Assembly (NCBI GenBank): GCA_963924565.1
Contig: OZ004608.1
Coordinates: 17,298,001 to 17,362,000, forward strand
Length of the DNA stretch: 64,000 bases
Direction of reading: 5' to 3'
DNA from: Ascidiella aspersa
Taxonomy: Eukaryota
How positions within the stretch are numbered: position 1 is the stretch's first letter; each line of letters opens with the position of its first letter. The notes below the pieces were generated by a model. That model saw nothing but the letters and a program-made list of their open reading frames with translations. It searched no databases and was not told where the DNA came from. The position numbers were made by a program, and so were the translations under genes. Of the stretch, positions 1 to 64,000 are shown in pieces.

Positions 1-74
1 TACGGTTGGGCGATGTTGTGTTGTAGCCTAGTAATTAACGCTTTGTAAAAATGTCGCTTCGTGTTATTCTGTCG

Positions 75-470
75 CAGTGTCACTTTAAAATGACTTAAGT
101 CCAAGTCGACTCATTTGTAAAATAACTTATGCGCCAGTCAAGTCACAATTAAAGAAGTCAAGCCCTTGTCATAAGAATTATACGGTAAACCATAGTTATA
201 GTTGGTCGTTCAATTGTGAGCAAAAACTTGACTAAAAAAATAATAAAAAACGCAACATATAGCAAGCAAATTGTTTTATGTGCAAAACTTAAAATAAAAC
301 CTAATTTTATAAACAAATGCTTGATGAAAACACTTCTTTTCAACCCAAGCCACTTGTCGAAAAGACTTACGTCAAGTCAAAAAGAATATCTTTGGTCAAG
401 TTAAGCCAGTTGAAAACAGTGAACTTAGTGCACTAAAGTCAAGTCATTGACTATAGTCATCACAATACTG
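75..470. mobile_element. hAT-like MITE with internal (GACTT/AAGTC)n motifs
   Basis: CAGTGT...ATACTG termini; near-perfect 8-bp TSD ttctgtcg/ttccgtcg. Related copies at ~25843-26276, ~29515-29635 and ~38465-38699. Confidence 0.75.
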
Positions 471-1349
471 TTCCGTCGTTCTGTAGTTTGTAAACGTGAC
501 CCACGGCGAACATCATAATTCGATAATTTATCTATCTAGAACGTATAAGGTATCTATTGTCAAAGCTATCGATATTTCAACCGTGACCGTTAAGTATTTA
601 GTAATTTGTTTGCACACTTTGCAGTCTGCTTTTGGTACTTACATTTTTTCTCTATCTACAGTAAAGCGAAATTTGTTAAAATAAAGATGAACTGTATTAT
701 GAAAAAACGTTACACCTGGCGCTAGGGTATGCGATAAGTTCGCTGTAATGGAAAAATATTATCAGTAAAAATGCGAGTACAGAAAACCAAAAAATAAATG
801 CTATTTATTAATTTAAAAACCTCTTTGTTGTATTTTGAGCACCCATTTACGACTCACCTGCATGCAACCCGTTGCTTTTTAACTGTATAATGTATATGCG
901 TTTATTTTTCTTTATGTAGTTTTAGCTGTAAGACAACGTTTTCTGGCGCTGGTCTAGAATCCTAGTCCTACCACAACGAACATTATTTTGGTTAGGGTAC
1001 GGGATTGATTTTGTTTTTATACCTAATTTAATACAGAGTTGAAATTTCGGCGCTCTTTCACTTATGTACGTGAAAAGTTATGCAAAAAACAATGTTTGGG
1101 TTAGGGTGCGGGTTAGCGTTTGGGTGAGGGTGGTCAAGTAATATTATGTTTATTATTAATAATAACTTGACCCACCCTCAACCAAACGCTAACCCAAACA
1201 ATATGCGTTATGGTATGCGGCATTTAAAGAAAGTTTTTTTTTTATTAATTTTCACGTACATAAGTGTAAGAGCGCCCTTTCACAATCCTTATAGGGTTGG
1301 GGTAGGTTAAGTAATACTATTAAATAATAATACTTGACCCACCCTTAAC

Positions 1350-1622
1350 CCAGGTTGGAAAAAGGCCCGCATTTTAGCGCTCAGCCGTGGTCATAGCCGC
1401 GCATTTCGTGTAAAATCAAAGTTAAATGTGGCCAGCCGCGAAAAATCGCTCAAACACGCAAAACTTTCGTCATGCTAACGGTTTTCACTATAGTACTCCA
1501 TTTTCAGTTTTACAAATAAGGTGATTACAGCCGCGCAAATTTGGGCGGAAATGTTATTACAGCCGTGAATTTCAAGCTGCAAAATCGTCTCCTCTGCGCT
1601 AAATCCAAAGTTTTCAATCTGG
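1350..1622. mobile_element. hAT-like MITE (nested)
   Basis: TIR CCAGGTTGGAAA/TTTCAATCTGG with perfect 8-bp TSD CCCTTAAC. A second copy lies at ~1911-2176. Confidence 0.8.
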
Positions 1623-1690
1623 CCCTTAACCAAACACTAACTAACACCCTAACCCAAATATTGTGCGTTGGTCCGAGGGTGGAAAGTCCT

Positions 1691-1910
1691 GACTGCATTC
1701 CATAATTTGTGGCCGCCAAAGATTTACGCCCAAATTTGTTTGGGCTGAAATCCTACGCCAAAATAGGACAATATATACGCCAAAAACGGCTATTTTTCCA
1801 AGTTAATTCACCAGGCCGGCAATATTTCACGCCAAATGATGTCACTGGCGTAGTTTTAGGCAAGCATTCCACGCCAAAGATCTCTGGCGGGAAGGCAGTG
1901 GAATGCAATC
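1691..1910. mobile_element. MITE family with GACTGCATTCCA TIRs and CGCCAAA motifs
   Basis: GACTGCATTCCA...TGGAATGCAATC. Further copies at ~3013-3209 and, inverted, ~26456-26619. Confidence 0.75.
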
Positions 1911-3369
1911 AGATGGAAAGTAAGGCCTGCACGTGGATTTATCCCTCGCCCAGTTTCCCGCTTAGCCACGTTCATATCTGCGCATTTCATGTAAAATCAA
2001 CATAAAATGTGGTCAGCCATGAAAAATTGTTCAAACGTGCAAAACTTCCGTCACATTTTTTTTAACGGTTTTCAGTATAGTCTCCATTTTCTGCTGTGCA
2101 AATTTTACAAATAACGGTATTACAGCCGTGCAATTTCAAGCTGCAAATAGTCTCTATCCAAAGTTTCCAATTTGGCTTTGCTCTAATAATTGTTTCAATG
2201 CTGTGATAGGAATCTACACTAGCGCCCATTTTCTTCATAAATAAACATTAACATTTTAATTTCTGTTTAGCTTTATGGAAGATGCTATTCACCCAGACAC
2301 AAAAGTAGTTCAAATCATCATATAATCACTAACAGGTGCAAGCTTAAAAGAGTTTAACCGGTTAGTTGTTAATAGGCCTTCCTGAGGATGAGGTTATTTA
2401 CCCGGCTAACGAAGTAATTTAAATCAATTTTAAATTTAAAACTATCACCACCCAAAACCAAACGCCAACCCCAACCTTAATCCAAATCAAGGTGCAAGTT
2501 AAAAGAGGGATCCAGTCAAATAGCCACTTCCTAACGTTTTTTAGGTTGTGTTACTTTTATAGGAAACTATGTCCAATATCTAATACATTTTTCGAGTTGA
2601 TAGCATTGCAGTGCCTTCCCATTAAAGATTTTTGGCATGCAAACCTTGTTATTCAGCAATTCCACTTACAATTGCAAAAATCTAAACTCTGAAAGAAACA
2701 AAAAACTTTTACTATATGTGTCCTTTAACATTTGCAAATTTAAATAAAAACACATGTGGAAATACGTCTGGAAAGTCACATGGATTAAAAACACAAGTAA
2801 CAGCTTATTATATATGCAGCAATGCTTCCAAACAATTATGGGTTTGTTACTGTAATTTTACAATCACCAAAATTGAAATCAAAAAAGTACAATCCTACAT
2901 AATATAGAATGATATAATTTGTTATACTGTCTTCTAAATGCAAAAAACTTCTGTAAGAGGCTTACCAATAAGTCAAAGTCAGATTGTTAAATAATCCCGA
3001 TATTTCTAGGCCTGACTGCATCCCATAATTTGTGACTGCTAAAGATTCGCCACAATTTTTTGGGGGGGCCAAAATTGGATGATATATATGACAAAAAGCG
3101 TATTTTTTGTTTCGTTAATTCCTTAGCCAAGTGATATTTTAGGCCAAATGACAGCACTGACCTGGTAAGAGCAAACATTCCACGCCAAAGATGGGAGTGA
3201 AATACAATCGGGTCTCTAGGTACCCTTGGACATCAGAAATGGCACCTAAGTCACAACGGTGCCGTAGCACCCTCGTTTGGGAACAACTGTTGTAAGCTGT
3301 TAAATTTACATTTATTTTTTCAAGATGTTATTATTAATAATTAAAGAGTTGCTTTAAAATTGTGATAAC

Positions 3370-19195
<15,826 letters not shown>

Positions 19196-20409
19196 TGTCT
19201 TGACGCACTTTAAAAGCAAGTATTTTTATATGAAAGGCAAAAGCCATAAAGCCAGATTCGGAAATGACATCAACATCTTTGGCCGCTATTTGAACACCAA
19301 GAAAAACTTTTTGATTGTCTCCAAAGTGGCAGAAAAAGAAGACAAGTAACTGTTTGGCATTTTAAGCGTTGTACAAATGTAGTAAAATAATTTTACATCA
19401 TGCTTAAAATATCTTTCTCGAAATAATACTCTTCTCCAGTGGTCTGACAATCGAAAGGATCTGTAATATATTTATACAATTTGATTTGACTTCAAACAGC
19501 TAGCGAAACGCGGTGAATTTTACGTAACTTAAATAACTGTGTGTGCGAATATTGCCATTTCTCTTTCCCAACAATTGGCTCGTGTGTTTTTATAAGGATG
19601 TGAGACGTGTCCTTGTTGTATTTAGCATATTGCGAAATCTTTGAATTTTAATTTAGTTATATTACCTTCGCGATCGCCTCTTCCCTTTCATTTTCCTTTG
19701 CAACCATTGAGGCCAAGATCTGGTGTCGCCTGCAGCAATTTTGCACGCTTTAATTGTATTGAAACTTAACTTTTAATTTGCCGTTTTGCCACGTAGCACA
19801 AATACATCAGCCATGATCTTCGGCACAGGCGATCGTGTCAGTCAGAACTCATTTGTCGTTCAGACTATGTTTTCGTTTTTGAAAGTATATCGTTGTTTTT
19901 GTTGTTCCGTCTGAGGGTGCAGATACTTCAATAGGTTGTCATTGTTTATCAAACTTTTGTGTTTCGTATCGAATCCAAACGCTTGAATGCGATTTAAACT
20001 CTTAATTATATCACCCTAACCTAAAACTTTTCCAAATTTGCTGTTTAAATTCTTAAACACGCTTATACACGTTCATTTCCATTGATCCATGTATTCAACT
20101 GTTGAAATTAGTTACTACATATCTGGAACGTTTTTAGAAACCTGACATTTCTGCTCCCTTTTTGAGAGACCTTGATTTTCTTTAATGGCTTCTCATTATT
20201 CGCTGCAATGGGAAGCGTGAATTTAAGCCTGTGTAGTAATAAAAAAAAAAACTTGTTACAATATGTATGGAGGTTGAAAACAACAACAGTAAAATACTTA
20301 TGCGACCTTATATACTGGCACTAATGTTCCCTTTCATTTTGATCACGTGCTCCGGTGCCCCAAATTTTGTCCATTGGCCGAAATGCAGTGCGCAAATTAC
20401 CTGTTCTGC

Positions 20410-20970
20410 ACGGACGGACCTTATTTTGGTATTCCTTTTTTTTTCATACCGCTATCGTCAGGATCAAGTCGTTTTTAAAAGACTTTAGTCCCAGTCAAGC
20501 CATGTATAAAATAACTTCATTCGGAGTCGAGTCTTTTCGAAAGTAGTCCAACACATCAATTGCCCGAGCCATTATTAGAGCAAGTCAACTCCAAGTCAAG
20601 TCAATGATATCAAATTAAAATTTTAAACTATAAAAATTGGTCCACGAGCAGCAGGGCTGCGGAGTCCGTTAATAGACCCGAGTCCGACTTGGGCCAAATG
20701 TACCCCGGTAACCCCGGTTCCCTTAATTTCGGCAATGAGCCGAAATTAAGTACGCATACTGCCTGGGCTGCACTGATAGACCTTATTTTCGTATTTCTTT
20801 CATATCGCTATCGTCAAAATCAAGTCGTTTTTGAAAGAAAAAAGTCCTGTATAAAAACTTTAGTCCCGGCAACTCCAAGCCAATTATCTTAAAATAAAAC
20901 GTTAAACTATAAAATTGGTCCATGGACTGCAGGGCTGCGGAGTCAGTTAGAATAACCCGAATCCGACTAC
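20410..20970. repeat. Imperfect tandem duplication (~280-360 bp) of a repeat fragment
   Basis: GACCTTATTTT..CGCTATCGTCA..ATCAAGTCGTTTTT at ~20417 and ~20780; GCAGGGCTGCGGAGTC..ACCCGA.TCCGACT at ~20651 and ~20929. Confidence 0.65.
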
Positions 20971-22633
20971 GGCCATGTACGATTTTGCCAAGTGCCTAGT
21001 CCAGTTCCAATTCTACAGCCTGTATTTCCGTAACTAAAATAAGGTGGATATTCAGCTTCTATAGGGATGTCTAATTTATCTATTTCTGTATAATTTATCT
21101 ATTCACAATAGATAGTTGGAAACCATTGCGCCTTTACATTTACCGCCTTGTCAGTTAACACGCCAGACTCTGGTGGTCTTTGCGCACTTTTACCATCAGA
21201 AAATGCTTTTTGACACATAAGCATTTCGGTGGTGATGTACTCAACTTTAAAAATTGACTACGAGTGGTCATTTGATGAATTCAATGTTGTGAAGTGACCT
21301 TCTTTGCTTTTTTAGTAAATGTGGGCCATAAAGTGTTTGGTGGTCGCTATTAGGATCGCGGCTCATTGCCGATTCACAACTCAACGGACTGTAAAGAGTG
21401 CAACGTCACCTTGTTCAGAAGAACATAAAAACAAATCGACCAAGAGTTGAACTGTTCAAATCAGGCTGAGTGTTTTTTTATTTTTTTTAGTAAGGATTAG
21501 ACGATCGTTCCTGTTAAAAGGGGCTACACAGTGTATCTTTTTGCACCAGTGCCATCTCACACTTCTATATCAATAAGCATTAAAACAAAAAAGGTCTTTA
21601 TATCCCTGTTTGTTTCTTTCACTAAGATAAACTGGTTTCTATAACTTTCTGATGCCCCGTATGTTATGTTAAGTCAGCGGTTCTCAACCTTTTTTATTAC
21701 GTGGACCCCTTTAGGAACTATTCAAACTAAATCCACCCCACTAAATGTGCGTTTGTTTACTTTTTGAGGTTTAAATTTGTTACATTTTTTAAATAGAAAT
21801 AATGCTCCGCAATCGTTTTCGAAAGAAGTTATTGTTATTTTGGAAAGTTATGAAAAAAATTGCTCACGATCTAGTAATGCATGTCATCCTGTTTCTGACA
21901 ATATTCTCTAACCTTTGTAGGCACAAGGGGTATCCAACCATTTTATTTTAGGAGAAGCAGAAAAGTTCCAAAGAGGACGTTACTTAAAACGTGACGTCAT
22001 AAAAAGTAACCTTCAGAACATGAAACAATGCGTAAGTTTTAGTTCAAGGTTGGAGAGGTGTCAAGTCACGTTGCAAAGCTAGGGTCGATTCGCGTAAAGC
22101 GCGAACAAATTGCTCTACAATTTTGGCAGAAAATTGCATTTTGGCAACAGCCTAATGTTCATACTATGGAAAAGTGCGATAAATTTTATCGTTTATTCAA
22201 TTGAAGAGGGCAAAAAGTAAAGCTTGAAAACGTCTTATATTATGATCGTTATTTTTTATGTTAAAAAGACAAAAAATAAAATAAGGCCTTTATCGTTTAA
22301 GTTACCATAACTGTCATTTTTGCTTGGCGCCTGTGGACTGACTAAAAAAAACAAAACTAAAACCCCATTTGGGGGGTAACCTAGTGTTAAGGTTTTTTAT
22401 TTAAAGTATAACGATTCTGTGATGAACTTTAAATGCTGTAACGCCAGCATTTAGAAAGAGGTGCTGGCAACAGGTTTGTAAACCCCTTTTTAGCGTCACA
22501 GTTTATAGGGTTGCTGCCAACAACCGGCATTATCGTATTAGTTGTGATTCTTTTCATGGACTGCACATGAAATGTACTGCATCAGTTTCAAAAACGTATT
22601 GGCCAACACCATCAACCGCCATTTAGCAGATAA

Positions 22634-25600
22634 TCAAGTTTTATTGTCTTTAAGTTGTGTATTCTTCTGGTTGATCTTTGCCATCTCCTCCATTTTCCGC
22701 CACCTGATCTGTGACCGCTCCCTCTGCTCTCGCTGCTGTTTCTTTTTCTGTTTAATATTGCTGAGCATTGTAGCGAATAACTTCTGGTTGACAGTCATGC
22801 AGTTGCGTATCACGTTGCTCGCCATGTTCACAATGGTTGGGTTCCAATGATAGTTCGAAACCTTTTAAAACACATTAAAAAGTTATATTATGCCCATAAT
22901 GTAGTCTTTTTCTTTCATTTAAATAATTCGTTTTACCAAATAACATATATGTTTTGGAACACAATACACGGGTTTCTTTAGTAATTTCAATAAAAATTAA
23001 AAAGCCATAATATTTGATAAAAGCGACATTTCGCAATTTACAGACGTTTCAGCAATAACTCATGCCATCATCAGTGTAAAAATCAAGTGAAGATAAAAGC
23101 GATAAAACGTAAAAAGAAAGGAAAAAAGGACAAAAAATGGCAGCGAAAAAAAGGCGATGAAATCTTTTTCACGAATGATCGAAATAAATTCGAAGGTGTC
23201 TTTGATGTTTCAAAGGTGAGATCATGGCAACCTTTGACGTTAAAAGTCTTTTTAGTAACATTCCAGTCGACCTGGTCATTAAACTCATTCTCGAACAAGT
23301 CTTCACAGATGGCGTGACTGATATTAGGGGACTTAACAAGCGCCGATAAAAAAGCTTTTGGAATGGACAACTAGGTGCACCACTCTTCAATTCAATGCAT
23401 CGTACTATAAACAATTGATGGCTTGCAATGGGGTCCCCCATTGCTCCACTGATGGCGGACGTATGTATGAACTTTGTAATAGATCAGGCCTTAAAGAAAA
23501 ACACCAAGAAAGACCAACCGGAAGTTCTATGTATAGGTATGTGGACGACCTTTCTCTTGTGTTTTCAAATTCAAATTCTTTAGAACGTTTTTTTCACCAT
23601 CATAAGCGCTATTCACCCTAACATTGCGTTCACCAAGGATTTGGATACAATCAACGGACTAACCTATTTAGATGTACTTTTACAACGCGGTAATCAAGGT
23701 TTACTTACCAAAGTTTACCGCAAACCGACTTACTCGGGCACTTATGCCAACTGGTCCAGTTTTGTTCCCTTTACGTACAAACGGAATTTAGCTAACGCTC
23801 TTCTAACCAGGGCGGAAACATCGCCAGTTCATATAAAATCATGCACGCTGAGTTTGCCACAATAAAGAACATGTTGTTGGGCAGTGGATATCCCAGTACA
23901 TTTGTAGACTGTGCTATTTCGCAACTCCTAAATAATCGCCACCACAAAAAGGATTCGAAAATTACGCCGGTTGAAGATGTGCGCTTTAGCGTAATGAAAC
24001 TTCCGTTTGTCGGACCTGTTTCACAGCACATAAGACGGGAACTGCAACGTTTTATTCAACGAAGCACAAACGACAAGGCCAAGTTAAGGTTTGTTCACGA
24101 AACGTCAAAGCTGGCCTCCTGGTTTGCCCTAAAAGATTCACCATCGCTACTCCACAAAACCAACGTGGTATACCGACTGCGATGCAGCTGCAACCAGACA
24201 TACATCGGCCAAACGCAACGCAACCTAAAGACCCGTATGAAAGAACACCAGTCGTCACCTAAGTCGGAAGTTTGTGCCCATTTGCTCACGAATCCTACAC
24301 ATAAGGTTAATTTCAACAAACCGGAAATGTTGAGTTCGCGGCATGACAAATATCGCCTTTTTTTGCTGGAATCGCTGATGATCCAACATCATAAACCAGA
24401 ACTCAACATAGATACAACCTCGGCATCTTTATATCTTTTGAACACCTAGCACTATGAACTGACCCATACATCGCCTTTTTTTCGCTGCCATTTTTTGTCC
24501 TTTTTTTCCTTTCTTTTTACGTTTTATCGCTTTTATCTTCACTTGATTTTTACACTGATGATGGCATGAGTTATTGCTGAAACGTCTGCAAATTGCGACA
24601 TATATGTTGATTATGAATTGCAAAGCCATAAAGGTCGAGTAGATCGACATCATCTTGGCTAAGACGTTTAGATACTAGCTTGTATCATCTCGAGTTAATA
24701 TGACTGAGAAGTAATTCAAGCAACGTCTTAATCAAGATGGTGTCGATCTACTCGACGTTTTTGGCTTTACAATTCATTATTAAGCTACATTAAAGACTCG
24801 TGCTTAGTGTACCCAAGAATATAGGTTGTTAGTATGATTTGAGGCTCACATTTAATTCTTGAAAAATATCCACTTATATTGCCAACTTTTTTGATTCGTC
24901 AATAAGTATACTACCGATGTATATGAGTTTTTGTGTAGTGTCAGTGGGGTCACCATATTTTGCCCAGTACCTTGAGGAGGCTGGGAAGCACAAGCGGATA
25001 GAGCTGGGATGAACTCACTTCCATTAAGCTGACAATGTACTCGTTGTCCCAGAAGTAAATCGCCCGCTCGGCTATCTAAAATTTAGTGTCAATTAAACAG
25101 TCTTCGTAACCGCAAAATACGCACTGTAAACAAATACATTATTTTTATATTATAATTTGATAGATGCAATATATACTTTTCTGCGCGTCATGCGAAGCTT
25201 TTGCTTTAATAGCTGCAAGCATTTTGCTTCATGATCAATAATATTAACTTCAGTTGTATGAGGATCTAGAAAGTTAGTTAAGGGCCATACAATTTTTAGA
25301 GATTACGTCACGAAGTTATAACGTGGCCGTTTAATTTAGAAAGAGACCAAATACCTCGAGGACACGATCAATATTCGGACATAACTGAAAAGAATGGCGT
25401 ATATCAAGATGATTTAGTTAGTTCACGAACGTTAGTCCAAGGTCACATAGCAAATGTTCAAAAAATAACTGTTTCAATCTCTAAATTTTATCGTTAATCG
25501 AGTATAGCTGGCCGCAAAAATTAAATTCGACCGTTATACTAGCGATCTTGTGTCCATATGTGTAAACAGATAACATTCGCGCAACGCGCAAAAAAAGTCC

Positions 25601-27681
25601 AATTGTTCTAAAAAAGAATCCCCAAAAACTTATTAAAAGGTGCTACACAATATTTGCCGCATATGATTAGCGCAAAGGGTTAAATTTTATTTTGCATTCA
25701 AAAGTTGTAAGTAAAATAGGCAAACAACTTCCTCTCTTGTTACACACTATAGTTTCATCGAGGCAGCAAACTTCTTTAAATTATTCAAGTTTGACGTCAT
25801 GTTTTCCATATTTGAAAATAATGTTATAGTCCGCCTAGGGGTATAGTGACTTAAGTCGAAGACTTCAGTCACTGTTTTGAAATGACTTGACTTATAAGCC
25901 TTTCGATAAAATCACTTGACTTGACTCAAGTCTTTTGGACAAATGACTTGACTTGGACTTAAGTTATTTAATCAAATGACTTGGGTTGAAATTGAGTGTT
26001 TTTATTTAACGTTTTACTATAAAATTAGGATTTATTAATTTTTGCACGTAAAACGATTAGATTGCTGCATGTTGTCTTTTTTCTATTCTCTAGTTGCGTT
26101 ATTGCATATTCGGACGATTTTACCAAATTTACAGTTTAACGTTTTGTAGTTAAATCGCGGTTTTGATTGGAGTTAACTTGTCGAATAATAACTTGATGGG
26201 ACTTGACTTGGGTAACTGATGACTTTGACTGGGACTTTAGTCATTTAAAAATGGATTATTTACAATTACAACACTGGATACCGGTTACCCCAAGAAAAAA
26301 TCTGAATCCGCCACGCGTGTCACCCAAACTTTTTTTTATAAAAGCGCTGGATCAATGTAAGAATGGCGATGCCGGACCGGTTAATTGAAAGACCGCCGGT
26401 CGTGCGAACTCCGAATTTCGAGTTTAATGCCGTAAGCCAACCCCTGTCGGGGCTTGATTGCTTCTAGTGCCTTCCCGCCAGAGATCTTTGGCGGCAATGC
26501 TTGCCCAAAAGCACGCCAGTGAGAAATCTGGCATGGAATTGGATTTTCCGTTGGATTTCACCCCCCAAAATTTTGGCGTAGGCTATATCTTTGGCGGCCA
26601 CAAATTATGGAATGCAGTCGCAGGTCTCGGGTTCGCCGACTTTGCACCTTAATCTATCTATAGAATTTAACTCAAAAAGGGTAGCCTACCGAGGCAACAT
26701 TACATACCTAACCTGAAAGTGTTCACTTTTGACGCATTCAGCGATCTTAATAAAAATGGCGCGTTGCACTTTTATGAATTCCGAAGGTTGCATGACGTCA
26801 ATAACCTCTTCAAGCTCACCGAGAAACATGAGTGATTTATTGGTAACTGTGCGGGGCCATCGTTTCAAAAATTTCGTAACAAACTCTTCAGTTAAACTTG
26901 GGTCTTTCTCAAGATACTGAACAACGCAGTAAACTAACTGCGCTTGAAAGTGATGTAGACTGCTTGCCGAATGCAGAGGTAACAAAATTTGGAACAAGAA
27001 CTGTCGGTGCTCTTTCTTGAGTGGGCATGCATAGCCATTTATAATGCTTCCTAGTACTTCGAGAATCTCGACAGCCCCTGGAAAATGTAAGTCCTCGTAC
27101 ATCATTTCCAGAAACTTATTGTTAATTTCAAAACGAATAAACGCGCGAAGTCCCAGAAACTTTGCGTAAATCCTGTGCAGCGAAGTTTTTAGACACTCTC
27201 TCTCATTTAGATCCTCACTTGCAAATCGGTTGATAAGGCTTGCGACAAAACTGTGATCAAGGAATTTTTTCGCCTCACTTGGCTGGAAGTCAGGCGACTC
27301 CAGAACACGGTGAAAAAAAGTGTAAACAAGCTGCAGGTGAGACCATCCTGGAACCTTAATGGGTTCGTCTTCATCTGGATCATAGCCGATATCTACTGGC
27401 GGAATCGCTTGAAACAGATTGTGAGAGATCATGGCAAACGCCATGGCGTATAGCGGCTCGATCAAAATTCCTCGACTATCTTCCATAAATTCGATAACCT
27501 CTTGGAGATAAATGCGTTTGAACTCCTTTTCTTTAAGTTGAGCTTGTGGATCTAGAAAGTTAAACGTATAACAACAGTAGCGAAGTTTCTTTGCAAATAG
27601 GTCAATTCTTACTCCGGGTTTTGCATTAGCTAGAAGTGGAAGAGGTGCCTTTAGTTTTGAGGTGCGTGCGTCAACCATCAT
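22634..27681 (-). CDS. PPP2R5: Serine/threonine protein phosphatase 2A regulatory subunit B' (B56/PR61) family, 3 exons, ~433 aa
   Basis: Exon 1 27681-26713 (LFAKKLRYCCYTFNF, WSHLQLVYTFF, SEDLNERECLKTSLHRIYAKFLGLRAFIR, LEVLGSIINGYACPLKKEH, QLVYCVVQYLEKDP, HFQ|gt). Exon 2 25075-24971 (IAERAIYFWDNEYIVSLM...LLK). Exon 3 22861-22634 (VSNYHWNPTI...MTVNQKLF...RWRKMEEMA...stop). All junctions are phase 0 GT-AG. Confidence 0.93.
23037..23080 (-). ncRNA. Minimal type-I hammerhead ribozyme in the inverted Penelope pLTR (5' copy)
   Basis: Minus strand reads TTTACA-CTGATGA-T-GGCA..TGCT-GAAAC-GTC-TGTAAA with a perfect 6-bp stem I. Confidence 0.82.
23160..24449 (+). pseudogene. Disrupted Penelope RT-GIY-YIG ORF
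   Basis: In-frame TAA near 23347 and several frameshifts split the RT across ORFs 23358, 23641 and 23841. The N-terminal part is missing. Confidence 0.85.
24549..24592 (+). ncRNA. Minimal type-I hammerhead ribozyme in the Penelope pLTR (3' copy)
   Basis: TTTACA-CTGATGA-T-GGCA[TGAGTTAT]TGCT-GAAAC-GTC-TGCAAA gives the core CUGAUGA/GAAA, stems I and II and a GUC cleavage triplet. One stem I mismatch in this copy. Confidence 0.8.
24614..24811. mobile_element. Palindromic non-autonomous element made of inverted PLE-type pLTRs (family copy 2, degenerate ribozyme core)
   Basis: AAAGCCATAAAGGTCGAGTAGATCGACATCATCTTG...CAAGATGGTGTCGATCTACTCGACGTTTTTGGCTTT. 24780-24811 matches the reverse complement of 7902-7935. 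Confidence 0.7.
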
Positions 27682-27866
27682 TAAACAATTTACCTTTGCA
27701 AATTTTACACATTTGAACCATTTTAAAATGTATTTTATACTGGCAATTCGTGTACTATGCCGTCATAAAACACGACTTGCACTGTTTTGTCATAAAACAA
27801 AACGACAAATATATTCTATAGCAGATTTAACAGACTTTAAAAACTTAAATGAATTATACAAAATTT

Positions 27867-28068
27867 GGCGCTGGTCTAGAATCCTACCACATTATTAAAA
27901 CAACACACAATATTTGAGTTAGGGTGTCGGTTAGTGTTTGGGTAAGGGTGGGTCAAGTATTAATATATTCATTATTTAATAATAATACTTGACCCACCCT
28001 AACCCAAACGCTAACCCCGCACCCTAACCCAAATAATTTGCATTGTGGTAGGATTCTAGACCAGCGCC
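27867..28068. mobile_element. Merlin-like foldback MITE
   Basis: Perfect 24-bp TIR GGCGCTGGTCTAGAATCCTACCAC, perfect 8-bp TSD CAAAATTT, palindromic GGTTAGGGT/ACCCTAACC core. Confidence 0.88.
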
Positions 28069-28339
28069 CAAAATTTTAGTAAGTAATAATAGTTTTACGA
28101 TTTTATTTTATGTTGGATATCCAACTCTTTAACATCCCATGTAAGGTTTAAATTCTGTTAACAAAATGGCGTTCAAATTCAGCACTCAACCAACTAGTTT
28201 GTGGTAACCAATGGAAATTGACAAAGCAGAGCTACAGTTCTGCTACCAAATTGAACCTAATTTTACGATTTTAAAAGTCAAATGTAGATTTTAAAAGTCA
28301 AATGTAAATATGGCATAGAATTACACGAAAACAAAATTC

Positions 28340-28606
28340 GGCGTTGGTCTAGAATTGTACCACTTTTTTTACAGTAACAAAACAGGTTGCCAAATTGGAA
28401 ATGGCAAGAAAGTAAGAAATATGGGAGAATAAATATAATAATCATACTTGATCTACCCAAACTCAATCTCGCAGCCCAAATAATGTTAGCAATATAACAT
28501 TGTTTACTTCCGGAGATATTACGCATAGAATTTCGAGCTGCGTACTTCCCTTCCCTTTGGTTATAAATCCACGTAAGAAAAAGTGATAAGATTCTAGATC
28601 AGCCCC
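28340..28606. mobile_element. Merlin-like MITE, diverged copy
   Basis: GGCGTTGGTCTAGAAT/ATTCTAGATCAGCCCC; TSD caaaattc/taaaattc. Confidence 0.7.
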
Positions 28607-28758
28607 TAAAATTCGAAACAATAGCATTTTGTAACGTTTTTTATACTACAAATATCCTATTGTGAATACTTTCTTTAGTGTTCCATCTATACATATCATA
28701 ATTTGTTGCCATTAAAAATTATTTTAGTCGAAATCCTACCCCGGCGGTTACATTTTAT

Positions 28759-29015
28759 GCCAGCTGGCAACACCTGTGGAAAGTATGGCAAGTGCACCCG
28801 CGAGTTTTTATCAACCTTTCAAAAGTGCACCCAAAAAATTCTGAACTGCACCCCAAATTTGTAAGACGCTTGTGCGGCATACATTTACAGGGCATTAAAA
28901 AATCATTAAGTGGATCCGAGGTGCACTTTTTTGACCTTTGTTGCACCCGGATTTTTTCGGCCGTGCACCCGCGAGATCTCGTTGAGATCTGCCATACTTT
29001 CCAGACTGGGCTGGC
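28759..29015. mobile_element. MITE with repeated TGCACCC(G) motifs
   Basis: TGGAAAGTATGGCA/TGCCATACTTTCCA inverted repeat inside GCCAGC/GCTGGC ends. Confidence 0.6.
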
Positions 29016-30479
29016 AATACTTGCGGGGTTACGCTTTCGGCAACCATTACACCATCCATGACTGAGTTTTTTGGCGGAAAGTGTCTGGAAGGCAATCGGA
29101 CTGAGTTAATAGTATCCCATCACCGCAGACTATGGCATAGGTTATGAGGGAATAATTAGAACTTTTTTAATGAATTCCGATGATACATTCTAAAACCAAG
29201 CGTATATCACATAAGACCCAACTGAAATCCTTCTTTTACATCAATGTTTATTTTAATTTGTAAATACCAAGTAGTAAGCCTATTTGGTAATAAAATTCCA
29301 TAAGTAACATTTCACGAAAGGTCAACAAAATGTAAAGAATTTTTTTTTTGTGTGTATTAACTTTTTTTGCTAAAAAATACTTGGGTGACCAAAAGTAAAG
29401 GTTGGAAGCCATATATAATTTTTGTTAGAGCTGTTTATTTAGTTTGGTTGGGTGCATAAGTTATTATCCTACACTCCTACTACTAACTTGTTTATAGTGT
29501 TTAATTTCCATTAGAAGTCAAGTCATTTTCAATAAATACTGTCCCAGTCTAAGTCATTCCCATACCAGGTCGAGAACAATGTTTTGCATAGCAAACACAA
29601 GAAAAGTGCTTGACTTAAAGTCACCACTATACTATTAATTTCTATTCATCTGTTCATCAGACACTATAGATTACCTACAGCGAACTATTTTAAATTTGTG
29701 AGGTTTTAATGATTCAGCTTTATGTCTACCGTCCATGAAACTTTCCTTAGTTACCAATAACTTTTTTTTAATTGCCAGATCAATATAAAACCTGCAACTT
29801 ATAGACAATATTTTCTGCTTTCTTCAAAATTTTGAAATTTTGCTAACCGTTACACTATATAATGTTGTTACATGTGAAACCTAATTTGAAAAATATGGTA
29901 GATCTCAATGAGATCATTGTTTTCATGGCCGTAAAAATCTTGGAAGACCAGGTGCACAAAAAAACAAAAGTACCCCCAACACTTATTGTACTTAAAAATA
30001 TGGGCACTTTTGTGGATAGGGGTTCGGTTGTTCACTTGTCATGTTTTCCACAGTTTTGTGTGACATCTATTTTTTAAATCAATAGCTTGCTTATAGGTAT
30101 AATTAATTCCCCCAATTACAAATTTCTTTGCCATGAAACATTCTTCAAAATTTTATTTTTTGAAATATATTATATTGTTTATTTATCAGCAATCTAAAGC
30201 TGTTAATCTCTAGTGTTAAGGGTCAGACTGTATTTATATGTTTTAAAATTTATTATAAAAATTAAATGCTTTAAAATTCTTCTGTATTTGGACGTGCTAA
30301 AATTTTGCTGCTGCATAGATCAGCATCTTAAAGTACATCGGGTATGTTGAACTATGTAATTTAGCAGAAATAGATTAACATTTGTTTTAGACCTTATTTA
30401 GTTTTACCAATGTACTTCTAATGGTAATATCAATTTTTAAAAGCATATTTTATTGTTTAAATTCCCTTTTAACACAGAA

Positions 30480-33400
30480 ATGAGAGAGATGGACTTTGGG
30501 AGATCCACAAATGGTACAAAGGTGAGTTCAAAATTGTTCCTAAATATATATGGAAAGTGCAGATATGCTATTCTAGAGGTTTAATTTTTGTTATATATTT
30601 TTTTCTATTGGATAAACTTTTGACAGTTGTTTTTCTGCATTTTTTCATTAAGTATGTTTCTTGATTAACATACATATAATGTAAATATAGGTTTAAAAAA
30701 CATTACAAACTATTGGTGTTGAATACTTATCGTTTTCCAATTTATTGTTATTAAATATAATTAGTTTGTTTGAATTTCAAAAGTCAGGTAAAAAAGTTAT
30801 ATTTTTATTCAGTGTTACAATGTGACTAGAATCAACATAGTTTTGTTGTTGTTGTTGTTACAGACTTGTTTTATGATAGTAAGTGTTGACATTAAACATT
30901 AATCAACTACAGTATGCTGTTAACTAAACTAAACATATATTAATGTATTTGCATTGCATTTTTACACTATTGATTTTTATCCTCATAAAAGGTTCATTTT
31001 ATTTCCAACACAAAGATGCGAACCTAGTTTTCACGGGTGTCATTCGTTTCGTTGTCTGGCGTGTTTGAGCAGACGCGCGTTTTCTTGCGACTCCACTCAA
31101 GCCCCGCACCTTGTAGACAAAGAGTGCGTGCAAACCTGTGTTGTTGTTCGTGACCGACCTCCCCACACATTGAGCCAGGGTTTGGGGAAAAGGTCCCGTC
31201 TTGTGTTTTCGTTTCCCCGTTTTGCGCAATATCTAAGCCAGCCCGTCACGCCTGGTGGACAAAGCCGCCAGTCCGTGACGGGTAACGAGAGCCGCCTGTT
31301 TTCAGTGCGCCGTTCATCCGGAACTGGCGGCTCAAGCGACAAGCATTCACAGCCACTGGAACATGAAGTTGCTATGGCGGAGCTGGCCCACACTTTTGCC
31401 TGGTCGCCTGTTGACTATTAGTAGTGCTTGCTCGTGGAAGGAGTCTTGTATATTGTGGATGTGTGACCCCTCTCCACCGACTGGGAGAAACGCATTTTAT
31501 AATCAGTGAAAGTGCACTACAATGGGTTCTGTGCTCTGGGCGGAAGTCGCTGCACGCGAATTTTCCCTATAATACGCGGATGCTGGCAGTATAGTTAGAT
31601 TTTGCTGGCCTCTGTCTGAGCTATATGCACAGTTAGCATACACCGTTAGAAAAGCTGACGAACAGTGCACTGCAATTTAGCGAAAATCATCTCGATAACA
31701 CTGTCATTTGAAGTTTACAGCTGCCAATTAACTTCGCTCTCGTTTCCGCAATGTCCAGCATAGGTCGTCTTGCCTGAACGCAGATGTACTCAAAATTACA
31801 CGGTGTTCAGTTGTTAGAACATAAAGCAACAGCGTTATATCAGTTTATATGGAGTTTATTGAGGTTGCGCGGACCCATTCGAATTGTTGTCTGGTTCTCC
31901 GAACATAAATAATCGTGATAGGTTTGCCGAAATTGGAGCAGGTAATTCATGACACTTCACGTAGCACTCGTAGCAGGTACCACAGTTACTCCATTTGATT
32001 TCAGTGGGATGCCGAAGATAAAAGGCTGTGCCACAGATATAACGGTCACCGCTGAACTCGTAGCATCGCAATTTATCGATAGTGTTTTTTTTGTGTGTAT
32101 TTCTCTGGCAAATCGATGTTATTCACTCACCTGCAATTAACTTTTCCTTAGAAGGCAAAAGAAGGAACAAGGTTTTATGAGGTTTCGGTCGAATCGAGAA
32201 AGGTCGCGCGCTTTTTGGAACAGCACCAGTTACGTCGTATGCTTCGCAAACCGCCAAAAGCAATGCGCGTGAACTTTTGCATGATTTTCACCTTCTTCGT
32301 TAACGCGCGTGGATTTTCGGAAGCCTATATTTAATCTGTTGAGGCAAGTTTTAAAAAAGTATTCCTCGAAACAGTCTTCCTGTTTGATGCTTGCGCTATA
32401 CGTTTATTTTTATATTGCTTGTGTGTCAAGTTTTACTTTAATAATAATGTAATTTGGCCCACTGATTTTGAGCCTTATCTATTAGTCTGTTGGGTATAAA
32501 CAGACATTGAATTCCTGCGCAGTTTTAGCCACTAATTAACATATATAGCTACGGACAACACTCATTCTATGCTTTAATTTGTATGTTTCGTTTATTTTTG
32601 CTTAAATGTGCAGAGGTTTACCAGGTTTACTTATTGCGTAACTCTCCTTTTGTGGCGTTCGCAACTAACTAAGGCTAGTCTTCAAATTTTCCTGTTTTGT
32701 ATAGAATATAATTTTCACGAAATTTCGTATAATAAGCTATATGGTTAACTTATCTATTGACCTTATCCTTGTATGAAACAAAACCCAGCAGTGGTATTAC
32801 TATTTAGGGTAATCGAAATTTGCGTAATAATGGTATATTTCTTTTCTGTGCATTGATTTGTTTAGCGAATTAAAAAAATTATCGTTTGGTTAAAGAATAG
32901 AACTTATAAAAAATGGGAGTAACAAAATGCCAACTCTTTCGCTTTGATTTTACGACGGACTTCCTCACATTATTTTATATGGCTGTTTTCAAAAAGTATC
33001 AACTTTCCAACACAACGGAATTAAAAAAACATTTTTACATGAAACGAATTTTGAACAATTGGCAGGTGTGTTTGTGCCCAACAGAATATTGCTTTGGCAG
33101 CTAAACGCATCGAAAGGTATCGAATGGGACGTCGGCTTTGGAAGGCCTCGGACGGCCTTTGTCTACTGTTGGAGCGTAACGCGCCCTTACGCTGGTGGGA
33201 CGGGCTCGCTTTATTGCTTGTAGTTGTGTATATGCGCGCGATACGGTTCCTTTTTTCGTCGAATTTATGCCATAACCGGCGTGTCGCGCGATGGATACAA
33301 GGCTGGTAACGGCGTCGTGTAACAACAGCGGTCGATATGATATAAAGGTAACCTTCTTTGTTCCATGCCGACTCCCATGTGCTTAAATTAACGGCCTTAC

Positions 33401-36400
33401 ACCCGACAATTATGCGCTTGTTCCAAGCCAGATGCTGTGTTTTTGGCGTAACGCAGGAATGCAGGTCGTTTCAGGCGTATTTTGTCCTAAAGCAGAACCC
33501 GAGTGGGAGAGGCGGCCAAGTGGAAATCAAAAGGGCGAGTTGAAACTCTGTCGATCGCGTGTCAAGTAGACGACATCATCTCGCCACGTCGATCCGCGAC
33601 GCTCTTGTAATTGCATGCCGCTGAGGACTTAAGACCAGTGGGCGGTTGCTTACGGCCATAGTCGCAAAAGCAGTAGATTTCGCGCGCTAGGCTTGAACAT
33701 TAGCTTTCGCACGTGCACTTTGATTAGCCGACTAATTGTAGCAGAATTTTTCGATATCTAGCAGTCTTAGGCGTCGCTGTTTTCTTTATAAACCCAAGAC
33801 AAGCATCTAGCGAGGACAAATATTTACCTGCGGTATTGTGCGCCATATGTCGGCCCATGTGGCTAAAGCCTCTGTGTAAACGGCAACGGACGGGAACAGA
33901 TGAATAATGACGTTTGGACGCGTTTCGGGCGATTAAAAAAGCTTCACTGTCAATAAGAATCAGCAAACCGAAAACACTACCGCTCAAAGCGTATTTGCGG
34001 GTGTAGTTTTAACTTTAGATGGTCTAAAAGTGTTGTGCCCGCAAGGCAGTGACTTCGAATTTGCTAAACCGAAGATTACTAAGCACCATGATCATCTGCT
34101 GTTTCTAGTTCGCGTTTCCCAAAAATATAAATTGAACCTGTGATTTAAGATCTTGTCGATATTGTTCTGGTTATTTTAATATTTTACGGAAAAACACACT
34201 AACTTTACCGTTTGTGTTCGTATTTAAAGAACATAGGGTCAACACTTTTTCGAACTGTTTCTGCAAAGGCTATAAAGGCAGCTCAGGAAAAGGAAGCCAG
34301 TCATAGTCAAGACAGTGTGTTCAACTGTTGTGAGCAAGGAGATGTCTTTGGTATTCCTTCCAGTTGCGGGCCAGGGACCACCTGTCCAGCAGTTGGCCGT
34401 TTCGGCGTTCCCGGGCCACCAGGGCCCCGTCTGCATCACGGGCCAGGCCGGGTACCCCCAGCCCCACCAGCTGGTCTTCGCGGCGCCACCTCCAGCAGTT
34501 ACGAACTACGAACGCGCAATTGTCCACACTGCAACAAAGGTGGGTTGGAATCCTTCTCGGCCTCGCAGAATGTGGGTACCCGACAATTGTCGCCTTCGCG
34601 CGGTTTACGCTGCATATTTTTTGGTTTCCTTTTGCTCCGGAAATGGGGTCGGTTGGGCATAGGATGGGGCACGCCGAACGTGCCGCAGCAATTGCACACC
34701 CACCCGACCCATCGCGTCGTTTCCTGGCGATACGCAGGTGCAGCTGAGTCTCACACGGTCTCGTGTTCAACGAGGTCGTATCGGATTCTGACTTCCCGCC
34801 GATGCCTGCTAACGCTTTACCTCGCTTAAGTCTGTATTGCTGAGGTTTTGCTAAGTACGTTTCAATAAAGGAAATTTAAATTTACGATTTTTTCACCTGT
34901 TATATTTTTGTAGAGAAATAACGACGACAATTCACATCTTCTCGCTGGATCTGTTGACAACGGAGCAAAAAAGGTAGCGCATTTCCATTTAGAGAAATTT
35001 ATTAAAATGAAAACTTTATTTCGAGTAACTTTTTTTTTGTTATATATTTTAAATAAAGTTATACACTAAACTGCTTTGATACTTACTTTTTCCATGGTTA
35101 CGGGTGTATTGTTTTGAGCGCTGAATACCATAGACGCCTTAGTATAATTTTGCTCCCTATTGTTCTTAGTTTATAGAGCCATCTGTCCTAGTAAATTGCA
35201 TTTGTAGTGTCCTTTCGACCAAATATAACCCTAAACTGGCTTGGAAGTAAGAATTATTCAAAAAATTTATTGTGTGAAGTGAAGTCACAATGAGGTAGGA
35301 ATTCATAAGTAACGCTTCAGTGATCTGTCGGCTTTAGTCAGGGATTTCGTAAGTGGACCTTTTTGCAATATATATTTCTCCGTCCCTGTAGCTTGTTTTT
35401 TACAGTCTGTTGCCCGATTCGTATCACTTAACGTCGACATAACCTCGTTGTAAAAATCAAACGTTCGTATTATTCCCAAACACTTTTCTTTGTGCTGTGC
35501 TCCGTTTATTCATTGTAATATGTTTTTTTGTTTTAATTAACACCGTCCTAAAGGTAATCAAACAGAATTTAACAGTAATTAGCTTGAATAAATCTGAAAA
35601 AATTTGCAATGGTTACTTACCTAGTAAAATGTCGATGTTAATCTTGTAAAGCGTACACGCACTAATGCAAAACTATTCATGTTCCTTCTTAAAGACGACA
35701 CCGCCATAATAAACGGTAATACGTTTAAACGATGGCGTCTAATCCGAACCTTTCACCTTTTGTTGCAGATTAAGACTGAGCGCATCGACCCTAGTCAAGT
35801 GTCCAAGGTGGTGCACTTGCGCAGTTTGCCCAACGACGTGTCCGAAACCGAGGTCATACAACTGGGCATGACCTACGGCCGAGTCACGAACGTTTTAATG
35901 CTCAAGGTGGGAATCTCACTTTTATTCACGTAGCTAACGACAATATCAAGATAAAACTGGTCGGTGATTTTAATCGTTATTTTAATTGACGGAAACTCAT
36001 TGGCTATATAGCATTTAAACAACAACGTGCAATTAGTTTTAATGCGAAAGTTTTCGCTTGTACCAAAGTAGCGAACTGCGTGTCATTGTCGGTCAAAGTG
36101 TTGACACCAGGTGCAAGTTTCTAGTCCCGTCTGTGCTGATAATATCGAAGTCCTTGGAGAGCTTTCCCCAGCCGCAAGGCAGCATGACTAAATATTCGCA
36201 TGAAGCTTGAGCCTCTGTGTGTTCCAGCCAATTCTCAGTTAGCTTTAAAGCGCAAATTACAGGGCGTATACTTCTTATGGTTTTCGGGTTGGGCGTCCGG
36301 TGATCGCGAACGCATCTTTAATCTACAAAGAGATACATTTATCTTATCTTTATTGCACGTAAATACCCCAAATTATATGTCACTTCAAACTTTATTTTCA

Positions 36401-39400
36401 AATGTGTAAGTTTCTGATTTTACCGAGCTATATTTTCTTTAATTTGATTTGCATGACATTACAACTATTTAGGCCTGACTAACAGCGGTCTTTTCCCATA
36501 TTTAATACACATACTTTTCTATTGTTTAATACACAGATTTTGTCATTGTAATGCGTTGCACCAAATAGCATAGTTCTCCTTGCAATCATAGCCGCCCGGA
36601 CTACTGCTCTCTAAATTTCAACAATAAAATACGATAAAACAAAAAACCTCCTGTAGCCGATAGCAAACAAACTAACGTTATTTTATATTTTAATAAAAGT
36701 ATGTTGTCCCTAAAAGTTTTAAATGCACTAAATTAGCGCGCAATGAAAACCCTAAAACATTATAGGAGATATAGTCGACATAATACTGTAATGATCAGTA
36801 CGAATGTACACGAAAATGCTTTTACAAGGACAGTTGTTGCTTTCTTACAATTTGCCACGATTGTCACACCTCAAATAGGCCCTTAAAATAGTCCAAAACT
36901 TGATCTCCTCTCTAGTTTAAACAATGTTCGTAAGATAACTCTCTTGACTATTTTGCCATATTATCTTGAAGCACACTTGCTAGAAAACAAACGCTGCTGA
37001 CAATTTGTCAACCTATTCAAACACCAAAAATAATATAAGCACTTACAAAAAGGCCACTAGTGCTGAATACACGACTGTCATGGACAGAGTGCCGTTTGTG
37101 ACTTAAGGGGCTTCAATTGTCGCTGTAAGGTTTGACTACCATCCAGGGTTTTATACATGTTGAACCTCAAAACAAACGCATAAAGGATGACACTGTGACG
37201 TGCTACAGGGTCAGGTTGTACGAATTTATTTTAAAATCAAATCGCAGGCGTCGTTTGTAGTATAATTATGATTGAATGCACGCCGATTAATCAAAACGGT
37301 TGTTTCAGATTTTACCTTCAAAACATTTAAATTGTCGTTTTTAAGTATTCGGCAAATTACAGTGGCGGTGCCTTGTTACGTGAATCTTCTCCATTTCTAA
37401 TTACCCGACAATTTGCTCTCAATCACAAGGCAAAAGTTAGTTTCCCAATTTGCTCGCCGCTTTGCCGAAATGTGTTGCGTGGACTTACCGATCGGTAACA
37501 AAAACAGGAGAAATGCTAATCTTAACGGTGTACCGCCAAGTTTGTAGGAAAAACGTTATATGCAAATCCCTGTTTGGCTCCACGTGCTGTTGACCGTACT
37601 TAACCTTTAAAGCAACGCACATGCTAGCGTTTGTAAATCCCGCATTCGCCATATTGTGGTTTCATCACAAACCTATCACTCCAATCTGTTTGTCTATTAT
37701 AGAGTAGGCTGTGTATCTTTTTACATTTCAAATCCAATGGCCCGGTGATTCATTTTTTAAACTGTAAGTGTAACCTGATCTTTTTTAGAGGTTACTTGTG
37801 TTTTAAGTCCATACAGAAAAAATAACCTAACTAAAAACAAATGTACTTATAATATAAATGAAAAACATTGAAACATAATTGTTAAAAATAGATTTAATAC
37901 ATGAATGGTGAATAGTAATATTAAAAATTTTGTTTTATTAGCCTAAAAAAAAATATTGTTAGTTTTGTTACTTTGTTAAACCTCAGCTTCGAATTTTCCG
38001 TCATAACGTAGTGTAATGTTTCGCTGCATTATTATGGCTATGAATTATGTGGTTGAAGATTGATGGCAACGCCTATCCGGCCGTTTATAAAGGAGGCGAT
38101 TTACCCGATGCTTAGTATTTACTTCCGGCGTTTCACTTTTATTATATCCACAATAAATGTGCTTCATGGTAAACCAATTACTGGCGAAAATTGTTGCAGA
38201 TTTAAAGTTACCTAAATCCGACGAAGTTTCAACAATAAAAGTTCTACTTGCGCATTGACGACCTAATGACTCCGCAATGGGTGCAATTCACTCAACATAT
38301 ATAACTCCGTCCGTAATCGCATTTTTAAGAACCATTCGTAGCTCACTCAAACCCATGGCGTTACAATAAGCCAAGCCTTAACTCCTCTATTATCTAAGTG
38401 CAGAGTGAAACTTAGGAATAACTAACCCCAACCAAGGACGTAGGCTAAAACTGGACGTCATTTACCAATGTTAAAACCAAGTCATTTTGAAATAACTTAA
38501 GTCTAAGTCAAAAGTCAAGTCCCAGTCCAAGTCATCAGTTGCCCAAGGCAAGTCCCAGTCAAGTCATTTTATAATAAAATGGTAATTAAAAACACTTAAT
38601 TTCCAGCCAAGTCATTTGACTCAATGACTTAAGTCCAGTCAAGTCATTTGTCTAAAATACTTGAGTCGAGTAAAGTCATTTGAAAACAATACAACACCGT
38701 TATTTACCCAGTGCCGTGATTGTAGAGCAAAAAAACAGCCGTAACCCTTTTTATCCTGTGACTGCAGGGTAAGAATCAGGCGTTTCTGGAAATGGAAGAT
38801 GAGGATACCGCCACGCAGATGGTGGCCGGAAGTGAGATGAGTCCGGCAACTATTCGAGATCGCATCATTTTCGTTCAGTTCTCCAACCACAAAGAGCTGA
38901 AGACGGACAACTCGCCAAATCAACTGGTATAGGGATATGCACTCGATTATAAGGAGTATCGTGGGGGCGCTATTGTCTGCTGATGCGAGCATCTTTTATT
39001 GTAACAAAGTTTCGCATCCGATTTGTTGCTAAAAATATATCTTGCCAGTTTTTCTATTGAACTAATAAGGTTCGAAAACTGAAAACGAAACTCTGTTCTA
39101 AGACTCCTAGGATACTGATACAATTTGTAATGAATGACACAACGGCATTGTACTTGCAATATTAAAGATTTTTGTGGGTAAATCTGAGCGTTGTTACATA
39201 AACATAGGCTTATACAAGGAAGCTTATAGTTGTTTACAATCAGGATAGCCACAGTAGCACGATTTTCGCTTCTGCGTACTTTCCTTTTAAAAATTGTACA
39301 AGATTTTGCGGCGAGCGAACGTGATGTTTTGTAGTTTCAGGTAGATCGAACGGTAACCGCAATCTGAAGTTGTGGAGTTTGCAAACGCAAAACGAACAAA

Positions 39401-42400
39401 CTTTACTGTAAATAAGTGTAGTGCAGAGAAATGCTTTTTCTTACTAATCACCGGCGTTTATGAGGGAAATTGTTATGAATTATTGAGCGCAAAAATGACG
39501 TCTTTCCGTTTGGCCGCTCTCTGGCCCATTGTTGCCATTATTAAGCGAGTCATGTGCAAACACAATACAAAATACGGTTGAGGTTTCACTCTTCCCTTCC
39601 CTGTTATTTTTGTTTTATATTATTCAGGTTTTAATGCTTAACAATATATGTGATCCGCGCCTATGTAACATTTAAAAATAATGTCCTATTTTTAGAATAA
39701 GAGCGAAATGCACTAATCAACTGAGGATAAGCGCACCAAAATAAAGCCACATTTGATTTTTACTGTTTTATCGAATCATTACATCCTTCAAATGATTGCT
39801 GCATGTTTTACCTATGGAGCAGCTTTAATTTGCTTTACATCTTTGCTGTTTATTCAACATAAAAGAGAGACTGAAATCTTACGTTAAGAATAAAAAAACA
39901 CGAGGATAACTTGACACGTCTAGACCATTCTATAAAATCTTAAAATTTCGACCGGATATTTCGGGTTGGGGCGATAGCCATAACTGGAGTGCGATTCGCG
40001 GTTAAGAATATTACCTGTTTGAATGCCAGTAGGGCTTCTGTTGTGCATTGTTTGTTGTGGAAGTTTATAATAAGCGTCACGTTTGTTTGTGGTGATGGCT
40101 GTAATCTTTCTACGTCGTCAAGTTTGAAACGGTAGCAAGTCGAATACCATCTTGCACTTACTAAGTCATTATTCCAACCTTTTCTGTCTATAATGTTATT
40201 TTGCGAAGAGCAAACGAAAGTAAATCTCCAAAAAGTAATGAACATGTGGTTTTAAAGATTATAGCTTTGTCGCAAAGGTTGTTTTTGTGATTTTTTAGGA
40301 CAACCCAAAATATTTTGCAATTCAGGCACTGACACTGTTTTAAATGATAAATACCGTTTGTGTAACTCACTGTAGCAGTTTCTGGTGATGCGCCAAACAA
40401 CCAAGCAAAGCGAAACTAAAAGACATACCATTTGACAAACGCCATTTTTTCTTTACAGAAGGCTCAAGCGGCTTTGCAAGCGATGCAGCAGGCGGATGGG
40501 GGTGGCCTAAATCACGTTCTGCGTATCGTGGTTGAGAACATGCTCTATCCCATCACCATCGACATTCTGCACACCATCTTCTCCAAATTTGGCGTCGTGC
40601 TCAAGATCATTACATTTAACAAGAACAGTTAAGTCATCCGTTGTCGTTATTTTGCTTTCATTTTTATTGCCTGTTTTTTGAGCTATATTGAGCCCAATAG
40701 CCAAATATGCGTAGAAATTAATTGCTTTAAAGGCACAGTTTTTCTTAACGTGGTGTTAACCATTTGTGCAGATGTTGCAAAATTTGCGTTTGAAAGGAAA
40801 AAAATTGAGTTTTTTTTTCCGAACAGTCAGTGGCTTTTAAACCGGTATTCGCCGACCCCTTGAGATCCGTGATAAAAGTGATTATATCAGCCAGATCACA
40901 TGTTTTGCATTGAATTTTGTTAATTCTAAATCTGTTGACTGTTTGCGTTCAGTTAGAAGTTTTTTAGACTGCTTATTTGAATGTTAAAAAAACGTTTTGT
41001 AGCCCGATTACTACTGGTTTACATTTTCAACCGAGTGTTTATGCGCTTATAGCCTTTGTTCAGTCCCGGGATGGACATCATTTTTGAAAGTGTTTAATGA
41101 TTTGTTGTCTTTCATCAACTGTGTTCCTGCCGTGAAAGCATTTTACATTTTTTTGCGAAATATCAATTAAATAAAATCACATATTCGATTTTTTTGGTTT
41201 ATTTAGGTTTATTTAGTTTTGTTTATATGCCTTGCAGAGGCTAACTATCAATTAATTTGAAAAAATTGTTTAGTAACGCGCAGCTCAAATTAAAAAAAAT
41301 TGGACATTATTTATTTTGCGAGGACAATTACTATTTAAATATTCGTACACAGTTATCCCCATGCAGCGTGTGCATTCTGAATTTTACGCATTTTATTTAG
41401 GCATAGCTTGACTAACAGAAACATTAGCCACTTTTTATCGCGTTCCTCTAAACAATGGAAAAACTTCATTGACGGGAAGCTGCTAATTTGACACTTATCC
41501 GGTGCTGACCAAACTATTATTTTCATGTCTTAAATATAAATCATAAACATGTGAAAAATTATATAATAAGTAATATTTTTAATTATAGTCATTAGCTGTA
41601 ACTGTTACTTATCTTTGAATCGACACCAACAAAAATAAAGATACACTAACATCTATTTCGAAGTGTTTTTTGGATTGTCATAACTTTGCTGTTTGAATTT
41701 TCAGACCAATTTCAAGCATTACTTCAGATGGGCGACAGCATCCAGTCACAAACAGCAAAGCTCGTAAGCTTGTACAACACTATACTAATAGACTATGTAT
41801 TGTATTAGGCATCTAAAATACGAATATGGAATATATAGCTTGTTTAAAATGCTTATGCAGTGGTTCTCAAGTTTTTTTTCATATGCCTCCCTTACACACT
41901 TAAACTTTGTTAATTGCTCCCCAGAATAAATTATTGAATTATTTCACCTTTACTTAGTTTTTTGCTTCTGTTTACCTTGTTTACAGAAAAATAAACCTAC
42001 AGTAAAATAGGCGACAAATATGCGCAAATACCCAACATAGTTATAAGCGAATGCACTTTTATATAGAGGCACAGAAGGTGCAAAAAATGAACGTTTTATC
42101 TATCCCTTTCTTATAATTTTGCGGTTGTATTTTCGTCCTGAAAAATGTCAAGCCCCGCTAAGCAGTGCTACACAATATTTTTTAATTGCCTAACACTATT
42201 AAGGTTTACATTTTTGGCGGCACACTTTTTTTGACAATTAGAAATATGATCACATATCTAAGGCAGGCCAGTACGATTTGAAGTTTTATGGATAGATGTG
42301 CTCAAGCACCCATCTTTTGACTTTTTTGATTCCCTTATTATAAATCTTGCGTTTTTTATGAGCCCTTGTAAAATGTAAAAAGCCTCACTTACTCAACCTT

Positions 42401-45400
42401 ACAAGGTTTTGTGGCACGTAGGTATTGGCCTAGCAATGGTCTATTTTAGACTACATGAATGGCTGTTACTATGGAGAAACAATAGATGATTATAGATCTA
42501 ACAGACTTTCTCCTGAAAATATTTTTTCTCCTCCCTGGAAGAAATTTCGTTGCAAAAATAAAAATTCCTGCCTCGGGGAGACAAGTTCGAGTAAAACCAA
42601 ATACAGTTATGTTGTAACCTGGCATTTTGACAGGTTAGCCAGGATAAAAGAAAGACTAGGTCACCACTATAATACAATATAATACAATTTGATGTACTTA
42701 TGGTTAAGCTGTTAAAAAACCAAAAAATAAACCAATTTGATATCAAAAATTTTTCTGTTTCAACGTGCATTCGCCCCATATAGTCCTCAGAAAGCATTCT
42801 TTTTCGAGGTAGTGTTTTTTTTTTCGTTTAGGATGAAACACAATTCAAACTAAATGAGCGAAACTGGCTAAGGCAGCCATTTTACACTCATCGAATCCTC
42901 TGCTAGTGTTCTGCCACATTTGCTGACACTTTACGTTTTTTTACATATTGAAACTTGAATAAACTTCCCATTACTGACGCTTGATTTTAGAATGTGTAGT
43001 ACAACAGCAAAGTATCAACAATTAACTGACGTTATTTGCAATCCAATGATTGGCGATTTGGTACTGCACATGTTCACCTTTTGATGGCAAAGTGTAACAA
43101 TTAATGATCTTGTTAATTAACTGGCCCGCAACCAAAATAAGCCTTTATGTGCGATTAATCGAACTGGGCAAATAGCATAGGTATTGTAGAATCATTTTTC
43201 GATGAATATAATAGTAATAAGCAAGCATCAACATCAATCAATACAGTTATTTGTTTAAATAACCGCCATAAACTTGCTCGGCTCACAGGGAACATTAAAA
43301 ACGGCTAATTCTAAACATTTACTGATGATAGTCGCTCGACGGACAGAACATCTACAACGCGTGCTGCACATTGCGGATCGAGTACAGTAAGCTGACTGCA
43401 CTGAACGTCAAGTACAACAACGAGAAGAGTAGAGATTACACCAGGAATGATCTGCCGTCCGGCGAAACTAGCAGTTTCGCAACCCCAAGCAATGCCTTAC
43501 ACAATGTGTTGGCAGGTTGGAAACGCTCAAGTGCATGCTTTGTGTTTATTACGCAGTAGATACAACAGTAGAACCAGCCGACGAATGTAGACTTGAGGCA
43601 GTGGGTAATTTGTTTTTGTAAAGAATGGTTTGATCCTTGAAATCCATTCAACTTATTCTCTGCGATGAAATGGCTGTTCGGCAAATTCAACTACATTTTA
43701 GCATTTTTTTAGGAGTAAAAACAAAATAGTCATTACGTTTTGCTAACATGAAATAGGGAAGATTTTGTGTTTTTCGGACATAAAATATTTTTCTCGTATC
43801 TCCTATTTATTAAATTTAAACATGTTTCTTTAAAGAACATTTTAAAATAATGAGAAACTTGTGCACCGAAGTGTTTCGACATTTTTCAACCTGTATAATT
43901 CTGTATAAAGTCCAACTGATTTTTTCCTCAAAAAGATATTAAGTTGTTTTTTTGTATAACAAACTTCAATGTAAATATAAATTCTAAATAACCCGGATAT
44001 ATTTAGTCTTATATTTTAGCTGATTGGGCGACTGATTTAGATCAGTTTGTCTGGCAAAACGGTATTACATAAATCACACAGAATCATTGCTTAGGGAAAC
44101 GGATACAACCGCCAGTACAATTAAACGTCGACTCTTTTTTTACCATGTAAAGCATTGTAATGTCCTTTCGCCTTAATCCCCGTACAGCTATGTCGCTGTC
44201 ATCCACTACACATCTGCTCGTTCAATTTAGTGCCGCAGCTGCTTTACGCTTGTTTTAAATACAGGAGCAAGCGGCTTTATGCCTCAACATTACACCACTC
44301 AGCAACTGGCCGCTGCAATTCAGCAAAATCACCTCGCTTCCATTGCATCAGCTTCAAGTTAGTCTTTATGCGCCTCTGTCATTTTGTTGTCTGCTTATGT
44401 GGAATATCACTGGTTGTTCGATAGAATAACCAGTCACTGCTTGCTTTGCTCTATCCTTGTGTTTCAGCTTCACACAAATTGCTAAGAAACAACCCTTTAT
44501 TTTTTAACTTTCGCAATTTAGAATGTATACCTTGACCTTTATTTAGCAGCTTAATTACTGTTCACCGAACATAGTATTCAATTTATTCCTTACATCTAGT
44601 CTATTCATGCGTGCGAACACAGACAAAAATGATTATATTGTTTCTACCAGGTGCCCTGCAAGGCGTGGCCACTACCATGTCCGGCCATTACTCTCCCCTG
44701 CCCACCATGACTATGGGCAACACGGCTGTGGCCGCTCAACTTGCCGCCATTGTCGGAGTCAACAACGCGGTCTTGCACGTATCCAACCTGAACGACGAGG
44801 TAAGGTGGAATCGTGTACTGTTGTAGTTGCTTGCAGTTGTAGCTGACTATACGCGCCTGTTATGACGTGTGTGTGATACAAACCGTTCTTGCTTTTCGCT
44901 GCCCCGGTGCTATCGCGGCCCGTTCTGTCTGCGTCTTAGAGCCTTGCGATGTTCTGCTGGCTTCTAGTCTAAATCTTTGATTTCTTCAATCGTTTTTGAT
45001 TAACTGGCGGTGTTGCGAAATACCGCGGTTGTGAAATGCGCTCAAATGCTGTTGCCCAAACACGCAAGGTCGGTGTTGCCACGTTTAGGATTGCTGATTT
45101 AACGTTTATGTTGTCAGGTCGGTTTTACAACCGTGTTTCCGCAAGTTTTCAAGTGTAATAATTGTCGCGCGTGTGTGTGTGCAAACCAGGCGTTTGTGCG
45201 TCTGTGGTCTGGCGTGCTTTCCCGTGTGTAGCGCTTGTACAAACGCGCAAGGCCGCCGCCATTTTCGGTTGATTAATGTGGATACACTATTTTGCCGTCG
45301 TTTTTCCGACATGGCGCTCCACTTCTCTAAAAAAAGTGACGTTTTTTCTTTTTTTTCTACATTTCCGTCACTGCCAACGACCACTCGACCTTCGACTACT

Positions 45401-47592
45401 GTGCCCTACTACTACTACCACCTTTGTCTCTGCTCGCTCTATGGATGATCGCGAACGTGGTGCTCTTCCTGTTTACCCCTCCCTTCCCCAACACTCACCA
45501 TTTCGCTCTGGTATTCTACCTTCCGTAACCTGAATTTCTTTTTTTTTTCTGAATAACAACTTTAATATAACCCCCGTTTCAAATATGTTTTTACCCAACT
45601 GCCCTACGATTTACCCACCCACCACGATTCGTAACTTTCCTTCGGGCTGCTGCCGTTTCTATGTGCTTCCTCCACACGCAAAGATGGTGACGCCACAAGT
45701 GCTCTTTGTACTGTTTGGTACGTTTCTGCCTTGTTTTTCAATTTTATCCTCACGGCCTTAACTTTACTGGTGTTCCTTTACGCGCTTTCTTTCTTGGTTC
45801 ACACATAACAGCATTTTTTTACTTTGTGTCCATTACCGATAGCTCAATCTTCAAAATTCACGTAGTTAAAATAAAGCCGAACTTATTTTTTTGAATTTTG
45901 GCACATGTATTATTAACGAGAATCAAACCGAACTGTTGGTGTGTCTTTGGCGATATATCTAGGACTGTTCAGTTTCCGTTTGTTAAGTTTTGTCCCAACA
46001 TTGTAATAACTCTCTATGAACTAGCCATACATCTTGGTTCATATGTTTACCCATCGTGTAAAGTACTTACTACTTAATAATATCGTTATGATATTGCGCC
46101 ACCAGGTGTTTACGGTGACGTCATCCGCGTTAAGATCCTCTTTCAGAAGCAAAACAGCGCCCTCGTGCAGATGAACGACTACACACAGGCTCAGCTCGGT
46201 AGGCCATAACACAGTCCTTAGTGTGTACAACTATGTCTGAACATAATGACATACTACTTAAAATTAGTTTTTGAACATTGACGCGGTTTACAGACAGTAA
46301 AACACTTTATTGTTTTTTCGGACGTAGCTGGAAAAACTCTAAAAAAGTTAGTTGTACGTATATATATAGTTTGTGTTTTAATGTGAATACATGTTGTGCG
46401 TGTTATTGCGATGGTCTTTTCCACAGTTTTTGCCTTAACCAATTTCGTTGCTTCTAGTAATCAAATATCTCCACGGTTTGAAGCTGTTTGGTCGCTCGAT
46501 GCAAATTGCCATGTCCAAGCACAGCCAGGTTCAGATGCCTAAGGAAGGACAGGAGATGTCCAAACTCACACAGGTAAGACCAGCTACTATTGAGGTGGCT
46601 TGGGGGTGATTTTCGATTTCCTTGTTTGACAAATAAAACTAAAATTTATTTAAACAAACCTTTATCAGATGCTATAGCATTGCATTGACTTGTGATAAAC
46701 ATAGAAAACAACCATAGTGTGATTCAGTTTACTAATTTCCGGACAAGGCAGTGAGTTATGAGAAATTGTATTGCCAATAAAATATTTTTTTACAGGATTA
46801 CACCAACTCCCCTCTCCACCGCTTCAAAAAGCCAGGTTCGAAGAACTTTCAGAATATATTTCCCCCTTCTGAAGTCCTACATCTCTCCAACATCCCGTGA
46901 GTCGCTTTTCTAGTTCATAAAAGAGTTTCAACAAACTCAATATTCGTGTCCATTGTATCCAATTTCCTATTTTCTTTGCTAGACCCGAAACCACAGAAGA
47001 GTTCTTAATGGATGCGTTCGGTCAAAACGCAACTGTGCAGGCATTCAAGTTCTTCGCGTAAGTTTCGCCACACTTTGTTTGCTTGACGTGTTTGGTTTCG
47101 CCTAAATACAGGGTACAATGCAAATGCCACACTTTGCAGAATAGTTCGCTCGGTTGGTGCATGTTTGATAAGCCTTTTTATGAGAGGTTTTTGAAATTTT
47201 AATTGATAACTGAGTACCTGTTAGGTAGACTTTAATGCCATAATCTACACTTTTTGAGTTGCGTGTTTCTAACATTTAAACTTGGGTTGTGAATAAACCT
47301 AGTAAATGCTTCGATTGTTTTTAAATTGCAGAAAAGACAGAAGAATGGCGCTCATTAAACTTTCCAGCATCGAAGACGCTGTGAAGTGTCTAGTGGTAAG
47401 TTTTGGTTTTAGTTCACAACAAATATTTTTAAGTGAGCCAATTTTTAGTTGCCGATGTAAGCTGGTCTATTTATCTGTCACTAAATTACCGTAGTATAGC
47501 AAAGGCATTTGTTTTTATTCCAGCTTCTTCACAATGCCAAGTTAAGTGACACCAACCACTTGAGGGTGTCCTTCTCCAAAGGCCACATTTGA
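30480..47592 (+). CDS. PTBP: Polypyrimidine tract-binding protein (PTBP1/2/3 homologue, 4 RRMs), 16 coding exons, ~534 aa
   Basis: Exons: 30480-30521, 34914-34973, 35769-35906, 38768-38926, 40459-40627, 41705-41763, 43332-43515, 44265-44357, 44651-44799, 45684-45717, 46106-46198, 46458-46573, 46796-46896, 46983-47057, 47332-47395, 47524-47592. Motifs: [116 protein letters not shown]. Confidence 0.96.
34342..34539 (+). CDS. PTBP: Candidate alternative first coding exon of PTBP (66 aa, Pro/Gln/Ala-rich N-terminus)
   Basis: ATG at 34342 opens a GC-rich, coding-like frame [17 protein letters not shown]...HTATK. It ends at AAG|GTGGGT (phase 0), in frame with exon 34914, and ends in TK like exon 30480-30521 (NGTK). 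Confidence 0.7.
45337..45681 (+). promoter_or_regulatory. AG-exclusion zone with candidate distant branch point and polypyrimidine tract upstream of the PTBP 34-nt exon
   Basis: No AG dinucleotide between 45337 and the 3' splice site at 45682-45683. TGAC (A45339) is followed directly by GTTTTTTCTTTTTTTTCTAC, and the zone is CU-rich. Confidence 0.8.
45684..45717 (+). CDS. PTBP: PTBP 34-nt cassette exon (equivalent of vertebrate PTBP1 exon 11 / PTBP2 exon 10, AS-NMD switch)
   Basis: AAG|ATGGTGACGCCACAAGTGCTCTTTGTACTGTTTG|GTACG is 34 nt and encodes [11 protein letters not shown](G); human reads RVTPQSLFILFG. It is required for frame; skipping gives TGA at 46172. Confidence 0.92.
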
Positions 47593-49838
47593 TTGACAGC
47601 AAAAGATCCGCGACGTCCCCGTGCAATTTTCTTACACTCATTGGATCTTAGTTTCCCGAGTTTACAGCCATTTTTGCTGCTCCGATGTTAAACTAACTGT
47701 TTGTTCTGCAACGTGCACTTCGAACACTGTACCGGCAGATTACTACAGTCATTGTAGATGTAAAAAACGTCTTGGTGGTTTTTAATATAAATCAAAAAGA
47801 AATGTCAAAGCAGAAATGCTTAATGAATTGTTGAAGCCTCCGTGCAAAGTAATTGTGAAGCGTAAGGGTGCATAACTTTAGACCCGTACACGCACGTTAA
47901 AAGCAAGTTGTTTTTTCTTGTATGTCGTGGGTACTTCTGGGCCTAATTTTTCTTGCCCTTCCCTGTCCTTTGCGATACCAACGATGTTTGCGATTATTGC
48001 GTTACACGTTCCAGCACGATTTTCTGTTCGCAATTGATTTTTTTCGCCACCCTAGTTATGTGAAGCCTACACATTCTCTGTGATCTCAGCATCTAGTAAA
48101 TGGGTCACAACACCAAACCCTTCACATTCCATTACTTTTGCAATAAAAATATGTGCGATGTTACTGTTTGGGGAACAGAATTTTACATTTTGCGCTGATC
48201 ATTTGCTTTTCAAGTTTAGTTTCTGATCTGTGAACTGTTTATATTCTACCACTTGTAGACACATCAAGCAACGTCGATACTTAAAGAGCAACTTAAAACC
48301 TATACTTTTTGTTGAAAAAAAAGCAGCGCCTCATTTCCCTTAACTTACAATTGCCAAATTATAATCCTGCATGAATTACTGAAATGCGCGTTTTTTCTTT
48401 AGAGGTTGGGGGCCCCTGTACAACTATTATGTTGGTAGATACAAGTTAGCGAGGTCCTAAATGAGTAGTGCTTTGTACGATTTTGTAATGAAAAACACTG
48501 TGCCGTGTGCAAACCACCGGCTGCTTTTTGTTCGCTGCCTTTTTTCTTGTATTTATTGTAACGGTCTAGCAACGTGGTGTTAGGAACTACGCTTGCTTAC
48601 TGGGTGTTGGTAATTTAAAATTTTCTCTTAATGAAGCCATTCCTACAATATGTTCCATACACATTGATCGTTGTTGTAGTTGCGCGGTGTGTAGAAATTT
48701 ATTTTGTGCGTTTTTTGTTAATATTTTTGTATTGTCGTTTCATGTTTAATGATCTCAAAGCATTATTTTTGTAACATTGAACTCTGGGTTTTCTCACCAA
48801 ACTTTTATATTATTTGACACTTTGGTATGATTCGTTCATTCAATATGCACTATTTTAAAAGTTGTCAGTACATTCCTTTTTCTCATTAATGAAAATATGA
48901 TTTAAAAACCACAGATATTTTTTTAAATTAATGACGTAGGCGACACTAAGGTAAATATTTAGAAAAGATCATTCACCAATAAATTGTAAGATTTCACATT
49001 TTGTAGATGTTGTTAGAAATTTAAAAAAAGACATTATAAAGGCTTTATAACATTGATTAAATTCGTTGAATGATAAGAAACATCAACAAAGTTTTCGGCG
49101 CCCGTTATTACATAAATAGTTATGTGAGACGCCGCATTCGTATATTTGTAGCAAAAACGCAAAGGTAAAGTAACAAAATTCAGCTTTCCCACGATTAAAC
49201 TATGACAGAACCTGAAGTTAACTTATCCTTGTTTGTTTTACTGTTCCTTTAGATTTTGCACGACACCTGTTTATGTTAACTCAAAGTTTCACCCGATTCT
49301 CGTTTTTGTGTTTACATGCTTGTGTTGGAAGCGCAACTTTGTGTTTGGTTGGCTGTACATTCCGCGTTCATTGTATTTTGCGCAACTCGGATATAATAAA
49401 CTAGTTTATTGTAGGGAAGTTTTCTGGCAATTTGTTTAGCTAAGCTCGTGTCTTTAATAATAGCGAAACTTTAATGAGTGAGAGGCAATATTGAGGCTGT
49501 AGAGTCATGCCGTACTTGGTACTCGATCATTTTTTTCTGGCTGGAGCGCATTCGCTACTTGAGTAAAACTCTCAGCCGGAGACGGACACGAGTTGTTTTC
49601 GAACTTCAATATACGGAGCCCTGCTTTACATATAAACTGCAAACCATTGAATTAAAAATTTGGTGGACACGATTTTGGTAATTGCCTTCGGTTAAGTTTT
49701 GTACTGAAGCAGAAGCAGTATAAAAAGCCATAGCATTCCCGTCTCGATAATTTCGTTTTTTGTGTTAATTACTTAGTGGTCTACTGGTACATTCCTTTTT
49801 GACCCCGCTTTTATCAAAAAGGCTTGCTTCTTAACGTT

Positions 49839-49865
49839 AATAAAACTACCTTTACCGTGTTTATT
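49839..49865. terminator. Opposing polyadenylation signals of convergent PTBP (+) and trefoil (-) genes
   Basis: AATAAA on + at 49839-49844; AATAAA on - at 49865-49860, about 40 nt after the trefoil stop codon. Confidence 0.5.
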
Positions 49866-49904
49866 GTTTATTAGTAATATTTGTAAAACAGTGAAGTCCT
49901 GTAT

Positions 49905-51826
49905 TCACCATAGTGAGGGTTTGAAGCACTGCGGTCCTTCCAGTAATATTGGTATCCAACAGCATCTCCATCTTAAGCATTGCTCTCTACGGACGAAACA
50001 GGGTAGGCAATTAATAAGCCAACAGAGAACAATCTCTTATAGCTGGTTGCCATTTAGAGAAAAATCTTGAATGTTACACACGTTTTTTGTAAATAATTTG
50101 AATAATCATTGTTACTTCGGGTAAATATAGCAATGCACCCGAGCAAAATTTTATATCTTTTTTTTTTTATATAATTTTTCTCGTTTTTTCCATTTGAAAA
50201 GAATATTGTTTTCGTTATATGGTTAAATAGTTATTCTATAGGTCATTAGTTGATACCAGAAATACATACAATAGGCCTACACATGCTTAACAAGACAACA
50301 TTTGGGCGAAGATGACATAAAGTGATATATTTGTTACCTTGAACAGTCTGTATGTCCACAGTACTGTCTTTCAAATGGATTCACGCTATTGCAGCCTCTC
50401 ATCAACAGATTGGAATACAAAATGTGCATTCCTGGGTACCCAATTGGATAAACTAGAAATAACATAGCCATGTTTTATTTCTCTACTAACCAATATGCGC
50501 AGAAGGTTACCCATTTGTAAATATTGGCATCACCTTTAATATAACCTTACGCGGCTAAAACAGTTAGGCCTACTACACGCTACGTTTTTAATTTTGAAAT
50601 TGGTTCTGAGCAAGATTTCCCCTAAATTCAAGAAAATTTGCGGAAGCAATACAAAGACATGAATATTAATTGAATTCGAATTTATTAACGCCATTGTCTT
50701 TATTGTGTTGTGTTTACACTAAGATTACAAAACAACGAGTAAAGAGAATTGGGTCACCACCAAAGCTTTTTGGTTATATCTACGCTTAGAATTTGGGTCG
50801 CCGCGAAAAAAGGTTGAGAAACACTGGCTTAAATCCTATTTTTTCTAATTTATTGTTGAATACGTTGTAAACCAAGTGTTTACAGACCCTGCTTGAAATG
50901 TATCGAACCTTAAAGGGAATTTGCTGAGCGTATAAGAGCAGTTAATATTGGAAAGCTTGGTGCCTCTTACTTTTGCGTTTGAAGCATATTGGGGAACCAT
51001 AGTTATCCTCGTCGTAGCAACAACCAGCAGATTCGCATTGGCGGAGAGTCACGTATTTTAGGCCCTCCAGTAGCGGACACGCTTGGCGGCGCTCGGGCAT
51101 CACTTGGCATTCTCCGTGTGGACATCTCCCTAAAAAAACTTTCAAGATAACCTACCAAGAATAGAGTACATAAATACTGTCCCGAATTGGTTCTTATAAG
51201 CACAAACTTAAGTGTGTTTTGTTCCTGCAAAATTTTTTCTCAATCATTGCTAAATTATTTTCGTAATTGTGAATAAAGCTAATTATAACAATCAACGCAA
51301 GTAAATACTGTCCCGCACTAGTTCTTATAAGCACAAAGTTGGGTGTGTTTTGTTCCTGCAAAATATTTTCTGAATCATTGCTAAATTATTTTCGTAATTG
51401 TGAATAAAGCTAATTATAACAATCAACGCAAGTAAATACTGTCCCGCACTAGTTCTTATAAGCACAAAGTTGGGTGTGTTTTGTTCCTGCAAAATATTTT
51501 CTGAATCATTGCTAAATTATTTTCATAATTGTGATTAAAGCTAATTATAACAATCAACGCAGGTAGTTAATTAGTATCTCAACAAGGTCTGCGTAGTTCC
51601 ACGCTTCATATAATGGATAAATCGATTTTCACCATAAAATAAACACATATTTCCACCATAAAATAAACACCTTCCGGCAGGGCCAGCCCTTTGAAACACC
51701 AGGTGGTGTTGTAGTTTGAGTTGTCGAAGCAGCAGCCGCGAGATAAGCACTCGTCTCTCGAAGTTTCCCCGCGTGCACAATCGATTCTCTTCTGAATGGG
51801 CACTGTACATTGGTAGGCTTTGCACT
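49905..51826 (-). CDS. Secreted-type protein with three trefoil (P-type) domains; 5' coding exon not resolved
   Basis: Exons 51826-51671 (CTVPIQKRIDCARGETSRDECLSRGCCFDNSNYNTTWCF), 51129-50971 (CQVMPERRQAC...QCESAGCCYDEDNYGSPICF), 50452-50338 (CNSVNPFERQYCGHTDCS) and 49986-49905 (REQCLRWRCCWIP...PQCF...stop). Six-Cys trefoil spacing with CC; phases consistent. Confidence 0.85.
51171..51561. repeat. Three near-identical 131-bp tandem copies in a trefoil gene intron
   Basis: TAAATACTGTCCCG begins units at 51171, 51302 and 51433. Confidence 0.92.
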
Positions 51827-53532
51827 CTGCATTTGTATGACGTGTAATATGTTATTCGTTTCAAAATCATTAAACTTAAGCCATAAACAATTAAATATTT
51901 AGAAAGAAGTAAAAGTCTAGATTATGGCCTAGATCAGTGGTTTTCAGCCTTATTCACGTCACGGCGTTTTCCGTTTCGTAACATTGTCATTTTTTACCTC
52001 GCCGCGTACCTTCTTAAACCTTGTTACCTTGCGCAGTTTTACTAAAAAAATGTCAAACCACGTAAATTACTAATGCTGTTTAATAATGTGTCTGGTTTAC
52101 AGGTTAAATAATGATCCTAACTCCTCAAATAGAAAATAAAACTGTTTATTAGAACAGGTTGCAGCTTGCATTTTCCCTAACCAAAATTAAAATGTCTAAT
52201 TAAAAAAATAAATAATGATTGTTAAAATGCTCACCTGAAAGAGCTAAAGTTGCTTACCGACTAACTAAGGTTTATTCTAATTGCAACTAACGAATGTTTC
52301 TATTCTGCTATCCTTACTATACCTTATGTCTGGATTTATTGTACAATATTGCCGTCTTAACAACTGAAACGCATTTTCCAATAATCTTTTTCTTAACCGA
52401 TCAGCTGTTAACTTATAATTGAATTTTATATTTTGTGCGTTTAAAAATATCTCTCACATTTTCCAAATATCTTACCTCGTTTTTCTAGAACAAGTTTGCC
52501 AACCTTGTCGCTTAGGCTATGTCGCGGAATTAACAACAGGTAGACCAAGACAACCCATTCAGGCGTACTAGCGGGTTTACACATTTATTTGCTTATAGGT
52601 TATATAGCAACTAAACCTTTTTAGGGTATATAGCAATCACGGTTCTTTCGTAACATGACTGTAGGTTCTGGTCGCACACTTGTCCAAACAAAAGAGAAAC
52701 AAGCGACTTTCTAAAACTTGTTTTTATGATCGCCCTGGAATCGAGTTGTTGTCAAATTAGTATAAACCAAGATAATTGCATTGCAATTTGTACATTATTG
52801 TTTTCACTGGGAGATGGCTCGCGGGCACGATTAAAAGCAATTTAATCTTACATGTCACTCGTGATATATACGCGTTAATCTTTTTGAACTGCTCTTTCAT
52901 ATATTTATATAACAAAAACATTTCTTCAATTTGTTTTGTAAAATTATTTTAATATTTGCGCATCGTATAGCATATACATCAAACCCTTTTTGCAGAAAAA
53001 CTTTAATCATATTAGCATTGGTAGGCTATTTTGTATTAACAAAATACTCCAGGCAGCACAATTTTTACAACGTACATTTGTAGGCTAAGGCTAAACAATT
53101 AACCGCTAGAACATTGTAACCGTCTATTCTAATTCAAAGATACATCAATGAAGAGTTTGGTGATAAAATGATTCCCATTTTGAAAATAGTCGACCTATAT
53201 CATATAACGTTTTCGGTTTTGACTTTATCAAATAAATATAATACTGTGTAAGAAAGACATGTTCGTAGGAAATCCAACACTACCGCAAGTTCGTGGTCAT
53301 CAGTTCAATCAAAGATGGAAAAATATATTACGACAAGCCTGAAACGTTTTTGAAACGTGCCTCTGGCTTTTTAATCAAACACCTCGTGCTGCCGCCAGTC
53401 ACCAATCAACATTCCAGCATTTCGGAAGGAACGTCAGAACAGGGTTTCTGTTTTTGTAAGCTCACTGCTTCATTCCTATGTTTATTTCTGTTGTGTGGTG
53501 GTGCATTAAATTTTCTTTTTTTAGTTTGAATT

Positions 53533-56500
53533 ATGTTTTTTCGGTGAGTTTTTAGTTTTCTTACGTAGACGTAGGGAAAATAACGTTTATAGTGATTTAA
53601 TGTCAACTTATGAAAGCCAATTTTAAATAGTTAAATAAATAAAAAAAAAACTTTAAAAAGAAAATAAAAAAAACTAAATTACGTTTTAATTCCTCCTCAG
53701 GTTAATTTCTTTTTTGGTACTTCTGGAAACTTTTTTTCGAGCAAACGCACAAGGTATTTTAAATAATTTTAAGTTACAACTAAGAAAATTTTTTCTCTTA
53801 CATCAACTTAAAACGTATAGTCCGCTAAAGATAATCCCAAACTGTTAAACTATTTTCTGAGTTGAAGTACCGGTGATATACAGACAATTGCAAATAAATC
53901 GGCCACCTTTGTCGTTTTAGCATGCCCAGCCTTACGACCTGGCGTCCGTTGCGACAGACGCTGTTTCAGCAATATTTTCTGCAATAGCCCGATGTCGTGC
54001 ATATGCACTACTACATGTGACGGATTTACCTGTACCAATCCAAGAAACATCTGTAAGACCCCATATGTGTTGAGAGTTGACTTGTGTAATCCATTATTGC
54101 GATGGCGAGCAAAAAACGTTGTCTTACAGCACGATTTGCTCTTGATTGCTTTAATACAGTTCTGGTCGGCAAACTGTGGTTGGGCCGCGAGTTACTTGTG
54201 GTTGGGCCGCGAGTTACTTTTGAATAGCTTATTGTAATCATGTAGTTGTGAGCCGCGTAATAGCCGTATTGCATTTTATTCTAAAAGTTTGTGGGTCTGA
54301 ATTTTTATATCGTCTCGATGTGGTTCAGACCCAAGTGCCACGCGTTGTCATTAGAACCTGTCGAACTATTTTTTTCCAACTTTAAATAGCCTATATGTTA
54401 GTGCAAAATTTTTTGCGATCCGCGCGTATATTTTTCGTGTTTTCAATGTTCACATTATGGCATGGCAGTGTTTTCGGGCCACTGTTTTCGTAGTGGTTTT
54501 ACATAGTGGGCATTCAATAGCTCTAAAAAGAGTACTTTAGACCGCGACAAATGTTTGCCGACCACTGCTTAGAGAACCTTACCACCACATTGAACAAATG
54601 GCCACGTATTAACACTATGCTACATTTTAGTGTGCGAGGACTTGCCTGCGATTAACAATGGCCGACTTGTCCCAGTGCTTAACCACCGTTCCCCAGGCGA
54701 TGATATTACGTTTGAATGCAACGTCGGCTATCAACTCAGCTTTACTTCCATTCGTGTATGTCGTGTGGACGGTAGTTGGAGTGGTTCTTCTCCAGTCTGT
54801 TCTGGTATTTACCCTATAGTTATTTAAGTTTTCGATGTTACGAGTAAAAACATGCAAATAAATGTGGCTTAATTTTTTAATACGTCAAAAAACGCTTTAT
54901 TTTGTTTAATTATTGACCATTATTGAAATAGCCGTAAGTCCTCTTGAATTTTCAAACAGCCGGCAAATGTCCTGATTTTGGTGAGTTTGAAAATGGATTC
55001 TTTTCATTGAGCAACGGATATGATGTGGGTAGTGTGGCAAGCTACAGTTGCAACAAGGGCTACAAACTTAAAGGTTCCGAGGTCGTAACGTGTGGTTCGG
55101 ATTTTAATTGGAGCCATCCCACTCCCTCTTGTTCGTCTGGCCTAGAAGGTACGAATCGCAGTTTCACCGAGTAAATCTTTTAATAGAAATTTACTGCTCC
55201 GATACAGGTCTGCGAAGTTAATTATCCCCAATTATCCCCAATTCCCAACGGCCCAAGAGTCTGGCAATTGTACTTGAAACAGCAAACCAGTTATAGGGGG
55301 TCAAAACTCGGCCACCCACAATCCGTGGGTGGAAAAACAGACTTCGTGTCTAGTCCCTGTCTCTAGCCCTGCTGGGTGTCACAACTCTCTCTAGCATAGA
55401 GTGTGGCCTTGTCAGAATATTGCTATCTAACACCAAATAAACAAGACTCGGTCTGCGTCAGTGGACTCTTGTCTAAATTCGATGTTATTTAAATTCAAGG
55501 AAAACATATTTTTTTTTTAGTAAAACAAGTTCTATTTGTCTACGTTTGCTTTTTATAATTGTTATTGGTATTGTGTAAGGTTTTTACATTTATTCAGTGA
55601 CTGAATCTCGTACAATGAACTTCACATTTAACCAATTTATTTCTCATGTATAGATTTTTGCAACCAGCGACCCCCGAGCCTGGTAAACGGCAAATATCAA
55701 TTTGTCGTAGTCATACCACCAGGAGCGGACGCCTCCTTTGCACCCAGCGATATTCGATGGCGCATCGGAGATAAAATGAAGTACAGCTGTAACCGAGGCT
55801 TCAGTCTGAATACCAGCAATCCAGTCTGGACTTGCGTGGAAAAAGACACTTGGAGTGGTCAGGCGATGTCGTGTCTCCGTAAGCAATCAGCATTAACACA
55901 GACAACCTATATTTATGCATTTGTGTTTACAACAAATAAGTGTATGCGAGTTTTCAATCCGGACGCTTACCGGCTTTCGACATTTCATGGCAACACCATT
56001 TTTATTACCCATGTATGGAAAATTGTACACTAGACAGTTACTTAATTTCAGCATGCACTCCATTGCCAAGTGATGCCGACTGCGGAACGCCATGCCAGGC
56101 TAGCTACGAATGCGGCGCCAACAGTATCTGTTCGTGCTATGCACGTAGATGTGGAGAGGCCTCTTGCTTTTTACCCAGCTGTAAGTTGTTATTGCACAAA
56201 TTCCAATACTAGAGGAATGTATGTTCTAATGTCGTTATTTTAAACATGTTGTGATAAAGCCCATTGGAAGTAGTATTTTCACCAATAACGGCATTCATAT
56301 AATAGTATACTGGTTCCATCGAAAAGACTATTACCGAAATGAATTGATCAAATCAGGGATCTAGTAGAAGCATGCAACTGTTGGAAAATATTATCAATTA
56401 ACATTCAGCCCAATGTCCCGAGCTGCAAAACATTCCAAACGGAAAGGTTCGCTCGGTGGGAAGAGGAGAGGGCGCACTTGCGTCATATGAGTGCGAGAAG

Positions 56501-59500
56501 GGTTACGCGCTCGTTGGAAGCAAGACACGTCGCTGTCTTAAAGAAGACTGGATTTGGAGTGGAAGCAAGCCAAGATGTGCACAGAAAACCAAAGGTAAAC
56601 ATATTTTTTTTATTTTTAAGTAAGGGTGGTAGTGTTTTCTATCGTGCTCTGGATGATAGTTGTTCGAATTGCTCGTTGGTTATAGTAAAAATTTTCCTCG
56701 CGCGCGAGATCTAAATAAGTTTGGTTGTACACTCTCGCGAAGTAAAGCTTTTTTCAGAAGAAAAAATAAAATTAAATGGTAATCCCCGAACTACCTTCGA
56801 TAAAACTATGGATAACACCTGTTTTTTAGTTACTATGGGCAATGCCCGATCGGTGCTCTAAACATTTCATCGCACGTCCCGTAGACAAACCCTGGTTGAC
56901 TGTGTCAGGTTTTGCTTGTTTTTTTTAACAGAATTTTGCGAAAATCCACCCAACCTTGTCAACGGAATATACAGACAAGTTAGCATCAAGCCCTTGCCAT
57001 CCCGCCCGCCAAACGGAGCATCAGCTGCTGAAAGTATCAAGATCAAGTGGTCTATAGGAGACACAGTGCAGTATCGCTGCAACGCAGGCTTTAATCTGAA
57101 CTCCACCAACCCAATATGGACTTGCATTGAAGCAAACACATGGTCGGGTGCGCCCATGTCGTGCTTCGGTAAGTACAAAGGATTTTCGACCACAACTGAC
57201 AGTGAAGTAGGCTGTTATGCATTTAAAAAGTAGTTAATATAGCGGACGTGCAACATTTAACATCCTGCTCATCCGCCAAGACTGAGCCGGACTAAAATGT
57301 TTTTGCTATTGGATTCAGCTTGTACTCCTCTTCCTGAAAATTTACGATGCGGAAGAACTTGCGATGACAGTTCTGGTTGTAATCAGAATGAAATCTGCTC
57401 CTGCCACCAACGAAAATGCGGCGGCAGAACTTGTTTCGTACCTCGTAAGCTTGGCTTTGGTATTTTTTGTAAAACTATTACATTTGGCCAGTGGCTTTCC
57501 TAGGGTGAGTACTATAAATATTTGGTGTAATTAACTAAAATGCAAGAAGTGTTGCCGCACTGCATTGCATTTGTTTAACTGCATTAAAGATGCAGATTTT
57601 GATTAAAATGTATCAACCCGTCGAAGGTGACATATTTGTTCTATTCTTGTTGTTCGCAGCAGCACCCCTCAAATGTCCTCAACCTACATCAATTAGGAAT
57701 GGAGGCGTGCGGCACAACGGTCTTGTGCAGGGAAGTGCGGCCGTTTACTTTTGTCATTCCTCTTTTACAATGGTGGGTATTCACACCCGCATCTGCCTGG
57801 CAGACCTCACCTGGAGCGGCGAACAACCGAGATGCGATGCTAAAGGTTAGTAGGGATTTTCCTCGATAATACTACTAATGACGGGGCTCGGGCTGCTGCG
57901 CCAAAATATGCAAACCCTAATTAAGCTGTAATATTTAAAGGTTTTTGCGGGTCACCGCCACCGGTTCCGAATGGTTGGTACAAACTGGTTCAAGATCAAT
58001 TCGGTAATTCCGTTGGCGAAAACGCTGAAAACTACCAACGCTATGCAGTTGGCGACAAGTTTCAGTACGGATGTTCGAGAGGATACCAACTGAGCTCTTC
58101 TGTTTCGACGAAAACTTGTTTATCAGGAGGCACCTGGTCTGGAGACAACCTACAATGTATAAGTGGGTATCACGTTTCACAAAACACAAGACTTTTCGCA
58201 TTTTTTTCAATCTCTACCTCAAACATTCAAAACCATTAAAATAAATCGCCTTATTTTGATGATACAGAAACAAGATTAGAGTGTGAGAGGCTGACGGATA
58301 TAGCAAACGGAGTAATCACTCTGTTGGACGGCACCATTACACCCGGTTCCACTGTTCGCTACGATTGCGTCAGAGGGTTCCAGATGGTTGGAGATAATTT
58401 CAGAACTTGTCAGCGCGATGGGAGCTGGAGCGGGATTGAACCGACTTGTGTTAAAGTTAAAGGTACCGTAATTATTACTGTCAAAATTGTTGAGTTACGA
58501 AAGAACACTGCACACTGTACGAAAAGCTTGTGTTGGTTTGTTGACATCGTGAACGTTTGACTGAAGCTACATAATCCGAAAAACCCACATTAATAAAATA
58601 TATATTAACTTCTGACCCTATAAAACATATATCAACGTTCACATCGAAAACTATATGCTTTATGTGGACTTCGAAGTTAAATCTAGCGCAAGAAATATTA
58701 ACTTAGACCGTTTTACATTGTTTAATCTTAATTGTCCCATATATTGCTACATTCATAACACTACCATAATTATATAATCTTAATAAATCTCAGAAGCTTA
58801 AAATTGGCGAAAAATGCGTATCTTAAATCCCCGTTTTTCTCAGGTTTTTGTTGGTCTCCACCATCCATCTACAACGGCTGGTATAAGCTAGTTGGGGATC
58901 AGTCAAGCGGCACCATCGGCGAAAACGCAGATATCAACAAACGTTATGCTGTGGGTGACGTTTTTCAGTACGGCTGCATCAGAGGTTACCGTCTCAACTC
59001 TGACATCACGAAAAAGAAGTGTTTGAACGACGGCAACTGGGATGGGGTATCACTTCAGTGTATAAGTAAGAACATAGTATCAAACACTCTGCATTAGTTG
59101 GTAACATTGACACGTACGCTTTAGAAACGAGAGAGAAATGCCATAAACTTTCCATGGCTATATTGAACGGAGTGGCCCAAAAGGACAACGTCGTCGGACC
59201 CGGTTCGATCGTCAGCTATCTCTGCAACAGAGGTTACACTTTGGTTGGAGATCGTCAGAGAACTTGTCAGAACGACGGGACTTGGAGCGGAAGGGAACCT
59301 TCTTGTTTGAGATCACAAGGTTCGTTAAGAGAGCCAATTTAATTCCCGGCAATCGACCCAGTTGTATGTAGGCTACTCTTGCTGTTCAAAGAAACACAAT
59401 TTAATCTTCAATCTATTTTAGCCACACCGTTTTGCTGGTCACCACCGCCAATTATCAACGGCTGGTATAAATTAGTTGGGGACCTGTCCGCATCAAACGC

Positions 59501-62500
59501 AGCCGGTAACAACGCTGAAGTAAACGTACGCTACACCGTTGGCGACGTATTCCAATATGGCTGTAAAGCGGGATTCGTCCTAACGGAGTCCGCCAACGAC
59601 AAGAAAACTTGTTTACCGGATGGCACGTGGTCCGGCAGTCTAGTGCAATGTAGAGGTGAATTCATTTATCCATCCTGTATAATAATACTGTTGCAAGTTT
59701 ATCCGTTAGGTAGTGCGGTGTGGCATGGTAAATAAAAGGCTAACATGTTGATGTCTCTTAAAATTGTTAATCCTTGAAACTAAAAGCGTTAGTCGAAAAC
59801 GCCAATTCTGCTTGTTGCAGAAGTTCTGGACTGTGGTTTTGCTGGCCTGCTGTCGAACGGGCATTCCACGGTTATTGGCTGGGGCCCTGGCAGTGTGGCA
59901 TCGTACACTTGCCACCCCGGATACAACTTGGTTGGCAGCAGCCGGCGCACGTGCCAGATTGATGGAAATTATGACGGGATTCAGCCGACATGTGTCCCCA
60001 TTGGTAAGAATGTTATGAATCACTGAAAAACAATTTTTGTTTTGGCGACGCAAATAATTTTTCCGTTCCTTATACCATATTTTTAAATCGCCACAAAACG
60101 AAAGCCTATATGTTTCACTTCAATAAATAATCCTATTATTCAGGGCCACAAACTTTCTGCCCGGTTCCCGAGCCGCCGAATAACGGTTTTCTGTCGCTCT
60201 GTCGTTCCTGCTCGCTCAACTCCGGATCGCAGCCCAGAACCGACGTTCTGTCCTATGCCTGTGCTTTTGGGTACACTTTGGTAGGTCCGAGAAAGAGGAC
60301 TTGCATGCCACAAACCGGCAAGTGGAACTACGCTGCGCCAGTGTGCGTTTTCTGTAAGAAACAAACTTACCATGGTCAATTTTAATTTAACTGTGCCTTG
60401 TGCCGCTAGCCTTGATAATCTACAGCATTTTAAACCAGTTATTTTATAGTGGGAGAAGTCCTAGTAATTAGTCGTTGTCATACCGTCCCAATTAGAGCAA
60501 TATTTAGACTAATAATAGTCTTTAGTCAAGTCATAATGTAGCTTAGCTTTATTATTGTTTCCTTGTCGCAGCCGGTTGCACAGTGAGCTTCGAAATCCCG
60601 AACGGGTTTGTGGTTTCGAACTCTTTGCTACCTAACGCTCAAATTGAGATTCGGTGCGACCGAGGCTTCCAACTGGACAAAGTGGATCCCGTTTATTGTG
60701 AGGGAAACCAAGTCTGGAGCACTGCGCTACCGAACTGCGTGCCACAAACAGGTGAGAAAAAACGTTAATTGTTTTAGTTATGCCTGGTAGGTATTGAGTG
60801 GTGTGGGTCACTTTATAAATGATGTGACATATCCATCCTGTTCTTTTTTCCTAAGCTTCCAACAATCCCTGGACTTTATCCATCAGCGACAAAAGTTTCT
60901 TGTTCGGCAACGAGCTTCTGTCTTTCTATGACAGCGAAAGATTTTGCTTTAGCAAAGGAGGCTGGCTAGCGACATCTGGTGTCCGTGAAGAGAAACTTTA
61001 CAAGTGAGCTGTCTATGTGTATTTGCAAAGTAACACCAAAATATAAACACTGCTGATATACAGCGTTTCACACCGCGTTTCTTGGTCGTGTGTACCTCTT
61101 CTTTGAAAGCAATCTTTTTTTTAGAAAACTTAAAGACTATATGACGCCCGGCCATTCTTATTGGTTTGGGCTGACCGACCACGCCGAAGAATCCTTCTGG
61201 TTGTGGAAGACTGGCGACGTTTTGCATCCAGAAATGTACGATCCGGAATTACTGGAGGCGCTTGGAACGTAAGTAAAACGTACCATTGGGAATGTTTACT
61301 AGCCTACTGCCAGTGTTCTGGAACACATACTTTTTATATCTAGCATATGTGATTTGTTATACCGTGATTTGTTCGACTCCTAACACGTTATCCTTAAAGT
61401 TTGAAGGCTTTTACTTCTGACGACAACAACGATTGTGCGTTCGTGTCAAACGATTTTCAGCGTACTTGGAACGACGACGATTGTCAGAAGGGACGGCACT
61501 ACGCTTTATGCGAAAAAGGTGGTTAACAAATTGAAAACCAACAATTGTGACCACTTACAGTGAAGCACAAGCACAATTTTGACGACTTTAACATCTTGCG
61601 GTTCATGTGGCTGCCATAGCAATTAAAACACTATTCCAATATTTAACCCTAGAGTAGTTTATCTATCCCATCTTTTTACTGTTTATAATCAAACACTATG
61701 TCCTCTCTAATAGCAACTTTAAACAACTGGGTCGCCACTGGCAGCGGAATCGAGCAGATGACGATTCCCGGCCAAATCCAATGGATGGAGGCACTGGCAA
61801 GATGTCGTGCATACGGGGGTTGGCTTCTCATGAAACAACAAATACAGATTGTTACCAGGTAATTGTTGAATTTAACAACTACTGTATGTAGCACATAACC
61901 TTAATACCTTAATTTTTTGAACATGTAGAATGGTAGCTGTTATCAGGGCCAGGCTTGCTCCCCAAAACCACGAATCAAAAAGCAACCAAGAGTTGATACT
62001 TAACGACGCTGTTTGCGAACGAGGGGGTAGGTATGTCTTCATATTTTTCGAAAAAAAGTATGTTATATCTTTTACGACCAGTAGTTTTAAAATCATTCAT
62101 TATTGTCATGTTGCCCTCTTTTTTCTTTACTACTTGTAGGTGAACATCAGTATTCTCAAGAAAACAATATGGGTGAAGCTCACGCCAACCCCGACCAACA
62201 TGGTAAGTTCCGCAGTTTTAACGCTTATATTTTTGAAATGCCGCTAAGCGTGCATAACATTGACAGCTTCTGGTTCTTCAACACCGACTGTAACGCTAAC
62301 GCTAACGGACGCGGCAATCGTTACAACAACAACGCCTTTCCATAAAGTTTGTGGCCCGAGGTGCGACACTAATCAGGATTGTGGGTTTACGCAAAAGTGC
62401 CTCTGCGATGGACCATGCTCAGCTTCTTGTCTTCTCATCACCCATCCCACTAGCGGTAAGATACTTTCAACTAGCAGATAAATTACCCAAATATTCGGCG

Positions 62501-64000
62501 TAAAATCGCGAAGCATAATGTCCAATATTAGAATTAAAAAAACTACATTTTAGTGTGTTGCCCTCGTTCTTTACCACGGCGGACATGCGGGCCTGCCTGT
62601 GTCCACGCCGGACAGTGCAGGGCGGGTCAGCATTGTTCCTGCGACGGAAGATGCGGACTCTCTTGTCGGACGCTGATTCCATCAATAGGAGGAAGAATGG
62701 AACAGCCGGGAACATCAACTGGTGAGTTAAGATCTGTCATCAATGAAACTTGGTTCAAGTTCCACAATTTGCTTCAACAACCAGATCTTACTGATGTAGT
62801 AACAGAAGGGCAACGAAAGGCTGACAGCACAACGCAAAGTTCCTATTCTACCGAGGGCGTAAAAGGCGATGCTGAAATTTCCTATTCTACCAAAGGCTCG
62901 GGTTCTACCAAGGGCGCTAAAGGATCGCAAATTTCCTTTTCTACCAAGGGCGCAAAAGGCTTGGTTTCTATCAAAGTCTTTAAAGGCGATGATGAAATTT
63001 CCTATTCTACCAACGCCGTAAAAGGCTCGGTTTCTATCAAAGGCTTTAAAGGCGATGATGAAATTTCCTCTTCTACCAAGGGCGCAAAAGGCCCTGATTC
63101 TACCAAGGGCGCTAAAGGATCGCAATTTTCCTATTCTACCAACGCCGCAAAAGGCTCGGTTTCTACCAAAGGCTTTAAAGGCGATGATGAAATTTCCTAT
63201 TCTACCAAGGCCGCAAAAAGCCGTGATTCTACCAAGGGCGCTAAAGGATCGCAATTTTCCTATTCTACCAACGCCGCAAAAGGCTCGGTTTCTACCAAAG
63301 GCTTAAAAGGCGATGATGAAATTTCCTATTCTACCAAGGCCGCAAAGGGCCCTGATTCTACCAAGGGCGCTAAAGGATCGCAATTTTCCTATTCTACCAA
63401 CGCCGCAAAAGGCTCGGTTTCTACCAAAGGCTTTAAAGGCGATGATGAAATTTCCTATTCTACCAAGGGCGCAAAGGGCCCTGATTTTACCAAAGGCGCT
63501 AAAGGATCGGAAAGTTCCTATTCTACCAAGGGCGCAAAAGGCTCGGTTTCTACCAAAGGCTTTAAAGGCGATGATGAAATTTCCTATTCTACCAAGGGCG
63601 CAAAGGGCCCTGATTTTACCAAAGGCGCTAAAGGATCGGAAAGTTTCTATTCTACGAAGGGCGCAAAAGGCTCTGTTTCTACCAAAGGCTTTAAAGGCGA
63701 TGCTGAAATTTCCTTTTCTACCAAGGGCGCTAAAGGCTCGCAGATTTCCTATTCCACCAAGGGCGCTAAAGGATCGGAAAGTTCAACAGAAGACGGAGTT
63801 TCTTCGCAACAAGTACCGTTAACTTCTGTTACAACTGAAGTTGGACCAGAATATTCTATTTCGGGATCGGGAGTGTCGAGCGCAGGTGTACTTGGATCAA
63901 CCGTGGTTCAAGATAATAATGGTAAGAGCACGGTCTTTGACGCATTATTTTTTTCGTTGCGAAATCGAAATTCTTCTTAGCAGGGTATCAATGTCCAATG
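53533..64000 (+). CDS. Large secreted mosaic protein: signal peptide, WAP-like x5, CCP/sushi x14, C-type lectin x1 plus a truncated second, Lys/Gly/Ser repeat; 3' end beyond window (LEV-9/Hasp-like architecture)
   Basis: Signal peptide MFFRLISFLVLLETFFRANAQ: 53533-53543, 53701-53753. WAP: 53921-54052. CCP: 54631-54804, 54960-55148, 55654-55878. WAP: 56052-56180. CCP: 56409-56594, 56932-57168. WAP: 57319-57444. CCP: 57660-57845, 57941-58162, 58268-58462, 58844-59065, 59125-59319, 59422-59655, 59821-60003, 60144-60353, 60572-60751. CTLD (YWFGLTD..WND..C...ALCEK): 60856-61003, 61125-61268, 61400-61518. Truncated CTLD: 61714-61858, 61929-62026. Linker: 62140-62202. WAP: 62267-62455, 62554-62721. 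Repeat exon: 62785-63921. Next exon from ~63984. Domain exons are symmetric phase 1. Confidence 0.88.
54157..54567. mobile_element. hAT-like MITE
   Basis: CAGT..GGTCGGCAAAC/GTTTGCCGACCACTG ends; subterminal GGGCCGCG motifs. Confidence 0.65.
62845..63790 (+). repeat. Coding tandem repeat, 129-nt / 43-aa higher-order unit built from STKxxKG subunits
   Basis: GGCGATGATGAAATTTCC recurs at about 63051, 63180, 63309, 63438 and 63567 (129-nt period). Unit: STKGAKGSQFSY-STNAAKGSV-STKGFKGDDEISY-STKAAKGPD. Confidence 0.95.

Follow-up and report, generated by a model that had tools for sequence, protein, structure and literature searches.

In the PTB gene of the ascidian Ascidiella aspersa, we have found a 34-nt exon preceded by 345 nt that contain no AG. 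The length of this AG-free zone is far beyond chance, and it is AG specifically that is avoided. Judging from the DNA, the exon and its flanks probably form a switch in which a distant branch site, repression by PTB and coupling to NMD provide negative feedback in this gene. The window, i.e., the whole stretch of DNA that was analysed, is 64,000 nt long (contig OZ004608.1, positions 17,298,001 to 17,362,000).

By the similarity of the protein it encodes, the host gene of the window is an intron-containing PTB/hnRNP I orthologue of an ascidian. In a PDB search, the exon located downstream of the 34-nt exon matched the RRM3 structures of PTBP1/PTBP2 1qm9, 2adc and 4cq1 (E from 4e-8 to 1e-7). The best named relatives of the gene are ascidian PTB proteins, with that of Phallusia being the closest. 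An exon-by-exon tblastn comparison with the Phallusia mammillata PTB (P0007), for which the exons of the gene were taken singly, gave 80–100% identity for most of the coding exons and about 55–60% for two of them; the upstream exon was 82% identical to residues 357–389 of P0007. Together, the RRM3 structures, the ascidian relatives and the per-exon tblastn uphold the PTB identity on which the original prediction relied. A second PTB gene is located on chromosome 4. It is intronless and encodes 521 aa, and the RNA-binding domains of the two ascidian paralogues are 60–97% identical per exon. Since the chromosome 4 paralogue has no introns, it cannot be controlled through the 34-nt exon.

Protein alignment has shown that the 34-nt exon occupies the same position as exon 11 of vertebrate PTBP1 and exon 10 of PTBP2, for both of which a length of 34 nt has been published. 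The peptide of this exon is conserved in all retrieved PTB proteins, aligns with (R/M)VTPxxLFxLFG and is flanked in RRM3 by the VSNL strand and by VYGDV. From the translation it was also shown that the RRM3 reading frame requires the exon. Its coordinates (45684-45717) had been predicted correctly, and its splice sites are canonical AG/GT. In the in silico exon model, the join of 44799 to 46106 shifts the frame and leads to the TGA at 46172-46174, as was originally proposed. Under the NMD position rule, a stop should lie more than 50–55 nt upstream of the last exon junction; in the model this distance is 380 nt. A truncated PTB product of the skip type was not found in the protein collection among the three matches to a query with the Phallusia linker region. 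The 396-aa Ciona savignyi entry P0027, in which the linker exon is joined directly to VYGDV, was judged to be a gap in the gene model and not a skipped isoform. The features discussed here are collected in Table 1.

Table 1. Positions in the window of the 34-nt exon, its neighbours and the putative splicing signals.
Feature	Position	Strand	Details
Upstream constitutive exon, linker + RRM3 strand	44651..44799	+	phase 0 end, donor GTAAGG
Best distant branch-site candidate AAGUGAC, A45339 (-345)	45334..45340	+	5/7 match to UACURAC; 5' edge of the zone
AG exclusion zone, 345 nt, 69% pyrimidine	45337..45681	+	previous AG 45335-45336
U-rich polypyrimidine tract, 17 nt, UUCU/UCUU PTB-type motifs	45342..45358	+	adjoins the -345 candidate
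Second branch-site candidate CCGUAAC, A45528 (-156)	45522..45550	+	16-nt U tract at 45535-45550
Proximal branch-site candidate UCGUAAC, A45634 (-50)	45628..45635	+	followed by a G-interrupted C/U tract
34-nt exon, RRM3: 11 residues + first base of Gly codon	45684..45717	+	acceptor AG 45682-45683, donor GT 45718-45719
Donor GTACGT and pyrimidine-rich intron start	45718..45809	+	within a 110-nt AG-free run 45700-45809; UUUCU, CUUUCUUUCUU tracts
Downstream exon, RRM3	46106..46198	+	PDB matches, tblastn
Premature TGA on skipping of the 34-nt exon	46172..46174	+	380 nt 5' of the last exon junction in spliced RNA

The 345 AG-free nt of the original prediction are indeed present before the exon, and no other run of this length occurs in the gene, on either strand of the window or in the 360 kb of control sequence. 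The next-longest AG-free runs of the window are 214 and 175 nt long. At the other 13 acceptors of the PTB gene, the AG-free zones are 17–72 nt compared to 345 nt here. The control consisted of 18 stretches from nine chromosomes of this genome, taken on both strands; the longest of its 18,099 AG-free runs is 179 nt. From the local composition, 8.1 AG are expected inside the zone and none is found, whereas GA occurs 11 times with the same expectation of 8.1. Mononucleotide shuffling of the zone gave sequences without AG in 11 of 200,000 cases. For a PTBP1-exon-11-type cassette, the AG exclusion zone was required to span at least 150 nt, and the zone found here is more than twice as long.

Several other identities of the zone were rejected. 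It is not a repeat or transposon, as it is present in a single copy in the genome and no repeats were found in it. Nor is it a known RNA family (no Rfam match) or a stable RNA structure (z of the predicted fold is −1.27). The overlapping ORFs of 41–92 aa look non-coding by their appearance, and the zone was not taken for a coding exon on either strand. In the predicted fold, a 7-bp stem AGUGACG/CGUCACU encloses the U tract. By our estimate, a zone of this size should contain about one inverted repeat of this kind by chance, and therefore the stem was given no weight.

Twelve UnAy branch-site candidates are located within the zone. By the published AG-exclusion logic, the best candidate is A45339. 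It lies 3 nt past the last upstream AG, and the 25 nt that follow it (88% pyrimidine, 72% U) make the best tract of the 12 candidates. The TGAC motif directly before a U-rich tract, which had been noticed earlier, is thus real, the 17-nt run at 45342-45358 being mostly U. The candidates at −156 and −50 are also respectable. Judging by its composition, the proximal acceptor of the 34-nt exon is the weakest of the PTB gene. Its U content from −23 to −4 is 0.25, the lowest among the 14 acceptors of the gene, and only this acceptor has an A at −3 (AAG).

The pyrimidine fraction of the zone (0.687) is the highest of any 345-nt segment on either strand of the window. The CU-rich tracts claimed on both sides of the exon are present, but the enrichment is modest: the density of PTB-type motifs (UCUU, YUCUYY, YYUCUY) in the zone exceeds the window mean by only about 2 SD, and several places in the window are denser.

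We propose that the 34-nt exon is spliced from a far-upstream branch site, A45339 and the U-rich tract after it being the most likely. The spliceosome would take the first AG it meets past the branch site, and so selection may have removed every AG over 345 nt. Since the branch site and its tract would be remote and embedded in pyrimidine-rich RNA, the exon should be weak and repressible. Abundant PTB may bind the C/U tracts on either side, causing the exon to be skipped. The PTB acting here could be the product of the gene itself or of the intronless chromosome 4 paralogue. The resulting 44799-46106 junction would bring the TGA at 46172 into frame, the mRNA would be removed by NMD, and the outcome would be negative feedback on the PTB level.

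Alternatively, the exon could be constitutive, with a conventional branch site at about −50 (UCGUAAC, A45634), and the AG-free zone could be a by-product of an intron whose unusual pyrimidine richness has another cause. The branch-like heptamer at this site (5/7) is followed by a 76% pyrimidine tract, and the failure to find a skip-type product in the protein collection would agree with constitutive splicing. Moreover, in ROD1/PTBP3 the same exon (exon 10) is spliced from a conventional branch point at −21, and there are no signs of its alternative splicing (PMC1940037). We nevertheless consider this explanation quite improbable. Between −345 and −50, AG is absent with 6.5 expected by composition (P = 5e-4), and GA is not depleted. 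The proximal tract is poorer in U than that of any other acceptor of the gene and leads to an AAG acceptor, and in human PTB the mutation of a comparable, good −51 branch candidate had no effect (PMC1431707). A proximal branch site would not account for AG-less distal sub-zones; a far-upstream site is therefore favoured. It could also be placed at −156 (CCGUAAC and its U tract of 16 nt), and the zone's upstream half would then be a chance extension. The U tract at −156 is the second-best, and over −345 to −156 alone the absence of AG (0 vs 3.9 expected) gives only P = 0.012. However, the published 5'-to-3' logic prefers the first good pair of branch site and tract after the last AG (PMC1431707). 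The −345 candidate, 3 nt past that AG and with the stronger tract, makes the −156 site unlikely.

The branch site may also be distant and the exon skippable with no autoregulation involved. In this case, the exon would respond to other pyrimidine- or U-binding factors or to the intronless paralogue only, or it would serve for a tissue-specific shut-off. The 521-aa PTB of chromosome 4 escapes control via this exon, the PTB motif density is only moderate, and in vertebrates the same exon mediates cross-regulation between paralogues, PTBP1 acting on PTBP2 (PMC1940037). On the other hand, the RNA-binding domains of the two ascidian paralogues are so alike that the protein encoded here should bind the same tracts, and the documented behaviour of the vertebrate counterpart is autoregulation. 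Thus, we assign a low probability to regulation of this kind and prefer the autoregulatory switch with a branch site at A45339.

Independent support for the deep conservation of exon size and phase, which the original prediction had assumed, came from a cladoceran (Daphnia-like) metatranscriptome. The contig L078 is without exactly the homologous 34 nt, whereas L010, L011 and L014 contain them; otherwise, L078 differs from these contigs by 1–3 mismatches. Due to the frameshift, the ORF of L078 stops eight codons past the junction. The cladoceran 34-nt unit encodes MVTPDALFTLF and the first base of a Gly codon. Precisely these 34 nt are missing from L078, so in a protostome as well the exon is a discrete unit that can be skipped. 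This single contig shows that a skipped isoform exists in a cladoceran and says nothing about its regulation. The cladoceran sequences are transcript contigs, and their comparison with the ascidian gene concerns the 34-nt unit. The metagenome scan retained 80 loci, almost all of them intron-less transcript contigs, and in the intron-bearing loci L045, L063 and L066 there was no intron at the 34-nt exon. The vertebrate form of the 12-residue exon segment was absent from all fetched contigs, and none of them was taken for human.

The textbook example of how a splicing repressor keeps its own level in check by unproductive splicing is PTB exon 11, which is also a textbook example of a distant branch point. 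The ascidian 345-nt zone at the same exon, together with the crustacean transcript without the same 34 nt, suggests that the PTB switch predates vertebrates and is not a vertebrate refinement. So far, the distant-branch architecture of PTB exon 11 has been described for vertebrates (PMC1431707). Our literature search in one library found no report of a PTB exon-11-type cassette outside vertebrates, which is not proof of novelty. It is conceivable, and we suggest it only tentatively, that the complete circuit (the 34-nt RRM3 exon, a distant branch site enforced by the AG exclusion zone, and PTB-driven skipping that leads to NMD) is a bilaterian invention older than the PTBP1/2/3 duplication. 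It would then have been kept in ascidians and branchiopod crustaceans, with the ancient intronless ascidian paralogue escaping it and perhaps serving as an upstream regulator. If this is true, the hierarchy of ascidian paralogues arose in parallel with, and independently of, the one from PTBP1 to PTBP2 in vertebrates. Electroporation and morpholinos are feasible in ascidian embryos, and this species would be a simple system for asking why the 34-nt exon needs a remote branch site.

The description of this genome as invertebrate-like was overstated. Tunicates, to which this ascidian belongs, form the sister group of vertebrates, and the conservation is thus less surprising. Human PTBP1 exon 11 is described as subject to AS-NMD autoregulation (Wollerton 2004, cited in PMC1431707 and PMC1940037). 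The ascidian exon belongs to the same family, has the same position in RRM3 and the same length (34 nt in human, PMC1940037), and its skipping likewise would lead to a frameshift and a premature stop. In both genes, there is a long AG exclusion zone (AGEZ), 381 nt in human and 345 nt in the ascidian, with a UGAC-ending branch-like motif near its 5' edge followed by a U-rich tract, and pyrimidine tracts lie on both sides of the exon. The protein alignments, together with the cladoceran deletion, let us infer that the phase, too, is shared with the human exon. The human heptamer is a perfect UACUGAC, whereas the ascidian one is AAGUGAC. The ascidian and vertebrate introns are compared here by their layout.

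The distances differ among the vertebrate genes. In human PTB exon 11, the AGEZ is 381 and mutagenesis has confirmed the branch point at −351; in nPTB the AGEZ is 438 with a predicted branch point at −389, and in Fugu PTB these values are 590 and −566 (Gooding 2006, PMC1431707). Fugu was called remarkable for keeping the distant-branch architecture in a compact genome (PMC1431707). With vertebrate distances of 351, 389 and 566 nt, the similarity of 345 to 351 is most likely a coincidence, and the branch-point distance that was claimed to be conserved is an overstatement. Across the ascidian gene, PTBP2 (nPTB) exon 10 and Fugu exon 11, the lengths vary widely (345 to 590 nt), and only the distant arrangement is common. 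Thus, the proposed PTBP1-type layout stands as regards the exon, its position, the premature stop and the long zone with its distal branch-like motif and U tract, but not as regards a fixed distance. In addition, nPTB exon 10 is part of an ultraconserved element. Vertebrates have three intron-containing PTB paralogues, whereas the ascidian has one intron-containing and one intronless gene. ROD1 keeps the homologous exon with a −21 branch point; the distant-branch architecture is thus not essential and can disappear. In its long AG-free zone, the gene of the window resembles PTBP1 and PTBP2, and not PTBP3 (ROD1).

The exon downstream of the 34-nt exon matches the human RRM3 structures of PTBP1 and PTBP2 (1qm9, 2adc, 4cq1 and 2mju; E from 4e-8 to 1.4e-7). 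Using tblastn of ascidian PTB proteins, exon by exon, we placed at least 16 coding exons of the window gene on the + strand, from approximately 34.3 to 47.6 kb. The nearest protein is the Phallusia mammillata PTB, with 80–100% identity in most exons and nearer 55–60% in two (tblastn). These matches identify the genome as that of an ascidian. The window-gene exons were searched singly, each by itself, and the second, intronless PTB copy of the same genome served as the full-length query for relatives. The best named relatives of this copy are the PTB proteins of Ciona, Clavelina, Styela and Phallusia. A small linker exon (44265–44335), absent from the original prediction, lies between the exons at 43332 and 44651 and shows 60% identity to residues 315–339 of the Phallusia protein P0007. 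The RRM2 exon has an ordinary, weak-looking donor at 40627/40628 (GTTAAG after ACA) and ends in phase 1, its codon AAC being finished by the next exon at 41705.

On re-reading the sequence, the positions of the 34-nt exon, the AG-free stretch, the flanking exons and the TGA turned out to be correct as predicted. The exon codes for 11 residues and the first base of a Gly codon, and the resulting 12-residue segment is kept in all PTB proteins retrieved. When the 34 nt are omitted, the frame reaches a TGA at 46172–46174. For transcripts to be subject to NMD, a stop codon should precede the last exon junction by more than 50–55 nt; in our exon model, 380 nt separate the premature TGA from that junction, in agreement with this rule. 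PTB-type motifs around the exon are enriched but not extreme, with 8–10 per 400 nt on each side compared to a window mean of 3.6 (SD 3.0). Using the Phallusia linker region as a query, we found no truncated skip-type products in the protein collection. In the Ciona savignyi database isoform P0027 (H2Z4Y1, 396 aa), a linker exon is joined straight to VYGDV and the whole start of RRM3 is missing; it probably reflects a gene-model gap and not a real isoform.

Features of the PTB locus, candidate branch sites and the intronless paralogue
Feature	Position	Strand	Distance to 3' splice site (nt)	Details
Upstream exon	ends 44799	+		phase 0
34-nt exon	45684–45717	+		acceptor AG 45682–45683; donor GTACGT at 45718
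Downstream exon	46106–46198	+		RRM3 match
Candidate branch A45339	45339	+	-345	AAGUGAC; adjacent 17-nt run
Candidate branch A45528	45528	+	-156	CCGUAAC; adjacent 16-nt U tract
Candidate branch A45634	45634	+	-50	UCGUAAC; C/U tract interrupted by G
Intact intronless PTB paralogue, 521 aa	G000:C4 (chromosome 4):12288255–12289820 = L002:1075–2640	-		exon-included form NLNDEVTTPQMLFMLFGVYGDV

The closest AG upstream of the acceptor is at 45335–45336, so that 345 nt (45337–45681) contain no AG. This confirms the observation, which is statistically strong. No other AG-free run in the 64-kb window is as long, on either strand (the runners-up measure 214 and 175 nt), and at the other 13 of the 14 acceptors placed in the gene the AG-free zones are 17–72 nt long. 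Base composition predicts 8.1 AGs in the zone, and none is observed; for the reversed dinucleotide, GA, the expectation is likewise 8.1 and the count is 11. In mononucleotide shuffles of the zone, all AGs disappeared in 11 of 200,000. The assembly totals 308.6 Mb over 75 contigs, of which nine measure 26–41 Mb. As a control, 18 stretches of 10 kb from nine chromosomes were taken on both strands (360 kb). None of the 18,099 control AG-free runs reached 200 nt (mean 17.8 nt, maximum 179 nt). The pyrimidine fraction of the zone (0.687) is the highest among 345-nt windows on both strands of the 64-kb window. The zone is single copy in the genome; it has no Rfam family match, no repeats were found in it, and its fold is not significant (z -1.27). 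The reading frames that overlap it (41–92 aa) look non-coding.

Of the twelve UnAy motifs within the zone, three stand out (table). A branch at -50 or -156 would give no protection to the sequence upstream of it, where AG is also missing: from -345 to -156 none is found against 3.9 expected (P=0.012), and from -345 to -50 none against 6.5 expected (P=5e-4). The 20 nt proximal to the acceptor are the poorest in U among the 14 acceptors of the gene (0.25), and this acceptor is the only one with A at -3. Both points favor a far-upstream branch and, short of proof, A45339; a branch more than 100 nt away is quite probable from these sequence features, and A45339 itself has about an even chance of being the branch used. 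Within the zone, the 25 nt after A45339 form the best tract of all 12 candidates (88% pyrimidine, 72% U). A perfect 7-bp inverted repeat (AGUGACG ... CGUCACU, 45335–45372) would pair the branch-like motif at -345, with the U-rich tract forming a loop of 24 nt; by chance alone, a zone this large should hold roughly one repeat of the kind.

An alignment of invertebrate PTBs, used to scan metagenome contigs, gave 80 loci, nearly all transcript-like. The distance from the VSNL strand to VYGDV is 14 nt and out of frame in the cladoceran contig L078, compared to 45–48 nt in the other 79 loci where both landmarks were placed (in a few, the strand motif was not locatable). L078 and the contigs L010, L011 and L014 represent the same gene, with 1–3 mismatches over 1.6–2.1 kb. 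The full-length protein of this gene has 90% identity to a Daphnia sinensis protein and is otherwise nearest to crustacean and insect PTBs. Exactly 34 nt are missing from L078, encoding MVTPDALFTLF and the first base of a Gly codon, and its reading frame stops 8 codons past the junction. Thus, the cladoceran exon has the same size and boundaries, and is skipped in at least some transcripts. The same 34-nt unit lends support to the predicted conservation of exon size and phase by descent. L078, which comes from another phylum, supports a bilaterian ancestry for the exon and its skipping; it bears on the exon, not on the branch site. L014 lacks a 90-nt linker segment present in L078 and L010, and small differences of 3 nt and 6 nt also occur near the 5' end. 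These differences look like further alternative splicing of the cladoceran gene.

The intronless paralogue carries the exon-included form and thus resembles an old retrogene, one that cannot be controlled via the 34-nt exon. It stands nearer to the Ciona 'PTBP1' P0003 (73%) and the Clavelina protein P0004 (72%) than the relatives of the window gene do; an old duplication within ascidians is therefore probable. The metagenome contig L003 (Ga0210059_1019663, 9382 nt) matches paralogue residues 1–519 without a break at 6690–8240, with 83% identity, and extends 6.7 kb upstream of the match, suggesting that the paralogue is intronless in another ascidian also. The paralogue is a possible cross-regulator.

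A PTB autoregulatory switch is the most economical interpretation of the locus, newly backed by the acceptor controls within the gene, the sub-zone AG test and the cladoceran isoform. We consider it somewhat probable that the full mechanism operates in the ascidian. In the paper collection searched, no such cassette is described outside vertebrates. In human PTB exon 11, the AG exclusion zone is 381 nt, and the branch point at -351 (UACUGAC followed by a U-rich tract) was verified by mutagenesis, while mutation of a good candidate at -51 had no effect (Gooding et al. 2006, PMC1431707). The zones of nPTB exon 10 and Fugu PTB exon 11 are 438 and 590 nt, with predicted branch points at -389 and -566; the Fugu arrangement was termed remarkable for a compact genome (PMC1431707). 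Since the vertebrate values are 351, 389 and 566 nt, there is no warrant for the original prediction's claim of a conserved branch-point distance as such. Skipping of nPTB exon 10 is driven by PTB and leads to NMD (Spellman et al. 2007, PMC1940037). In ROD1, the counterpart of this exon uses a branch point at a conventional -21 and is not alternatively spliced (PMC1940037). In its DNA sequence, the ascidian locus has a layout of the PTBP1/PTBP2 type, unlike that of ROD1.

What the first reader, a model, noticed from the sequence alone, without database searches (positions are those of the whole stretch)
53533..62721. LEV-9/Hasp-like WAP-CCP extracellular scaffold with added lectin domains
Seen: signal peptide, then WAP-like, 3 CCP, WAP-like, 2 CCP, WAP-like, 9 CCP, CTLD, truncated CTLD, and 2 WAP-like modules. 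The WAP-like modules have C-x-C in place of the usual CC (KCLCDGPCSASC, HCSCDGRCGLSC). Established: an N-terminal WAP followed by CCP arrays defines C. elegans LEV-9 and Drosophila Hasp, secreted organisers of cholinergic synapses. I recall their WAP having this CLCDG.CG.SC form, which needs confirming. Inference: this is a lineage-specific expanded relative, possibly a synaptic-cleft, tunic or immune matrix protein. I do not recognise this full architecture.
Basis: partly seen in the sequence, partly recalled or inferred. Interest (0 to 1): 0.7.

Follow-up and report, generated by a model that had tools for sequence, protein, structure and literature searches.

The report
ZP matrix protein with LEV-9-like head
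The gene runs on past the point where it was first read, through a spliced tail with a membrane anchor, and likely encodes one 2,250-residue sea-squirt protein whose long LEV-9-like arm sits on an egg-coat-type ZP unit that is predicted to be cut free and build matrix filaments, rather than a synapse organiser.

Summary
The module list is largely right: 14 of 14 CCP exons pass Pfam, five C-x-C WAP-like modules and one C-type lectin domain are present; the 'truncated CTLD' is unsupported. The gene does not end at 62721. The frame stays open into a Ser/Gly/Lys repeat exon and eight further exons beyond the window: a 7-Cys EGF, a divergent ZP module, a furin site, a transmembrane helix and a stop. 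RNA reads show 8 of 8 predicted joints of that tail. The joints upstream of it were not tested. The tail is homologous to a 15-member EGF-ZP family of this genome whose layout matches ascidian egg-coat proteins (HrVC120 type); none of the 15 has WAP or CCP nearby. The C-x-C WAP is the LEV-9/Hasp-family form, but it is common in this genome, and other loci fit LEV-9/Hasp better. Best reading: an exon-shuffled type I membrane ZP precursor of about 2,252 aa, likely shed by furin into a matrix filament that displays the WAP/CCP/lectin arm. Tissue and ligand are unknown. It fails the LEV-9/Hasp membership test. A new variant of a known kind; moderate interest.

The parts
53533..53753 (+). Signal peptide, exons 1-2 (53533-53543, 53701-53753), aa 1-21
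   Evidence: hydrophobic core score 2.49; no signal-peptide predictor run
53921..54052 (+). WAP-like 1 (C-x-C, 8 Cys, most divergent)
   Evidence: rank 43 of 55 against a LEV-9-family WAP profile
54631..55878 (+). CCP1-3, one exon each
   Evidence: Pfam Sushi over cut-off
56052..56180 (+). WAP-like 2
   Evidence: 51% identical to WAP-like 3
56409..57168 (+). CCP4-5
57319..57444 (+). WAP-like 3
57660..60751 (+). CCP6-14; short CCPs alternate with long-insert CCPs (c3, c5, c7, c9, c11), built by internal duplication
   Evidence: c7/c9/c11 58-61% identical, c3/c5 53%
60856..61518 (+). C-type lectin domain, 3 exons; four Cys, WFGL and WND kept, no EPN or QPD
   Evidence: E 3e-10 to own-genome lectin profile; weak Pfam
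61714..62202 (+). Possible reduced lectin-like module (2 exons, 2 Cys) and a 63-nt linker exon
   Evidence: frame and phases only; no profile support
62249..62455 (+). WAP-like 4 with Thr-rich insert; acceptor 62249 or 62267
   Evidence: Pfam WAP E 0.006; acceptor scores 3.0 and 1.6
62554..62721 (+). WAP-like 5 (9 Cys)
   Evidence: Pfam WAP E 0.02; strong donor at 62721
62785..63921 (+). Cys-free Ser/Gly/Lys/Thr stalk exon, 43-aa unit x 6.6; acceptor uncertain (62785, 62800, 62806, 62896, all in frame)
   Evidence: 3' end and donor seen in RNA
63922..64000 (+). Start of the 96-nt intron that leads out of the window. The gene goes on in L002 (L002 position + 62000 = window scale): 7-Cys EGF 2018-2140; ZP-N with four Cys, 3 exons 2297-2975; divergent ZP-C, 2 exons 3057-3717; furin consensus RAKR (aa 2158-2161) and EHP-like strand 3788-3899; membrane helix (aa 2210-2228), short tail and stop 4304-4485
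   Evidence: model; 8 of 8 joints in RNA; EGF shared with 14 loci; ZP-N profiles E 7e-6 and 2e-11; ZP-C Pfam E 0.015; alignment to paralog

Best explanation
The locus likely encodes one type I membrane ZP-module precursor of about 2,252 aa that is predicted to be cut by furin and likely joins an extracellular matrix filament, holding out a long WAP/CCP/lectin arm on a repeat stalk. Shown: the exon chain reads without a stop; the stalk-EGF-ZP-furin-membrane tail is transcribed and spliced as modelled; the tail is homologous to this genome's EGF-ZP family. Inferred: head and tail are one mRNA; cleavage at RAKR releases a 232 kDa ectodomain and frees the EHP strand; ZP-N/ZP-C then polymerise, alone or with partner ZP proteins; the arm binds cells, glycans or proteases. 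Origin inferred: exon shuffling joined a WAP-CCP-CTLD head and an EGF-ZP-membrane cassette through phase-1 introns. Site of action is a guess: egg coat or gonad about one in two given this mechanism, another epithelial surface otherwise.
For: 36 exons, 35 GT..AG introns, one terminal stop, one membrane helix, one furin site. 8 of 8 tail joints in RNA run X3 (4-28 reads each, one strand, absent from two other runs' contigs), with no RNA depth at four listed positions of the stalk-EGF intron. WAP5 and the stalk lie in one open frame; no in-frame Met with a hydrophobic stretch between 60751 and 64020 (best 1.47 against 2.49). Tail aligns to a paralog whose ZP-N passes Pfam: 110 of 383 identical, ZP-N score 118 against 26 +/- 4.5 (0 of 1000 shuffles), 3 of 7 introns at matching place and phase. 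14 of 14 other loci with this EGF have a ZP-N hit beside it. Six indels fall in non-coding DNA, one 3-nt deletion in coding DNA. ZP activation by tail cleavage: PMC7456536 and PMC3543715 (passages).
Against: No RNA was laid on exons 1-27, so the head-tail link is not shown. ZP-C is weak: below the Pfam cut-off, 2 of 1000 shuffles reach its pair score, the family's second ZP-C profile misses it, the own-genome first ZP-C profile misses it, and it lacks Cys6/Cys8 and CysA/CysB as endoglin does (PMC7456536 passage). The Atlas put the first ZP-N exon with an unrelated enzyme family at 0.95. No ortholog was found in another species. Tissue unknown; 175 reads in 1,177 million letters.
Confidence: 0.6

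Rival explanations
1. One gene, but a non-polymerising surface receptor or adhesion protein: the ZP module serves as a dimerising base (endoglin/betaglycan style, recalled) and the arm works like a selectin or complement-receptor rod.
For: ZP-C keeps only a Cys5/Cys7-type pair, the loss pattern described for endoglin (PMC7456536); 14 CCP plus CTLD plus membrane helix is a receptor-like layout.
Against: Furin site and EHP-like strand are kept in register with the paralog; the tail is short with no recognised motif; the same paper reports the argument that cysteine pattern does not predict polymerisation.
Confidence: 0.2
2. Two products: a secreted WAP-CCP-CTLD protein that ends before the stalk (alternative donor or intronic polyadenylation) and a ZP protein that is a separate or minor transcript.
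For: Two other WAP-CCP-CTLD loci show no ZP hit. Donor 62030 scores higher than 62026 (8.2 against 6.8) and would put a stop in the next exon; ATTAAA at 62533 follows a stop at the read-through end of the WAP4 exon. Upstream joints untested.
Against: The ZP part would have no signal peptide: the only hydrophobic Met frame in register with WAP4 (62200) is closed by a stop. WAP, CCP, stalk and EGF exons are all phase 1-1 and WAP5 plus stalk is one open frame.
Confidence: 0.12
3. A LEV-9/Hasp co-ortholog that clusters acetylcholine receptors at synapses, with the ZP tail as a tether.
For: Same WAP form and WAP-then-CCP start; several of its CCPs rank high against LEV-9-family CCP profiles (rank 3 of 119, 5 of 136, 5 of 131).
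Against: Its first WAP ranks 43 of 55 and first CCP 25 of 119; other loci rank above. Best head alignments to family members are 23-30% identical. LEV-9 is described as a secreted WAP plus 8 CCP protein and Hasp as one WAP plus up to 17 CCP, with no other modules named (PMC9083331). Trees do not place it with them (unresolved).
Confidence: 0.08

Closest known systems
Ascidian vitelline-coat EGF-ZP proteins (HrVC120/VC70, CiVC57, HrVLP-1/2)
   Same: Incomplete EGF directly ahead of a C-terminal ZP module in HrVC120, membrane helix in CiVC57 (PMC9265791, PMC8849226, passages); the own-genome family with that layout is the tail's nearest kin found.
   Different: Head is WAP/CCP/CTLD plus a repeat stalk, not EGF repeats or VWD; ZP-C much more divergent. 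No sequence comparison with HrVC120 or CiVC57 was made, so the label rests on layout.
LEV-9 / Hasp family
   Same: C-x-C WAP followed by a CCP array after a signal peptide.
   Different: Five WAPs, lectin domain, stalk, EGF, ZP, furin site and membrane helix; better-fitting loci exist elsewhere in the genome.
UMODL1 / olfactorin
   Same: WAP plus EGF plus ZP plus membrane helix in one matrix protein (PMC8874799, passages).
   Different: Uses EMI, FNIII and SEA; no CCP or CTLD listed. Similar by layout, not shown to be related.
Tunicate factor-B-like proteins with C-x-C WAP (Clavelina P0004, P0005)
   Same: Interleaved C-x-C WAP and CCP modules.
   Different: They continue into VWA and trypsin domains; none here.

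Membership tests
LEV-9/Hasp | N-terminal WAP of C-x-C type followed by CCPs | tested here: met
   the first WAP is highly divergent (6.8 bits)
LEV-9/Hasp | One WAP plus CCPs only | tested here: not met
   five WAPs, CTLD, stalk, EGF, ZP; family layout from PMC9083331
LEV-9/Hasp | Secreted, no membrane helix | tested here: not met
   membrane exon spliced to the ZP exons in RNA; depends on the untested head-tail link
LEV-9/Hasp | Groups with family members in a tree | tested here: inconclusive
   long branches, no supported set with family members
LEV-9/Hasp | Sits in cholinergic clefts and clusters receptors | not testable with these tools
   no tissue or localisation data
ZP-module proteins | ZP-N with four cysteines | tested here: met
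   Cys 1887, 1936, 1956, 1995 align with the paralog; profile E 2e-11; direct Pfam ZP-N hit absent exon by exon
ZP-module proteins | ZP-C domain | tested here: inconclusive
   Pfam E 0.015, under cut-off; own profile E 3e-5; Atlas leads 0.84-0.87; model of one exon unusable
ZP-module proteins | Cys5-7, Cys6-8, CysA-B in ZP-C | tested here: not met
   only a Cys5/Cys7-type pair; such losses occur within the family (PMC7456536)
ZP-module proteins | Furin site, EHP strand, membrane helix in order | tested here: met
   the EHP assignment is by alignment and recalled consensus
ZP-module proteins | Polymerises after cleavage | not testable with these tools
   needs recombinant protein
Ascidian vitelline-coat EGF-ZP proteins | Incomplete EGF directly before ZP | tested here: met
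   7-Cys EGF shared with 14 loci, all beside ZP-N; 'incomplete EGF' wording from PMC9265791, its identity with this EGF is inferred
Ascidian vitelline-coat EGF-ZP proteins | EGF-repeat head | tested here: not met
Ascidian vitelline-coat EGF-ZP proteins | Gonad expression, presence in the egg coat | not testable with these tools
   tissue of run X3 not given
WAP four-disulfide core | WAP fold | tested here: inconclusive
   nawaprin best sequence hit, E 0.066; model pLDDT 74; WAPs and knottin-like peptides tie at Z 2-3
Ca-dependent C-type lectin | EPN or QPD sugar site | tested here: not met
   absent at the aligned place in CTLD1; domain itself met

The most novel reading that the evidence does not exclude
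A chimeric gene grafts the WAP-CCP head of the LEV-9/Hasp receptor-clustering family onto the polymerising cassette of ascidian egg-coat proteins, giving a self-assembling filament that arrays a 14-CCP, lectin-bearing arm, for sperm or self/non-self recognition in the egg coat or for anchoring receptors under a sensory or epithelial matrix.
Probability: 0.2. Interest if true: 0.7.

Novelty: new variant of a known kind. Interest (0 to 1): 0.45.

Why it matters
If head and tail are one protein, it is a WAP/CCP/lectin-ZP combination that my searches did not meet: 0 of 45 C-x-C WAP proteins carried a ZP family (limited to 2,000 aa), 0 of 15 own-genome EGF-ZP loci had WAP or CCP nearby, and no listing from paper searches or 114 named it (listings, plus passages of the papers cited). 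It would be a clear case of exon shuffling between two gene families, and a candidate recognition protein in ascidian coats. It also shows that the C-x-C WAP is a mobile module in tunicates and should not be used alone to call LEV-9 orthologs. Mosaic matrix proteins are common in tunicates, which limits the surprise.

Tried and rejected
Homolog searches with the first ZP-C exon: none among 52 candidates; 3 hits in 1.84 billion representatives, all unrelated repeat proteins. The five-module WAP alignment found none among 58 candidates. Searches covered only proteins up to 2,000 aa, so a full-length ortholog of 2,252 aa could not appear. PDB sequence search with the ZP-C exon: 1 chance hit. AlphaFold on that exon alone: pLDDT 52, not used. 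Fold searches with the WAP5 model: no match at E 0.001, best Z 3.1. Atlas on the first ZP-N exon gave an RNA phosphotransferase family; rejected as a fragment artefact because the exon aligns to the ZP family. First ZP-N profile from six Pfam hits missed the model. A weak ZP-C hit beside a WAP-CCP locus on C9 fell in a VWA/trypsin gene. One search used wrong paralog exon ends and was replaced. Trees of WAP (50 rows) and WAP+CCP (47 rows) were unresolved. No RNA holder was listed for the stretch; the run used was added by species label. The primary LEV-9, Hasp, HrVC70 and Ciona egg-coat papers were not held; their figures and supplements may bear on family placement. Earlier findings of the scan: nothing.
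Full report
Observation. The window is G000:C2:17298001-17362000 of a 309 Mb genome. A tunicate is inferred: the best named hits are Clavelina proteins. All 14 CCP exons pass the Pfam Sushi cut-off; 2 of 5 WAP-like exons reach Pfam WAP weakly and 3 of 5 not at all. All five have the C-x-C spacing. The first lectin domain scores E 3e-10 against a profile of 15 lectin exons of this genome and lacks EPN/QPD; the second, 'truncated' one gets no hit. The CCP array grew by internal duplication of a short plus long-insert pair (inferred).

The gene continues. The WAP5 exon lies in a 480-codon open frame that runs into a 129-nt repeat of 6.6 copies, a Cys-free stalk rich in Ser, Gly, Lys and Thr. Beyond the window I modelled eight more exons: 7-Cys EGF, three ZP-N exons, two ZP-C exons, an exon with RAKR and an EHP-like strand, and a membrane exon with the stop. 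The 36-exon model gives 2,252 aa, one stop, one membrane helix and one furin consensus. RNA run X3, about 6 in 100 of it read, shows 8 of 8 predicted joints with 4-28 reads each on one strand; the two other runs show none, and X3 has no depth at four listed positions in the intron after the stalk, so read-through to the stop at 63980 is not seen. RNA was laid on this tail only: the 27 joints upstream, including WAP5 to stalk, remain untested. The link is argued from the open frame, a strong donor at 62721 with several in-frame acceptors, and the lack of a second signal peptide. Among 35 listed single-letter differences in the three runs, 16 are coding (7 silent, 9 not, one of them beside the 3-nt deletion) and 19 non-coding.

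What the tail is. Direct evidence for ZP is weak exon by exon: Pfam ZP-C E 0.015 for 1 of 5 exons, Atlas leads under 0.9, one contrary Atlas result. Homology to a paralog settles ZP-N. A gene at C7:12.377 Mb has EGF repeats, the same 7-Cys EGF, a ZP-N over the Pfam cut-off, RRRR and a hydrophobic C-terminal stretch. It aligns to the tail at 110 of 383 positions; ZP-N scores 118 against 26 +/- 4.5 (0 of 1000 shuffles), ZP-C 45 against 28 +/- 4 (2 of 1000); 3 of 7 introns match. Fourteen other loci share the EGF and all 14 have a ZP-N hit within about 3 kb. Profiles grown from the paralog over the 15 family loci score the model at E 7e-6 and 2e-11 for ZP-N, 1e-3 for the first ZP-C part and not at all for the second (E-values for one sequence). 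None of the 15 loci has a WAP or CCP hit in the flanks fetched; heads seen are EGF repeats, short Cys modules or a VWA-like stretch read by eye (7 of 15 inspected). This layout matches HrVC120 (12 EGF, one incomplete EGF, ZP) and CiVC57 (PMC9265791, PMC8849226, passages). That label is by layout only.

What the head is. A profile of 13 C-x-C WAPs found 45 proteins, all with C-x-C: nematode, arthropod, mollusc and coral one-WAP CCP arrays, several named lev-9-like, fish and frog beta-2-glycoprotein-like proteins, Clavelina factor-B-like proteins, and short unnamed fragments. None lists a ZP family, but only proteins up to 2,000 aa were searched. In this genome 11 of the 12 loci inspected, out of 21 Pfam WAP matches, have C-x-C. 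They include a one-WAP plus about 20 CCP locus on C9, two WAP-CCP-CTLD loci, and WAP-CCP loci of which one was read by eye as VWA plus trypsin. In nine such regions no supported ZP hit followed a CCP array closely; one ZP-C gene lies 41 kb downstream of a WAP-CCP locus on C2 and was not examined for linkage. Against LEV-9-family profiles the first WAP here ranks 43 of 55 and the first CCP 25 of 119, although some internal CCPs rank in the top five. Trees are unresolved. LEV-9 is described as a secreted WAP plus eight CCP protein and Hasp as one WAP plus up to 17 CCP (PMC9083331, passages). So the head is made of LEV-9/Hasp-type parts, but the gene fails membership.

Mechanism. By the rules known for ZP proteins, cleavage of the C-terminal tail frees the ectodomain and lets the module polymerise (PMC7456536, PMC3543715, passages). 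Applied here (inference): furin cuts at RAKR, a 232 kDa ectodomain joins a filament, and the stalk lifts the WAP/CCP/lectin arm off it. Against this, ZP-C has lost two of the three usual disulfides, as endoglin has, so a non-polymerising receptor remains possible (0.2). A secreted form that ends before the stalk (0.12) and a synaptic role (0.08) are the other rivals. Tissue and ligand are unknown.

Novelty. Every module is known, and WAP with ZP occurs in UMODL1 (PMC8874799, passages). Oikopleura house proteins use CCP, lectin and ZP in separate proteins in the passages read (PMC3390340). The joined WAP/CCP/CTLD-ZP layout was not met or in paper searches, which cover open papers only. Verdict: real, extended and reinterpreted; a new variant of a known kind; interest 0.45.

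Noticed in passing
window 50945-51851, minus strand: Two trefoil-domain exons (Pfam E 4e-13, 2e-8) of a gene pointing away from this one, with a 131-nt x 3 tandem repeat between them.
   Followed up: no
window 10599-17622, plus strand: JmjC, PHD and Tudor exons, a KDM4-like gene (the name is my reading).
   Followed up: no
window 22637-27762 minus; 23796-24446 plus: PP2A B56 exons with a GIY-YIG frame between them, probably a mobile element in an intron.
   Followed up: no
window 62200-62247: A 15-codon hydrophobic Met frame in register with the WAP4 exon but closed by a stop at the acceptor; chance, or a relic of a separate start.
   Followed up: partly
L019-L026 (C9:16.65-16.73 Mb) and L050-L052 (C9:21.24-21.26 Mb): A one-WAP plus about 20 CCP locus, a strong LEV-9/Hasp candidate, and two WAP-CCP-CTLD loci.
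   Followed up: partly
P0004, P0005; L033-L034 (C9:20.60 Mb): Tunicate factor-B-like proteins carry C-x-C WAP modules. I recall these extra modules being described as LDLR-type; not found in print here.
   Followed up: partly
C1:32.61-32.65 Mb and C1:25.23 Mb (L127-L136): Clusters of four and two EGF-ZP genes of the egg-coat-like family.
   Followed up: partly
G000 C2:5.9-7.6 Mb: A very large cluster of C-type lectin exons, most of the 150 rows listed lying on C2.
   Followed up: no
G000 C8:9.284-9.306 Mb (L053-L056): Four WAP exons at a 7.2-kb period with equal scores, likely a recent tandem repeat.
   Followed up: no
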